From: Bacteroidales bacterium
GTDB lineage: Bacteria > Bacteroidota > Bacteroidia > Bacteroidales > VadinHA17
Direction of reading: 5' to 3'
Assembly: GCA_029974835.1 (NCBI GenBank)
Contig: JARKQN010000022.1
Location: forward strand, 699-64,698
Length of the DNA: 64,000 nucleotides
How positions within the stretch are numbered: the stretch's first letter is position 1; each line of letters opens with the position of its first letter. The notes beneath the pieces are model-generated. The model saw nothing but the letters and a program-made list of their open reading frames with translations, made no database searches and was not told the origin of the DNA. Below, piece by piece: positions 1 through 64,000 of this stretch. The position numbers and the translations under genes were made by a program.

Positions 1-2
1 TA

Positions 3-10
3 TACCTTTG
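3..10 (+). promoter_or_regulatory. Bacteroidota sigma-A -7 element (TACCTTTG) for miaB
   Basis: Matches the TAnnTTTG consensus, 22 nt before the miaB ATG. Confidence 0.6.
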
Positions 11-32
11 TGCCGCATATCACCTCAACTGA

Positions 33-1358
33 ATGGCTGAGAAAAAACTATATATCGAAACTTACGGCTGCCAGATGAACGTGGCCGACAGCGAAATCGT
101 GGCGTCGGTTATGAAGGAGGCAGGATACACCATCACGCGCGAAATCTCCGCTGCCGACCTTATTCTGATAAACACCTGTTCGATCCGTGAAAACGCCGAG
201 CAGAAAGTAATGGGAAGACTAAAGGAAATGAAGGCACTGAAAAGAAAAAATCCTTCCCTTACGATCGGCGTGATAGGTTGCATGGCCGAACGTCTCAAAG
301 AGTCGCTATTCGAAAAAGGCCTGCCCGTTGAACTGGTAGCCGGACCCGACGCATACAGAAATCTTCCCGAACTTGTAACGGATGCGGAGACAGGACAAAA
401 CAGGGTGAATGTAATCCTTTCCGACGAAGAGACCTACTCCGATATTGACCCTGTCCGCTCCACGGAAAACGGCGTAACTGCATTCATATCAATAATGAGA
501 GGCTGCAATAATTTCTGCTCATACTGCGTGGTCCCTTACGTAAGGGGCAGGGAAAGAAGCCGCGATCCCGGCTCAATTGTAAATGAGGCAGCCGGCCTGT
601 TCCGCAGCGGATACCGCGAGGTGACTCTTATAGGCCAGAACGTAAACTCATGGCAGTGGCAGGAGAATGGCAGGCCGGTACATTTCCCCGAACTTCTTCG
701 CAGAGTGGCAGCAACCGACCCCCTTCTGAGGGTGAGATTCTCCACGTCACATCCGAAAGACCTCTCCGACGAACTTCTTGACGTTATTGCTTCACATGAA
801 AATATCTGTAAGCACATACACCTTCCCGTCCAGAGCGGAAGCACACGCATACTTAAGCTGATGAACAGGCAATATACCCGCGAATGGTATCTGGGCCGCA
901 TTGAAGCCATAAGGAGAATCATACCCGGATGCTCCGTTTCAACAGATATAATTGCAGGGTTTTGCACTGAAACGGAGGAGGATCATCTGCAGACATTATC
1001 ACTTATGGAAACAGCCGGCTTCGACTTTGCCTATATGTTCAAATACAATGAAAGGCCCGGCACCGGTGCTGCAAAAAAACTGCCTGATGATGTGCCCGAC
1101 GAAGTAAAAACACGTCGGCTGAATGAAATTATCAGCCTGCAGAACAGGCTCTCTGCCGAAAGCAAGAAAGCCGACATTGGAAAAGTGTACCGTGTTCTTG
1201 CCGAAGGCACTTCAAAAAGATCGGCCGGCCATCTCTTCGGACGTAACTCGCAGAATAAAGTGGTTGTTTTCCCGAAGGGCAACATCAAAACCGGTGATTA
1301 TGTTGATGTTATTATCAGGAAAGCAACATCGGCAACCCTGAGCGGTGATATTGTGTAA
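33..1358 (+). CDS. miaB: tRNA-2-methylthio-N6-dimethylallyladenosine synthase MiaB
   Basis: N-terminal ETYGCQMN motif, radical SAM CNNFCSYC (CxxxCxxC), C-terminal TRAM domain. Confidence 0.95.
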   Translation: MAEKKLYIETYGCQMNVADSEIVASVMKEAGYTITREISAADLILINTCSIRENAEQKVMGRLKEMKALKRKNPSLTIGVIGCMAERLKESLFEKGLPVELVAGPDAYRNLPELVTDAETGQNRVNVILSDEETYSDIDPVRSTENGVTAFISIMRGCNNFCSYCVVPYVRGRERSRDPGSIVNEAAGLFRSGYREVTLIGQNVNSWQWQENGRPVHFPELLRRVAATDPLLRVRFSTSHPKDLSDELLDVIASHENICKHIHLPVQSGSTRILKLMNRQYTREWYLGRIEAIRRIIPGCSVSTDIIAGFCTETEEDHLQTLSLMETAGFDFAYMFKYNERPGTGAAKKLPDDVPDEVKTRRLNEIISLQNRLSAESKKADIGKVYRVLAEGTSKRSAGHLFGRNSQNKVVVFPKGNIKTGDYVDVIIRKATSATLSGDIV

Positions 1359-1416
1359 TTACCTGCTGCCAAAATCCGTCAATAAATTGTAAATTGCATC
1401 CGGTAACAGGTCAGCC

Positions 1417-2127
1417 ATGAGATATTTCGCATTTATTGCAATCGTATTGTCGGTTACAGTGTCAAACCCTCTTGCCGGACAGAAACCGGGCAAAAATTAT
1501 GTTGTGTCCGGCAGGGTTACCGATGCTTCAGAAACCCCGTTAAACGGTGCAGTGATACTTATAAACAATAAGGCAACCGAAGTCAAGACCGATGAAAAGG
1601 GGATTTACCGGGTAAGAGTCAGGCCTTCAGATACATTAATATCTGCGTTTTTCATTAAGGCCGGCATGAAGGAAGAAAGACTCGACGGCAGAACCGTCAT
1701 CGATTTCAGGCTTTCGGGTAACACAGCAGGCAGGCAGACCGGGAATATATCAGAGGCTGATGAACAGGAAATAAATGTGGGGTACGGTACAGTGAAAAGG
1801 AAGGACCTTACAACTTCCGTTGGACGGATAAACGGGTCTGCCGGCAAGTACGCTTCCTATTCAAACATTTACGACATGATTAAGGGAGAAGTGCCTGGCG
1901 TGCAGGTTTCGGGTAAAAAGATAACCATACAGGGCCCGACTTCAATTAACATGAGTACCGACCCGCTGATAATTGTAAACGGTATTGAAACATCATCAAT
2001 TGACGATATTTCTCCCCAGCAGGTAAAATCAATTGAAGTGCTTAAAGGGTCATCCGCATCCATTTACGGGTCGAGAGGGGCCAACGGTGTGATTCTTATC
2101 ACCCTTACCGGATCGGAAAGGAAATAG
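1417..2127 (+). CDS. Secreted SusC-like protein with N-terminal Ig-like (CarboxypepD_reg-like) and TonB-dependent receptor plug domains, no beta-barrel
   Basis: Signal peptide, VSGRVTD..PLNGAVI, VGYGTVKRKDLT, IEVLKG..ASIYGSRGANGVILIT; the protein ends right after the plug. Confidence 0.85.
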   Translation: MRYFAFIAIVLSVTVSNPLAGQKPGKNYVVSGRVTDASETPLNGAVILINNKATEVKTDEKGIYRVRVRPSDTLISAFFIKAGMKEERLDGRTVIDFRLSGNTAGRQTGNISEADEQEINVGYGTVKRKDLTTSVGRINGSAGKYASYSNIYDMIKGEVPGVQVSGKKITIQGPTSINMSTDPLIIVNGIETSSIDDISPQQVKSIEVLKGSSASIYGSRGANGVILITLTGSERK

Positions 2128-2132
2128 CCTGT

Positions 2133-3890
2133 TTACCGCGCGGGCTTACGGATGGAAATCATCAGCTCATCCAGTTGTTTAGCCGAAATTTCCGCCGGGG
2201 AATCGAGCATAATATCCCTTCCTGAGTTGTTTTTCGGGAATGCAATCACTTCCCTGATTGAATCTTCGCCTGCGAAAAGGGCCGTCCATCTGTCGAAACC
2301 GAAGGCAATACCACCGTGAGGCGGTGCGCCGTACCTGAAGGCGTTTATAAGAAATCCGAACTGTGCTTCAGCCTCATCAGGTGTAAAACCGAGTGCCCTG
2401 AACATCCTCCGCTGAACATCTGAATCGTGTATCCTTACCGAGCCGCCGCCGATCTCCGTTCCGTTGATTACAAGATCGTAAGCGTTAGCTCTTACCGCTG
2501 CAGGATCGGTTTCGAGCAGGGGCAGATCTTCCGGCAAAGGAGAAGTGAAGGGATGATGCTTTGCAAAGAAACGCTTCTCTTCCTCATCCCACTCAAGAAG
2601 AGGAAAGCCGGTGACCCACAGCGGCCTGAAAACATTCCTGTCTCTCAGTCCGAGCCTGTTACCCATTTCCAGCCTCAGTTCAGAAAGTGCGGTCAGTGTC
2701 TTTTCGCGCCTGCCCGACATGATCAGAATGAGAGAACCCGGTTCCGCAGCTGCCTTCTCAACTATTGCTTTTAACTCTTCAGGAGTATAATACTTCTCAA
2801 CCGATGACTTCACCGTTCCGTCAACACCATATTTTATTGCAACCAGTCCGGATGCTCCCACCTGCGGCCTCCTGACAAATTCTGTCAGTTCGTCAGTCTG
2901 CTTTCTGGAATATTCCGAACATCCCGGAGCGGAGATACAACCCGTGAATTCGGCCTGATCGAACATTGCAAAACCTTTTCCCCTTACCTCAGAGGTTATA
3001 TCATGTATTTCCATGCCAAACCTCAGGTCGGGCTTGTCGGTTCCGTAACGGCTCATGGCATCAGCGTAATTCATCCTCGGGAAATCCTCCCTGATGTCGA
3101 TACCTTTTATTTCCCTGAACAGGTGTTTTGCCAGCCCTTCGAAGGTCTGCAGTATATCATTCTGTTCCACGAAAGACATCTCGCAGTCGATCTGTGTAAA
3201 TTCGGGCTGACGGTCGGAGCGCAGGTCCTCATCGCGGAAACATCTTACCAGCTGAAAATATCTGTCGAATCCTGCAACCATCAGCAGTTGCTTGAATGTC
3301 TGTGGCGATTGCGGCAGGGCATAGAACGTACCCGGCTGAAGCCTTGAGGGAACAACGAAATCGCGGGCTCCCTCAGGTGTGGATTTTATCAGTACAGGCG
3401 TCTCTATCTCAAGAAATCCCATCGAGTCGAGATATTTTCTCACTTCCCGGGCCATCCTGTGCCGGAGTATCATATTATCCCTCAGGCACGGTCTTCTGAG
3501 GTCGAGATACCTGAATTTCATCCTCAGCTCCTCTCCTCCGTCCGTTTCGTCCTCAATGGTAAAAGGTGGTATTTCACTGTTGTTCAAAACATTGAACTCT
3601 TCAACCACTATTTCTATTTCACCCGTCGGGATTTTCTGGTTTTTATTGCTTCTTTCCCTCACCACACCGGTGGCCGAAACAACGAATTCCCTGCCGAGTT
3701 CCCTTGCCCTGTTGCAGAGATCTGCATTATTTTCCATACTAAAGACAAGCTGCGTTATTCCATACCTGTCGCGCAGGTCGATGAAAGTCATTCCCCCGAA
3801 ATCTCTCGATCTCTGAACCCAGCCGCAGAGAGTGACCCTGCTGCCGCTATCCTTAAGTCTGAGCTCACCGCAAGTGTGTGTCCTGTACAT
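2133..3890 (-). CDS. aspS: Aspartate--tRNA ligase
   Basis: [11 protein letters not shown] start, [28 protein letters not shown] class II motifs. Confidence 0.97.
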
Positions 3891-3906
3891 TCGATCAAAA
3901 TTTCAG

Positions 3907-4000
3907 CAAAAATAAGAAAATAGTTCCTGCATCACTTACAGCAGTGTATAAAACACTTCCCGGGCCTCCTCTTCCTGCTTGTATTTTCTTATTACCTTTG
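3907..4000. promoter_or_regulatory. Divergent -7 elements for aspS (TATTTTTG, minus, 3907-3914) and tadA (TACCTTTG, plus, 3993-4000)
   Basis: Two TAnnTTTG matches pointing outward, each about 17 nt before a start codon. Confidence 0.6.
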
Positions 4001-4017
4001 CCTGAAGTACCGATCCG

Positions 4018-4476
4018 ATGAAAGAGGCGCAAGCAGATGAGATGTATATGAAGGCTGCCATGGATGAGGCCTTTAAGGCGCTTGACAAAGACGAAGTGCC
4101 TGTTGGGGCCGTGATTGTTGCCGGAGGAAGGATAATTGCCAGGGCGCATAATCTCACCGAAACGCTGAATGACCCTACTGCCCATGCGGAAATGCAGGCC
4201 ATAACCGCTGCGGCGAACTTTCTCGGAGGGAAATACCTTTCGGGATGTACCATTTATATAACTGTTGAGCCGTGCCCGATGTGCGCCGGTGCCCTTAACT
4301 GGAGCCAGATAGATGAAGTGGTTTACGGGGCGCCCGATTTAAAAAGAGGCTACAGGACTATCTCCGCAGACATGCTTCACCCGAAAACAAAAGTGAGAAA
4401 CGGTATCCTTGAAAAGGAATGCAGCGAAATAATGACCGGCTTCTTCGGCACTAAAAGGAAGACCAGGCTTAAATGA
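4018..4476 (+). CDS. tadA: tRNA adenosine(34) deaminase / nucleoside deaminase
   Basis: EVPVGAV, AHAE and PCPMC zinc motifs. Confidence 0.88.
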   Translation: MKEAQADEMYMKAAMDEAFKALDKDEVPVGAVIVAGGRIIARAHNLTETLNDPTAHAEMQAITAAANFLGGKYLSGCTIYITVEPCPMCAGALNWSQIDEVVYGAPDLKRGYRTISADMLHPKTKVRNGILEKECSEIMTGFFGTKRKTRLK

Positions 4477-4497
4477 GAATCTTAAAAACCTGAAAAA

Positions 4498-4998
4498 ATG
4501 ATAATTGAGAACAGCAAGGCAATTATAAGCATGAGGATAAAGCTCTTTGCCGTTACGGTACTCTTTATTGTCTACATCATTCTGGCCTATTTTGCCAAAG
4601 TCATCAGGTTCCCGGTGCTTGGACTGACAGACACATGGATGACATTGATTCTCATTGCCCTCTATTTCCTTTACCTGGTATACCCTATGGCTCTTAATTA
4701 CCAGTATATCTATTATTCGGATGAAGGGGAAAAACTGGTCTTCAGGTTTTTTGTCGCCGGCTTTATAGGCGGCAAAAAGAATTCAATCGAAATCAACAAG
4801 ACGGATTATGCAGGTTACCGGAGTGAAAAGAGAATGTTCGGACTGATGCATAGTGTGATTCTGTTTCAGAATGTCAAAGGGGGGATAGCCAAATATCCTC
4901 CTGTTTACATAAGTCTCCTGAAAAAGGAAGAGAGAAAAAAACTGCTTTACTCTCTTTACCGCCACGCTCCGGCCGATGCCAGGGAGATAAAAGAATAA
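4498..4998 (+). CDS. Hypothetical membrane protein (two TM helices plus soluble C-terminal domain)
   Basis: 166 aa ORF co-oriented with its neighbours, with two hydrophobic stretches. Confidence 0.7.
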   Translation: MIIENSKAIISMRIKLFAVTVLFIVYIILAYFAKVIRFPVLGLTDTWMTLILIALYFLYLVYPMALNYQYIYYSDEGEKLVFRFFVAGFIGGKKNSIEINKTDYAGYRSEKRMFGLMHSVILFQNVKGGIAKYPPVYISLLKKEERKKLLYSLYRHAPADAREIKE

Positions 4999-5079
4999 TA
5001 TGAGTAAAATCATTTTTAATGTACTGTAAACGAACAACCTTTGTGTCAGTTTTTTCTTTTTAAACCAAAATTCCAACCC

Positions 5080-6417
5080 ATGAACGTAGACAAAATAATG
5101 AGCAGCCTCGAGAAGAAGCATCCCGGCGAGGTTGAATATCTTCAGGCAGTGCGCGAAGTGCTTGAATCGATTGAGGAAGTGTACAACGAAAATCCGCAGT
5201 TTGAAGCTGCAGGCATTATTGAACGGATTGTGGAGCCCGACAGGGTGATCATTTTTAAAGTGCCATGGGCCGACGATGAAGGCAATGTTAATGTTAACCT
5301 TGGATACAGGATTCAGTTCAACAACGCCATCGGACCGTACAAGGGAGGCCTCAGGTTCCACCCGAGCGTCAACCTCTCCATTCTGAAGTTTCTCGGCTTC
5401 GAACAGATATTCAAGAACTCTCTTACAACATTGCCTATGGGAGGAGCCAAGGGCGGATCGGATTTCAATCCCAAAGGCAAATCGAATGCCGAAATTATGC
5501 GTTTCTGCCAGTCTTTTATGCTTGAACTCTGGAAACATATCGGCCCTGAAATAGATGTTCCTGCAGGAGACATCGGAGTGGGAGGCCGCGAAATCGGTTT
5601 TCTCTACGGTATGTACAAGAGACTGAAGGGAGACCACACCGGAGTCCTTACAGGCAAAGGAATCAACTGGGGCGGATCACTTATCAGGCCTGAGGCTACA
5701 GGTTTCGGTTGTGTATATTTTGCCAGCGAGATGCTAGCCACACGCGGAGAGTCGTTTGCCGGAAAAAGAGTGGCCATATCCGGATTCGGCAATGTGGCAT
5801 GGGGTGCAGCCCTTAAAGCAACAGAACTTGGCGGAAAAGTTGTAACCATCTCCGGCCCCGACGGATATATCTACGACCCTGAGGGCATTTCGGGAAAGAA
5901 AATCGAATATATGCTCGAACTGAGAGCATCAAACGAAGATATCGTCAGTCCCTACGCAAAGGAGTTCCCCGGCAGTGAGTTCCATCAGGGGAAAAGACCA
6001 TGGGAGGTGAAGGTAGATATCGCCCTGCCATGCGCAACACAGAACGAACTGGATGAGAATGACGCAAAAAACCTGGTAAATAACGGATGTATCTGCGTAT
6101 GCGAAGGTGCAAATATGCCCAGCACACCTGGAGCAATTGAGATTTTCCAGAACAACGGCCTTCTCTTTGCACCGGGTAAAGCTGCTAACGCCGGCGGTGT
6201 GGCAACATCAGGACTGGAAATGTCGCAGAATTCGATGAAGCTCAGCTGGAGCAAAAACGAGGTTGACAGCCGGCTTCACGAAATAATGAAAAACATACAT
6301 ATCCAGTGCGTTAAGAACGGAAAGCGCCAGGACGGATACGTTGATTACGTTAAAGGAGCAAATATTGCCGGATTCCTTAAGGTGGCAAACGCCATGCTCG
6401 ACATGGGTCTCATCTGA
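5080..6417 (+). CDS. gdhA: NAD(P)-specific glutamate dehydrogenase
   Basis: GPYKGGLRFHP, GGAKGGSDF, PAGDIGVG, RPEATGFG, GFGNV; start placed at ATG 5080 (MNVDKIM). Confidence 0.95.
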   Translation: MNVDKIMSSLEKKHPGEVEYLQAVREVLESIEEVYNENPQFEAAGIIERIVEPDRVIIFKVPWADDEGNVNVNLGYRIQFNNAIGPYKGGLRFHPSVNLSILKFLGFEQIFKNSLTTLPMGGAKGGSDFNPKGKSNAEIMRFCQSFMLELWKHIGPEIDVPAGDIGVGGREIGFLYGMYKRLKGDHTGVLTGKGINWGGSLIRPEATGFGCVYFASEMLATRGESFAGKRVAISGFGNVAWGAALKATELGGKVVTISGPDGYIYDPEGISGKKIEYMLELRASNEDIVSPYAKEFPGSEFHQGKRPWEVKVDIALPCATQNELDENDAKNLVNNGCICVCEGANMPSTPGAIEIFQNNGLLFAPGKAANAGGVATSGLEMSQNSMKLSWSKNEVDSRLHEIMKNIHIQCVKNGKRQDGYVDYVKGANIAGFLKVANAMLDMGLI

Positions 6418-6429
6418 TTCCGGCTGCTG

Positions 6430-6456
6430 TCTGCCTGTAAACTCTGTACAGGCAGA
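6430..6456 (+). terminator. Stem-loop after gdhA
   Basis: Perfect 10 bp stem TCTGCCTGTA/TACAGGCAGA, followed by TTAAATTTTT. Confidence 0.55.
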
Positions 6457-6479
6457 TTAAATTTTTAATCAAAATCAGG

Positions 6480-6558
6480 GAAGAGGCTGTCCCAAAACAG
6501 GGTTAACTACAGAAGTTTTGTGCGGTTAACCGATTTTAGGCTTTGGGGAAGCCTCTTC
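6480..6558. repeat. 79 bp nested inverted-repeat element (MITE/REP-like or long terminator)
   Basis: Ends GAAGAGGCTGTCCCAAA / TTTGGGGAAGCCTCTTC (15/17 inverted match), inner GGTTAAC/GTTAACC, then a T-tract. Confidence 0.55.
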
Positions 6559-6713
6559 TGTTTTTTCTTTAACACCAGGAAAAAATAAATACTTCTTCTA
6601 CGGCCGGTTATTACTTAATGCCTCAGCCATGCGTCCCCTTCAGAGAGGTTACAGGGTAAACAACCTGATAAAAATTTTTTCTATATTTGTTCTATGTCTC
6701 ATTCCCGCGTGCT

Positions 6714-7823
6714 ATGGAAGAAATACCTCTTAAGTACAAAATCGCTCTCAGCCTTATTCCCCGTATCGGCGATATAAACGCCCGCAAGCTTGTTTCGTAT
6801 ATCGGCAGCGTGGAGGGGGTTTTCCGCGAACCGTACCGATCCCTGATAAAAATTCCGGGCATCGGCTCCTCCCTTGCCAGATATATAAGCGATAAATCAT
6901 ACCTCAAAACGGCAGAAAAGGAGGCTGAATTTGTTGAAAAGAAAAAAATCAGGACCTTTTTCTATCTCGACAACGACTATCCCTACAGGCTTAAACAGTG
7001 CGACGACTCGCCCGTACTATTCTTTTTCAAAGGAAACTGCGACCTCAATGCACCCAGAATTCTAAGCATCGTTGGAACAAGAAATGCCACTTCAAGGGGC
7101 AGGGAGATTTGCGACCGCATCATCACCGGACTTGCAGCTGACAATCCCGGGCTGGTGATAGTCAGCGGACTCGCATACGGGATAGACATTGCGGCACATA
7201 AAAGCGCCCTTGCAAATAAGCTTCCCACCATCGGTGTTCTGGGACATGGATTCAATGCCCTTTATCCGTCCGTCCACAGGCCGGTGGCAGCTTCGATGCT
7301 GGAAAACGGGGGCCTTATTACAGATTTCAGGTCGGATGAGAAGCCCGAGCGAAACAATTTCATAAAAAGAAACAGGATTATTGCCGGAATATCCGATGCT
7401 ACGCTGGTAGTGGAATCTGCTGTGGAAGGCGGGGCACTTATAACGGCCGATATAGCCAACTCTTACAACAGGGATGTCTTTGCAGTACCCGGCAGAGTAG
7501 ACGATACCTGGTCGGGAGGCTGTAATAACCTGATAAAAAGAAACAAGGCGGCACTTGTTGAGAATCATGAGGATATTGAATATTTACTCGACTGGAAGCC
7601 TCAGAAAGCTCCTGCTCCCGTGCAAAGGGTTCTTTTCTCAGAACTTACCGGTGAAGAGAAGAAAATATTTGAAATTCTCGCAAAAGAAGGAGAGATGAAC
7701 ATTGATCCTTTATCGAGGGAGTCCGGTATCCCGGTTCAGAAACTGTCGACACTTCTCCTTAATATGGAATTCAACGGAATTGTTAAAAGTCGTCCCGGTA
7801 ACATGTACGGGGTTTCCTCATAA
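6714..7823 (+). CDS. dprA: DNA-processing protein DprA
   Basis: SIVGTRNAT, VSGLAYGID, RNRIIAG, GGALITA, VFAVPG; C-terminal winged helix; -7 element TATATTTG at 6682-6689 supports ATG 6714. Confidence 0.93.
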   Translation: MEEIPLKYKIALSLIPRIGDINARKLVSYIGSVEGVFREPYRSLIKIPGIGSSLARYISDKSYLKTAEKEAEFVEKKKIRTFFYLDNDYPYRLKQCDDSPVLFFFKGNCDLNAPRILSIVGTRNATSRGREICDRIITGLAADNPGLVIVSGLAYGIDIAAHKSALANKLPTIGVLGHGFNALYPSVHRPVAASMLENGGLITDFRSDEKPERNNFIKRNRIIAGISDATLVVESAVEGGALITADIANSYNRDVFAVPGRVDDTWSGGCNNLIKRNKAALVENHEDIEYLLDWKPQKAPAPVQRVLFSELTGEEKKIFEILAKEGEMNIDPLSRESGIPVQKLSTLLLNMEFNGIVKSRPGNMYGVSS

Positions 7824-8048
7824 TATAACTAATAATTTATTCCGCACTAAGAAAAAGGTCTGTATTTCAGGGAAGTCTGTACTACGGCTTCCGGCTAATG
7901 CTTTCAATCATTAATCAGATTATAATATTGTATATGAATATCTTAAATGCGCCGTAAGATTGTTTTGTTTCGCTGTGATTGATAATTGAAAGTTATTTTA
8001 AGATATGTTTCCTATTTTTGATAAATTCGCATGCTTTTAAATGTGTTT

Positions 8049-8822
8049 ATGAGATTTATTGACACACATACACACATCTATCTGCCGGAATTTGACGGCG
8101 ACAGGGATGATGCCGTTAAGAGAGCAATCGATAACGGTGTTGTAAAACTGCTTATGCCCGACATTGATGTCAGGTCGGCTCCGTCAATGGTTTCTGCAGC
8201 CGAACGCTACAAAGGCACCTGCATGATGATGGCCGGGCTGCATCCCTCCTCGGTGCAGGCCGACTACCTGGAACAGCTCAGGGAGAAAGAAATACTTGCA
8301 GCCGACAGAAGGGTTATTGCCATAGGGGAAACGGGAATTGACCTTTACAGGGATACGACCTATGCTGACGAACAGGTTATTTCGTTCAGGCGCCACCTGG
8401 AGTGGGCTGTAGAGTTCAACCTGCCTGCTGTCGTACATGTCAGAAAGGCTTTCCCCGAAGTCTTCAGCGTTATGAAACAATTTAAGGGAACCCGCCTCCG
8501 GGGAGTCTTCCATGCTTTCTCCGGCGGTATAGAAGAAGCCCGAAAGGCTATCTCATTTAACTTTATGCTGGGCATCGGTGGCGTGGTGACATTTAAAAAT
8601 TCATCTCTCGGCAAAATCGTATCGGAAACCGGCCCTGATCATATTCTCCTCGAAACCGACTCGCCGTTTCTCGCCCCGGTACCCTTCAGGGGAAAGAGAA
8701 ATGAAAGTGCCTATATACCTCTCATCAACAGGAAAGTGGCAGAAATATTTGGTACAAGCGAAGAAAAATGTGCTGAAATAACAACAGGCAATGCACTAAA
8801 AATGTTTGGAAAAGATGAATAA
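8049..8822 (+). CDS. tatD: TatD family hydrolase
   Basis: DTHTH, GLHP, AIGETGID, LETDSPFL motifs. Confidence 0.92.
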   Translation: MRFIDTHTHIYLPEFDGDRDDAVKRAIDNGVVKLLMPDIDVRSAPSMVSAAERYKGTCMMMAGLHPSSVQADYLEQLREKEILAADRRVIAIGETGIDLYRDTTYADEQVISFRRHLEWAVEFNLPAVVHVRKAFPEVFSVMKQFKGTRLRGVFHAFSGGIEEARKAISFNFMLGIGGVVTFKNSSLGKIVSETGPDHILLETDSPFLAPVPFRGKRNESAYIPLINRKVAEIFGTSEEKCAEITTGNALKMFGKDE

Positions 8823-9855
8823 AAAGAGTCCCTCCATACTGCTGATTTATACCGGCGGCACAATAGGCATGGTTAACGACCCTCACAAGGGCACGCTCGT
8901 GCCGATTAACTTCAGTCATATATCCGACCAGGTGCCGGAACTTAAGAAATTCGGATTTAACATAAGTTCAATCACACTCGAGCCGGTCATTGATTCATCC
9001 AACGTCGATCCCGACAAATGGGTAATTATGGCCGGACTCATCGAGCAGCATTACGAGCAGCACGACGGATTTGTCATACTCCACGGCACAGATACCATGG
9101 CATACTCCGCTTCTGCCCTCAGTTTTATGCTCGAAAACCTTGAAAAACCGGTAATATTCACGGGGTCACAGCTCCCGATCGGAGTCCTCAGAACTGACGG
9201 CAAGGAAAACCTGATAACTGCAATTGAGATAGCAGCAGAGTCAAACAACGGGATACCTGCAACACCCGAGGTTTGTATCTATTTCGACAAGAAACTCATG
9301 AGGGGAAACCGTACAACCAAAAGCAGCGCCGAACAGTTTGAGGCCTTCATCTCACCTAATTATCCCTGTCTGGCAGAGGCCGGCCTCCACATAAAGTATA
9401 ACAGGAACTTTATCAGGTATCCCGGACTCAGGACCAATCTTAAAGTAAATAAAAAGCTTAACACCGATATAGCAGTATTGAAACTTTTCCCCGGGATAAG
9501 TCAGAAATTCCTGAAATCCGTTATAAATACAGAAGGACTGCGGGCGCTTATTATTGAAACCTTCGGATCGGGCAATGCACCAACTTACGGCTGGTTTCTC
9601 GATGAACTGGCAGGCTTCATAAAACGTGGAGGCATCATTCTGAACGTGACACAGTGCCATGGAGGTGCTGTTGAAATGGGGCTCTACGAAACCAGCCGGG
9701 AACTTCTGAATGCCGGAGTTACAAGCGGTCTGGATATTACCTCCGAGGCAGCCGTGACAAAGATGATGTACCTGCTGGGAAAATATGACGACAGGAATAA
9801 GATTATTGAAAAACTCGGGAAGTCGCTTGCAGGAGAAATAAGCACGAATGTATAA
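8815..9855 (+). CDS. ansA: L-asparaginase type I
   Basis: IYTGGTIGM, HGTDTMAY and TGSQLP motifs; start overlaps the tatD 3' end. Confidence 0.93.
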   Translation: MNKKSPSILLIYTGGTIGMVNDPHKGTLVPINFSHISDQVPELKKFGFNISSITLEPVIDSSNVDPDKWVIMAGLIEQHYEQHDGFVILHGTDTMAYSASALSFMLENLEKPVIFTGSQLPIGVLRTDGKENLITAIEIAAESNNGIPATPEVCIYFDKKLMRGNRTTKSSAEQFEAFISPNYPCLAEAGLHIKYNRNFIRYPGLRTNLKVNKKLNTDIAVLKLFPGISQKFLKSVINTEGLRALIIETFGSGNAPTYGWFLDELAGFIKRGGIILNVTQCHGGAVEMGLYETSRELLNAGVTSGLDITSEAAVTKMMYLLGKYDDRNKIIEKLGKSLAGEISTNV

Positions 9856-9912
9856 CGGGGAGAAAAATTTATTTATTTTTGCCCCGCCGGAGTACAACCC
9901 GGATTATTTTCA

Positions 9913-10177
<265 letters not shown>

Positions 10178-10204
10178 CTCCTTTCCCCGAAAACCCGGCA
10201 CTGA

Positions 10205-10234
10205 CACTCACTCTCACACTCACACTCACACTCA
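10205..10234. repeat. Hexamer microsatellite (C(A/T)CTCA)x5
   Basis: CACTCA CTCTCA CACTCA CACTCA CACTCA. Confidence 0.85.
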
Positions 10235-10439
10235 TAAGCTGGCGGTGTATAAGGTGAAAAGAAACCATAAAATCCCTGCCTCCCGCAAGTGAAATATAAA
10301 CAAGACCTTAATTATACCATGAATTTTTAAATTTGATGTCTGTAAAGTTATTTTGAAACACTTTGGTTCGTTTCTGCGTATTGTAAGATTAACATCAATA
10401 ATGCGGAACAAGGAAGTGTCTGGTGAGTTTTCACAAACC

Positions 10440-11003
10440 ATGCAATTATATACTGACCTGCCGGCTCCCGTGCTTTTCAATCCGTTTAAGCATCACCTCG
10501 GTTACATACGCTATGTGGCAGGTTTGCAACAGGAATCCGTGGCGATGGGTAAAAAAGAATTCTGCAGGTTTTTGCAGCACATCGGGGGCTCTGTGACAGA
10601 TGTCTATACCGGCTCATTCGGCTGGATTGAAATATGCAGGCTTGTTATCAGTATTCTCGGGTCGGAGAATCATCTTTCGGCAGAGGATTTCCTCAGGTGG
10701 ACCGGAGAAAAACCGGATGACTTTAAAACTATCTCTTTGCCGGATAATTCATCGTGGGTGGTCAAATATCACCGCCATAAAGAACGTTGGGTACACCTGT
10801 TCCCTGCCCGTCAGAGCCTGCACACTTTAAGGGTAAAAGCCAATACCCTGAAATCCGCAATACTTTACCATGCATTTGTCGGAAAAGATTTTATTACATC
10901 CGACAGCCTCAACGAGGCCAGGGCCATATGCGGCCTATCGCCCGTAAAAAGCGTATCCGAAACGGAAGCCATTTATACAATGATTGAAATTCTGCGTACT
11001 TAA
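10440..11003 (+). CDS. Hypothetical protein between the two convergent tRNAs
   Basis: Long ORF with protein-like motifs (FNPFKHH, HLFPAR, RVKANTLKSA); start uncertain (ATG 10401 or 10440). Confidence 0.65.
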   Translation: MQLYTDLPAPVLFNPFKHHLGYIRYVAGLQQESVAMGKKEFCRFLQHIGGSVTDVYTGSFGWIEICRLVISILGSENHLSAEDFLRWTGEKPDDFKTISLPDNSSWVVKYHRHKERWVHLFPARQSLHTLRVKANTLKSAILYHAFVGKDFITSDSLNEARAICGLSPVKSVSETEAIYTMIEILRT

Positions 11004-11023
11004 GGTTCCTGCCTCCCGGCTTT

Positions 11024-11072
11024 TCTTTAGCCTTTACCCTTCAGCTTTTAACCATCGCACCTTCGCCTTTAA
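11024..11072. repeat. Degenerate heptamer tandem repeat (CCTTTAN-like, about 7 units)
   Basis: TCTTTAG CCTTTAC CCTTCAG CTTTTAA CCATCGC ACCTTCG CCTTTAA. Confidence 0.5.
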
Positions 11073-11076
11073 ACCT

Positions 11077-11102
11077 GATAAGCAGCCTCGCGGCTGCTTA
11101 TC
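11077..11102 (-). terminator. Stem-loop after tRNA-Arg (may also serve the convergent gene)
   Basis: Perfect 11 bp stem GATAAGCAGCC/GGCTGCTTATC; the loop is GCGA (GNRA) on the minus strand. Confidence 0.65.
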
Positions 11103-11105
11103 CTG

Positions 11106-11178
11106 TGATCCCGGAGCGACTCGAACGCTCAACCAACAGAACCGGAATCTGTCATTCTATCCATTGAACTACGGGACC
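11106..11178 (-). tRNA. tRNA-Arg (anticodon CCG)
   Basis: Minus strand GGTCCCG...ACAGA-TTCCGGT-TCTGT...GAGCG-TTCGAGT-CGCTC-CGGGATC-A; -7 element TAAATTTG at 11194-11201 (minus). Confidence 0.95.
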
Positions 11179-11347
11179 ATTTTATTTATGATGCAAATTT
11201 ACATTCCCTGAAGCTCTTTTCCAAGTTCCCGCCGGTTTTTTACCTGGCATCTTACCGACTACACGTTCCTGTAATAAGTGAAATCTGTCAAAGTTTTCCT
11301 ATTTTCGCACTCCGAAAACTAATATATATAATATATATAAGGTATTG

Positions 11348-14008
11348 ATGGAATACAATTTCAGAGAAATAGAAAAAAAGTGGCAGAAATACTGGGAAGA
11401 AAACAAGACTTTCAGGACAAAGGATGATTTTTCAAACCCGAACAAATATTATGTTCTTGATATGTTCCCTTACCCTTCGGGCTCGGGCCTTCACGTCGGT
11501 CATCCCGAAGGTTATACGGCTACAGACATTGTTGCCCGTTACAAGAGAATGAAGGGCTTTAATGTACTTCACCCGATGGGTTGGGATGCCTTTGGCCTCC
11601 CTGCCGAGCAGTATGCAATCCAGACAGGCACTCATCCCTCAAAAACCACAAAGGAGAACTGCGACACTTTCCGCAGGCAGATAAAGGAACTGGGACTTAG
11701 CTACGACTGGGACAGGGAAATTAATACAACGGATCCTGATTACTACAGGTGGACACAATGGATCTTCATTAAAATATACAACACCTGGTTTGATGAAAAA
11801 GAAGGTAAGGGAAGACCTGTCAGCGAATTGCCGGTACCTGAGGATATACGGAAGGAAGGAAAAGAGGCTGTAAGAAAATATATCGACTCAAAGCGTCTTG
11901 CATATTACGATAACGCCCAGGTATGGTGGTGCCCCGTATGCAGAATAGTGTGCGCTAACGAAGAAGTACTGACCGACGGATCGCATGAGAAATGCGGAAA
12001 TACCGTGGAAAAGAAAAACCTTAAGCAGTGGATGCTCAGAATTCCCCTTTACGCCGAAAGACTGCTGACAGGCATCGATAAACTCGACTGGCCTGAAGGC
12101 ATAAAGGATATGCAGCGAAACTGGATAGGAAGATCCACAGGCGCAGATGTTGACTTCAGAATCGACAATTCTGAAGAAAAAATCAGGGTATTCACCACAA
12201 GGCCCGACACTCTTTTCGGTGCGACATATATGGTTCTCTCACCGGAACATCCTCTCGTGGAAAAGCTTACAACAGCCGACAGGAAGAGCGAGGTTTTGGC
12301 TTATGTCAAAGCTGCATCACTAAAATCAGACCTCGACAGGACAGACCTCTCAAAGGAAAAAACCGGAGTTTTTACCGGCTCCTTTGCCGTCAACCCGGTA
12401 AACCTAAAAAAAATACCCGTATGGGTGGCCGATTACGTATTGACCGGTTATGGCACGGGCGCCATAATGGCAGTCCCGGCTCATGATGAACGTGACTTCG
12501 AATTTGCGGTTAAATTCGGACTGCCGATAACCTGCATCATGGATCCTGATACAGATGATCCCGGTCAGAGGCAAAGAGTCCTTGAGGGCAGGGAGTGCTG
12601 GACAGAGGATGGAAGATATATTAATTCCTCAGACAGTTCAACCGGGATAGATATTAACGGACTGAACAAGGAAGCCGGAATTGAAAAGATGATAAAATGG
12701 CTGGAGGAGAGAGAAACCGGCAAGGCAAGGGTAAATTATAAACTACGCGACTGGCTCTTCAGCCGGCAGCGTTACTGGGGTGAGCCTTTCCCTGTCATCC
12801 ACTGGGAAGACGGCGAAATAACCGTTCTCGATGAAAATGATCTCCCGCTTAAACTCCCGCCTCTTGAAAAATACCAGCCGGGCGAAACAGGCGAATCACC
12901 TCTGGCCAATGCTACTGACTGGCTTACGGTTACCGATAAAAACGGAAGAAAAGGCAGAAGAGAAACCAACACCATGCCCCAGTGGGCAGGTTCGTGCTGG
13001 TATTACCTGCGTTTCATCGACCCGCAGAATAAAAAATCAATTTTCGACCCCGAAAAGGAAAAATACTGGATGCCTGTCGACCTCTACATAGGAGGAGCCG
13101 AACATGCCGTTCTCCATCTGCTTTACAGCAGATTCTGGCATAAGGTTCTTTACGACCTTGGCATTGTCTCAACCGACGAACCCTATACAAAACTATTTAA
13201 CCAGGGAATGATACTGGCTTTTGCATATGAAACCGAAAAAGGGGCAAAAGTATCGTCGGACCTGGTTGCCGAAAAGGACGGGAAATATTTTCACTCCGAA
13301 ACGGGTGAACCCCTCAGACAGATCGTGGCAAAAATGTCCAAAACACTTAAAAATGTTATTAATCCCGACGATGTCGTAAACCGTTATGGAGCCGATTCGC
13401 TAAGGCTTTATGAAATGTTTATGGGTCCGCTCGACGTCACCAAACCATGGGATGAGAAAGGAGTTAAAGGGGTTTTCGGATTTCTGGGCCGGACTTTCAG
13501 ATTCCTCTCCGAAACAGAAAACATTACAGATGGCGAAGAAGACCAGGAGGTGCTGAAGGGATTGCACCAGGCAATAAAAAAAGTTGAAACTGATATTGAA
13601 AACCTGAGATTCAATACTGCCATCTCGGCCATGATGATTTTTATAAACCTTGCAACCAGGAAAGGTAAGATAACACGGTCAACGGCAGAGTCATTTATAA
13701 AGATTCTGGCTCCTTTTGCTCCACATACCGCAGAAGAACTTTGGCAGTTAACAGGCCACGGCAATACACTGGCCTATGAACCATGGCCCCTGTATAATGA
13801 GGAAATCCTTAAGGAGGATATGTTTGAATACCCTGTCTCATTCAACGGGAAACTCAGGTTCAGGATCGAACTCCCCCTTTCGATGCAGAAGGAAGAAATT
13901 ATCAGCAGGGTGCTTTCGGATGAGAGATCCGGGAAATGGCTTTCAGGCAAAAAGCCCGATAATGTGATTGTTGTACACGGAAAGATTGTCAACGTGGTGG
14001 TACGTTAA
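11348..14008 (+). CDS. leuS: Leucine--tRNA ligase
   Basis: [14 protein letters not shown] (HIGH), FTTRPDT editing domain, [14 protein letters not shown]. Confidence 0.97.
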
Positions 14009-14020
14009 CCGGATGGGTGA

Positions 14021-15289
14021 ATGAAACATCTGGTCATCTTTTTACAAGGGCAAAAAGGCATCAGGGCTATTCTGATTGCAGCACTTATCTCTCTTACAAT
14101 TGCTTCCTGCACCCCTCACCTGGATGAAGCGCAGGGATCACCGGCACCTAAACCCGACACATCAGATGCCAAAACGGTCCGGGAAACCCCTTATATGAGA
14201 ATCCCCTTTGATTCCTTCAACATCCTGAAGGGGACAATAAGACCCAACAGGTTTCTTTCCGACATCCTTGTACCCTATGGCATTTCGCAGAACAAACTTG
14301 ATTCCCTTCTTAATAAATCCAGGGATATTTTCGATGCAAGGAAACTCAGGGCATACCATAATTACACCATTCTTACCGGCACCGACAGCAACGCTTCACT
14401 CAAATACTTTATTTATGAACATGAACCCGGTATATCATTCATTTTCAGCTTCAACGATTCTCTCAGCATTACCGAATGGCGCGAGAAGGAGGAGTCATTT
14501 ATTAAGTTCACTTCATTCACTATTGAGACATCACTCTGGGATGCGATGAAAGCATCGGGGTCGCCGTTTGAACTGGCCGGGGCTCTTTCAGATATTTTTG
14601 CCTGGACAGTTGATTTTTTCGGACTTAAGAAGGGAGATACGTTCAGGGTGATATACGAGGAAAAGCATATCGGAGAAAAAAGCGTTACCGTGGGAAGAAT
14701 ATACGGTGCCTCATACAATTCAGGATCATACTGTTGCTATGCCATACCTCTTATACAGGGCGACACTGAGGCTTACTACGATGCTGACGGGACAAGTCTG
14801 CGAAAGGCTTTCCTGAAATCTCCTCTTAAATTCAGCCGCATAACCTCAAGGTTTTCATCAGGCAGGCTGCACCCGGTTTTAAAGATAGTTAGACCGCATT
14901 ACGGGGTCGACTATGCCGCACCTGTCGGAACACCTGTATATTCAGTCGGCGACGGCAGAGTTACCGAAACAGGATCGGACGGAGAAGCCGGCCGTTTTGT
15001 GAAAATCAGACATAACAGCGTTTATTCGACTGCATATCTTCATCTGAGCGGATACGGAAAAGGCATAATGCCGGGGGCCTCCGTCAGGCAGGGGGATATA
15101 ATTGGATATGTAGGTTCAAGCGGCCTTTCCACCGGGCCGCACCTCGACTTCAGATTCTATAAGAACGGATATCCGGTTGATCCGCTGAAGGTGGAAGCCC
15201 CTCCCGTTGAGCCGGTTCTTGAGGAAAACAAAGAGAAATTCGGAAAAATAAGTTCCGCATTAATAAGAATACTCGACCAGATCGAATAA
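14021..15289 (+). CDS. M23 family peptidoglycan DD-endopeptidase (MepM-like), probable lipoprotein
   Basis: HYGVDYAAP (HxxxD), YLHLS and STGPHLDF; N-terminal hydrophobic stretch ending IASC. Confidence 0.9.
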   Translation: MKHLVIFLQGQKGIRAILIAALISLTIASCTPHLDEAQGSPAPKPDTSDAKTVRETPYMRIPFDSFNILKGTIRPNRFLSDILVPYGISQNKLDSLLNKSRDIFDARKLRAYHNYTILTGTDSNASLKYFIYEHEPGISFIFSFNDSLSITEWREKEESFIKFTSFTIETSLWDAMKASGSPFELAGALSDIFAWTVDFFGLKKGDTFRVIYEEKHIGEKSVTVGRIYGASYNSGSYCCYAIPLIQGDTEAYYDADGTSLRKAFLKSPLKFSRITSRFSSGRLHPVLKIVRPHYGVDYAAPVGTPVYSVGDGRVTETGSDGEAGRFVKIRHNSVYSTAYLHLSGYGKGIMPGASVRQGDIIGYVGSSGLSTGPHLDFRFYKNGYPVDPLKVEAPPVEPVLEENKEKFGKISSALIRILDQIE

Positions 15290-15865
15290 TCAGCCCGCTT
15301 CTCCGGTAATCAGCTTTTCAATCACCACGGGATAATACCTGTATTCAAGTTCATGAATCTTTGCCGCAAGCGTTTCGGGTGTGTCATTATCCGATACCGG
15401 GCAGCGCGCCTGAAATATCACCCGGCCGTTATCATAAACCTCATCCACATGGTGTATGGTTATTCCTGATTCCCGTACCCCCGACTTAATAACCGCCCTG
15501 TGGACCCTTTCGCCATACATGCCCTTTCCTCCGAAATCAGGAAGAAGCGCCGGGTGTATGTTTATTATCCTGTTCCTGTATTTCTGCAGAATATTTCCGG
15601 GAACCAGCCACAGAAACCCTGCAAGAACAATATAGTTTATATCATAATCCTCCAGTATCCCTAACACATTTTCTGTCTGGTAAAAATCGTGCCGGTCGAA
15701 AATTATCGCCGGCACTTTAAGTTTCTCAGATCGTTTTATAACGTAAGCTTCCGGATTATTGGACAAAACAACTGCAACTTTTGCAGTTTTCCTGTTCGAA
15801 AAGTAGTTAATTATGTTTTCCGCATTTGTGCCGGATCCTGACGCAAAAATAGCTATATTGCTCAT
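15290..15865 (-). CDS. purN: Phosphoribosylglycinamide formyltransferase
   Basis: ASGSGTN, LAGF, NIHPALLP, GITIH. Confidence 0.95.
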   Translation of the reverse strand: MSNIAIFASGSGTNAENIINYFSNRKTAKVAVVLSNNPEAYVIKRSEKLKVPAIIFDRHDFYQTENVLGILEDYDINYIVLAGFLWLVPGNILQKYRNRIINIHPALLPDFGGKGMYGERVHRAVIKSGVRESGITIHHVDEVYDNGRVIFQARCPVSDNDTPETLAAKIHELEYRYYPVVIEKLITGEAG

Positions 15866-16048
15866 TTACTGATTATTACTAAATTTTCCTGTTTCTTTTC
15901 AGGGCGAAAATATTTCACTTTATGTTGTTTAAAATGTGATAGTTATCACTTATCTTATATAAAAACAGGCCAAATCATTTGAAAAATATAGTACAAATAT
16001 ATTTCTTTGCACTATCTTTAAAATGAGTATTAATTAAAATTTAAGACT

Positions 16049-16285
16049 ATGTCAGACATTGCCAAAAGAGTAAAAGAGATTATTGTTGACAAGCTTGGAG
16101 TTGACGAATCAGAAGTGACTCCCGAAGCCAGCTTCACCAATGACCTTGGGGCTGATTCTCTTGATACTGTCGAACTGATAATGGAATTTGAAAAAGAATT
16201 CAATATCGGGATTCCCGACGACCAGGCAGAATCAATCAGCACGGTTGGAGAAGCAATTAAGTATATCGAGGAGAATGCGAAATAG
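16049..16285 (+). CDS. acpP: Acyl carrier protein
   Basis: [12 protein letters not shown]. Confidence 0.97.
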
Positions 16286-16310
16286 CATTGCTTCCCTTTA
16301 AATCAGATTT

Positions 16311-17558
16311 ATGAAAAGAGTTGTAGTTACAGGACTGGGAGCTTTGACTCCGATAGGTAATACTTTGCCTGAATTCTGGGAGGCTTTAAAGAATGGTGTA
16401 AGCGGTGCAGAGCTTATCACCAGGTTCAATACTGAAAAATTCAAAACAAAATTTGCCTGTGAGCTTAAAAATTACGACTCTTTAAAGTACTTCGAAAAAA
16501 AAGAAGCCAACAAGCTCGATCTTTACTCCCAATATGCCCTTGTGGCAGCAGATGAAGCCCTGAAGGACTCAGGGCTGAATCCGGATTCCCTCAACAAGGA
16601 GAGGATTGGTGTGGTCTGGACTTCGGGTATAGGAGGTCTGGATACCTTTTATGAGTCTATCCGTTCCTATGTGCTTGGTGACGGCACCCCGAGGTTCAGT
16701 CCATTTTTTATTCCCAAAATGATCAGTAATATCGCAGCAGGCCTTATTTCCATAAAATATGGATTTATGGGTCCAAGTTTCTCAACTGTTTCGGCCTGCG
16801 CTTCATCAACGAATGCCATTATTGACGCTGTAAATTATTTAAGGCTTGGGAAGGCCGAGGTATTTATCACCGGAGGTTCTGAGGCTGCCATAAATGAACC
16901 CGGTATCGGAGGGTTTAATTCCATGCAGGCTCTTTCCACAAATAATGAAGAGTACAAGAGCGCATCGCGCCCGTTCGACAAGACCAGGGACGGTTTTGTA
17001 ATGGGAGAAGGCGCCGGCGCACTGGTGCTCGAGGAACTGGAGTTTGCCAGAGCCCGTGGTGCAAGGATTTATGCCGAAGTTATCGGAACAGGGATGTCGG
17101 CCGATGCTTTTCATCTTACTGCGCCTCACCCGGAAGGACTGGGTGCCAGGAACGTAATGAGAAACGCTCTGGAAGATGCAGGTATCAGCCCGGACAAAAT
17201 TGACTATATTAACGTCCACGGAACAGCCACTCCTCTCGGCGACGTTGCGGAAGCCAAAGCAATAATAGCTGTTTTCGGAGAACATTCGTATAAGCTTAAT
17301 ATCAGCGCCACAAAGTCTATGACCGGCCACCTGCTCGGTGCTGCAGGCGCTGTTGAAGCCCTTGCGGCCATAATGGCTTTAAAAGAAGATATCGTTCCTC
17401 CGACCATCAATTTCAGGAATCCTGATCCCGATATTGACCCCAGGCTCAATATCACACCTAACCAGGCCCAGCGCAGAACCATAAACTATGCCCTTAGCAA
17501 TACATTCGGATTCGGAGGGCAGAACGCTTCACTAATATTTAAAAAATACGAGAGCTAG
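16311..17558 (+). CDS. fabF: Beta-ketoacyl-ACP synthase II
   Basis: RVVVTGLG, SACASS, HGTATP, KSMTGHLLGAAG, NTFGFGGQN. Confidence 0.95.
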   Translation: MKRVVVTGLGALTPIGNTLPEFWEALKNGVSGAELITRFNTEKFKTKFACELKNYDSLKYFEKKEANKLDLYSQYALVAADEALKDSGLNPDSLNKERIGVVWTSGIGGLDTFYESIRSYVLGDGTPRFSPFFIPKMISNIAAGLISIKYGFMGPSFSTVSACASSTNAIIDAVNYLRLGKAEVFITGGSEAAINEPGIGGFNSMQALSTNNEEYKSASRPFDKTRDGFVMGEGAGALVLEELEFARARGARIYAEVIGTGMSADAFHLTAPHPEGLGARNVMRNALEDAGISPDKIDYINVHGTATPLGDVAEAKAIIAVFGEHSYKLNISATKSMTGHLLGAAGAVEALAAIMALKEDIVPPTINFRNPDPDIDPRLNITPNQAQRRTINYALSNTFGFGGQNASLIFKKYES

Positions 17559-18289
17559 TGCCTCTCTTCAGCAAACGGAAAAACGGCACATTAATCCTTA
17601 ACCGCAGGGAGTTTAAAGCGCAGATCCGTAAAATCCTGGGCACAAATCCGGGTAATATAGGCATTTACGAAATGGCGCTGATACACCGCTCCGCATCAAT
17701 AAAACTCCCCGACGGTTCCAGGGTGAATAATGAACGCCTCGAGTTCCTCGGCGATTCAATACTTAACAGCATCCTTTCGGATTTCCTTTTCAGGAAATAT
17801 CATAACGCCAGTGAAGGTTTCATGACCAAGATGAGATCCAAAATCGTCAACCGGGAGTTTTTTAATCATCTGGCTGTTTCAATCGGACTTGACAGGATAC
17901 TTGTTTCAAACATCCCTCCTTCCACCACAACAAGAAAAATGTACGGGAATGCCCTTGAAGCTTTCATCGGAGCCCTTTTTATTGATAAGGGATATGTTAA
18001 AACCCGTAAAATCTTCATAGAAAAAATTCTGATGAAGCATATAGACCTCGAAAAACTTATCTCTACCGACAACGATTACAAAAGCCTTGTTTTTGAATGG
18101 ACTCAGAAAAGAAAACTGAACCTCTCATTCATAAATAACGAGGATTACGATTTTAAAACGAAAAAAAGTGTTTTTTCATCCACACTGCTGATAGAAAAGA
18201 CAGAATATGGCAGGGGGTACGGAGCTTCAAAAAAGGAAGCTGAGCAGGAAGCATCGTGCCAGGCATGGAACAAGATTAACAATAATTGA
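17558..18289 (+). CDS. rnc: Ribonuclease III
   Basis: NERLEFLGDS signature and C-terminal dsRBD (SKKEAEQ); GTG start overlaps the fabF stop. Confidence 0.92.
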   Translation: MPLFSKRKNGTLILNRREFKAQIRKILGTNPGNIGIYEMALIHRSASIKLPDGSRVNNERLEFLGDSILNSILSDFLFRKYHNASEGFMTKMRSKIVNREFFNHLAVSIGLDRILVSNIPPSTTTRKMYGNALEAFIGALFIDKGYVKTRKIFIEKILMKHIDLEKLISTDNDYKSLVFEWTQKRKLNLSFINNEDYDFKTKKSVFSSTLLIEKTEYGRGYGASKKEAEQEASCQAWNKINNN

Positions 18290-18337
18290 ACCGTGTAAGT
18301 ATTTTTTACTACCTTTAATGTTTGTTTCCGTCATGCT

Positions 18338-18775
18338 ATGGCGACCAGTAAAAAGATCACAAGGTTCAGCCTTGATATTCCGGACGATGGATTTAATTAT
18401 TCTGTTTTTGGTTTGGTAACCTCTGAACCGGATTACAGGCTTTCATTCTCCCTTAACAGGAAGCTGAATATCAACCTAAAGAAACATGACCCCATTGAGA
18501 TTACCGGCTCCGACGGAGCAAAGATTCTGTTCAGCCGGTTTACAGATCTTTCTGACCACCCCGATGAATTTTACACCCTCGCGGTAAACAGAACAGGCAA
18601 TAAACTCTTCTCCCGGAAATATAACCAGGTCGACTACCTGTTTCTTAAAGGCGGCACCCGGGGCTCCGAAGGGTTCAATAAACTGCTTACATCCCTGCGA
18701 AACCTTGAAGGTATTACAGCCGTTTTTCATATTAAGGAAAAAGAAATCAACATTGATGCCCTTCTACCACACTAA
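18338..18775 (+). CDS. IPExxxVDY-family-like conserved Bacteroidota protein
   Basis: DYRLSFSLNRKL and QVDYLF; this position after rnc is typical of the family. Confidence 0.65.
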   Translation: MATSKKITRFSLDIPDDGFNYSVFGLVTSEPDYRLSFSLNRKLNINLKKHDPIEITGSDGAKILFSRFTDLSDHPDEFYTLAVNRTGNKLFSRKYNQVDYLFLKGGTRGSEGFNKLLTSLRNLEGITAVFHIKEKEINIDALLPH

Positions 18776-18786
18776 ATAAAACCACA

Positions 18787-19278
18787 ATGGAAAAACTCTA
18801 TTTTGACCTTACCGAACATGAGTTTTCAAAAGGAAGAAAAATACTCCTCTGGATATTCTGCTTTTCTTTCTTCCTTGCAGGTGTTGCAATCGTATATATG
18901 TATTTAATTGAACACGACCTTGCAATCCACGTATCTTATTCCATCGCGCCTTTCTCCATCAGTCTTTTTGCCGGCTTTATAGCTGTACTGGCATCAATTA
19001 AGAAAAAAAATCACTATTTTGTTATCGACGACGAGAAAATTGAGTACCGCTACGGGCTGGTAAAACCGGTACTCAGAAGTTACAGGTGGGATAACATCAA
19101 GGAAGTCCATCTTGCCCACATGAGCATTAAAGTAAGGCTTCTTCATTATGACGGCACGGTATCGGTTGTTAACCTTACATGGCTCGAAAAGAAGAAATCC
19201 TCCGCAATCAGAAAACATATATACCACGCGTCGAGGGAAAAAAACATCCCGGTTCTTAAATTCAGATCCTTTAACTGA
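18787..19278 (+). CDS. Hypothetical membrane protein (two TM helices plus possible PH-like domain)
   Basis: Two hydrophobic helices, then IDDEKIEYR..WDNIKEV. Confidence 0.7.
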   Translation: MEKLYFDLTEHEFSKGRKILLWIFCFSFFLAGVAIVYMYLIEHDLAIHVSYSIAPFSISLFAGFIAVLASIKKKNHYFVIDDEKIEYRYGLVKPVLRSYRWDNIKEVHLAHMSIKVRLLHYDGTVSVVNLTWLEKKKSSAIRKHIYHASREKNIPVLKFRSFN

Positions 19279-19310
19279 TTCTCCATATTCAGCCAATTAC
19301 CGGGCAATAT

Positions 19311-19349
19311 AAAAAAGAAGGGCCGCCGGAACCGGCGACCCACTTTTTT
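19311..19349 (-). terminator. Bidirectional intrinsic terminator, better paired on the minus strand
   Basis: Minus: GGGTCGCCG-GTTC-CGGCGGCCC-TTCTTTTTT (one U-G pair); the plus strand has a C-A mismatch and is also followed by TTTTTT. Confidence 0.75.
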
Positions 19350-19395
19350 GATAACCCTAAAACTAACCTAACCTATGAAAAAAACCTCTATATCT
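19311..19395 (-). ncRNA. Putative trans-acting small RNA (sRNA-1), divergent from rprX
   Basis: Minus strand has promoter elements, a GU-rich single-stranded region UUUUUUUCAUAGGUUAGGUUAG and an intrinsic terminator; ends approximate. Confidence 0.55.
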
Positions 19396-19399
19396 TGAT

Positions 19400-19432
19400 T
19401 TCAAAAACCGTGCCAAACTCTTTGCAAAGATA
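19400..19432 (-). promoter_or_regulatory. Sigma54-like -24/-12 site (TGGCACGGTTTTTGAA, 19415-19400) plus sigma-A -7 element (TATCTTTG, 19432-19425)
   Basis: Perfect TGGCACG; -12 is TTGA instead of TTGC; no ORF downstream, only a terminator. Confidence 0.55.
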
Positions 19433-19565
19433 AAAACAAATTATTTATTAAAAAAATTATCTGTCGTTAAATTCAATATTTAACAAATTTTTAATATCCG
19501 CTGAAAGATTTTAAGAATTCCACCCCCCTGCAGGTATGAGATTAAAGCCCAAAAAGGAACCTATT

Positions 19566-19615
19566 GTTAAAGAAAGTTAAAGTGTGTTAAAATCTTCCGG
19601 TTCGGACTACCTTTG
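19566..19615 (+). promoter_or_regulatory. rprXY promoter: three GTTAAA direct repeats at 10 bp period plus -7 element TACCTTTG
   Basis: GTTAAA at 19566, 19576 and 19586; TACCTTTG at 19608-19615. Confidence 0.55.
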
Positions 19616-19620
19616 TATTG

Positions 19621-21174
19621 ATGAGGAAAAGGACCATAGTTATCCTGGCTCTGTTCTTTTTTGTAACCATAACCGGGCTTACTCTTATCCAGCTGTCGTG
19701 GATAAAAAATGCCATTTCCATAATTGATCAGCAGTTCCGCTACCAGGCCAACAGAGTTCTGGAAAATGTTGTATCTACTCTCGAGGAGAAGGAACTGATA
19801 GAACGTATAATAAATGAAATTGACACAATAACAATTTCATCCGACGAAACTGTTCTTGATTTCCCGGCAACCTCCGGAAATATTGACAATACAGGGCTGG
19901 AGACCAGACAGTTTGAGATTCCTTCCACCGACAGAACGGAGAGTCCGGTTACCATTACAAGAAGAGGCAGGCAGATAATCATATCATCAGAAAATGACAA
20001 TTCCTATCCGGTCGAAGATTCTCCCGATACAGGAATTGAAACGGGCTCATCGGGTATCAGAAGAAGAATCACCAATAAGCTCGTATCCATTGAAGCAATA
20101 ATGGAAAGAATCTTTACCGAAATACCCGATATCAGGCAAAGGGTGAATACTTCCATGATAAGCTCGGTTATCGATGAATCCCTGAGAAATGCCGGCATCC
20201 CGCTTGATTACGAATTTGCCGTGACTTCCGGGCGTTACGGGTTAATTTCAAGAACCCCAGGATACAGCGATATTCCCGGAACAAACCGTTTTATGAGACA
20301 GCTCTTCCCGAACGACCCTGTTCCGGGCCAGAACCTTATTATAATGTATTTCCCGCGTGAAAAACAGTATAAATTCCGGCAGATAGAATTGCTGGGGGTT
20401 ATGTCGGTTTTTTTTACCCTTATGCTCCTGCTCCTCGCCACCGGAACTTTTATTGTGATCTTCCGCCAGAAAAAACTCTCTGAAATCAGGAGCGACTTTA
20501 TTCACAACATGACCCACGAACTTAAAACACCCATCTCAACAATTTCGCTGGCGGCACAGATGCTTGCTGACAAAACCATCAGCGACAACAAAAAGAATAT
20601 CGACGACCTGGCAAGAGTGGTGGCAGATGAAAGCATGAGACTCAGATATCATGTTGAAAAAGTGCTGCAGACTGCAATTTTTGAGAGGGTTAAGTTAAAA
20701 CTTAATCTTGCCGAAACAGATGTCCACTCGCTGCTGAACAAGGCTATTGAAGGTTTCAGCCTTCAGATACAGGCAGTAAACGGGAAAATAACACGCGACT
20801 TTCAGGCCAAGGATCCCGTCATTAAAATTGATGAAATACATTTCCTTAATGCAATATCCAACCTCCTCGACAATGCCATAAAATACTCAAAAGACAATAT
20901 TGACATAACAGTCGCAACCCGTTCTGCCAGGCAAAATCTCCATATTTCAGTTGAAGACAGAGGTATCGGCATTTCCAGGGAAAACATGAAGAGAATATTT
21001 GAGAAATTCTACAGGGTGCCGACAGGAGATATTCACAATGTAAAAGGTTTTGGCCTTGGCCTGAGTTACGTAAAGAAAGTGATTGAGGATCACAACGGGA
21101 AAATAAAGGTTGAAAGCCAGCCGGGAAAAGGAACAAAATTTACAGTCATAATACCTAAAATAAGTAAGCCATGA
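19621..21174 (+). CDS. rprX: Sensor histidine kinase RprX-like
   Basis: Two TM helices, [10 protein letters not shown]-box, [37 protein letters not shown]. Confidence 0.85.
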
Positions 21175-21860
21175 AAACAAAAAGGATTCTGCTTGCGGAG
21201 GATGACAGGAACCTGGGCGCACTGCTTAGCAACTACCTGAATATGAAACACTTTGAGACAACACTTTGTTCCAACGGCAAAGAGGCGCTTGAGGTATTCC
21301 GGAAAGATGCATTCGACCTCTGCATTCTTGATATCATGATGCCTGAAATTGACGGCATCACCCTGGCACGCGAACTCAGAAAAATTCAACCCGACATTCC
21401 GATAATTTTCCTGACTGCCAAGAATCTGAAAGAAGATGTCATTGAAGGCTTTAAGTCGGGTGCTGATGATTACATCACAAAGCCTTTTTCTATGGACGAG
21501 CTGATTTACCGCATAGAAGCGATACTGAGAAGGATTATTGAAAAGAAAGAATACAGGAAGGAAGATGAATACATAATCGGGGCTTACAGGTTCGATACCG
21601 TGAAACAGATACTTACCATCGGCAATGAATCAATGCAGCTTACCACTAAGGAATCAGAGCTTCTTGAACTCTTGTGCAGGCACAGGAATGAAATCCTTGA
21701 AAGAAATTACGCCCTGAGGACAATATGGATTGATGACAATTATTTCAATGCGAGAAGCATGGACGTCTATATTACCAAACTGCGCAAATACCTGAAAAAA
21801 GATCCGTCGGTAAAAATTCTAAATGTGCACGGAAAAGGCTACAAGCTTCTTGCAGAATAA
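21171..21860 (+). CDS. rprY: OmpR-family response regulator RprY-like
   Basis: Receiver domain (LAEDD, DIMMP, FLTAK, KPFS) and winged HTH ([21 protein letters not shown]). Confidence 0.88.
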
Positions 21861-21940
21861 ATAACCCCGGCGTTCGTGCCAGGGCATATTTATTAAGGTT
21901 AGGTTGAAGGGTTAAATTCTTATTTTATTCCGGATTTAAC
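21857..21940 (-). ncRNA. Putative small RNA (RNA-2) or long lepA 3' UTR, complementary to sRNA-1
   Basis: Minus-strand terminator CCCTGGC-ACGAAC-GCCGGGG-TTATTTATT; contains UAACCCU-UC-AACCUAACCU; weak sigma54-like TGGCGTACTTTTTAAA at 21957-21942. Confidence 0.4.
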
Positions 21941-22026
21941 CTTTAAAAAGTACGCCAAGGTATCAAAAAAAAATTATCCTGCAAATATTTCGGGCCTGAA
22001 TAGAAAAAGTCTTTTCTTATTTTGAT

Positions 22027-23814
22027 TTATTCCAGTTTAAGTACTGCCAGAAAGGCCTGCTGTGGCACCTGAACGTTCCCGACCTGTCTCATTCTCTTCT
22101 TGCCTTTTTTCTGCTTTTCAAGAAGCTTTCTCTTCCTTGTTATATCCCCGCCGTAACATTTGGCTGTCACATCCTTCCGCACTGCCTTAACCGTTTCCCT
22201 CGCTATTATTTTTGCCCCGATGGCAGCCTGTATGGCAATCTCGAACTGCTGCCGCGGGATAAGCTCCTTCAGTTTAACGCACATCTTGCGGCCAAAGTCG
22301 TATGCATGACTTCTGTGAATTAGCGTTGAGAGGGCATCGACCATTTCACCGTTCAGCAGTATATCGAGCCTTACAAGGTCGGCCTCCTTAAATGCTGTAT
22401 AGTAATAATCGAATGAGGCATAACCTTTTGAGATGCTCTTGAGTTTATCGTAGAAATCGAAAACTATCTCGGCGAGAGGCATCTCAAATGTTATCTCAAC
22501 ACGGTCGCGGGTCAGGTAAACCTGGTTTCGCAGTGTTCCCCTTTTATCTATGCACAGTTTCATTATTGAACCGACATAATCAACATGAGTGATGACCTGG
22601 GCAATGATATAGGGTTCCTCAATACGGTCGATCATTGTAACGGGTGGAAGACCTGACGGGTTATGCACCTCCATTTCCTCCCCTTTCTTTGTATACACCC
22701 GGTACGAAACGTTTGGCACGGTTGTGATTACATCCATGTCGAATTCGCGGTCGAGCCTTTCCTGTATAATCTCCATATGGAGCAGCCCAAGGAAGCCGCA
22801 TCTGAAACCGAATCCGAGGGCGGCTGACGATTCCGGCACAAATGAGAGGGCAGCGTCATTGAGTTGCAGCTTCTCTATCGAAGATTTAAGATCTTCATAG
22901 TCATCGGCATCAACAGGGTATATGCCGGCGAATACCATCGGCTTCACTTCCTCAAAACCTGAAATTGCTTCGCTGCATGGGTTATCGACGTGCGTAATAG
23001 TATCGCCTACCCTTACCTCGGAAGACTCCTTGATGCCTGAAATTATGTACCCCACATCGCCTGTCCCGAGAAACTGGCGAGGCTGCAGTTTTAGTTTCAG
23101 TACTCCGACTTCGTCGGCATCATATTCCCTTCCTGTACTGAAGAATTTGACATGGTCTCCCGTCCGTATTGAACCGTTTACGATCTTAAAATATGCGATA
23201 ATCCCCCTGAAGGGATTGAAAACTGAATCAAAAATAAGGGCCTGGAGCGGGGCCTCGGGGGATCCGGAAGGAGGCGGTATTTTTGTAACGATACGTTTCA
23301 GAATCTCATCAACGCCCATTCCTGTTTTTGCGCTTGCCTCAATTATGTCTTCTCTCCTGCATCCTGTAAGATCAACTATCTGATCCTTAACTTCCTCAGG
23401 CATGGCATTAGCCATGTCCATCTTGTTGAGAACGGGAATTATCTCAAGGTCATGTTCAAGTGCCATGTAAAGGTTTGAGATAGTCTGGGCCTGTATTCCC
23501 TGTGTGGCATCAATCACCAGCAGGGCTCCCTCGCATGCTGCTATGGAGCGTGACACTTCATAGGAGAAATCCACATGCCCGGGAGTGTCAATAAGATTCA
23601 GAATGTATAATGTACCTTCATGGAGGTATTCCATCTGAATTGCATGACTCTTGATTGTGATGCCCCTCTCCTTTTCAAGGTCCATGTTGTCGAGCACCTG
23701 GTCGTGAAATTCCCTTTCTGAAAGTGTTTTCGTTTTTTCAAGAAGGCGGTCGGCCAGGGTGCTTTTACCATGGTCGATATGGGCAATAATGCAGAAGTTA
23801 CGGATGTTTTTCAT
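22027..23814 (-). CDS. lepA: Elongation factor 4 (LepA)
   Basis: [52 protein letters not shown]; -7 element TATATTTG at 23841-23848. Confidence 0.97.
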
Positions 23815-23877
23815 TGCCGGAGCCCGGAATCAGTTCGCCGCAAATATAAGAAAATATAAGCAGAGGGGTAAAATGAA

Positions 23878-23904
23878 AGCCCCCGTATAAATTTTACGGG
23901 GGCT
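23878..23904 (-). terminator. groEL terminator
   Basis: Perfect 10 bp stem AGCCCCCGTA/TACGGGGGCT, then TTCATTTT on the minus strand. Confidence 0.75.
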
Positions 23905-23932
23905 AAGGAAGTATAGGATGTCGGTTCTGATA

Positions 23933-25579
<1,647 letters not shown>

Positions 25580-25598
25580 TTAAATTAGTTTAATTGAT

Positions 25599-25889
25599 TT
25601 ACTGGATAAACAGAATGTCGGACTGCGAAAGAAGGAGATACTCTTCACCGTCGATGGTAAGTTCCTGACCGGAATATTTTCCGTAGAGTACCACATCACC
25701 TTTTTTAACTTCCATTTCTTCGTCCTTTTTGGGAGCTCCTATCAGAACTACCGTTCCCTGGCGCGGTTTTTCCTTTGCCGAATCGGGAATAATAATACCA
25801 CTGGCAGTCTTTGTCTCTGCTTCATGAGGTTTAACAAGAACCTTTCCTGCCAGAATCTTTCCTTTTACTTGTGCATTCTTTTGTGCCAT
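25599..25889 (-). CDS. groES: Co-chaperonin GroES
   Basis: TASGIIIPDSAKEKP mobile loop, VLYGKYSG; directly upstream of groEL. Confidence 0.95.
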   Translation of the reverse strand: MAQKNAQVKGKILAGKVLVKPHEAETKTASGIIIPDSAKEKPRQGTVVLIGAPKKDEEMEVKKGDVVLYGKYSGQELTIDGEEYLLLSQSDILFIQ

Positions 25890-25934
25890 GTTTATAAGTG
25901 TTTTAGGTTCAACATCAAATTTGCATTCCTAATC

Positions 25935-25950
25935 TGCATATTATATGCCA
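25935..25950 (-). promoter_or_regulatory. Sigma54-type promoter for groESL (TGGCATATAATATGCA)
   Basis: GG and GC at the canonical -24/-12 spacing, 45 nt before the groES ATG. Confidence 0.55.
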
Positions 25951-26069
25951 AAGGTGAAATAGTGCCATTTTGCTATTTTTTTATCCGATCCTGATCCCTG
26001 CAAGGTGCCAAAATTGTCTGACAAAAAATATCTGTTCTTGTAATAATCTTATTATCAATGTATTAAATA

Positions 26070-26104
26070 GAAATAAAAAATGTCAGTTCATGACAAACTG
26101 ACAT
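26070..26104 (-). terminator. secG terminator
   Basis: ATGTCAGTT/AACTGACAT 9 bp stem followed by TTTTTATTT on the minus strand. Confidence 0.6.
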
Positions 26105-26145
26105 ACAGGTATGCCCCCTGGGCCGTATAAAATATAATTGAGTGT

Positions 26146-26511
26146 TTATTTCTGCGGCTGCTGTGGCTGTGGCTGCTGCTGGCCTTCCTGTGCGGGAACA
26201 GATGAAGGCAGCGTTGGTATAGCGTTCGGGTCGATGGCGTTCTGTATCTGGTTTTCTATTCTTGAACGCTGTGTTCCGCTTCCCCTCGGGATAGCAGCTG
26301 TGGCAACAAGCGAAAGCACGAGAATCGAAACAGCAATGGTCCAGGTTGATTTCTCAAGGAAATCGGCAGTTTTCCGTATCCCCATCGACTGTCCGGTTGA
26401 TGTGAGGTTTGCAGCAAGTCCGCCGCCCTTGGAATTCTGAACCAGCACTATCATAATCTGAAGAACGCAGGCGATTATGATCAGCACGGAAATAAATATA
26501 TAGATGCCCAT
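26146..26511 (-). CDS. secG: Preprotein translocase subunit SecG
   Basis: VLVQNSKGGGL and TADFLEKSTW, two TM helices. Confidence 0.93.
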   Translation of the reverse strand: MGIYIFISVLIIIACVLQIMIVLVQNSKGGGLAANLTSTGQSMGIRKTADFLEKSTWTIAVSILVLSLVATAAIPRGSGTQRSRIENQIQNAIDPNAIPTLPSSVPAQEGQQQPQPQQPQK

Positions 26512-26515
26512 GATC

Positions 26516-27454
26516 TTATTTTATTAATTTTTTTACTTCTTCAATTTGAGCCGCAAAGTAACTGCTTTTTTCCGGAAATTTCAAACTTAATTTTTCATAA
26601 ATCTCTATCGCCCTGCTGAAATATCCCTGGCTGACATAAATTTTTGCGAGTGTTTCCGATACGAATCGGCCCCTTTCTTCAGTAAATGATTCTGAGAGGT
26701 CTGTAACAGGTGCAGGATCATCCTTTTTGTCCCGCACGGTTTCTATACGCGGGTTGGCAGCAATAAATATCTCTATAAGTTCAGTCTGAATTATCTTCCT
26801 TCTGACCGGATCGGGTGCCTTTACAGCCGGTATTTCCGTTTCATCTGCCGCATCCGTAACCGGACTGATTTCTTCATCGGGCGAAAGCTCAAGCAGGTCA
26901 GTAACAGGTTCGGCGTTTATTGAAGGATCCATATAAAATACTGTCTCTTCGCTTCTTGTTTCACCGTCGTCGGATACTATTGTTATGCTGGCGGAATTAT
27001 CAATTTCTGAATCGGTGGTGAGGTAAATGGTTGTTACTTCCTGCAGGTTTCCCTCTGTTGCCGGTTTCCGGGATGTTTCTTTCTCCAGCATTTTAATTAT
27101 CTCCTCGCTGTTTCTTCCTGAATCGATAACGACCTGGAGATTTTCATCCGGTTCACTCTTGATCTCTGCGGCCATTACAGGTTCTGAGCCTTGGTTCATG
27201 TCAACCGTCCGGCCCTGAACATCAACGGGGTGAAGCAGGTAATAAAGAACCTCACGGTTTGCAATACTTAAAGCTGACTGCCGGAGCTGATTCTCAAACC
27301 TGACGTCACCGGTTTGTTTCATTCCTTTCAGGAGAAGAAGGTGGGCACTCTGGAACCATGGGTAAATTGACGCCAGTTCCTTCAGCGCCGGCATAATTTC
27401 CGCAGAAATTCCTGAAGGGTCATGCATAAGCCCGATGAATTCAGCCCTGTTCAT
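26516..27454 (-). CDS. Conserved Bacteroidota protein with TPR-like C-terminus
   Basis: YPWFQSAHLL at the N-terminus, SETLAKIY..LKFPEKSSYFA at the C-terminus, acidic linker between. Confidence 0.8.
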   Translation of the reverse strand: MNRAEFIGLMHDPSGISAEIMPALKELASIYPWFQSAHLLLLKGMKQTGDVRFENQLRQSALSIANREVLYYLLHPVDVQGRTVDMNQGSEPVMAAEIKSEPDENLQVVIDSGRNSEEIIKMLEKETSRKPATEGNLQEVTTIYLTTDSEIDNSASITIVSDDGETRSEETVFYMDPSINAEPVTDLLELSPDEEISPVTDAADETEIPAVKAPDPVRRKIIQTELIEIFIAANPRIETVRDKKDDPAPVTDLSESFTEERGRFVSETLAKIYVSQGYFSRAIEIYEKLSLKFPEKSSYFAAQIEEVKKLIK

Positions 27455-27460
27455 CTCTTA

Positions 27461-27991
27461 TCACCAGTTAACAAATGCCGCATTGAAGATATCTTCGACG
27501 AGCAGTTCAATTATTTTATCGGAAAGACCTTTCTCCACATCACTCAGGTTCAGCCGGCTGTCGTAATCCTCGTACCTCGTAAATGTTTTTTCGTAACTAT
27601 ACTGAGGCTCAACGGTATTGGTAAATTTTACTTTCACGCTGATGGTAAACCTGTTCATGGCCGCCCTCGAATCGGCGGCAACAGTAAGAGGACGTGTACT
27701 GTAATCCGTGATTTCTCCCTCAAAATTCACATCGCCGTTCCCGTTTACGAGACTGAGCCGTGTCTGTGCCTTGCATTTATCACTCAGGGCATCTGTAAGC
27801 GACTGACTCAGTCCGGGCTGAACAAGGGCTGCACGGTTCTGAAAGTACTGCACACTCAGGGTTTTTACCTGGGGTGAAATACTTGCGCCTGAGAAAGAGT
27901 ATGATATTTTGCAGCTCTGGAAAAGAACTCCTTCCAGTATGATCATAAAAAGAATCAGCCTGAATACATTATTATTATGTGCCGATGCCAT
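27461..27991 (-). CDS. lptE: LPS assembly lipoprotein LptE family
   Basis: Lipobox FQSC, YSFSGASI, EGEITDY, DIFNAAFVNW; start uncertain. Confidence 0.8.
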   Translation of the reverse strand: MASAHNNNVFRLILFMIILEGVLFQSCKISYSFSGASISPQVKTLSVQYFQNRAALVQPGLSQSLTDALSDKCKAQTRLSLVNGNGDVNFEGEITDYSTRPLTVAADSRAAMNRFTISVKVKFTNTVEPQYSYEKTFTRYEDYDSRLNLSDVEKGLSDKIIELLVEDIFNAAFVNW

Positions 27992-29216
27992 ATTCCTTAA
28001 TTTTCCGGTATAGGGTACGTTCGGAGATGCCGAGTTCCTTTGCCGCATATTTGCGTTTGTTGTTGTGCTTTTCCAGCGCTTTCTTAATCAGTTCTATTTC
28101 TTTGTCGGAGAGAGAGAGCGATTCCTCAACTATCTCTTCAGTGTCCTCAATATCTGCTATCTTATGTTCCGGATTGAAGGCGACCACCGGTTCGGCACCG
28201 TCTGCCCGGGTTTTTCTTCCTAACCCTGCATCGCCGAACAGGTTCCTGATCGCTCCGGTGTTTTCTTCTGCAAATGACACGTCACCCCCTTTCTCGATGA
28301 TACCAAGGACGAGTTTCTTGAGGTCGTTCATATCGCTTTTCATGTCGAAAAGAATCTTATACAATATCTCCCTTTCCGAGGCGAAAGATTTTTCTTCCGG
28401 GCGGCTCAGCACTGCAGGCAGCTTTACTGTGGTATAGTCAGGCAGATAACGCCGCAGAATTTCATCCGTTATCTCCCTTTCATTTTCGATGACGGAAATC
28501 TGTTCTGTAATATTTTTCAGCTGTCTTACATTGCCGGGCCATTCATAATTAAGAAGCATTTGCTGGGCTTCCGGGGTAAGCCTTATGGAAGGCATTCTGT
28601 AGCGCTCGGCAAAATCGGAAGCAAACTTCCTGAAAAGAAGAATAATATCCTCGCCCCTTTCGCGGAGAGGAGGTATCCTGACAGGTACGGTGTTCAGCCT
28701 GTAAAAAAGGTCTTCTCTGAACCTGCCTTCGGCAATAACAGAGGGTATCTCAACATTGCTCGCGGCAATAACCCTTACATTTGTTTTCTGAACCTTTGAC
28801 GACCCCACCCTGATAAACTCACCAGTCTCAAGGACTCTCAGAAGCCTGACCTGTGTTGAAAGGGGAAGCTCCGCCACCTCGTCAAGAAAGATTGTACCAC
28901 CGTCGGCCACTTCAAAATAGCCTTTCCTGCTGTCGGTGGCTCCGGTAAAAGATCCCTTCTCGTGTCCGAACAGCTCTGAATCGATTGTACCCTCCGGTAT
29001 GGCTCCGCAGTTAACGGGGATATACTGCCCGTGTTTCCTGGTGCTGAAATTGTGAATAACCTGGGGAAATATCTCTTTGCCTGTTCCGCTTTCTCCTGTG
29101 ATAAGTACCGACAAATCAGTCGGAGCAACCTGGACTGCAATATCAATGGCTCGGTTAAGGCCGGGATGGTTACCAATAATTCCGAATCTCTGCTTGATGC
29201 TTTGCAGGTCTTTCAT
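27975..29216 (-). CDS. Sigma54-dependent enhancer-binding protein (AAA+ plus Fis HTH), no N-terminal sensor domain
   Basis: GESGTGKE, GHEKGSFTGA, FLDEV, FREDLFYRL, WPGNVRQL, AAKELGISERTLYRK; -7 element TAAATTTG at 29235-29242. Confidence 0.92.
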   Translation of the reverse strand: MKDLQSIKQRFGIIGNHPGLNRAIDIAVQVAPTDLSVLITGESGTGKEIFPQVIHNFSTRKHGQYIPVNCGAIPEGTIDSELFGHEKGSFTGATDSRKGYFEVADGGTIFLDEVAELPLSTQVRLLRVLETGEFIRVGSSKVQKTNVRVIAASNVEIPSVIAEGRFREDLFYRLNTVPVRIPPLRERGEDIILLFRKFASDFAERYRMPSIRLTPEAQQMLLNYEWPGNVRQLKNITEQISVIENEREITDEILRRYLPDYTTVKLPAVLSRPEEKSFASEREILYKILFDMKSDMNDLKKLVLGIIEKGGDVSFAEENTGAIRNLFGDAGLGRKTRADGAEPVVAFNPEHKIADIEDTEEIVEESLSLSDKEIELIKKALEKHNNKRKYAAKELGISERTLYRKIKEYGIGT

Positions 29217-29289
29217 GCCAAATAGAATAATTTGCAAATTTACTGAAATTTTGGCATACCGGGAAATCCATTTTTCTTAAATTTACCCC

Positions 29290-30066
29290 ATGACTGACAC
29301 CACCGGAAAACGTATCACCGGCATTATACCTGCCCGTTACGGCTCAACAAGATTCCCTGGCAAACCGCTGGCAAAACTTGGAGACCGTATCCTTATTCAG
29401 CATGTTTTTGAGAAATCCTCAGTTGCTCTGAGTGAGACCTATGTTGCCACCGATGACCCACGCATCTTTGATGCGGTAGTCTCTTTCGGGGGCAGAGCCG
29501 TGATGACCTCCTCCCTGCACCCGAGCGGAACCGACAGGTGCGCCGAGGCAGCCGCGGAAATCGAAAAGCTCACGGGAAAAAGCATTGATGTGGTGATAAA
29601 CATACAGGGCGACGAACCTTTTATTAAGCCCGATCAGATAAGGCTGCTGGTATCCGCTTTCAACGACCCTGAAGTTGAAATCGCAACCCTTATACGCGAG
29701 GTGAAACCGGGCGAGGATCTTTCCGATCCCAACCACCCCAAGGTGGTAACCGACCTGAAAGGTAACGCCATATACTTCAGCAGATCGGTAATACCATTCC
29801 TGAGAGACATCAAGGAAAAGGAAAACTGGATTCTGAAACACAGGTATTTCAAACACATAGGCATTTACGGCTACAGGAAAGAAACACTTCTTTCAATAAC
29901 AGGGCTGAAACCTGCTCCCCTCGAAAAAGCTGAGTCGCTCGAACAGAACCGCTGGATAGAAAACGGTTTCAGGATCAGGACCAAAGTTACCGAATGGGAA
30001 AGCATCAGTGTCGACACCCCTGAGGATCTTGCAGCTGCAGCCAGATACCTGGAAATGAACAAATAA
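29290..30066 (+). CDS. kdsB: 3-deoxy-manno-octulosonate cytidylyltransferase
   Basis: IPARYGSTRFPGKPL, SGTDR, NIQGDEP, HIGIYGY, ESLEQNR. Confidence 0.95.
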   Translation: MTDTTGKRITGIIPARYGSTRFPGKPLAKLGDRILIQHVFEKSSVALSETYVATDDPRIFDAVVSFGGRAVMTSSLHPSGTDRCAEAAAEIEKLTGKSIDVVINIQGDEPFIKPDQIRLLVSAFNDPEVEIATLIREVKPGEDLSDPNHPKVVTDLKGNAIYFSRSVIPFLRDIKEKENWILKHRYFKHIGIYGYRKETLLSITGLKPAPLEKAESLEQNRWIENGFRIRTKVTEWESISVDTPEDLAAAARYLEMNK

Positions 30067-30124
30067 GCTGTTTTTCTGTAACTTTTGCACGGTTTTTGCC
30101 GTATAAGAGTTAAAATAGTTTCGC

Positions 30125-30496
30125 ATGAAACATTTTTTACTCTTTTTATTTGGCATTTCCGTGTTTTATCCTCTCTTCCCGCAGAGCGATACCCGGGCAA
30201 CCGGCACAATAGCTGCCGATTTTCGCCAGACAAATGAAGAGCGTCTGAAACTTAATATTTTTCCTGTTCCTTTCAGGGATGGAAATTTCACAATTACAAG
30301 TGACAAGGAAATATCCGCGTTAAGGATTACGAATGTGATAGGACAGGAAGTGTATAAATCCACTTTCGGCATCCCGGTCAATGAAATAAAGGTTTCCGTT
30401 CCAAACGCAGGCAGAGGCATCTATATAATAATTATCGTTTTCAGCGACAATACCAAAGCCGTAAGAAGAATCTCATCCGAAGGAAACTCTTCATGA
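30125..30496 (+). CDS. Small secreted protein consisting mostly of a T9SS type A sorting domain
   Basis: Signal peptide, then LNIFPVP..ITNVIGQEV..GIYII..RRI pattern. Confidence 0.75.
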   Translation: MKHFLLFLFGISVFYPLFPQSDTRATGTIAADFRQTNEERLKLNIFPVPFRDGNFTITSDKEISALRITNVIGQEVYKSTFGIPVNEIKVSVPNAGRGIYIIIIVFSDNTKAVRRISSEGNSS

Positions 30497-30537
30497 AAGC
30501 ACGGCAGGTTATTGCATGCTTTCGCCACCCCTGTTTA

Positions 30538-31530
30538 TCAGTATTGCTGCTTCCCCAGCGAATTAAAATAGGTTTTTTCCTCTTCGAAATCGAGTCCGGG
30601 ATTTATCTCTGTAAGCCTTCCGATCTTTTTTAGGATAGACTCCGCAAAAATTTTCAGCGATTGTGACGAAGGCGAAATAATCCTGTGGTTCCTGGCCCTG
30701 ACTACCTCCAACACTTCCCGGTAAAGTTTATCAGTGTCATCGCTGAAATATGTCTGCCTGAAAATATTAAATACATAATCTGCACCGGCTGCAGACGGAT
30801 GCACCATATCGTCGGCATAAAACCTGTAATCGCGAAGATCGTCCATAAAGATTTCATAGGCGGGGAAATAGCCGGGTGCTGATTGATGCGAAAGAATCTC
30901 CTCTATCGCTAGCGTCAGAACCGACTTGCTTACCTGGTTTGCGTGTGCGCCGTCGGCCAGGTATCTTACCGGGCTCAGTGTAAAAACCGTTTTAAGGCCG
31001 GGATTGAAACTCTTCAGACTGTCCAGAAGAGGCAACCAAAGCCGCGTCACATCCTCAACCTTAAGCATTTCCCTGCTGAAAAGCCCGGAAGGCATCTTGT
31101 GACAGTTTGATACAATCATGCCTGTCTCCTTAAACCTGAAGACAATGGCTGAGCCAAAAGTGACAAACAGGAATTTTGCCTGCCGCAGGAAATCACGTGC
31201 ATTCTCCAGTGACCGGTTAATCACCGAAAGTGCCAGCCCCGGATCGGCTGATGAAAAATCGGTATAGTGGTAAAAACTATGCCAGAGGTTATCGTGGAAG
31301 ACCAGGTCCTTTTCGGTAAAACTCTTTCCCTGAAGCAGAAGATCGATTGAATTGAAAACGGAGACCGGATTAAACATTGTGCCTGCAGGGTTAATCAGGA
31401 CTTTCATTTTTGCTTCTGCCATCCTGCGGCCGGTTTCAACTGCAAAACAAGAACCGGCAAACAGTACCGGGGTAAAATAGGTTATCTTGTCCTGTGAAGG
31501 ATCGGTTTTGACAAGTGTCCGGAGAATCAT
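30538..31530 (-). CDS. GSCFA-domain protein (SGNH-like hydrolase)
   Basis: AGSCFA, NCHK, TLSPVRY, YFPAYEI, DDLRDYRFY, DMVHP. Confidence 0.88.
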   Translation of the reverse strand: MILRTLVKTDPSQDKITYFTPVLFAGSCFAVETGRRMAEAKMKVLINPAGTMFNPVSVFNSIDLLLQGKSFTEKDLVFHDNLWHSFYHYTDFSSADPGLALSVINRSLENARDFLRQAKFLFVTFGSAIVFRFKETGMIVSNCHKMPSGLFSREMLKVEDVTRLWLPLLDSLKSFNPGLKTVFTLSPVRYLADGAHANQVSKSVLTLAIEEILSHQSAPGYFPAYEIFMDDLRDYRFYADDMVHPSAAGADYVFNIFRQTYFSDDTDKLYREVLEVVRARNHRIISPSSQSLKIFAESILKKIGRLTEINPGLDFEEEKTYFNSLGKQQY

Positions 31531-32360
31531 CAGTTTCGGTCAGTTATCTTACCATTTATCCATTTAAGAATATAATCAAAAACCTCATCTCTGAACGGTT
31601 CATTGTGAAGTTCATGATATCCCCCTTCCCACAGGCGTAAGGTAATTTTGTCCGATTTTGCAGCTATCTCCCGGCTGCCTTCAGGGGAAGTGATAAGGTC
31701 GTCTGTGCCGTGCATCAGCAGTAATGGAACATTCAGTTGGGATATATTTGATAAAACATACCCGGAAGCGCTTACGGCACTGTGGAAAAGTCCCGCCGAT
31801 ATTTTGTCATGAACCAGCGGATCTTCAGTATACTTCTTCACAACTTCTTTATCATGAGACAGATGGGCTGTATTAAGAGCTGTTGGCTGTACAAATGACG
31901 GAAAAACCGACTTCATGATTTTAGCGAGAAAGACCCTGGCAGGTGACGGTTCAAAAGTGAGTTTCAGCCATGGGGATGTAACAACGGCTCCCTTAACATC
32001 GGGTCTGGTTCTGAGGAGGTAGCTCAATACTATATTACCGCCGAGGCTGTGTCCGTAAATGAAAAGAGGGATCCCGGGATAGGTTTTCCTGTATTCGGCA
32101 ATCAGCTGATTTATCATTTCATCTGTAAGATCATATGATGAGATGACCCCTCTCTTACCGTCAGATTTTCCGTGTCCGGGCAGATCAACTGCCAGAAAAC
32201 CGATATCCTCCCTAGTAAACCTTGCCGCCCATTCCACATATCTTCCGGTATGATCACCAATACCGTGAACAAGGAGAATGAAGGCTTTCACCTGCGAACC
32301 GGGGCTGTTTATGAAACCCCTGAGCTGCATTCCGTTCTTCAACCTGATGCTGAAATCCAT
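31530..32360 (-). CDS. Alpha/beta hydrolase, lysophospholipase/monoacylglycerol lipase family
   Basis: VHGIGDH, GHSLGG nucleophile, HGTDD, YHELHNE. Confidence 0.88.
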   Translation of the reverse strand: MDFSIRLKNGMQLRGFINSPGSQVKAFILLVHGIGDHTGRYVEWAARFTREDIGFLAVDLPGHGKSDGKRGVISSYDLTDEMINQLIAEYRKTYPGIPLFIYGHSLGGNIVLSYLLRTRPDVKGAVVTSPWLKLTFEPSPARVFLAKIMKSVFPSFVQPTALNTAHLSHDKEVVKKYTEDPLVHDKISAGLFHSAVSASGYVLSNISQLNVPLLLMHGTDDLITSPEGSREIAAKSDKITLRLWEGGYHELHNEPFRDEVFDYILKWINGKITDRN

Positions 32361-32658
32361 ACATTAAAAATTTACAACATAAATATAAACATTACTTTCC
32401 CCCGGACAACCTGTTACTAATCTTTTAACCTGATTAAAATAAATTCCCGGGCTGCATAAGTTAATTTCAATCCGATTAAAAAAAATTCATCTGTCTCCGT
32501 AATTTATACACAGTGTCTTATATATCTGTATTACTGTTTTTTACAAAATCAATTAAATAGAATTCAGGTAAAAACCCATCTTTTTCGGATTTTCGGATTT
32601 GTTTATCTGTATATTTTATTTTATTTTTGCAGCGACAATAATTTTAAAACTCACAGAG

Positions 32659-33165
32659 ATGACAGCAAATGAATTTAACGACAGGCTTATAGAGATGAAA
32701 AGCAATCTGCAGAGGTTTGCAATGAGTCTCACCACCGACCGCGATGATGCGCTCGACCTTGTACAGGATACCTACCTTAAGGCAATAACATACAGGGACA
32801 AATTTGTTGATTACTCAAACCTGAAGGCATGGGTTTTCACAATTATGAAGAACACTTTTATAAACAACTACAGGCGGGGTGTCAAGGAGAACACGATAAT
32901 TGACGGAACAAAGGATCTCTATTTTGTCAATCTGCCGCAGGATAAGGGTTTTGCTTCTCCCGAATCGAGTTATGCCGAAGAGGAAATTGAGAAGGCCATA
33001 AATTCTCTTGATGAAGAATTCAGGCTTCCTTTCAGGATGCATATTGAGGGTTTCAAATACCAGGAAATTGCCGACAAGCTTAATCTCAAGATAGGTACGG
33101 TAAAGAGCAGGATATTCTTCACAAGGCAGAAATTAATGAACATCCTTAAGGATTACAATAACTAA
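32659..33165 (+). CDS. ECF-type RNA polymerase sigma factor
   Basis: DLVQDTYLKA, KAWVFTIMKN, YQEIA..IGTVKSRIFFTR; -7 element TATTTTTG at 32622-32629 supports ATG 32659. Confidence 0.92.
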   Translation: MTANEFNDRLIEMKSNLQRFAMSLTTDRDDALDLVQDTYLKAITYRDKFVDYSNLKAWVFTIMKNTFINNYRRGVKENTIIDGTKDLYFVNLPQDKGFASPESSYAEEEIEKAINSLDEEFRLPFRMHIEGFKYQEIADKLNLKIGTVKSRIFFTRQKLMNILKDYNN

Positions 33166-33188
33166 ATGATAAGGTTTTATGTCTGTTG

Positions 33189-33224
33189 AAGGGCTGTCCG
33201 CAAGGTCAGCCCTTTTGTTTGTTT
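33189..33224 (+). terminator. Intrinsic terminator after the ECF sigma gene
   Basis: AAGGGCTGTCC-GCAA-GGTCAGCCCTT followed by TTGTTTGTTT. Confidence 0.75.
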
Positions 33225-34278
33225 AGAGTCTCCCTGCCCTGCCTTTACGCCGTATTGCCAACCTGTAGAGGAAGTAAAGGGCACACGCAATTGTAATTAC
33301 CCATGCCCAGATATTTGTTTTCTCCGATTCAGCCCACATAACATACGGTTCAGTCATAAAATATTCTGATTTTACCGGCCAGAGAACATAACCCGTGCTG
33401 TCGGCAAATCCGCTGGTACCTGTAAGTCTTCCCGGCATAAAGGTTTTTTCGGTGTAGTTGCTGAAGCTGCGCAGGAGTACTTCCTGTACCTCATTCATTG
33501 CCGAATCAGCTTCGGCACGGAACCTTGAAGCATACTCTTCGCCGACAAGAAAGCTCAGGATGACTCCGCTGTTCCAAAGGCTGTCGGTGTCTTTGTTTTT
33601 CAGGTCCAGGTACCTGTAGAGGCTGTCTTCTTTCGATTTCAGGTTATCGAACACTACTGCGCCGGAGGTCTTCTCCTTTACCATCCTGCTGAATAACTCT
33701 GACCATTCCGCCACAAAACTTCTGATTATCCACTCAGTTGTTTTTGAGTTTACGCTTTCCTCAATGGCCTTATACCTGAGGCTGTCCGGGCCTTTAAGGA
33801 GTTTTTCCTTCAGACTTTCGGGGGAATAAAAGAATTCTGATTCGCTTTTCTCCATAAAACGGGATAAAGGATACCCGTTTTTTGTTCTGGCCTCTATGAT
33901 TTCTGCAAATCTGAATGCGGTATTAAACCATCTGAAGCTTTTCTTAAATTCAACGCGACGCTTCTCCTCCCTGTTAAAGCTGCTGTCTGTCTCATAATAT
34001 TCATTGATTTCCCTGAAATTCCTGAAAAGTTTTTCAGCTCTCCTTACCCACAGGGTATCGCCTTCAGGGTTTATTTCGAGGGTGTCGGTTATTATCCATG
34101 TGGTATCGTATGGAACCTGTACATTGCTGATGCTGAAGTTTTTCCCGCTGTGTTTCATTACAATCTCCCTGAGAACCGAGCCGTCGGGTCTGACGAAATT
34201 AACAACCGTCGTTTCCGGCCTGTTGCAGGAATGGAGCGCAAACAGCATGAGGAAAGAGGCAGAAAGAATTTTTTTCAT
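33223..34278 (-). CDS. Hypothetical lipoprotein with C-terminal TM anchor
   Basis: Lipobox LHSC; C-terminal hydrophobic helix followed by a basic tail. Confidence 0.75.
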   Translation of the reverse strand: MKKILSASFLMLFALHSCNRPETTVVNFVRPDGSVLREIVMKHSGKNFSISNVQVPYDTTWIITDTLEINPEGDTLWVRRAEKLFRNFREINEYYETDSSFNREEKRRVEFKKSFRWFNTAFRFAEIIEARTKNGYPLSRFMEKSESEFFYSPESLKEKLLKGPDSLRYKAIEESVNSKTTEWIIRSFVAEWSELFSRMVKEKTSGAVVFDNLKSKEDSLYRYLDLKNKDTDSLWNSGVILSFLVGEEYASRFRAEADSAMNEVQEVLLRSFSNYTEKTFMPGRLTGTSGFADSTGYVLWPVKSEYFMTEPYVMWAESEKTNIWAWVITIACALYFLYRLAIRRKGRAGRL

Positions 34279-34430
34279 AGATTCCTGACTATTATAAATT
34301 TGGTTATCTGATTACAATCTATTGCTTTCTTTGTCTTGCCGTCTTCTGCGGGCCGGCAGGGAAAACAAACAGAAAGGTAACAACAAATTTTATTTTCTTG
34401 TATTTTCCGTGCCTGAAATCTATGATAGTT

Positions 34431-34841
34431 ATGCAAAGAACCATTATTATCAGTACCGCATCACGGAATTGCCTGTACGATATTACCGCCGAAGTAAAAA
34501 GGATTGTTAAGGAGAGTGGAATAAGGGAAGGCATTGTATCGGTATATGCGCGCGGTTCGACAGCTGCAGTGATGATACAGGAGAACTGGGACAATTCGGT
34601 ACAGACCGATGTGGTGAATCTGCTTGCAAAGCTTATACCGCATGGCGTCTGGGAGCATGACAGGCAGGACAACAACGGCGACTCACATCTTAAGGCAGGT
34701 CTTGTCGGGCCTTCCGAGACAATACCCGTAATTAACGGGGAGCCGGGGCTTTCAACATGGCAGAATATTTTCCTTTGCGAATTTGACGGTCCGCGCAGCA
34801 GGCGTGAAGTGGTTGTAACCGTTTTGGGTGAGAAAGGCTGA
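34431..34841 (+). CDS. yjbQ: YjbQ/UPF0047 family protein
   Basis: TAAVMIQEN, NGDSHLKA, LSTWQNIFLCEFDGPR. Confidence 0.88.
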   Translation: MQRTIIISTASRNCLYDITAEVKRIVKESGIREGIVSVYARGSTAAVMIQENWDNSVQTDVVNLLAKLIPHGVWEHDRQDNNGDSHLKAGLVGPSETIPVINGEPGLSTWQNIFLCEFDGPRSRREVVVTVLGEKG

Positions 34842-34866
34842 GACGTGTAACCGGCTGCACCGGCTG

Positions 34867-35802
34867 TTACAACAGGCCGGATTCCTTACCGGTGAGTACG
34901 TCGATATTTTTCCTGAACCTTTCAAAGCCTTTACGATAGACCGGGGAGTTCTTAAAAATTCTCCTGAAATCGTCCTCGGTCATTGCCTGCCAGCCGGCGA
35001 GGTTTAATGACCTTAGTTCATCATTTATTTTAAGTTCAGGATGGTTATGGGTTTTTGCCTTTTTGTTCAGAGGGCACACCTCCTGGCATATATCGCATCC
35101 GAATATCCTGTTGTCAATTTTCTCGCATAACGCTTTATCAATTGGCTCCCTGTTTTCAATTGTAAGGTTTGAGATGCATTTTGAGGTATCGATTGTACGG
35201 TTTTCATTTATTGCCCCGGTGGGACACCTTTCGATGCATATCCGGCACTCTCCGCATTTACCGTCTGTATAAGGCAGGTCATATTCAAGCTCGGTGGTAA
35301 CGAGGATTATCCCCAGAAAAAGGAATGATCCGGTCTTCTCATTTATCAGAACCGAATTCTTCCCCTGCCAGCCAAGACCGGCCTCGACGGCCCATGCTTT
35401 TTCGGCTATACATGACGAATCGCAGAAGACACTTCCCTCTGCCGACGGGTCAAGATCCTTAATAAATCCGAGCAATGTTTTAAGCCTGTCTGTAATAAAA
35501 TCATGGTAATCTGTTCCGAGTGCATACCGGGCCACAACCGGGACATTTCTTTCAGACTGGATTTCGTCTGTGAAATAATTCAGACCCGTCACTATCACTG
35601 ATTTGACTCCCGGGAGCAGCAGTGAAGGATTGAACCGTTTCGGGATATCCCTGCAGAGCCATTTCATATTGCTGTTCAGTCCCTCCCCGCACCATTTTCT
35701 GAAGACCTCTTCATATTCCGAAAGATGCCTGGCGCGGGCAATGCCGCACAGGTCGAAGCCAAGCGACACCGCTTTCAGTCTTATTTCGGATGTGATGTTC
35801 AT
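34867..35802 (-). CDS. queG: tRNA epoxyqueuosine(34) reductase
   Basis: RYALGTDYH, AGLGWQGKN, CGECRICIERCP and GCDICQEVCP Fe-S motifs. Confidence 0.92.
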   Translation of the reverse strand: MNITSEIRLKAVSLGFDLCGIARARHLSEYEEVFRKWCGEGLNSNMKWLCRDIPKRFNPSLLLPGVKSVIVTGLNYFTDEIQSERNVPVVARYALGTDYHDFITDRLKTLLGFIKDLDPSAEGSVFCDSSCIAEKAWAVEAGLGWQGKNSVLINEKTGSFLFLGIILVTTELEYDLPYTDGKCGECRICIERCPTGAINENRTIDTSKCISNLTIENREPIDKALCEKIDNRIFGCDICQEVCPLNKKAKTHNHPELKINDELRSLNLAGWQAMTEDDFRRIFKNSPVYRKGFERFRKNIDVLTGKESGLL

Positions 35803-35829
35803 GCCGCAGGAATTCCCTGAGTTGCCGGA

Positions 35830-36150
35830 TCACATAAAACCAAGTTCCAGGCGGGCTTCATCGCTCATCATGCTTTTGTCCCAGCGGGGCGAGAAGGTGA
35901 GCTTCAGGTCACAATCCTTTACTCCTGCCGTTCCTGCCACCTTGTATTTAACCTCTTCAACAAGGTCTTCGGCCATTGGGCAGTTGGGTGCGGTGAGCGT
36001 CATGGTGATATGTGCTACACGGTCATCGTCAAGGTCTATTTCGTAAATCAGACCCAGGTCGTAGATGTTTACCGGTATCTCAGGGTCATATACTGATTTA
36101 AGCACCGAGACTATCCGCGATTCTGTTTCTAGTTTTTCCTGGAAATCCAT
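35830..36150 (-). CDS. sufT: DUF59/SufT Fe-S assembly protein
   Basis: DPEIPVNIYDLGLI and TLTAPNCP. Confidence 0.88.
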   Translation of the reverse strand: MDFQEKLETESRIVSVLKSVYDPEIPVNIYDLGLIYEIDLDDDRVAHITMTLTAPNCPMAEDLVEEVKYKVAGTAGVKDCDLKLTFSPRWDKSMMSDEARLELGFM

Positions 36151-36195
36151 TTTTCCTCCGTTTTTAATTTTCCGTGACTTCAGTTTTCCGGCAGG

Positions 36196-36630
36196 TCAGG
36201 CAGTTTTGTCAGGGTTTTTCAGTTCAAACGCAAGAGCGTAAAGCCTCATCTGTTTTATCATTGCCAGCAGCCCGTTGGAGCGTGTTGGTGAGAGATTCTG
36301 TCTCAGGTTTATTTTGTCGATGAACCACAGGTTGGCGTTTTTTATTTCCCGGGGCGTGCGGCCCGAAAGCACCCTTACAAGAAGAGATACGATTCCCTTT
36401 GTGATAAGGGCGTCGCTGTCGGCCTTAAAAAACAGAAGCCCGTTCCTGAATTCAGGCACCAGCCACACTTTCGACTGGCATCCTTCAATAAGATATTCAT
36501 TTGTTTTTTCTGCCTGATCAACCGGGGGAAGCTCCCTGCCCAATTCTATAAGCAGGTTATACCTGTCCATCCAGTCGTTGAAGGCTTCAAATTCAGCGGT
36601 TATCTGTTCCTGTACTTCATCTGTTGTCAT
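36196..36630 (-). CDS. sufE: Cysteine desulfuration protein SufE
   Basis: GCQSKVW, ADSDA, LSPTRSNGL. Confidence 0.92.
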   Translation of the reverse strand: MTTDEVQEQITAEFEAFNDWMDRYNLLIELGRELPPVDQAEKTNEYLIEGCQSKVWLVPEFRNGLLFFKADSDALITKGIVSLLVRVLSGRTPREIKNANLWFIDKINLRQNLSPTRSNGLLAMIKQMRLYALAFELKNPDKTA

Positions 36631-36638
36631 AGCCTGAT

Positions 36639-37856
36639 TCAAAAAAACATATCTCTGACTCTGTTTATGCCTTCAATCAGCGTATCGACCTCCTCACGGG
36701 TGTTATAGAAGCAGAGTGATGCCCGTATTGTTCCGTCGAGGCCGAGTCTTTCGATAAGCGGCTGGGCGCAGTGATTACCGGTCCGCACGGCTATTCCGAG
36801 TTTATCGAGCACCATTCCGGCGTCATAATGATGGACGCCTTCAAGGTTAAAGGAGAATACCGGCACGCCGGGAACTGAACCGCCTGCCATTTTCAGTCCG
36901 GGTATCTCCGACAAAGCTGACCATGTATAACCGAGTAAATCTTTTTCGAGCGATTCGATATACTCCGGACCTGTTTCCCTGAGATAATCGATTGCGCGTG
37001 CAAGGCCGATGGCACCGGGAAAATTTGTCGTGCCTGCTTCAAACTTAAAGGGCAGGGCGTTGTAGGTTGTTTTTTCAAAAGTGACCTTTTCAATCATATC
37101 GCCGCCGCCCTGGAAGGGGGGCATGGATTCGAGAATTTCGCGTTTGCCGTAAAGCACGCCGATACCGGCGGGACCGTAAATTTTATGTCCGGAAAAAGCA
37201 TAGAAATCGCAGTCCGTTTCCATCACATCGTTCATTCCATGCTGAACGCCCTGTGCCCCGTCGACAAGCACCGGTATGTTGTACCTGTGCGCCTCTTCGA
37301 TTATTTCCTTTACGGGCAGAACCACGCCTGTTGCATTTGAAACCTGTGTCACTGCCACAAGCCTGGTCTTTTTTGACAGCATCCTGGTGTATTCCTCAAA
37401 AACCAACCTGCAGTTGTCATCCACAGGAATTACCTTAAGGGTGGCTCCTTTCCGGTCGCACAGCATTTGCCACGGCACTATGTTTGAGTGATGTTCGAGT
37501 GTGCTGATTATGATTTCATCTCCCTTTTTAACGAACCTCTCGCCGAAAGAGTATGCTACAAGGTTAATTGACCCTGTGGTTCCCGGCGTGAAGATAATTT
37601 CTTCCTTTTGTGAGGCATTCAGAAAGGATCTTATCTTCTCCCTGGCGTTTTCGTAGGCCTCGGAGGCCTTGTCGCTCAGGAAATGTACGCCCCGGTGGAC
37701 ATTTGCATTATATTCCGTATATACCTCGTTCATTGCCTCGATAACGCAGGAGGGTTTCTGTGTTGTGGCTGCATTGTCGAGGTAAACAAGCGGCTTTCCG
37801 TAAACGCTTGTGCTTAGAATGGAGAAGTCCTTTCGTATTTCTGTTATTTTTTTCAC
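36639..37856 (-). CDS. sufS: Cysteine desulfurase SufS
   Basis: YLDNAATTQKP, EHHSN, FSGHK, RTGNHCAQP. Confidence 0.94.
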   Translation of the reverse strand: MKKITEIRKDFSILSTSVYGKPLVYLDNAATTQKPSCVIEAMNEVYTEYNANVHRGVHFLSDKASEAYENAREKIRSFLNASQKEEIIFTPGTTGSINLVAYSFGERFVKKGDEIIISTLEHHSNIVPWQMLCDRKGATLKVIPVDDNCRLVFEEYTRMLSKKTRLVAVTQVSNATGVVLPVKEIIEEAHRYNIPVLVDGAQGVQHGMNDVMETDCDFYAFSGHKIYGPAGIGVLYGKREILESMPPFQGGGDMIEKVTFEKTTYNALPFKFEAGTTNFPGAIGLARAIDYLRETGPEYIESLEKDLLGYTWSALSEIPGLKMAGGSVPGVPVFSFNLEGVHHYDAGMVLDKLGIAVRTGNHCAQPLIERLGLDGTIRASLCFYNTREEVDTLIEGINRVRDMFF

Positions 37857-37866
37857 AATAGTATCG

Positions 37867-39225
37867 TTAACCGCATTTCACCATACAGGAAGCGCATCTT
37901 GAGAGCTCACCCCTGAGGCGCTGCATTACGAGGTCGTCCATTCTCTGCCGGAGTGGTTCGACCGGTATGTTTCTTATCACGTCGTGTGCAAAACCGAACA
38001 TCAGCAGGAGGCGTGCTTCGGCTTTGCTGATGCCTCTCGACTGCAGGTAGAACATTGCATTTTCATCGAGCTGACCAACCGTTGCGCCGTGAGTACATTT
38101 TACATCGTCGGCCAAAATTTCGAGCTGGGGTTTTGAATTCATTTTGGTATCAGGAGTGAGCAGTATTGTGCTGTTTCGCTGATATGCAGATGTGCGTTGT
38201 GCGTCTTTTGCTACAAAAATCCTTCCGTTGAACGCCGCAGTTGACATATCGTCAAGAACTCCCTTGAAGAGCTGATTGCTGTTACAGTCGGGAACGAGGT
38301 GTTCGACATTCACATAATTATCGACATGCTGGAATTTGTCGGCAAGGTATAGCCCGAGCGAAAGGCATTCGGCCCTTTCACCGGCCAGCATATGTTTTGT
38401 TGTGTTACGCACAAGTCCGCCGTGAAGGGTGATGTTGTTCGATGAAACCCGTGAGCCGCTTTCCTGGTAAATAAAAGTGTTCGTGATTTTGGATGAGTTA
38501 TTATGCTCATTCTGAACCCGGATAAGGTTAAAGACTGCATTTTTACCGACGAAGGCTTCGGTAACACCGTTTGTAAGGAACCTGTTTGGTGACAGAGTAT
38601 GATCGCACACGATGAGACTCACATCCGAATCTTCTTCAGCAACAATAAGATTGCGGTGCTGGTTAAAGATGTCTTTTTCTGATTCAACCAGGTTAATTAT
38701 CTGGATGGGTTTGTTCAGCCGCACCCCCGGCGGGACGTAGATGAATACCCCGTCGGATGCCAGGGCTGTGTTAAGATGGATAAGGGAGTCGTTTTCGCCG
38801 CTGATATATTTTCCGAAGTGTTTTTCGACAACGTCCCGGAATTTTTTTGCTGCCTCATTAAGGCTCCCGATCCATACGCCGCCCGGGAGCTTTTTGATTT
38901 TATCGGCAATTGTCGGATAGAATCCGTTTATCAGTATTACTCCATGCGAGTCGAGGTCGGCAACATCACATTTAAACCTCTCTGCCTTTGCGAAGTCGTC
39001 CGGACCGGGTATAAAGAAGCTGTCATAATCATGGCGGAAAAGGGGCTCAACGTTGGTGTATTTATAGGCCTCGTTTTTGCGCGTGGGTATGCCAAGTTCC
39101 AGGAACTTCTCCATCGCCTTTTCCCGGGCGGAATTAAAGAGTTCGAAAGAAGATGCTCTGATGCCGGGTATTGTCTGGCTGAACAGCCGGCTGAATTTAT
39201 CTGTCAGCTCATTCCTGGTTTCCAT
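37867..39225 (-). CDS. sufD: Fe-S cluster assembly protein SufD
   Basis: KPQLEILADDVKCTHGAT; position in the suf operon. Confidence 0.93.
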   Translation of the reverse strand: METRNELTDKFSRLFSQTIPGIRASSFELFNSAREKAMEKFLELGIPTRKNEAYKYTNVEPLFRHDYDSFFIPGPDDFAKAERFKCDVADLDSHGVILINGFYPTIADKIKKLPGGVWIGSLNEAAKKFRDVVEKHFGKYISGENDSLIHLNTALASDGVFIYVPPGVRLNKPIQIINLVESEKDIFNQHRNLIVAEEDSDVSLIVCDHTLSPNRFLTNGVTEAFVGKNAVFNLIRVQNEHNNSSKITNTFIYQESGSRVSSNNITLHGGLVRNTTKHMLAGERAECLSLGLYLADKFQHVDNYVNVEHLVPDCNSNQLFKGVLDDMSTAAFNGRIFVAKDAQRTSAYQRNSTILLTPDTKMNSKPQLEILADDVKCTHGATVGQLDENAMFYLQSRGISKAEARLLLMFGFAHDVIRNIPVEPLRQRMDDLVMQRLRGELSRCASCMVKCG

Positions 39226-39986
39226 GTCTGAACGCTGTTTTCCTCACCTGTTTTTATCCATTCATAACCTTTTTTCTCCAGTTCAAGGGCAAGTTCTTTA
39301 CCGGCCGACCGCACTATCCTTCCGTCGTAAAGCACATGAACATGATCGGGGATGATATAGTCGAGCAGTCGCTGGTAGTGGGTTATCACTATTGTTGCGT
39401 TATCGGGTTTCCTGAGGCGGTTGACGCCGTTTGCCACAATCTTCAGTGCGTCGATATCGAGTCCGGAGTCGGTTTCGTCGAGAATTGCGAGTTTAGGTTC
39501 GAGCATTGCCATCTGGAAAATTTCGTTCTTTTTCTTTTCGCCTCCCGAGAATCCTTCGTTAACAGAACGGTTAGCCAGTTTTGAGTCTATTTCGACAAGC
39601 TCCTTTTTCTCGCGCATCATTTTAAGGAAGTCGGATGCAGAGAGCGGTTCAAGACCTTTGTGTTTTCTGTGTTCATTAACCGCTGTTTTGAGGAAATTGA
39701 CCATGCTTACGCCGGGTATTTCAATCGGGTACTGGAATCCGAGGAATATACCTTCGCGCGATCTCTCCTCCGGGGCCATCGAAAGAAGGTCTTTGCCGTA
39801 ATATTTCACGGTTCCCTCGGTTACATCTGCAAAATCGCGTCCGGCCAGAATAGAGGCCAGGGTACTCTTCCCCGAACCGTTTGGACCCATAATGGCGTGG
39901 ATCTCTCCTTCCTTCACTTCGAGGTTTATACCCTTAAGAATCTCGCGTCCTTCAATTGATGCTCTTAAATTTCTGATTACAAGCAT
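39204..39986 (-). CDS. sufC: Fe-S cluster assembly ATPase SufC
   Basis: GPNGSGKST, FQYP, GFSGGEKK, LDETDSGLD, ITHY. Confidence 0.95.
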   Translation of the reverse strand: MLVIRNLRASIEGREILKGINLEVKEGEIHAIMGPNGSGKSTLASILAGRDFADVTEGTVKYYGKDLLSMAPEERSREGIFLGFQYPIEIPGVSMVNFLKTAVNEHRKHKGLEPLSASDFLKMMREKKELVEIDSKLANRSVNEGFSGGEKKKNEIFQMAMLEPKLAILDETDSGLDIDALKIVANGVNRLRKPDNATIVITHYQRLLDYIIPDHVHVLYDGRIVRSAGKELALELEKKGYEWIKTGEENSVQTWKPGMS

Positions 39987-40002
39987 ATAATAATATTTAA
40001 AA

Positions 40003-41451
40003 CTATCCCACGCTTCCTTCAAGGCTTATCTGAAGCAATTTCTGCGCTTCAACGGCAAATTCCATCGGAAGCTGGTTAATGATTTCCTTTGCATAACCGT
40101 TTACAATCAGGCCCACGGCATCTTCGGTTGATATGCCGCGCTGGTTGCAGTAAAATATCTGGTCCTCTCCTATTCTGGAGGTTGTTGCTTCATGTTCCAC
40201 GACGGCATTCGGGTTGTCTACTTCAAGATAGGGGAAAGTGTGTGCACCGCACTTATCTCCCAGAAGGAGTGAATCGCACTGTGAGAAATTCCTTGCATTA
40301 TCGGCGTTTTTCAGAACCTTTACCAGTCCTCGGTAGCTGTTTTGTCCCATTCCGGCGGAGATTCCCTTGGAAACTATGCGGCTTCTTGTGTTTTTACCGA
40401 TATGTATCATTTTTGTGCCGGTATCGGCCTGCTGGTAGTGATTGGTGACTGCGACCGAATAGAACTCGCCCGAGGAATTATCGCCCTTAAGAATGCATGA
40501 AGGGTATTTCCAGGTTATGGCTGAGCCGGTTTCGACCTGCGTCCATGATATTTTTGAATTGTCTCCCCTGCAGATACCCCTTTTGGTGACAAAATTGAAA
40601 ATACCTCCCTTACCCTCACTGTCGCCCGGGTACCAGTTCTGAACGGTTGAATATTTCACTTCGGCATTTTTCTCGGCTATTATTTCGACGATAGCTGCAT
40701 GGAGCTGGTTTTCGTCTCTCATTGGAGCCGTGCAGCCTTCCATGTAACTCACATAGCTTTCCTCGTCGGCCACAATAAGGGTTCTTTCGAACTGGCCGGT
40801 GTTTGCCGAGTTTATCCTGAAATATGTCGAGAGCTCCATCGGGCATTTCACCCCTTTAGGGATGTAGCAGAAGGAGCCGTCGCTGAAGACAGCAGAGTTG
40901 AGAGCTGCAAAAAAGTTATCTGTATATGGTACAACTGTAGCCATATATTTCTTTACAAGGTCGGGGTATTCGCGGACGGCCTCGCTGAACGAGCAGAATA
41001 TGATACCGAGTTCGGCAAGGGTTTCCCTGAAGGTTGTTTTAACCGAAACACTGTCCATTACTGCATCAACGGCCACGCCGCTCAGGATTTTCTGCTCCTC
41101 GAGAGGTATTCCCAGCCTGTCGAATGTTTTTTTCAGTTCCGGATCAATCCCGCCCTTCTCTTCTGTCGTGCGGCTCTTTGGGGCTGCAAAATAAATAATG
41201 TCCTGGTAGTCGATCGCGGGAATCTTAAGGTTGGGCCACCGGGGCATTTTCATTGTAAGCCAGTGCCTGTATGCCTTCAGCCTGAAATCGAGAAGCCATT
41301 CCGGCTCCCCTTTTCTGGACGATATCAGCCTGATAACATCTTCATTGAGTCCTTTGGGGATCTTATCCGTTTCAATGTCGGTATAGAAACCGTATTTATA
41401 TTCCCCCGAGGTTACCTCCTTTATAATATCATTACCGTTGTTTTCCTGCAT
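40003..41451 (-). CDS. sufB: Fe-S cluster assembly protein SufB
   Basis: [34 protein letters not shown]; -7 element TAATTTTG at 41531-41538. Confidence 0.96.
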
Positions 41452-41699
41452 ATCAGTTTTTACCGGTTTTTCGTGTAATTACTAAACAACAATCACGTGC
41501 AATTGTTGATCCTGATCGGCAAAAGACCTGCAAAATTACAAATTATTAACCAAATGTCAGGTATAAAACCACAGAACGGATACATGGTTAAAAGATAACC
41601 GGCACCGGGCGGTTACTGATAATTATCACTTAAAAAAAAGATTGGCTTTCTTTTTAATGACAGAATACTCTTAAATTTGCAGCTTTTAAAAGCACTACT

Positions 41700-43100
41700 A
41701 TGTCTATTGCAGATTTCACAAAGAGCAAAGGTTTCAGCATTTACGCAAAAGGTCTTTTTATTCTGATGATTCTTCTGCTCCTTCCGGCAGCGGCTTTCGG
41801 ATCGGACGGTTCGGTTCCGTCGATAGGCCCCGTAAGGTTGGAGTTCATTATTTTCGGCCTGATTCTGCTTGGGGTTGCCCTGTTCCATGACAAAACCCTG
41901 CAGGTTGCAGTAACCGGCCTGGTGGTGCTGTTTATTTTCAAGCTGATTTTTGATCCTGGATTTCATGTTCACGAACATTTTATAGGTCATACTCCCTTCG
42001 GGGATCAGCTGCTCGACAAGCACATGCGTGAAGGAGAATGGGGGATAATTGTGAATCTCGCAGGTTTGCTTCTCGGGTTTGCATTGCTTAGCAGGATTTT
42101 CGAGGAATCGAGGGTTCCCGACATACTTCCGCGTTATCTCCCTGATGACTGGAAGGGTCCGTTTGTTCTGCTGATATTTGTTTTCATAATGTCGGCTTTC
42201 CTCGACAATATAGCTTCAGCCCTTATAGGAGGCACAATAGCTCTTGTGGTATTCAGGAAGCAGGTTCATATTGGTTATCTTGCTGCAATTGTGGCTGCAA
42301 GCAACGCCGGCGGAAGCGGCAGCGTTGTCGGCGACACTACTACAACCATGATGTGGATTGCCGGTACAAGTGCGTTCAATGTTCTGCATGCATTTGTCGC
42401 CGCAATTTTCGCACTTTTATTTTTCGGATGGTTCGGCTCGCACCAGCAGGACCGGTTCCATCCCATTCAGAAAGACCCTGTGCCGGGAATAAAGGTTGAC
42501 TGGATGAGAATTGTGATTGTGGGAATGATTCTTGTCGGGGCAATCATTTCAAATATCCTTTATGATATGCCGGCTCTCGGAGTCTGGATTGCAATTGTTC
42601 TGAGTATTTTCATCAGGCCGGTTCCATGGAAGGAGATCCCGGGCGCACTAAAGGGAACCATTTTCCTGCTATCGCTGGTTACCTGCGCCTCAATGATGCC
42701 CGTTGAAGAACTTCCGGGTGCCTCGTGGGGTACTGCTTTTGCCCTCGGCTTCCTTTCGTCGGTGTTTGACAATATACCTCTTACAAAGCTTTGCATCGAC
42801 CAGGGGCATTACGACTGGGGCATGCTGGCCTACACAGTCGGGTTTGGGGGCTCAATGGTATGGTTTGGCTCTTCGGCAGGGGTTGCCATTACAAATAAAT
42901 TCCCAGAAGGCAGGAATGTATTTCTCTGGATAAAAAAGGGATGGCACATTGCTGTTGCTTACGTAATAGGATTCTTTGCACTTTTGCTGATAATGGGATG
43001 GGAACCTGGAGATAACCGGAAACATAAAATTGAAAACTGTCCGGTTGAGGGATGCCCGTGGAACCCTGAAACCGGTACAGTACATCCCGGCGAACACTAA
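41700..43100 (+). CDS. IT-superfamily membrane transporter (NhaD / citrate transporter-like)
   Basis: Many TM helices; SAFLDNI, SNAGGSGSVVGDTTT, SSVFDNIP, GGSMVWFGSSAG. Confidence 0.8.
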   Translation: MSIADFTKSKGFSIYAKGLFILMILLLLPAAAFGSDGSVPSIGPVRLEFIIFGLILLGVALFHDKTLQVAVTGLVVLFIFKLIFDPGFHVHEHFIGHTPFGDQLLDKHMREGEWGIIVNLAGLLLGFALLSRIFEESRVPDILPRYLPDDWKGPFVLLIFVFIMSAFLDNIASALIGGTIALVVFRKQVHIGYLAAIVAASNAGGSGSVVGDTTTTMMWIAGTSAFNVLHAFVAAIFALLFFGWFGSHQQDRFHPIQKDPVPGIKVDWMRIVIVGMILVGAIISNILYDMPALGVWIAIVLSIFIRPVPWKEIPGALKGTIFLLSLVTCASMMPVEELPGASWGTAFALGFLSSVFDNIPLTKLCIDQGHYDWGMLAYTVGFGGSMVWFGSSAGVAITNKFPEGRNVFLWIKKGWHIAVAYVIGFFALLLIMGWEPGDNRKHKIENCPVEGCPWNPETGTVHPGEH

Positions 43101-43118
43101 ATCAGTTCCCCGGAGAGT

Positions 43119-43162
43119 TCACTTTCTCCTTTATCACTTTTGTCTTTTATCTTTTAAACTTT
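43119..43162. repeat. Degenerate heptamer tandem repeat (nnnCTTT, 6 units)
   Basis: TCACTTT CTCCTTT a TCACTTT TGTCTTT TATCTTT t AAACTTT. Confidence 0.55.
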
Positions 43163-43249
43163 GCATAAGTATTTTGACTATTCGTCAAAATGATTTGCGT
43201 CTATTTGGTTTTTAAATTATCTTTTCGGGTTGTTTTAAAATTCATTGCT

Positions 43250-45160
43250 ATGAAAATCAACCTGAAGAACCTGATTTCAACTTTATTTTTCCTGGCTTTT
43301 TCTTTTAACCTCTTTTCGCAGGTGCCTGCCGGATTCAATTACCAGGCCATTGCACGCGATAAAGATGGAAATCCCATTCCCGACGCAGATCTGAAAGTCA
43401 GGATAGGCGTGCTGACCACTGTAACCCCGCCAAATGTTGTTTATGAGGCAGAATATATGGTACATACCGATGCATTCGGTCATTTCACACTGATGGTGGG
43501 AGACCCTCTTGCCACGCCTGTTTCCGGAACATTTAAAGATGTAGACTGGAATATTCAGCCGTTATACCTTCGAACTATGGTGTACTGGAAGAGTAATTGG
43601 GAGGATATGGGTTCCTCAAAGCTTCTTTCAGTGCCTTATGCAATAATGGCCCAGGGTATCAGCGGACTGGATAAACTTGTAGTTGCCGGTATGACAAGCA
43701 ACCCTGAAGAGGCCCTTTTCGAGGTCAAGAACATATTCGGCCAGACGGTCTTTGCTGTTTATAACGAAGGAGTCAGGGCCTATGTGGGTGACGGTAACAA
43801 GGGCGTGAAGGGCGGATTTGCCATAGGCGGATATGATGCAACCAAGGGATCGCAGGAATATCTGCGGGTAACTTCCGACAGTACAAGAATCTATGTAAAA
43901 GACTCCGGTAAAGCTTCAAAAGGAGGTTTTGCAATCGGCAGCTTTAGTGCCGGCAAATCAATTCCCGAAAACTACCTCGACATTACTCCGGCCAACTATT
44001 TTATCGGCCACCAATCGGGTACCAAGGTCACATCAGGAAAATATAATTCAGTAATGGGGTATAAGGCAGCCCATAACCTGACAACAGGCAATTCAAATAC
44101 TATTCTGGGGCACCTTGCCGACAGCGCATTAATCAGCGGCAACAACAACATAATTATAGGGCAGTATGCAGGATTAAAGCTTACAAGCGGCAATCATAAT
44201 ACCCTTATCGGAACCAGCGCAGGCTATAATCATTCCAATCAGGAATATAACGTAATGATCGGAACCTCATCCGGCTACAATATAAATGCATCAGGATGGA
44301 GCGGGTCTTTCAACACCTTTATGGGCATAAACTCCGGTTATCAGATCCGCAACAGTCGCGACAATGTCTTCCTGGGTACCAATGCCGGATACTGGCTCGA
44401 TAACGGAAGGGGCAACACTTTTGTGGGTATCGACGCCGGCCGCAGCCGCGGTGAAGGCTCATGGCCTTACAGACCGACGGTAAATGCCGAATACAATACT
44501 TTCATGGGGTACCGGGCAGGATACAACATCACCAATGGCGACAATAACCTCGCGATAGGTTACGAAGCAGGATACAGTGCCACGGACGGAACAGGCAATG
44601 TATTTCTCGGCTACCAGGCAGGCAGGAATGAAACAGGCAGCGACAAACTCTATATTGCCAACTCAGCTGCCAATCCTTTAATCTATGGTGACTTTGCGGC
44701 AAGGCAGCTTGGCATAAACACAACCTCACTCACAAAAACTCTCAATGTGGGAGGTGATGCAGATATAAGCGGCACTCTTTCAGTAACAAACATTACAGCC
44801 CAGAGTATAAACGGAATGTCGACCGGAAGAATCTATTTGAAAAACAATGGAGTCATTATAAGTATCGACGAAGGAAGATTTGTTCTCACCTGGGATAATG
44901 GAGAAGGTATTATCTCCCTAATAAACAATACGGACGAATATCCCTGTAATTACTGGGCAAAGAAAATTTCCGGTACCGTAACCACAGGAATATCGGGTGA
45001 AGTGCCTCCGAAGGACAAAAGATCTGTCATATCAGATACAAACGTAAACAACAGCGGTTTTGAAATCCATTTCGGAAAGGCAGATGAGACAGGCACCCTC
45101 TGCTCGGTGTGGCTGCAGTTTTTTAACGGGGCTCTTGTAGGTCATTACCAGATTTATTAA
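43250..45160 (+). CDS. Secreted repeat protein, tail-fibre/trimeric-adhesin-like
   Basis: Signal peptide, FNYQAIARD, LLSVPYA, two KGGFAIG repeats, about 14 N-x-(F/I)-(I/M/L)-G-x-x-(A/S)-G repeats. Confidence 0.75.
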   Translation: MKINLKNLISTLFFLAFSFNLFSQVPAGFNYQAIARDKDGNPIPDADLKVRIGVLTTVTPPNVVYEAEYMVHTDAFGHFTLMVGDPLATPVSGTFKDVDWNIQPLYLRTMVYWKSNWEDMGSSKLLSVPYAIMAQGISGLDKLVVAGMTSNPEEALFEVKNIFGQTVFAVYNEGVRAYVGDGNKGVKGGFAIGGYDATKGSQEYLRVTSDSTRIYVKDSGKASKGGFAIGSFSAGKSIPENYLDITPANYFIGHQSGTKVTSGKYNSVMGYKAAHNLTTGNSNTILGHLADSALISGNNNIIIGQYAGLKLTSGNHNTLIGTSAGYNHSNQEYNVMIGTSSGYNINASGWSGSFNTFMGINSGYQIRNSRDNVFLGTNAGYWLDNGRGNTFVGIDAGRSRGEGSWPYRPTVNAEYNTFMGYRAGYNITNGDNNLAIGYEAGYSATDGTGNVFLGYQAGRNETGSDKLYIANSAANPLIYGDFAARQLGINTTSLTKTLNVGGDADISGTLSVTNITAQSINGMSTGRIYLKNNGVIISIDEGRFVLTWDNGEGIISLINNTDEYPCNYWAKKISGTVTTGISGEVPPKDKRSVISDTNVNNSGFEIHFGKADETGTLCSVWLQFFNGALVGHYQIY

Positions 45161-45255
45161 GACCTTATACTGCCTTCTGTTTTTCATTACTGTTTCCGGC
45201 ACCTTTTTTGCTGCCGAAACAGGAATATTTATCTTTAGATCTTAAAATTAATTCC

Positions 45256-46869
45256 ATGAAGAAAGGCTTCTTTTCAATAATTGCTTTATGCACTGCCGTG
45301 TTTCAGTTATACGGACAGGCAGAAAAAGAAATCACAGCGCCTCCGGCAGGCGTGGTTGTGTATCCCGATCGCGCAAGGATCTCTTCAGACGCTTTGGTTG
45401 AAATCCCGGCAGGCAAGTCGGTAGTCCGGCTTACCGGATTATCACCGTACATAGATCCCCAGAGCATCCAGGTGAAAGGTACCGGAGAATTTACGATACT
45501 TTCCGTGAACCACAGGAATAATTACCTCAGCAACCTCGAAGAAGAGCCCGGGATAAAGAATATCAGGAGCCAGATCGAGGCACTTCAACTGAAGATAGAA
45601 GACGAAAAAACAGCTATTGCCACTCTCGATGAAAAACTTTCCTTCATGCAGGCCAACAGGGATGTGATGTCAAAAGCCCAGGCCATTCAGATTGAACAGT
45701 TCAAGGCGCTTATAGATGTTTATACAACCAATATAGAACAGATAAACTCGGCAAAACTCAGAAAGACCAGGCTCATAAAGGATTATGAGCAGCAGGTTGC
45801 TGCTCTCCAGCAGCAGCTGGCCGACAGGAAAAACAAAGGACAGATGCCCTCGGGAGAGATTGCGGTTAATTTAAGTGCCGACAAACCTCTGAATGCAAAA
45901 CTGTCATTTTCATACATTGTTTCAAATGCCGGATGGCATCCGACATACGACATCCGGGTTGATGACATTACCAAACCTGTTGTCATTTTTTACAAAGCCA
46001 ATGTTTTCCAGAATACCGGAACGGAGTGGAAGAATGTAAAGCTCAGTTTTTCAACGGCCACCCCCTGGATATCGGGTACCCTGCCGGTGCTTAACCCATG
46101 GTTTATAGATTTTTACATGCCTGTCACAGTAAAAGGTTACGGCATTCAGAGAAAAGCTGAAGCCCCGGTGATGCTCGAATCTGTTGCAATGGCCGACAGG
46201 AACACTTTTCTGAAGAAAGAGGCCGAAGCCGCACCCGTGGCAGTAGAGAAGAGAGAGGGTGAGATGAGCATTACCTTCGATATCTCCGTTCCGTATACAA
46301 TACCTTCCGACGGGAAAATACAGACAATAGAGATTCAGCGGACAACAACCCCTGCTGATTACAAATATGTTACCATCCCGAAGATTTCAAACCTGGCCTA
46401 CCTTACGGGCAATATCACCGGCTGGGCTCAGATGAGCCTGCTTTCGGGCGAAGCAACACTCTATTTCGAAAACACCTATGTGGGCAAATCATTTCTTGAT
46501 GTCAACCAGCTGAGCGATACCCTCACAATTTCACTCGGGACCGATCCGGGCGTTCTTGTGAAGAGAGAAAAAAGAAAGGATTTTACAACGCGCAGAACGA
46601 TCGGAGCCAACAAGACAGAGACATATTCATTCCTGATCACCGTCCGTAACAATAAGAAAAGCCCGGTAAAAATATCCATTCAGGACCAGGTGCCCGTTTC
46701 ATCCAACAGCAGTATTACAGTGGAGACTCCCGAGCTTTCGGGAGGGAAACTCAATGCTGAAACGGGGGCTGTTACATGGGATCTTGATCTTAAACCCGGG
46801 GAAACGAAAGAAATTATCCTGACATATTCAGTAAGGTATCCGCGAAACCAGACTGTAATACTGGAGTAA
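45256..46869 (+). CDS. DUF4140/DUF4139 (MuiA-like) secreted protein
   Basis: VYPDRARI, coiled coil, AGWHPTYD, QNTGTEWKNVKLSFST, DQVPVS. Confidence 0.85.
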   Translation: MKKGFFSIIALCTAVFQLYGQAEKEITAPPAGVVVYPDRARISSDALVEIPAGKSVVRLTGLSPYIDPQSIQVKGTGEFTILSVNHRNNYLSNLEEEPGIKNIRSQIEALQLKIEDEKTAIATLDEKLSFMQANRDVMSKAQAIQIEQFKALIDVYTTNIEQINSAKLRKTRLIKDYEQQVAALQQQLADRKNKGQMPSGEIAVNLSADKPLNAKLSFSYIVSNAGWHPTYDIRVDDITKPVVIFYKANVFQNTGTEWKNVKLSFSTATPWISGTLPVLNPWFIDFYMPVTVKGYGIQRKAEAPVMLESVAMADRNTFLKKEAEAAPVAVEKREGEMSITFDISVPYTIPSDGKIQTIEIQRTTTPADYKYVTIPKISNLAYLTGNITGWAQMSLLSGEATLYFENTYVGKSFLDVNQLSDTLTISLGTDPGVLVKREKRKDFTTRRTIGANKTETYSFLITVRNNKKSPVKISIQDQVPVSSNSSITVETPELSGGKLNAETGAVTWDLDLKPGETKEIILTYSVRYPRNQTVILE

Positions 46870-46904
46870 CAGAGGAATTATTTTTAAGGAAGCTCAGGGA
46901 GTGT

Positions 46905-47693
46905 TCATTCCCTGTTGGAGCGGGGTCCTCTTATGACGCCTCTTTCAGAGTTACGGAAAAATTCAAGTATGTAATCCCTGTCGGGCGATTGTGCGAAGTT
47001 TTTCTGCACATATTCAAGGGCTGCTGAAGTGTTCATTCCGCTCTGGTAAATAGCCCTGTATATGTTATGAATCTCTTCCATTCTTTCCTTTGAGAATCCT
47101 CTGCGTGTAAGACCAACAGTATTTATGCCCATATACGCGAGAGGTTCCCTGTCGGCCTTAATAAACGGCGGCACATCAATTCTCACTCTGCCTCCGCCTC
47201 CGATAATCACATGCCCGCCTATCCTTGAAAACTGGTGTACAAGCGAACCTCCGCTTATAATAGCCCAGTCGTCAACTTTTACCTCTCCTGCAAGGCCGGT
47301 GGTATTGCCTATGATACAGTTGTTTCCTATCTGGCAGTCGTGTCCGATATGCACATAAGCCATCAGAAGGCAGTTGTCGCCTACAACAGTTTTTCCAACC
47401 GATGCTGTTCCCCTGTTGACGGTTGCGCCTTCTCTTACGGTGGTGTTGTCTCCTATTTCAGCTGTTGTTTCTTCTCCCCTGAATTTGAGATCCTGGGGTA
47501 TTCCTGAGATGGTGGCACAGGGGAAGATCCTGCAGTTACGGCCGATTCTTGCGCCTTCGAGAACGACTGCATGAGGACCGATCCATGTTCCGTCTCCTAT
47601 TACTACATTTCCCGCGATGTATGCAAAAGGTTCAACAACCACGTTTTCGCCAAGCACGGCGTCGGGATGAATGAAAGCCTGACCGGATATCAT
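46905..47693 (-). CDS. lpxA: UDP-N-acetylglucosamine acyltransferase
   Basis: Hexapeptide repeats, PQDLKF, VNRGT, HIGHDC, HQF. Confidence 0.95.
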   Translation of the reverse strand: MISGQAFIHPDAVLGENVVVEPFAYIAGNVVIGDGTWIGPHAVVLEGARIGRNCRIFPCATISGIPQDLKFRGEETTAEIGDNTTVREGATVNRGTASVGKTVVGDNCLLMAYVHIGHDCQIGNNCIIGNTTGLAGEVKVDDWAIISGGSLVHQFSRIGGHVIIGGGGRVRIDVPPFIKADREPLAYMGINTVGLTRRGFSKERMEEIHNIYRAIYQSGMNTSAALEYVQKNFAQSPDRDYILEFFRNSERGVIRGPRSNRE

Positions 47694-47700
47694 AAGCTGC

Positions 47701-49095
47701 TTATTTATTCTTTATTACCTGCGCAACCATTTCACCTTCAACGACAAGGTTGTTACCCACAAAAGCCTGTCCGTACATTGCCACAATGCCGCGGCGCAGA
47801 GGTTCGGTAAGTTCCATTTTAAGCAGAAGGGTGTCGCCCGGAACTACCTTGTGCTTAAACTTGAGTTTATCGATTTTGAGAAAATAGGTTGAATATTTTT
47901 CAGGTTCGTCAACACCGCTGAGCACCAGTAATCCGCCTGTCTGGGCGAGAGCCTCGACAATGAGTACGCCCGGCATGATGGGTTCTCCGGGGAAGTGTCC
48001 CTGGAAAAATGCCTCATTTCCCGTCACATTTTTTAATCCCACAACCTTGTTTTCATCAAGACTTATAATTTTGTCGACAAGGAGGAAAGGATACCGGTGC
48101 GGCAGTCTTTCCTTTATCTGTTCTATGTTGTACACAGGCGGCTGAGACGGATCATACACAGGCACGTCTTTTTTCGATTGTGTCTTTTTGATTTCCTGCC
48201 TTATGATTTTTGCAAGGCGGGTGTTGGCATAATGCCCCGGCCTGGTGGCAACAACCTTTCCCTTGATGGGCTGGCCGACGAGAGCCAGATCGCCGATGAG
48301 GTCGAGAAGTTTATGGCGTGCAGGCTCGTTGGGAAATCTCAGTTCTGTATTGTTGAGGATTCCTGCCTTATGGCTGTTGATGCCGGGCCTGTTAAACAGT
48401 TTTGCAATACGGTCAAATTCTTCCTGCGAAGCCTCCTTTTCAAGTATCACTATTGCATTATCGAGGTCTCCTCCCTTTATTAGCCCGGCCTTGAAGAGCG
48501 GTTCCAATTCGTGAAAAAACACAAAAGTGCGGCACTGGCTAATCTCCTTCTCAAACTGGTCGATGGTATCTATTATCGCGTACTGGTTGCCGAGTATCCT
48601 TGAGTTGTAGTCAATTAAAACATTGATGCTGAAGTGATCGTCGGGATACACTATGAGGTCAACCCCGTGTTCCTCGTCGGAAAATACAATTTTCTGCCTG
48701 ACCTGAAAATAATTACGGTCCTCCTTCAGTTCAACTATTCCGGCCTCTTTAATCGCTTCCACAAATTTATGGGATGAGCCTCCCATTATCGGGGCTTCAG
48801 GTCCGTTAAGTTCGATGAAAGCGTTATCAATTTTAAGTCCGCTTAGAGCTGCCAGCACATGTTCGATTGTTGAAACGGAGGCTCCGTTATGAGACAGGGT
48901 TGTACCGCGTGATGCTTCAGTCACATAATCGGCAAGAGCGTCTATTACGGGCTGGCCCGGCAGGTCGGTCCTGATGAATTTATAACCGTTGTTGGCCGGG
49001 GCGGGTTTAAATGTAATTGTTACATTTATTCCGGTATGGAGTCCTTTGCCAGACAGAGTGGCTTCGCGTGCAAGAGTTCTTTGTTTTTCAGACAT
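47701..49095 (-). CDS. lpxC-fabZ: Bifunctional LpxC deacetylase / FabZ dehydratase
   Basis: GKGLHTG, TIEH and RHKLLDLIGD (LpxC); LPHRYPFLLVD and GHFPG..PGV (FabZ). Confidence 0.95.
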   Translation of the reverse strand: MSEKQRTLAREATLSGKGLHTGINVTITFKPAPANNGYKFIRTDLPGQPVIDALADYVTEASRGTTLSHNGASVSTIEHVLAALSGLKIDNAFIELNGPEAPIMGGSSHKFVEAIKEAGIVELKEDRNYFQVRQKIVFSDEEHGVDLIVYPDDHFSINVLIDYNSRILGNQYAIIDTIDQFEKEISQCRTFVFFHELEPLFKAGLIKGGDLDNAIVILEKEASQEEFDRIAKLFNRPGINSHKAGILNNTELRFPNEPARHKLLDLIGDLALVGQPIKGKVVATRPGHYANTRLAKIIRQEIKKTQSKKDVPVYDPSQPPVYNIEQIKERLPHRYPFLLVDKIISLDENKVVGLKNVTGNEAFFQGHFPGEPIMPGVLIVEALAQTGGLLVLSGVDEPEKYSTYFLKIDKLKFKHKVVPGDTLLLKMELTEPLRRGIVAMYGQAFVGNNLVVEGEMVAQVIKNK

Positions 49096-49192
49096 CAGAT
49101 TTTATTTTTCCGGTACAAAAAAACAAATTTTTTTTCGAACAAAAACCGGGTACAAGTCATGATACCTGCATTTTTCAATGAAAAAGTTCGAA

Positions 49193-50230
49193 TTAACCGT
49201 TTTTAAGTTTCTCTATTTCCTTTTTCAGGTTATCTGCAAGTGAGCTTAATTCGGGCAGTTTTCTGTAATAGACAAATGATTTCATAAACTGCCTGTGTTC
49301 CATGGCAGGGGAGCCGACCATTATTGCATTTTCTTCCTTAATATCTCCTATTACACCCGCCTGGGCACCAAGTTTCACGCCATCGGCCACTCTGAGATGC
49401 CCTGCAATACCGACCTGCCCGCCGAACATGCAGTTACGGCCTATTTTTGTGGAGCCTGCTATTCCGGTCTGACCCGCCATCACGGTGTTTTCGCCAATTT
49501 CAACATTATGGCCTATCTGGACCAGATTATCAATTTTCACTCCTTTCCTGATAATGGTTGATCCCATTGTAGCCCTGTCGATTGCCACATTGGCACCTAT
49601 TTCAACGTTATCTTCAAGCACCACGTTGCCTATCTGTGGTATCTTCATAAACTGGTTATCGCTCTGGGGGGCAAATCCGAAGCCGTCGCTTCCTATAACT
49701 GTGCCGGCATGTATAATACAGTTATTGCCGATAACACATTCGTGATAGATTTTCACACCCTGGTAAATTATGCAGTTGCTGCCTACACTTGTATTGTCGC
49801 CGATATAAACCTGGGGATACACTTTTGAGCCGTTGCCTATTTTTGATCCTGCCCCGATAAATGCGTAGGCTCCTATATAAACGTTTTCACCCACCGTAGC
49901 TCCTTCCTCGATTATTGCCGTGGGATGTATCCCGGTTTTTTCAGGCCGTGCCTTTGCCACCAGGGTAAGAAGAGAGGCAAATGCCTCATAGGCGTTCTCA
50001 ACCCTTATCAGCGTGGCGTTTACCTTTTCTGAAGGAACAAAACCTTTGTTGACAAGAACCACTGATGATTTTGTGGTGTAGAGGTACTGTTCATATTTTG
50101 GATTGGACAGGAATGAAAGAGCTCCCTCCTTCCCTTCCTCAATTTTTGCGATTGTATTCACTTTTACCTGAGGGTTGCCCTCAATTTCACCGTTCAGAAA
50201 ACGGGCTATTGCTTCAGCTGTAAATTCCAT
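49193..50230 (-). CDS. lpxD: UDP-3-O-acylglucosamine N-acyltransferase
   Basis: FLSNPKY, GSDGFGF, IDRAT, KIDNLVQIGHNV. Confidence 0.95.
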   Translation of the reverse strand: MEFTAEAIARFLNGEIEGNPQVKVNTIAKIEEGKEGALSFLSNPKYEQYLYTTKSSVVLVNKGFVPSEKVNATLIRVENAYEAFASLLTLVAKARPEKTGIHPTAIIEEGATVGENVYIGAYAFIGAGSKIGNGSKVYPQVYIGDNTSVGSNCIIYQGVKIYHECVIGNNCIIHAGTVIGSDGFGFAPQSDNQFMKIPQIGNVVLEDNVEIGANVAIDRATMGSTIIRKGVKIDNLVQIGHNVEIGENTVMAGQTGIAGSTKIGRNCMFGGQVGIAGHLRVADGVKLGAQAGVIGDIKEENAIMVGSPAMEHRQFMKSFVYYRKLPELSSLADNLKKEIEKLKNG

Positions 50231-50242
50231 AATATAAGGTCT

Positions 50243-51499
50243 TTAAACACATTCTTTGGGATAACATAAATAATATCTGGTAACGGGTTCTTTAACAGGC
50301 CGGCGGCTGACCATCTCGGACAATTCGTTAATGCCGGCAGTCCCACCCGATTTGAGAAGAATTCTCAGATCATCCTTATCGTCCGGTGCGTACGCCAGGT
50401 TAAGAACCCTGCCCGAGAAGACGTAATAATCCTCCATCCCGGGAGGTACTTCAAGCTTCTCCGCGAGTTTTTCTTTTATTTGTTTAATTCTTCTGTCAGG
50501 AACAGGTTTATCCTGGATTTCCGTTGCGAGAAGGTTCCGGCTCAGAAGTCTGCACGAGAGGTCTGCAAGCACCCGGTCCGAATCATCGCACCAGTATTTG
50601 GCTGCCACAAGAATATCGGAGTCGTCGAGTTTAACAAAATGTGATGCAACAATTCCCGGCGTGAAGAGTCCGTTACCTGTAAGGTCATCCGGGCCAATCC
50701 TGTTACTGAGAAAGAATTTGAGCGAGGGTGTGCAAAAGAGGTCTTTCCCCGATTCGGCAAGCTCCTTGGCTCTTCGCAGAAGGTTTGCCAGAAGCGTTTC
50801 GGAGGAGATGACTGTCTTGTGCATATAAACCTGCCAGTACATGAAACGGCGGGCGACAAGCAGTTTCTCAATTGAATAAATTCCTTTCTCTTCAATGGCA
50901 AGACGGTCTCCGGAAACATTGAGCATACTGATAATTCTGTCCGAACCTACCGATCCCTCTATCACACCGGTATAAAAGCTGTCGCGGTTGAGGTAATCGA
51001 GCCTGTCCATGTCGGCCTGGCCTGCAATGAGTTCATGAAAGAATCTTCTGTGGTAGCTGCCGGTGAAGATTTCTATTGCCAGCGAAAGTCTGCCGCCGAA
51101 TTCGAGATTAAGTTTTTTCATCAGCAGCAGTGAAATGTCTTCGTGGGTAATTCCCTTAACTATCGACTCTTCAAGTGCATGTGAAAACGGGCCATGGCCT
51201 GCATCGTGAAGCAGGATTGCCGCCAGCGATGCTTCCTCCTCCTCAGGAGATATTTCAACGCCTTTGCCCTTCAGTGTCTGGAGAGCCAGGTTCATCAGAT
51301 GCATGGCTCCCAGGCAGTGCTGAAACCTTGTATGCACCGCACCCGGGTATACATAACTTGTGAGACCCAGCTGCCTTATATTGCGAAGACGCTGAATCCA
51401 GGGATGCTGTATAAGGTCGAACAGAAACTCTCCGGGAATATTAATGAAACCGTAAACCGGATCATTTATTATTTTTCTCTTATTGATCTGATAGCTCAA
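50243..51499 (-). CDS. HD-domain phosphohydrolase (SAMHD1/dNTPase-like)
   Basis: NDPVYG, QRLRNIRQLG, HTRFQH, LHDAGHGPFSH, DMDRLDY; TTG start chosen because a -7 element (51518-51525) overlaps the track's start. Confidence 0.88.
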   Translation of the reverse strand: MSYQINKRKIINDPVYGFINIPGEFLFDLIQHPWIQRLRNIRQLGLTSYVYPGAVHTRFQHCLGAMHLMNLALQTLKGKGVEISPEEEEASLAAILLHDAGHGPFSHALEESIVKGITHEDISLLLMKKLNLEFGGRLSLAIEIFTGSYHRRFFHELIAGQADMDRLDYLNRDSFYTGVIEGSVGSDRIISMLNVSGDRLAIEEKGIYSIEKLLVARRFMYWQVYMHKTVISSETLLANLLRRAKELAESGKDLFCTPSLKFFLSNRIGPDDLTGNGLFTPGIVASHFVKLDDSDILVAAKYWCDDSDRVLADLSCRLLSRNLLATEIQDKPVPDRRIKQIKEKLAEKLEVPPGMEDYYVFSGRVLNLAYAPDDKDDLRILLKSGGTAGINELSEMVSRRPVKEPVTRYYLCYPKECV

Positions 51500-51722
51500 C
51501 AGACTGGATTTAATACACAAAAATAGAAATTACTTTATTAACGCCGTTAAGAATGATTGCCGAATCTTATAGAATAATGACAGTGAGTTTATTAAAAGAT
51601 TTTCCTAACTTTCCGGCAATCAATTTCTCAGGGAGAAAAGTCAGTAATGTCTGTTTTTCTGCAACATTTGGAATATTTTCCGTCTTTTAAAGGTCTAAAA
51701 CCCACACAATGGATTATTATAT

Positions 51723-52616
51723 ATGAAAATCGAAATCCGCAATTTAAATAAGGTTTATCCGAACGGCAATCAGGCTCTGAAAAACCTAAATATTGATATA
51801 GAGCCCGGGATATTTGGATTGCTCGGGCCCAACGGTGCGGGGAAATCTTCTCTTATGAGGATACTGGTAACTCTGATGAAGCCTACCTCCGGTGTGGTTC
51901 TGCTCGACGGGAAAGATATTCAGAATCACCGCAGGGAACTGAGGAGCATCCTTGGGTACCTGCCGCAGGATTTCCGGTTTTTCACTTCGCTTAAAACATG
52001 GGAGTTTCTTGATTATTCGGCTGCCCTTGCCGGCATGAAAAACCGTAAAGAGCGTCTGAGGGAAGTTGACAGGATGCTTGACCAGGTAGGTTTGCTCGAA
52101 GTGCGCGACAGAAAAGCCAACAGGTTATCGGGAGGTATGAAAAGGCGTCTTGGAATTGCACAGGCTCTGATAGGAAACCCAAAACTTATTATTGTGGACG
52201 AGCCTACAACAGGGCTCGATCCCGACGAAAGAATCAGGTTCAGGAATATCCTCTCGGGGCTAAGCCAGAACGACGTAATTATCATACTTTCAACCCACAT
52301 TGTTGGTGATATATCATCAACCTGTCAGAAAATGGCTTTGCTTAACAAGGGTGAGATTGTATTTTCAGGGCGTCCTGAGGCACTGGTCGGAGAAGCGAGG
52401 GGACATGTTTACAGGCTGCACCTCACCGAATACGAATTCGAAAAGGCAAAAGAGGAATATAACATAATTTCAACCATACCGGTCGAAACCGGCTGGGAAG
52501 TGCAGGTTGTGACCGACACCCCTCCCGACGGCAATGCGGTACTTATAGAACCAAATATAGAACACGCGTATGTATATTATATGGAGCACAAAATTCACGC
52601 TGACTTAAACATTTAA
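51723..52616 (+). CDS. ABC-2-type transporter ATP-binding protein
   Basis: GPNGAGKS, LSGGMKRR, IIVDEPT, STH. Confidence 0.93.
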   Translation: MKIEIRNLNKVYPNGNQALKNLNIDIEPGIFGLLGPNGAGKSSLMRILVTLMKPTSGVVLLDGKDIQNHRRELRSILGYLPQDFRFFTSLKTWEFLDYSAALAGMKNRKERLREVDRMLDQVGLLEVRDRKANRLSGGMKRRLGIAQALIGNPKLIIVDEPTTGLDPDERIRFRNILSGLSQNDVIIILSTHIVGDISSTCQKMALLNKGEIVFSGRPEALVGEARGHVYRLHLTEYEFEKAKEEYNIISTIPVETGWEVQVVTDTPPDGNAVLIEPNIEHAYVYYMEHKIHADLNI

Positions 52617-52628
52617 CATTCAGACAGT

Positions 52629-55600
52629 ATGGCCTTCCTGCATAATATTCTGACAGTCTCGCACTATGAAGCCAAAACACTCAGGAGAAGCTGGTTCTTC
52701 AGGCTGTTTTCAATAGTAGCCCTCTTCTTCCTTACAATAATCAACATCAGTATGTTCTCTCCTGTCGGAGGCGATTCCTGGGAGTTAATTTCAATTCCCT
52801 CATCGGTACCGCTGATCAACCTTTACCTTCTTAATATCGGACAGGCCATTGTTGTGATCTTTCTCGCTTCGGATTTTCTTAAGAAGGACAAGAAACTCGA
52901 TACCAATGAAGTTCTCTATACCAGGTCAATGTCAAATTTTGAATATGTTTCAGGGAAAACATGGGGAATACTCAGGCTTTTCCTTTCGCTTAACCTGGTG
53001 GTACTGCTTATCGGCCTTACCGTTAATATCATAAATAAATCAATGAAGGTAGACTTAATGTCTTACCTTGAATATATTCTTCTCATTTCCGTCCCCACAA
53101 TAGTATACAGCCTTGGACTTGCATTCATGCTTATGCTTCTTATCCGGAACCAGGCTGTCACATTCTTCATCCTGCTGGGTTACGCAGCGCTTAACATGTT
53201 TTACCTGTGGCACAGGGCGGGTTCTGTTTTCGATTTTATGGCTTTTGGTCTCCCCCTTTTCAAGTCGGGGTTGATCGGTTTTGAGAACCCGGCAGCCATC
53301 ATCTTCCAGAGGCTTATATACTTCTTCGCCGGAACAGCACTGATAATGGCGACTATTTTGATGTTCAGGAGACTGCCTCAATCGAGGCTGCAGAGGAGCG
53401 TTGCCTTTGTTCTTATGGTTTTGTCGGTTGCAGGATTCGGATACTCACTCTTTTATACAGTTGAGAACTACACGAAAAGTGCAGCCCTCAAAAGGCAGGT
53501 AATCGAGACCAACAGGCAGTACGAGAAATCAAATTTCCCCTCGGTGATAAAATCCGATATAAACCTTATCCACAAAGGCAGCATCATTGAAGCCACAGCC
53601 GGCATGATAATTAAAAATGACAATGACGTTCAGATTAATGAATACCTCTTCTCTCTTAACCCCGGACTGGAGGTAAAATCGGTACAAAAGAACGCAAAAC
53701 CCGTTGCTTTCACCACATCCGGCCATATTGTCAAAGTTTCTCCTGACAAGCCGCTTCTGCCCGGAGAATCCGATACGATAGAGATATCGTGGTCGGGAAA
53801 GATCATTGAGTCGTTCTGCTATCCCGATTACAGCGATAATATAAAAGAATACAGGTACCGCATCCAGATGGTCAATGTAAGGAAGAGACAGGCATTTCTT
53901 GATAAAGATTACGTGCTTCTGACACCCGAGGCTCACTGGTATCCGGTGGCAGGGCTTAATTACTATCCTTCCAATCCGGGAAGGATAAAGATTGATTTCA
54001 CGACCTTTTCACTGAAGGCTAAGAGCGAGACCGGGCTTAATGTTGTATCTCAGGGACTGCCGTCGGTAAGCGGTGATTATACCAGTTTCTCGGCCGGCTT
54101 TCCGCTTACAGGGCTCAGCGTGGCTATGGGGAACTACGTTGCCGATACAATCAGTGTTGATTCAATAAAGTTTATCTCGTGGCACTATCCCGGGAATGAC
54201 TATTACAGGGAGCAATTCAGGGAGCTGAAAGACACCCTGCCGAACATAATCTCAGGTTTTATGAAGGATCTGGAGTCGGGATTCGGCACTCCTTATCCTT
54301 TCAGATCATTCAGCATTCTGGAATCACCCGTGAATTTCTATTCATTTCCCAAAAGAAATACACAGACAAGGGCTGAAGTCCAGCCGTCCATGGTTATTGT
54401 ACCTGAGAAACTATCCACTATCAGGCAGGCAGGATTCGCCAAAAGGTTTGAGAGACAGAAAAAACAGATGGCCAGGAACAACCAGGTCATTACAGACAGA
54501 GACCTGAATGTAAGGATTCTGAATAACTTTCTCAGAAGCACTTTCATAAGCGGCTTTACAGTAACGGCATTTAATATTCCCCTTCTGAATGAACCAACAA
54601 GGTATCAGTTGGGGCCAAGCTTCTATTTTTTCCGCAACAATTTCTATTCGGATAAATATCCTGTTGTCAATTCTGTTTTTGAGTCACATCTGCAGAAGCT
54701 TAACACTCCAGGTCCTCCGGGAGGCGGGCCTGACCGGATCAGCGGTAATATCTCAGACAACGACATGGCAAACCTTATCTTACGTGACATCAGTTTCCGT
54801 GATCTTCTGGCGCGCAATCCGTCGCCCGACACGCTGCGTGTTGTTCTGACCATCAAGGGTGATTACCTCTTTAACCTGCTCAGGATGAATGCAGGAATAA
54901 CAGAATTTAATGAATGGTTCAAAAAATACCTCAGCGAAAACAGCTTCACCAGGGTAAATATCTTAAAGTTCAATGATGACGTTAAGAAACGGTTCGGCTT
55001 CGAATTCTATCCTCTCCTGGAAGAATGGTTTACAGGAAAAGGGCAGCCGGGATTTCTGTTCACGGATCCTGAAGCAAGCCAGGTTGTAGTGGGAGAAAGG
55101 ACCAGATACAACGTTACATTTATTGCCGGAAATCCGGAGCCGGCAGGCGGGTTGTTTAACATATCATTCCGTACCGGCGGAGGCTTTGGAGGCAGAGGAG
55201 GAGGAGGCCAGGCTATTTTTTCCATGACCATCCAGGGCGGCCGGGGCGGCGGAGGCGGAGGCCGGATGATGCAGATCTCAATGCAGGGCAGGGGAATGGA
55301 GAGTGCCGACATCTCGAAAATTGTTTACCTGGGCCCCGGCGAAGCAAAGAAAATAGGAATTGTTCTTGACAACCAGCCCCGGGCCATGCAGATTAATACC
55401 CTGTTTTCGAAAAATATTCCGGGAGATATTTCCATGACTATCCAGGAGATTAAAAAGGCCCCTCCACGTACCGCTCCTTTCGAAGGCGAACTGCTTCTGG
55501 AAAAAATGCCCTTATTCACCGACCCTGAAGAGATAATTGTGGATAATGAGGATGAAGGTTTTATCACCTCAACGGTTACAGAAACGAACAGGCTCCGAAA

Positions 55601-56171
55601 ACTCCTTGGAGTAAAAAGAAGTACCGGAACCGTATACCAGTCTGTCAACCTGTTTATGGCCCCCGATTACTGGCAGCCCGTCGTACTATCCTCATATTAT
55701 GGCAGGTACGCACGTTCGGCTGTCTATACCAGGGCCGGCGAGGGCGACAAAAGCGTGACATGGAAAGGAATTATCAGGGAACCCGGTTATTATGATGTCT
55801 ATGCCTATGTGGGGAAAGCCGGCGACAGGATAATGATAAGAGGAGTAGGCGGGCCTATGGGCAGAGGTCCGGGAGGCGGGCCGGGCGGAGCACCAGGCGG
55901 AGCACCGGGCGGAGCACCGGGAACACCTCCGGCCGGACAGGGTGGCCAGGGAAGAACCCGTGAACAGAATCCTTACCGTGACATGCATTACAAGGTATAC
56001 CACGACGACGGAGTTGAAGAAATAGTGCTCGACTGGGAAACCGCCGATCCGGGATGGAACAGGCTCGGAACCTACTACCTCTCGCCCGACACGGTTAAAG
56101 TGGAACTGAACAACAAAACCGAAGGCAGGGTGGTCATCGGCGACGCAATTAAATGGGTAATCAAGAAATGA
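52629..56171 (+). CDS. Large ABC permease fused to an M1-aminopeptidase-like domain lacking HEXXH and a C-terminal beta-sandwich (golvesin / xanthan-lyase CBD-like)
   Basis: About 7 N-terminal TM helices; FSLNPGL, WYP, KGDYLF, EEWF..G.P resemble the M1 fold; C-terminal GWNRLGTY..VELNN..DAIKW; Gly-rich inserts. Confidence 0.7.
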   Translation: MAFLHNILTVSHYEAKTLRRSWFFRLFSIVALFFLTIINISMFSPVGGDSWELISIPSSVPLINLYLLNIGQAIVVIFLASDFLKKDKKLDTNEVLYTRSMSNFEYVSGKTWGILRLFLSLNLVVLLIGLTVNIINKSMKVDLMSYLEYILLISVPTIVYSLGLAFMLMLLIRNQAVTFFILLGYAALNMFYLWHRAGSVFDFMAFGLPLFKSGLIGFENPAAIIFQRLIYFFAGTALIMATILMFRRLPQSRLQRSVAFVLMVLSVAGFGYSLFYTVENYTKSAALKRQVIETNRQYEKSNFPSVIKSDINLIHKGSIIEATAGMIIKNDNDVQINEYLFSLNPGLEVKSVQKNAKPVAFTTSGHIVKVSPDKPLLPGESDTIEISWSGKIIESFCYPDYSDNIKEYRYRIQMVNVRKRQAFLDKDYVLLTPEAHWYPVAGLNYYPSNPGRIKIDFTTFSLKAKSETGLNVVSQGLPSVSGDYTSFSAGFPLTGLSVAMGNYVADTISVDSIKFISWHYPGNDYYREQFRELKDTLPNIISGFMKDLESGFGTPYPFRSFSILESPVNFYSFPKRNTQTRAEVQPSMVIVPEKLSTIRQAGFAKRFERQKKQMARNNQVITDRDLNVRILNNFLRSTFISGFTVTAFNIPLLNEPTRYQLGPSFYFFRNNFYSDKYPVVNSVFESHLQKLNTPGPPGGGPDRISGNISDNDMANLILRDISFRDLLARNPSPDTLRVVLTIKGDYLFNLLRMNAGITEFNEWFKKYLSENSFTRVNILKFNDDVKKRFGFEFYPLLEEWFTGKGQPGFLFTDPEASQVVVGERTRYNVTFIAGNPEPAGGLFNISFRTGGGFGGRGGGGQAIFSMTIQGGRGGGGGGRMMQISMQGRGMESADISKIVYLGPGEAKKIGIVLDNQPRAMQINTLFSKNIPGDISMTIQEIKKAPPRTAPFEGELLLEKMPLFTDPEEIIVDNEDEGFITSTVTETNRLRKLLGVKRSTGTVYQSVNLFMAPDYWQPVVLSSYYGRYARSAVYTRAGEGDKSVTWKGIIREPGYYDVYAYVGKAGDRIMIRGVGGPMGRGPGGGPGGAPGGAPGGAPGTPPAGQGGQGRTREQNPYRDMHYKVYHDDGVEEIVLDWETADPGWNRLGTYYLSPDTVKVELNNKTEGRVVIGDAIKWVIKK
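55884..55919 (+). repeat. In-frame 12 bp tandem repeat x3 (GGAP)
   Basis: GGCGGAGCACCA GGCGGAGCACCG GGCGGAGCACCG. Confidence 0.9.
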
Positions 56172-56189
56172 TCTTAAAGCATAACTCCT

Positions 56190-57680
56190 ATGAAAAACTA
56201 TTTTAAAAAATGCTGCCTTAAAAAAACGGCTCTTTTCTCCGTTTTCTTTTGCATTTCGCTGGCAGTAGTGTCACAAAAAGCAATAACCCTCGAAGAGGCC
56301 CTGAAAGTGGCTGAATCGAACAGCCCTTCAATGAAAAGGACCAGGCTTAACCTGATTCGCAGCCAGGAAAACCTTAACGCTCAGAATGCCGCTCTTAAAT
56401 CAAACTTTTCACTTACAATAAATCCAATCGGATATACCCAGAGCAGGGAATTCAATGATCTTATATCAAAATGGAATTCACGGAATACGACCGAGAGTTA
56501 CGGGATGTTTACCGTCACCCAGCCTATACTTTTTACCGATGCAAGAGTATCGCTTGTCAACAGGTTCGGCTACAAGGATTCATACAGTGAATTCACAAAC
56601 ACCACGACGAAAGGCTTCAGCAACAACCTTTCCATAAGTCTCGACCAGCCTCTCTTTACATATAACCGTACAAAAATGCAGCTTAAACAGTTGCAGCTGT
56701 CGCTTGAAAATGCACAGCTGAGTTATGCACTGCAGCTGCTGTCGCTCGAAAAACAGGTTACACAGGCATTTTACTATGTTTATCAGCAGCAGCAGAGCCT
56801 TGAGATTGCAAGACAGGCATTCGTAAACATGCAGCAAAGCTATGAGATATCGAAAAACAAGGTTGACGCCGGACTATCGGCAAGGGAAGAGATGTTCCAG
56901 GCAGAGCTGAACCTCGCCACCACCAAATCGGATTATGAAAATAAGCAGGTCGCTTTTGAGAATGCCAAGGACGACTTCAAGGTCCTTATCGGAATGAGCC
57001 TTTATGAGGATTTCAATGTACTTCCCAATATTGCGGTAGATACAATACCCATCGACGTATCCTTTGCCATTGAACACGGTCTTAAAAACCGGATGGAACT
57101 GAGACAGAGGGAAATCACCATCGAGAACTCACAGTTCGACCTCATACAGACAAAAGCACTGAACGAATTCAAGGGATCTCTCGGATTATCAGTAGGCCTA
57201 TTCGGAGACAATGAAAAATTCGACAAGGTTTACGCCAACCCCACCGACAACGAATCTGTCTCCCTGCAGCTTACAATTCCCTTGTGGGACTGGGGAGAAA
57301 AGAAATCTAGGATAAAAGCCTCGGAGGCTTCCCTGGAATCGAACAGGGTTTCCCTCGATGAAGAAGAAAACAATGTAATCCTGGGCATAAGAAAAATATA
57401 CCGTAACCTTATAAATCTGCAGAACCAGATCGAAATTACAAAGAAATCCATAACAAATGCACAACTGACATATGATCTGAATCTTGAAAAATACAAGAAC
57501 GGGGATCTCACAGGTATGGATCTGAACATCTACCAGAACCAGCTTTCGGAGAAGCAGCTTTCATACACAAATGCCCTTATATCATACAAGCTGGAACTGC
57601 TGAACCTCAAGATACAGACGTTGTATGACTTTGAGAAAAAAGAGCCTGTTTCACCGGTAATGACAATAGAAAACAACTGA
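56190..57680 (+). CDS. TolC-family outer membrane factor
   Basis: Signal peptide, ITLEEAL, QPLF, IPLWDWG, helical OEP repeats. Confidence 0.9.
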   Translation: MKNYFKKCCLKKTALFSVFFCISLAVVSQKAITLEEALKVAESNSPSMKRTRLNLIRSQENLNAQNAALKSNFSLTINPIGYTQSREFNDLISKWNSRNTTESYGMFTVTQPILFTDARVSLVNRFGYKDSYSEFTNTTTKGFSNNLSISLDQPLFTYNRTKMQLKQLQLSLENAQLSYALQLLSLEKQVTQAFYYVYQQQQSLEIARQAFVNMQQSYEISKNKVDAGLSAREEMFQAELNLATTKSDYENKQVAFENAKDDFKVLIGMSLYEDFNVLPNIAVDTIPIDVSFAIEHGLKNRMELRQREITIENSQFDLIQTKALNEFKGSLGLSVGLFGDNEKFDKVYANPTDNESVSLQLTIPLWDWGEKKSRIKASEASLESNRVSLDEEENNVILGIRKIYRNLINLQNQIEITKKSITNAQLTYDLNLEKYKNGDLTGMDLNIYQNQLSEKQLSYTNALISYKLELLNLKIQTLYDFEKKEPVSPVMTIENN

Positions 57681-57709
57681 TTTCATTTAACCATATTCAA
57701 ATTTAAATC

Positions 57710-58765
57710 ATGAAAAAGAATCTTCTGCCAATAACCGCTGCTCTGATTATGCTTATCCCGGCCTGCAGGAACCAGGAACAGGGATTGACGGCCGATGTCG
57801 AGATACCTGTAACCGTTGAGGATATAAGCCTCAGATCAATAGAAGAATACGTAAGCACTACCGGGACAGTATATCCAAAGGGAGAAATAACCCTGAAATC
57901 AAAAATAACGGCTGCTTACTATCTCGAGAAGAATCCCCAGACCGGGAGACAGTGGCAGCTGGGCGACAGGATCAGGGCAGGGGCCCTTATTGCCCGCCTG
58001 GAGGACAGGGAGTTTGTACTCTCAATAAAACTCGAAACAAGCGAACTTAATCTTGAGCTTGCCGAAAGCGAACTGAAAAAACAGGAATCCCTTTATGAGA
58101 AAGGGGGTATAACCCTCAAGGACCTTAAGACAGCCAGCATAAACTATGAGAATGCAAAAACAACCGTTGAGAATGCACGTTTGCAGCTCGAAAAGACACG
58201 AATTGTCGCACCGATCGAAGGCGTGATTGTTGAACTTCCGTATTACACACAGGGGACACAGGTTGACCAGGGTTCAGTGATAGCAAAAATAATGGATTAC
58301 CAGACCATGTATATGAATGTTCAGCTTCCCGAAAAATATGCCGGCACGGTTAAACCCGAACAAAATGTAAAACTGACAAATTACACAATACCCAATGATA
58401 CACTGTATGGAAAAGTTACGCAGATTTCCCCTGCAATAAATGCCGATACAAGAACCTTCCAGGGAGTTATAACAGTAAATAACCCTCAATTGCTCCTGAG
58501 GCCCGGGATGTTTGTGAAGGCAGACATAGTAACAAGGAGGAAAGATTCTGTAATTGTAATACCCCGGAGCATAATCCTTTCACGGCAGAGAGGAAAGACA
58601 GTGTTCGTTGTAGACCGCGGGCTTGCGGTTGAAAGGATTATTGAGACCGGCCTCGAGAACCTCACCGAAGCTGAAGTAGTAAGAGGACTGAACAGAAACG
58701 AGCGCATTGTCACCTCAGGTTTCGAAACGCTCAGCAACAGGTCGAAGGTAAAAATCGTCAGATAA
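57710..58765 (+). CDS. RND periplasmic adaptor (MFP), lipoprotein
   Basis: Lipobox IPAC, IVAPIEG, LRPGMF, IVTSG. Confidence 0.9.
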   Translation: MKKNLLPITAALIMLIPACRNQEQGLTADVEIPVTVEDISLRSIEEYVSTTGTVYPKGEITLKSKITAAYYLEKNPQTGRQWQLGDRIRAGALIARLEDREFVLSIKLETSELNLELAESELKKQESLYEKGGITLKDLKTASINYENAKTTVENARLQLEKTRIVAPIEGVIVELPYYTQGTQVDQGSVIAKIMDYQTMYMNVQLPEKYAGTVKPEQNVKLTNYTIPNDTLYGKVTQISPAINADTRTFQGVITVNNPQLLLRPGMFVKADIVTRRKDSVIVIPRSIILSRQRGKTVFVVDRGLAVERIIETGLENLTEAEVVRGLNRNERIVTSGFETLSNRSKVKIVR

Positions 58766-58769
58766 TATC

Positions 58770-61700
58770 ATGAATAAGATAGCACGGTTTGCAGTTAACA
58801 ATCCCGTCACGGTTCTGATGCTTGTGGCAGGAATAGTCCTGCTGGGTTTTATTTCCTTCGGCAAGCTTGGCACTGACCTCTTCCCGAACCTCAACAACCC
58901 GAAAATTTATGTTGAGCTTAAGGCAGGTGAGAAACCTCCCGAGGAAATTGAGAAGAATTTTGTTGACCAGATCGAGTCTCTGGCATTAAGGCAAAACGGG
59001 GTTGTGGATGTATCTTCCTCCACCACCAACGGGAAAGCTTCCATTACCGTTGAGTATGAATGGAAAAAGGATATGGATGAGGCCTTCCTCGATCTGCAGA
59101 AGGAACTGAATTCTTTTGCCCAGAACTCTTCCATTGAGGATTTTACCATAACCCAGTACGACCCAAATTCCGCCCCCGTTATGGTGGTCGGACTGAAAAA
59201 TGACCGGATCACCAATATGGATGAACTCCGGAAGGTCGCTGAAAACTACATCAGGAATGAACTCATCCGTATTGACGGTGTGGCGGATGTAAAACTGTCG
59301 GGTAAGGAAGAAAGTGAAATCGTAATTGAAACAAGCAAGTATATACTTGAATCCTACGGAATTACATCCGACGCAATAGCTTCGCAGATAAGCAATTACA
59401 ACCGAAACGTTTCAGGCGGTTCGATTGTTGACATGGGAACCAAATATGTGGTAAAGGGGGTAAGCGTGCTTAAGGATATCTCCGACCTGCAGAATATAAT
59501 CGTGGGTTTTAAACAGGTTTCTTCATCAGCTTCGGCCACTCAGGCATCCCAGACTTCATCCAGAGTGCCCGTTTACCTTAAGGATGTTGCAAAGATCTAC
59601 TATGCCAACAAGGAACCCGAAAATATTGTAACAATCAACGGGGAGAGATGCATCAGTCTGTCGGTCTACAAGGAACCGAAGTACAATACCGTTGAGGCTG
59701 TCAGAAAGCTTAAGAATGAATTTGAGATTCTTTCAAAAGCACTTCCCGGTTACGAGTTCATTTATATCCAGGACCAGGGCACATACATCAGCAGTGCCAT
59801 TTCCGAAGTCCGCGACACTGCCCTTCTGGGCATACTGCTGGCCGTAATAATTATTTACGTATTCCTCAGGCGTATCGGCACCACTCTCGTAATAAGCCTT
59901 GCAATACCCATTTCGATCATTGCAACCTTTAATCTGATGTACTTCAATCACCTTACAATAAACATTATGACTCTTGGAGGGCTCGCCCTGGGAGCAGGTA
60001 TGCTGGTTGACAATGCGATTGTGGTGCTGGAAAACATTACGAGGAACCGCGAGGAAGGTATGCCGTTCATTGATTCTGTTATTACCGGTACCGGCCAGGT
60101 AGGCGGAGCAATCACTGCCTCCACGATTACCACGATAGTGGTTTTCCTGCCTATTGTATACCTTCACGGAGCTTCGGGCGAACTGTTCAAGGACCAGGCG
60201 CTCACTGTGGCATTCGCTCTCATATCTTCACTCTTTGTCGCCCTTCTTGTTATCCCCATGCTTGTCTCCTCACTCTTCAGGGAGAAGAAAGAGGCTGAGA
60301 ATCTGGCATCGCCGGTGAAATTCGGATGGTACAAAAAAGTCCTTGCAGGGATACTTGAAAGAAAAACAACAGTGGTAATTCTTGCATTTGTCATTATGGC
60401 TGCCACTGCCCTGCTGATTCCAAAACTGGGAAGTGAATTCATGCCAAAGGCGGAATCGTCCGAATTCACGGTTGAACTAAAACTGCCTGAAGGAACCAGC
60501 CTTGAAAGAACGGCGTCCACCGCCGGAATGACGGAGAATATTATCAGGGAAATCCTTGGCGAAAAAATAAAACTAATTTACACACAGGCCGGAATAACAG
60601 GGACATCAGCTTACACCCAGGCAGATGTCAATGAAGGTGAAAATAAGGCTTCCCTGAAGATAATCCTTGATGAAAAGTACACCTCACAGACTGACGAGGC
60701 GATGAAACTCATTGAGGGTTTTATCAAAAACATACCGGATGTTGAAGTCACATTCTCAAGAGAGGAAACAGCCCTTCAGACATCCCTCGGGACGACCGGC
60801 TCGCCATTTGCCCTTGAAATCTCGGGTAGCGACTACGCGGAGATAGAAAAAATCCTGAGTCAGTCAAGGGAAATCCTGGAAGATTCCGAATCACTTTACA
60901 ATTTCACCACTTCGCTTGATGAAGGAAATCCTGAGGTTGAGGTGACAATCGACAGGTTCAGGACGAGTTATTACAATGTAACCGTTGAGAGTGTGGTTAA
61001 CCAGGTTAAGAGCTACCTTTCGGGTGCCCAGGCCGGAAGCTTTGAGAAGGAAGGGGAGATGAAAGATATTACAGTAAAACTGGAAGATATAAGCCTGAAC
61101 CAGCTCAAAGACCTGATGATAACAGCAGGCTCCGTAAAAGTGCCGTTGAGCGAAATTGCAGCTATAAAAATCGTAAAAAGCCCGAGAGAAATTACCCGGC
61201 ATAATCAGTCAAGGACAGCTTACCTCTATGCAATGGTAAAAAAGAATGTTCCGTTCGACCAGGTTGTTAAACATGCACAGGAAGCCCTGAAAGTGATAAG
61301 CCTGCCTCCCGATTACAGGATCACTTTCACTGGAGAGGAGATGAAACGAAAGGAATCGATGGCAAATCTTTCCTTTGCCCTTCTTCTTGCAGTGGTGCTG
61401 GTGTTTATGGTTCTTGCCGCGCAGTTTGAATCACTGATTCAGCCTTTTGTTATTATGTTAACAATACCGCTGGCTGGCGCCGGAACCATTCTTACTTTCC
61501 TGATTCTTGGCAAATCTCTTAATATGATGGCCTATATCGGAATAATAATGCTTGGAGGTATTGCCGTCAACAATGCAATCATTCTTATCGACCGTATTAA
61601 CCAGCTAAGGGAAAGCGGCCTTGGAAAAAGAGATGCCATTCTGACAGCCGGTACTCAAAGGATAAGGCCAATTATTATGACTAGTCTTACCACCATACTG

Positions 61701-61880
61701 GCCCTCCTGCCCCTTACGCTGGGTATCGGAGAGAGTGCCTCACTCAGATCACCAATGGCAATTGCAGTCATCGGCGGGCTCTTCACTTCCACATTACTTA
61801 CGCTTGTTGTCATACCCTGCTTTTACTGGATAATCGACAGTGCCGGGGCATTCCTTACCGGGAAACAGTCTGAAGCTTAA
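58770..61880 (+). CDS. RND efflux permease (AcrB/MdtB-like)
   Basis: GMLVDNAIVVLENI, AAQFES, AVNNAIIL, RIRPIIMT, AVIGGL. Confidence 0.94.
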   Translation: MNKIARFAVNNPVTVLMLVAGIVLLGFISFGKLGTDLFPNLNNPKIYVELKAGEKPPEEIEKNFVDQIESLALRQNGVVDVSSSTTNGKASITVEYEWKKDMDEAFLDLQKELNSFAQNSSIEDFTITQYDPNSAPVMVVGLKNDRITNMDELRKVAENYIRNELIRIDGVADVKLSGKEESEIVIETSKYILESYGITSDAIASQISNYNRNVSGGSIVDMGTKYVVKGVSVLKDISDLQNIIVGFKQVSSSASATQASQTSSRVPVYLKDVAKIYYANKEPENIVTINGERCISLSVYKEPKYNTVEAVRKLKNEFEILSKALPGYEFIYIQDQGTYISSAISEVRDTALLGILLAVIIIYVFLRRIGTTLVISLAIPISIIATFNLMYFNHLTINIMTLGGLALGAGMLVDNAIVVLENITRNREEGMPFIDSVITGTGQVGGAITASTITTIVVFLPIVYLHGASGELFKDQALTVAFALISSLFVALLVIPMLVSSLFREKKEAENLASPVKFGWYKKVLAGILERKTTVVILAFVIMAATALLIPKLGSEFMPKAESSEFTVELKLPEGTSLERTASTAGMTENIIREILGEKIKLIYTQAGITGTSAYTQADVNEGENKASLKIILDEKYTSQTDEAMKLIEGFIKNIPDVEVTFSREETALQTSLGTTGSPFALEISGSDYAEIEKILSQSREILEDSESLYNFTTSLDEGNPEVEVTIDRFRTSYYNVTVESVVNQVKSYLSGAQAGSFEKEGEMKDITVKLEDISLNQLKDLMITAGSVKVPLSEIAAIKIVKSPREITRHNQSRTAYLYAMVKKNVPFDQVVKHAQEALKVISLPPDYRITFTGEEMKRKESMANLSFALLLAVVLVFMVLAAQFESLIQPFVIMLTIPLAGAGTILTFLILGKSLNMMAYIGIIMLGGIAVNNAIILIDRINQLRESGLGKRDAILTAGTQRIRPIIMTSLTTILALLPLTLGIGESASLRSPMAIAVIGGLFTSTLLTLVVIPCFYWIIDSAGAFLTGKQSEA

Positions 61881-61894
61881 CCACAGGAGGTACA

Positions 61895-64000
61895 ATGGAT
61901 TTCATTATCAAAAGAAAGGTCCTCATCAGCATGCTCTTCCTGGGGCTATCCATCCTGGGATACATTTCGTACCAGAGGCTTCCTGTTGAGCTTTTCCCGA
62001 ACGCCGAACTGCCCAATCTCATTGTCCAGGTATCCACCCCGCTTGAAATGGATCCGGCTTACATTGAAAGTCAGGCTGTGATACCTCTTGAAGGGGCCAT
62101 CGGCACACTTGAGGGAGTGGAAAAGATAGAATCCAACATCACTTCCCGGAGCGGTACAATCGTTATCTATCTAACGCAGAAGGCTGACATCAAATACAGC
62201 AATCTGAAGCTGCAGGAAAAGATTAACCTTGTCAGAAGTTCAATACCTGAGGAGTTTGTGATAAATGTGATCAGGGTGGATCTTGAACAGCTTACGGGTC
62301 AGTTTATGGAACTGCAGGTAAGAGGAGAAGGAGGTACTGACCGGATAAGAAACATAGCCGACCGTGATATCAGACCCGAATTCGAAAATCTTGACGGCAT
62401 AGCAGGAGTGGAGGTTTTTGGCGGGCAGGAAAACTCCATTGAGGTAAGGCTTAATGAAAGAGCCTGCAAGGCTTATGGAATTACCATGAACCAGGTGCGA
62501 AACCTCCTGAACAATAATTCCGGAAATAAGATATTTACAGGCCGTGTAACCGACGGCACGCAAAAATACTTTGTTAACATAACATCCGAATACACAGATG
62601 TTTCTGAGATCGGGAATATCACAGTCAAACAGGATGGCCCTGTACTTCTGAAAGATATTGCTGAAATATTCTTCGGAGTCAAGGAGCAGACTTCATACAG
62701 CAGGATTAATGGTCTTGACGCGGTGACCATCAACCTTGTGAACGACAATCAGGCCAATATAATTGACCTGGCCCGCCGAACCAGGGCCCTTGTGCATTCT
62801 TTTAACAAAAGACTTAAAGCTCTTGGTGTCGAAATAGTTATTCAGAACGACACGACAGAGGTGATGGAACGCAATATCAACCAGATCATTAACCTCGCTC
62901 TCACCGGAGGCATCCTTGCCGTCATTGTCCTCTGGTTCTTCCTGCGCAACCTGCGACTGGTTACAGTGATTGCGTTGTCAATACCTGTTTCGGTTTACAC
63001 CGCCTTTAATTTCTTTTACGGTGCCGGGATAACCATAAACAGTCTCACGCTGGTGGGCATGGCCCTGGCCATCGGTATGCTGGTCGACAACTCGGTTGTG
63101 GTTCTTGAGAATATCTACCGTCTCTCAGGACAGGGCTTAAAGGCGGAAGATGCCGTAAAAAGCGGCACCACCGAAGTAGTGAAAGCCGTTATAGCTGCTA
63201 CCCTTACTACTGTAACAGTATTCCTGCCCTTTGTCTTTTCTTCCAACTTCATGATAAAGATGATTGGCAAGAACATCGGGGTGTCGATAATATCCACCCT
63301 TTCTGTCTCCCTTCTTGCGGCCCTGATGCTGATTCCGATGGCTACCTATTACATTCTTAAAGGTAGGAGCGGCGGCAGTTCGGAAGTTTTTAAAAGGCTT
63401 TCGATCCACAACCGCCTTGTGCAGGCATATCACCTCGTGCTCAAGGAGAGCATGAGAAGGCCTGCCTCTACAATTATCGGCACACTTGTTGTCTTCTTCG
63501 CAGCCCTCCTTATAAGCCTGACCCTCAGTATAAGTTCAACACGTGAAGTGCAGACACCCGACTTCAGATTGTCGGTTAAGATGCCGGCGGGCTCAACTCT
63601 CGAAAAAACCGATGCCGTGGTGGCGGAAATTGAATCGAGGTTATCATCACTGCCGGAAAAGGGAGATATTGTAAGCCGTATTGAAGAAGAACAGGCCTCA
63701 GTAACAATTTCACTTGCGGAAGACTGGAATAAAAAAAGTAAAAGGAGCCTTCCGGAAATCAAGAACGACATAAATGAAAAAGTAAAGAATATTTCCACAG
63801 CAGAGATAACACTCGATGATGTTTCATCAGGCGGGGGTTCTACGGGCGGGGGCGGCGGTACTCTGAACCCGGGAGCAGGATTTATGAACCTGCTTGGCGT
63901 CGGAACACAGAGTGAAAGTATCATTATAAAGGGTGAAGATTCCCCGAAAATGAAAATCGTTGCCGACGACATTAAATCCTATCTCGATGAATTGTCCTCC
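61895..64000 (+). CDS. Second RND efflux permease, 3' truncated by the window edge (absent from the ORF track)
   Basis: ATG 61895: MDFIIKRKVLISMLFLGLSILGYISYQRLPVELFP; GMLVDNSVVVLENIY near 63070-63120; the frame is consistent with the window end (702 codons). Confidence 0.9.
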   Translation, partial: MDFIIKRKVLISMLFLGLSILGYISYQRLPVELFPNAELPNLIVQVSTPLEMDPAYIESQAVIPLEGAIGTLEGVEKIESNITSRSGTIVIYLTQKADIKYSNLKLQEKINLVRSSIPEEFVINVIRVDLEQLTGQFMELQVRGEGGTDRIRNIADRDIRPEFENLDGIAGVEVFGGQENSIEVRLNERACKAYGITMNQVRNLLNNNSGNKIFTGRVTDGTQKYFVNITSEYTDVSEIGNITVKQDGPVLLKDIAEIFFGVKEQTSYSRINGLDAVTINLVNDNQANIIDLARRTRALVHSFNKRLKALGVEIVIQNDTTEVMERNINQIINLALTGGILAVIVLWFFLRNLRLVTVIALSIPVSVYTAFNFFYGAGITINSLTLVGMALAIGMLVDNSVVVLENIYRLSGQGLKAEDAVKSGTTEVVKAVIAATLTTVTVFLPFVFSSNFMIKMIGKNIGVSIISTLSVSLLAALMLIPMATYYILKGRSGGSSEVFKRLSIHNRLVQAYHLVLKESMRRPASTIIGTLVVFFAALLISLTLSISSTREVQTPDFRLSVKMPAGSTLEKTDAVVAEIESRLSSLPEKGDIVSRIEEEQASVTISLAEDWNKKSKRSLPEIKNDINEKVKNISTAEITLDDVSSGGGSTGGGGGTLNPGAGFMNLLGVGTQSESIIIKGEDSPKMKIVADDIKSYLDELSS

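Follow-up and report, generated by a model that had tools for sequence, protein, structure and literature searches.

The closest described counterparts of the locus reported here are the FopS (Rfam RF04319)/GibS small RNAs (sRNAs) of Bacteroides thetaiotaomicron. According to the accessible part of PMC11697453, FopS acts at the 5′ start regions of mRNAs, FopS-14 is derived from a 3′ UTR, the only FopS antagonist described is the RRM-1 protein RbpB, and Bacteroides has no homologs of classical RNA chaperones. Table 1 of a 2026 review, in its accessible part, gives seven characterised sRNAs for gut commensals, FopS among them; the word 'sponge' has no occurrence in that text, and our literature search found no sponge for any Bacteroidota sRNA. 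FopS RNAs are 65–70 nt long; an unstructured 5′ region precedes their single Rho-independent terminator, an architecture shared by the first of the two RNAs described below.

Enterobacterial decoys of sRNAs include 3′ETS-leuZ and the chb decoy of ChiX, and sRNAs derived from 3′ UTRs, such as DapZ and MicL, arise from an internal promoter or by processing. Some two-component systems have adjacent or dependent sRNAs that control outer-membrane proteins, OmpR with OmrA/B and MicF, and CpxR with CpxQ. SroC is likewise a decoy, a sponge of the enterobacterial sRNA GcvB, according to the accessible part of PMC4474525.

The locus lies in a window of 64,000 nt from a Bacteroidales bacterium, and its features are collected in the table. 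On the plus strand, TAACCCT-AAAACT-AACCTAACCT (19352–19374) stands to the left of a two-component operon and AGGTTAGGTT-GA-AGGGTTA (21896–21914) to its right. The earlier note had read these as the same two blocks (10 + 7 nt) in inverted orientation, and both a re-reading of the sequence and a pattern search agree. The pattern TAACCCT-N0–12-AACCTAACCT has two matches in the window, one per strand, and none in 100 shuffles, a comparison to be read in the light of the pattern's post hoc definition; the 10-mer alone is unremarkable (four matches with at most one mismatch against 3.73 expected, and four or more in 57 of 100 shuffles). Two minus-strand hairpins with U-rich tails had also been claimed, and the terminator scan and the folds place them as described: one runs from 19341 to 19320, with nine pairs (eight G-C) and the tail TTCTTTTTTA, and the other from 21885 to 21864, with eight pairs (six G-C) and the tail TATTTATTCT. 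The scan returned 7 sites in 4 kb, compared with 4.6 ± 2.3 in shuffles, and in both hairpins a plus-strand C-A mismatch corresponds to a G-U pair in the minus-strand fold.

Table. Features of the locus in window coordinates; position p of sRNA-1 corresponds to coordinate 19387 − p
Feature	Coordinates	Strand	Basis and remarks
sRNA-1	19308..19393	-	FopS-like trans-acting small RNA (predicted), ~80–90 nt; Rfam match, blastn, alignment A2
Single-stranded 5′ region of sRNA-1 (positions 1–42)	19345..19386	-	Unpaired in minimum-free-energy fold; invariant columns
sRNA-1 terminator hairpin (19341–19320) and U tail	19310..19341	-	Terminator scan, fold, covariation
Conserved upstream element TTTGGCACGGTTTTTGA	19401..19417	-	TTTGGCA invariant in 30-sequence alignment
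TATCTTTG	19425..19432	-	Perfect match to Bacteroidota -7-type box TAnnTTTG
Sensor histidine kinase (rprX of the earlier note)	19618..21174	+	Pfam HisKA and HATPase_c; NCBIfam matches generic kinase only
OmpR-family response regulator, RprY-like	21171..21860	+	Pfam Response_reg and Trans_reg_C
RNA-2	21857..21958	-	Candidate decoy of ~100 nt that closes the lepA 3′ UTR; 5′ end inferred; alignment A1
RNA-2/lepA terminator hairpin (21885–21864) and U-rich tail	21857..21885	-	Terminator scan; convergent with the end of rprY
Anti-seed UAACCCU-UC-AACCUAACCU	21896..21914	-	Predicted to pair with sRNA-1 positions 29–35 and 13–22
RNA-2 5′ hairpin GGUUAAAU / AUUUAACC	21910..21941	-	Fold; hides part of the UAACCCU block
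TTTTTTTG	21964..21971	-	Corresponds, in degenerate form, to the box TAnnTT(A/T)G before RNA-2 in relatives
lepA (EF4)	22027..23814	-	Pfam GTP_EFTU and LepA_C

The left RNA, sRNA-1, was matched by blastn in 36 of 36 same-genus genomes, and its core is present in 108 of 120 sampled relatives of the genus, mostly as one copy and in a few as two. Conservation begins at AUAUAGAGG, and alignment A2 contains 33 consecutive invariant columns upstream of the hairpin in all 30 sequences. The 5′ region, whose positions 1–37 are unpaired in the fold, contains UUUUUUUCAU (complementary to a start codon), AGGUUAGGUUAG and AGGGUUA. The terminator (−23.4 kcal/mol, z −3.19) shows compensatory changes in four of seven consensus pairs, with G-U pairs forming on the minus strand; it is bidirectional, also ending the plus-strand gene at 18787–19278.

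A cmscan against Rfam, one of the checks that the earlier note had proposed, aligned sRNA-1 (19385–19308) with the full-length FopS model; its score of 36.4 bits (E 0.007 when 4.3 kb were searched, 0.0005 for 301 nt) is below the gathering threshold of 56 bits, and nothing in the genome scored above the cut-off. This is the single FopS match in the genome at E < 0.1; a weak possible paralogue, degenerate and located at G000:C125, scores 17.8 bits. sRNA-1 and FopS share GU-UUUUUCAU-G...UUAG-UUUA-GGUUA-AAAA in the cmscan alignment; within the FopS R1/R1′ seed (consensus positions 1–21), GU-UUUUUCAU-G and UUAG align, while the middle differs and sRNA-1 carries a 5-nt insertion relative to the model. 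Unlike FopS, which has 12–15 paralogues per genome in the accessible text of PMC11697453, sRNA-1 is single-copy or occasionally tandem, occupies a fixed place beside an RprY-like two-component operon, is longer (~80–90 nt), is preceded by a TGGCAC-N5-TTGA element and resides in a host outside the Bacteroidaceae. By its conservation and structure, sRNA-1 is a genus-wide, single-copy and distant relative of Bacteroides FopS/GibS that is presumably transcribed, so the left RNA has a precedent where the earlier note knew of no described system. Covariance-model matches were obtained in only 2 of ~147 other sampled families of the order. Tandem FopS-like copies occur in six genomes (G025, G033, G029, G012, G062 and G070).

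Several promoter types would fit the region upstream of sRNA-1. The element TTTGGCACGGTTTTTGA resembles a sigma-54 −24/−12 site (TGGCACG-N4-TTGA), and most of the 30 sequences keep it as TGGCAYG-N4-TTG(A/T). Measured against TGGCAC-N5-TTGC(A/T), the −12 C is replaced at sRNA-1; an rpoN gene is present in the genome. Because such motifs are as frequent genome-wide as expected (46 sites vs 43), the sigma-54 reading is only one of the options, and another possibility is that a regulator binds TTTGGCACGGTTTTTGA, its site overlapping with an xAnnTTTG −7-like box. A canonical −33/−7 promoter also fits: TATCTTTG, for which most of the 30 aligned sequences have TATMTTTG, could supply the −33 TTTG for the downstream box. 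The Bacteroidota −7 consensus TAnnTTTG is used here as quoted in the accessible parts of PMC7366714, PMC11697453 and a preprint. Both copies of TGGC-N4-TTTTT, noted earlier upstream of each RNA, are present; the left copy is conserved, whereas the right one (21958–21946) has no counterpart in the relatives' sequences.

The right RNA, RNA-2, was far less readily traced. With the RNA-2 region as the query, blastn returned no homologue in the 36 same-genus genomes, only spurious matches of at most 38 bits, and its relatives were found via syntenic spacers. Alignment A1 comprises 31 genomes. The covariance model R2 recovered RNA-2 in 51 of 121 genus genomes (E ≤ 1.1e-5), with one copy in each, on the sRNA-1 contig and ~2.5–2.8 kb away wherever this was cross-checked. 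RNA-2 was found in only ~40–50% of the genus genomes, and more than half of those that keep sRNA-1 gave no RNA-2 match; cmscan assigned it to no Rfam family. Its terminator shows compensation in five of nine consensus pairs, and 17 alignment cells hold minus-strand G-U pairs, in place of which the plus strand would have mismatches. At the position of the 5′ hairpin, which we judged from per-sequence folds, the relatives form a GGG...CCCU hairpin (MAFFT leaves the G-rich arm unaligned), and the unpaired probability of the CCCU block is below 0.5 in 26 of 30 RNA-2 sequences. The earlier proposal of two minus-strand RNAs holds in that both behave as conserved minus-strand elements, each with a covarying terminator, as judged from alignments.

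RNA-2 ends 142–170 nt past the lepA stop codon at a terminator common to both, and only 13 of 31 genomes have, after the lepA stop and ahead of the RNA-2 box, even a weak hairpin with a T-run. With its terminator shared with lepA and none that is strong in between, RNA-2 has the predicted layout of a 3′-UTR-derived sRNA, and the lepA transcript probably runs on into it. In the long form of the locus, a conserved TAnnTTAG box, preceded by an A-tract, lies ~95 nt ahead of the RNA-2 terminator; the relatives' version reads AAAAAA-N-TTAnnTTAG, and in G005 it is TATTTTTG. We infer that this box acts as a promoter, and RNA-2 in the clade of this genome probably has its own promoter as well, like 3′-UTR-derived sRNAs with an internal promoter.

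Contigs from RNA libraries (seven runs listed, four mapped, all as unstranded contigs) cover 19250–19441, including the sRNA-1 core, with bin mean word depths of ~4–14 compared with at most 3 over the two-component operon. The contigs of the four mapped runs give nothing over 21842–22100 and are neutral on RNA-2, since strand and ends cannot be read from them. Sludge and biofilm are the sources of the runs in which parts of the locus occur.

The response regulator scores 359.1 bits against NCBIfam RespRegRprY, whose cut-off is 370, and 185.6 bits against the next family. As in the OmpR and CpxR systems, an envelope-type OmpR-family regulator adjoins an sRNA whose predicted targets are mRNAs of outer-membrane transporters; a link from the RprY-like regulator to either RNA is conjectural. 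The accessible part of PMC3646045 gave no RprY binding motif. Two RRM_1 proteins are encoded in the genome; the FopS partner RbpB is of this class.

The RNA-2 core CUAACCUAA is mostly unpaired (predicted unpaired probability of at least 0.5 in 24 of 31 genomes) and complementary to UUAGGUUAG of sRNA-1, with predicted pairing to positions 16–24 in the relatives. The nine core columns in 31 genomes make 279 cells, of which 256 form Watson-Crick pairs, 15 form G-U pairs and 8 do not match, counts that are not independent events because the sequences are related. Six of the nine columns are free of mismatches, and all 13 substitutions in the CCC block are C→U. Besides the promoter-like box and the terminator, the anti-seed is the only conserved block of RNA-2. 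Complementarity to the invariant sRNA-1 seed is kept across species whose flanks are otherwise unalignable, in line with the earlier expectation; the conserved part, however, is the 9-nt core with CCCU and not the 10 + 7 arrangement. CCCU is mostly paired within RNA-2, so its conservation may reflect intramolecular pairing. Pairing was lengthened to 10–12 bp in the small clade that this genome forms with G134 and G078 (support 98/95), and the predicted 10 + 7 pairing is a derived state of this clade. Two-sided covariation is invisible because sRNA-1 is invariant.

Both RNAs might nevertheless be real and act independently, their complementarity being a coincidence or the relic of an old inverted duplication of an sRNA gene. 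The duplex energies improve only modestly on shuffles and lie close to the chance range (median z −1.75 per genome; the observed value is reached by 817 of 9300 dinucleotide shuffles), cofolding energies are matched or exceeded in 61 of 930 shuffles, and the RNA-2 site ranks 215 of the 4069 sites that were seeded by 8-mers and ordered by duplex energy in its own genome. Among 13 genomes without the exact core or with a variant core, we found six seed variants, of which only G113 has RNA-2; its seed change (G24→A) is uncompensated, and there are two more mismatches in its core. Many genomes can do without RNA-2, and FopS-like sequences do duplicate, as the tandem copies and the possible G000:C125 paralogue illustrate. 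Against this, an estimate of ~1e-4 applies to a chance match in which the only conserved 9-mer of a neighbouring RNA complements the 42-nt seed; a relic would be expected to decay like its unalignable flanks; the core substitutions lean to those that are G-U-compatible on the minus strand (15 vs 8); and the pairing was lengthened in one clade. On balance, we consider independent RNAs unlikely. The complementarity is maintained in evolution, with G113 as a counter-example.

A decoy should also look like the sRNA's mRNA targets. In this genome, TAACCCT-N1–9-YTAACCT occurs at three sites besides the antisense of the sRNA gene (~0.5 expected from a composition estimate), namely RNA-2 and two positions upstream of SusC-like genes. 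The earlier suggestion that RNA-2 mimics targets thereby gains support in silico, its two-block site also standing in two SusC-like mRNA leaders. Duplexes of −28 kcal/mol or lower were predicted for 3 of 25 SusC-like leaders vs 7 of 600 background ORFs, while the overall energy shift of SusC-like leaders relative to background was not significant (Mann-Whitney p 0.07). Throughout the genus, CTAACCTAACC-N2–20-ATGA has 37 matches vs 10 for the reversed control; three of 30 fetched CTAACCTAACC loci are the sRNA gene itself, and six of the other 27 lie just upstream of SusC-like genes. This predicted complementarity to SusC-like start regions and leaders is a likeness to FopS as reported in the accessible text of PMC11697453. 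RNA-2 carries a site that is complementary to the sRNA-1 seed and resembles its predicted mRNA targets.

Two other searches were set aside. The relaxed pattern TAACCCT-N1–9-YTAACCTB gave mostly noise genus-wide (~80 matches vs ~57 in the reversed control), and the order FecR-[motif]-SusC appeared only at G000:C7 and G101:C80 among 30 of its loci. A fixed-register start-codon scan that allowed G-U pairs was uninformative (1748 matches, mainly AUG-purine-rich starts).

Our main reading, to which we assign a probability of roughly 0.5, is that RNA-2 is a target-mimic decoy of sRNA-1. The sequences show conservation, structure, complementarity and likeness to target sites; transcription of both RNAs, their pairing in vivo, the direction of control and any link to RprXY are presumed. 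The invariant, unstructured 5′ region of sRNA-1 would pair with the leaders or start regions of some SusC-like transporter mRNAs, and perhaps also with other envelope or translation genes. RNA-2 would present a copy of the target site, (UAA)CCCU-N-CUAACCUAA, between its 5′ hairpin and its terminator, pair with sRNA-1 positions 13/16–24 and 29–35, block the 3′ half of the seed and thereby titrate or destabilise sRNA-1, which would couple SusC-type regulation to the transcription of lepA and RNA-2. As in SroC-type sponges, a target-like site within an mRNA-derived RNA would sequester a trans-acting sRNA and create cross-talk between mRNAs; SroC-type sponges, unlike the present pair, are found in Proteobacteria and act with Hfq and RNase E.

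The direction of control could also be reversed, the anti-seed being a site in the lepA 3′ UTR through which sRNA-1 alters lepA mRNA stability or 3′-end processing, so that lepA is a target and not a sponge. In an older short form, found in seven further genomes from both major clades, the core comes straight after the lepA stop and leaves no room for a promoter, and a robust lepA terminator ahead of RNA-2 is missing, with only the weak candidates in 13 of 31 genomes. In four relatives without RNA-2, moreover, CUAACCUAACC stands in the leader of a 187-aa ORF read as frr (a translation factor), a gene not found in the 92%-complete assembly of this genome. These observations would suit a lepA target. 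The TAnnTTAG box and A-tract of the long form suggest a separate transcript, however, FopS acts at 5′ start regions in the accessible account of PMC11697453, and the resemblance to SusC leader sites is equally compatible with mimicry. We regard this reversal as quite unlikely.

It is very improbable that the hairpins only end the plus-strand genes (18787–19278 and rprY) and that the blocks match by chance within AT-rich spacers. Both hairpins do fold on the plus strand too, followed by T-rich tails, and the 10-mer alone is at chance frequency; yet 33 invariant bases precede the left hairpin in 30 genomes and coincide with the FopS match, RNA-2 was recovered by a covariance model in 51 of 121 genomes, and the G-U pairs of both stems favour the minus strand. 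Hardly credible is a DNA-level inverted repeat, whether recombinase sites that invert the 2.5-kb rprXY segment or paired operators (e.g. for RprY), as suggested by blocks inverted around an operon and by short ATnTTTG repeats upstream of sRNA-1 that could be response-regulator boxes, since A→G or C→T changes between the arms preserve RNA pairing and break DNA identity (e.g. in G078 and G065), Pfam annotation shows no recombinase gene near the locus, 79 of 80 loci share one gene order and no inversion was seen, no read or contig joining 19352–19374 to 21896–21914 in inverted configuration was seen, and the left arm lies inside a FopS-like RNA.

Post-transcriptional control in Bacteroidota is poorly mapped. 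The locus extends the range of FopS-like sRNAs to another genus of the order, an environmental one, and it indicates that a FopS-like sRNA can be a single syntenic copy beside a two-component system. It also provides a testable RNA sponge candidate with a defined 9–12-nt interaction. More tentatively, a dedicated decoy in the lepA 3′ UTR may set the threshold for FopS-like activity on SusC; it would be the first RNA-level sRNA antagonist in Bacteroidota, a phylum that lacks Hfq and ProQ, and the fixed arrangement around an RprY-type envelope-stress operon would tie transporter synthesis to translation status and envelope signalling. If the decoy reading is true, sponge-type cross-talk would work without Hfq-type chaperones, and lepA expression would be tied to the control of polysaccharide uptake.

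sRNA-1 and RNA-2, the two minus-strand RNAs proposed in the earlier note as an sRNA and its sponge, flank a two-component operon (table). The order of sRNA-1, kinase, regulator and lepA was conserved in all 20 loci spanning the entire region, and the spacer was bordered by the RprY and LepA ends in 79 of 80 fetched loci; in the exception (L127), LepA is absent from the piece taken. In NCBIfam the regulator scores highest against RprY, with 359.1 bits (cut-off 370); the kinase has generic matches only, and 'rprX' is therefore the earlier note's name alone.

Features of the sRNA-1/RNA-2 region and its surroundings
Feature	Position	Strand	Evidence
tRNA	11106-11178	-	60.3 bits; the only Rfam match over gathering score in the entire window
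fabF, rnc	left of sRNA-1	+	Pfam, NCBIfam
Small conserved gene, IPExxxVDY family	18338-18775, between rnc and sRNA-1	+	Pfam, NCBIfam; 51.2 bits, above cut-off; conserved in one same-genus relative
Small conserved gene, weak STM3941-family match	18787-19278	+	Pfam, NCBIfam; 27.1 bits, below cut-off; conserved in the same relative
Left RNA (sRNA-1)	19393-19308, between small genes and histidine kinase	-
Histidine kinase	19618-21174	+	Pfam; NCBIfam generic
OmpR-family regulator	21171-21860	+	Pfam; NCBIfam RprY
Right RNA (RNA-2)	~21958-21857, between regulator and lepA	-
lepA	22027-23814	-	Pfam, NCBIfam
groEL	beyond lepA	-	Pfam, NCBIfam

Judged by its sequence, sRNA-1 is a conserved RNA with the anatomy of FopS, listed by Rfam as a 'family of paralogous sRNAs' of Bacteroides. 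Its minus-strand region 19385-19308 aligned to the full FopS model (36.4 bits, gathering score 56; E = 0.007 when 4.3 kb was searched and 0.0005 when 301 nt was searched), and both RNAs contain GU-UUUUUCAU-G, UUAG-UUUA-GGUUA-AAAA and a terminator. The first ~37 nt are predicted to be unpaired. Blastn matched the region in all 36 same-genus genomes and gave weak partial matches in only 2 of 24 genomes from the order's other families, while the core pattern is present in 108 of 120 sampled genus relatives. In a 30-genome alignment, 33 consecutive columns are invariant (UUUUUUCAUAGGUUAGGUUAGUUUUAGGGUUAU) and the terminator varies in sequence, showing G-U pairs and compensation at 4 of the 7 consensus pairs. 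Unlike FopS, sRNA-1 scores under the Rfam threshold and is not multicopy: the source genome has one copy and a few relatives have tandem duplicates. It adds a divergent new member to a known kind of sRNA. According to the FopS study (PMC11697453), FopS blocks translation of SusC-type mRNAs via its 5′ 21 nt, is antagonized by the RRM protein RbpB and is conserved within Bacteroidaceae. The source genome encodes two RRM_1 proteins.

Tandem duplicates were seen at L025 and L037 (G033, G025) and in G029, G012, G062 and G070. In G033 and G025, the hairpin of copy 1 has no U-run and copy 2, which begins 8 nt past it, has no upstream TGGCA element, which suggests that the second copy is made by read-through and processing. 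R1, the covariance model built from the 30-genome alignment of sRNA-1, found weaker relatives in only 2 other genomes among 150 sampled across the order. One match (L142:1501-1582, in G148 of another family) lies precisely opposite the leader and start (MKKLSF...) of an ORF with a signal peptide, in antisense orientation, and may be a cis-antisense family member or merely a target-like leader next to a terminator. In the source genome, C125 carries UCAUAGGUUGGUUAGGUUAGUAUGG, a strong hairpin and a U-run (~25135-25200, plus strand; L224:1501-1565), and L201 (G078) is similar. These elements, a possible second, truncated sRNA-1-like gene, score only 17.8 and 16.6 bits against R1 (E = 0.02–0.03); the 119-aa ORF opposite the C125 element is probably spurious.

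Upstream of sRNA-1, relatives keep TATMTTTG and, 15 nt downstream, TTTGGCAYG-N4-TTTG(A/T). The latter matches a sigma-54 -24/-12 site save for the -12 C, and the genome has rpoN; another possible reading of it is a -33 TTTG with an xAnnTTTG -7 box. Genome-wide, the sigma-54-like element occurs at chance frequency (46 versus 43 expected).

RNA-2 gave no Rfam match and no blastn homologue in relatives, and its family was defined from 80 rprY-lepA spacers (79 relatives and the source genome). A long form of 140–270 nt occupies 31 spacers and reads, on the minus strand, an A-tract with a TAnnTT(A/T)G box, a variable G-run segment, (UAA)YCCU, 3–5 nt and AUCUAACCUAA, and ends in a terminator and its U-run. 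In 7 spacers with a short form, the core, the conserved 9 nt of the stretch complementary to the sRNA-1 5′ region (the anti-seed), directly follows the lepA stop and precedes the terminator. The remaining 42 have neither form and are very short or carry GC-rich palindromic inserts. The palindromes (L066, L110, L073, L081, L087, L092, and L156/L157 from G119 and G087), of type CCCCCTAAAGGGGG / CCTCCTCGTGGAGGAGG, look like REP-type insertions. The spacer of L108 (G128) has a tandem (CAACCT)x3 at the anti-seed's place in other genomes, and the sRNA-1 of G128 has an additional U within its UUUU spacer. In the RNA-2 terminator, 5 of 9 pairs are compensated, with 17 minus-strand G-U cells. The RNA-2 covariance model matched a single copy in 51 of 121 genus genomes (E <= 1.1e-5); in those places that were cross-checked against sRNA-1 coordinates, it lies on the contig of sRNA-1 and ~2.5–2.8 kb from it. 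Weaker matches elsewhere in 14 more genomes look like noise.

On a tree built from the final 600 nt of lepA (74 rows, omitting 5 with spacers <12 nt and 1 with insufficient lepA sequence), the long forms all fall within a single one of the two major clades, short forms are found in either clade, and many element-less rows are nested among rows with the element. Because of this distribution and nesting, the tree indicates that the lepA-tail anti-seed predates the long form and was repeatedly lost. A rival reading makes lepA a target of sRNA-1, not the carrier of a decoy.

With sRNA-1 numbered from the first G of GGUUUUUUU (position p = window coordinate 19387-p), the RNA-2 core CUAACCUAA is complementary to UUAGGUUAG at positions 16–24, and its CCCU to AGGG at 29–32. 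Across 9 core columns and 31 genomes (279 cells), 256 cells are Watson-Crick, 15 G-U and 8 mismatched; 6 of the 9 columns have no mismatch, and in the CCC columns each of the 13 substitutions is C->U. When RNA-2 is folded alone, the core is unpaired (probability >= 0.5) in 24 of 31 genomes. CCCU mostly pairs with the G-run that precedes it (probability of being unpaired < 0.5 in 26 of 30), so its conservation may be intramolecular. A longer register of 10–12 bp, arising partly from A->G changes that preserve U-G pairs, is seen in the source genome and in the two relatives closest to it (G134 and G078; support 98/95).

Alternatively, sRNA-1 and RNA-2 may be independent of each other, and several results count against the decoy reading. 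The energetic gain over dinucleotide shuffles is modest (median z -1.75; 817 of 9300 shuffles reach the observed duplex energy); cofolding gives a median gain of -17.5 versus -11.1 kcal/mol for shuffled bodies, with 61 of 930 shuffles reaching the observed value. Among 4069 seeded sites in the source genome the RNA-2 site comes 215th, and G113, which alone combines an altered seed (G24->A) with an RNA-2, shows no compensation.

The terminator scan recovered both proposed minus-strand hairpins (19341->19320, tail TTCTTTTTTA; 21885->21864, tail TATTTATTCT). Their supposed full pairing on the minus strand only is borne out by a plus-strand C-A mismatch that becomes a minus-strand G-U pair in each, but the plus strand also folds both, with T-rich tails, which makes them bidirectional terminators. 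The inverted blocks beside them were found as described, the plus strand reading TAACCCT-AAAACT-AACCTAACCT at 19352-19374 and AGGTTAGGTT-GA-AGGGTTA at 21896-21914. This two-block pattern, defined post hoc after the data were seen, occurs twice in the 64-kb window, once on each strand, and in 0 of 100 shuffles; the 10-mer by itself is at chance frequency (4 matches with <=1 mismatch versus 3.73 expected). A third rival holds that the elements are plain terminators; a fourth, a repeat acting at the DNA level, is disfavoured, as the arms differ by G-U-type changes and gene order is constant.

The RNA-2 site also resembles sites upstream of two SusC-like genes. Besides the sRNA gene's own antisense strand, the strict motif TAACCCT-N1-9-YTAACCT has 3 sites in the source genome (~0.5 expected from composition): RNA-2; C7:63280, which has a FecR anti-sigma gene on one side and a SusC-like gene (STN, CarbopepD_reg_2, Plug) on the other; and C28:19832, within the leader of a different SusC-like gene. 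The C7 SusC-like gene (63452-66895) falls into two ORFs (746 and 393 aa); possible causes are a stop, a frameshift and an error of assembly. A looser two-block search gave mostly noise. When regions -200..+30 of the 25 CarbopepD_reg_2 genes above cut-off were scored against sRNA-1, 3 reached predicted duplex energies of <= -28 kcal/mol (7 of 600 background ORFs) and 2 of <= -30 (1 of 600), with no shift in the overall energy distribution (p 0.07). In a third SusC-like leader, CUAACCUAACC lies at -22..-12 and CUAUGAGAAAA covers the start codon. Genus-wide, CTAACCTAACC-N2-20-ATGA gave 37 matches versus 10 for the reversed control. Among 30 fetched loci, 3 are the sRNA gene; of the remaining 27, 6 immediately precede SusC-like genes and 4 fall within the leader of a 187-aa ORF read as frr. 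These putative frr leaders (L211, L221, L223, L226; G003, G124, G099, G076) carry GUCUAACCUAACC 8 nt before the start codon, preceded by a TATTTTTG box; at least three of the four genomes (G003, G099, G076) have no RNA-2 at lepA, and frr was not found in the source genome's assembly.

From these sequence relationships we infer the transcription, pairing and direction of control. sRNA-1 would act as FopS does on a subset of SusC-like mRNAs. RNA-2 would be transcribed together with lepA, and probably from its own box as well, and would present the same site in an accessible stretch, competing for sRNA-1 positions 13/16–24 and 29–35. The outcome would be titration of sRNA-1 or coupled decay.

Sponges of sRNAs are well known in Proteobacteria. 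We found none for Bacteroidota in open-access main texts, and the word 'sponge' occurs 0 times in a 2026 review of commensal sRNAs (PMC13750123). The decoy, if true, would be a variant of a known mechanism, in a phylum for which that mechanism has no description.
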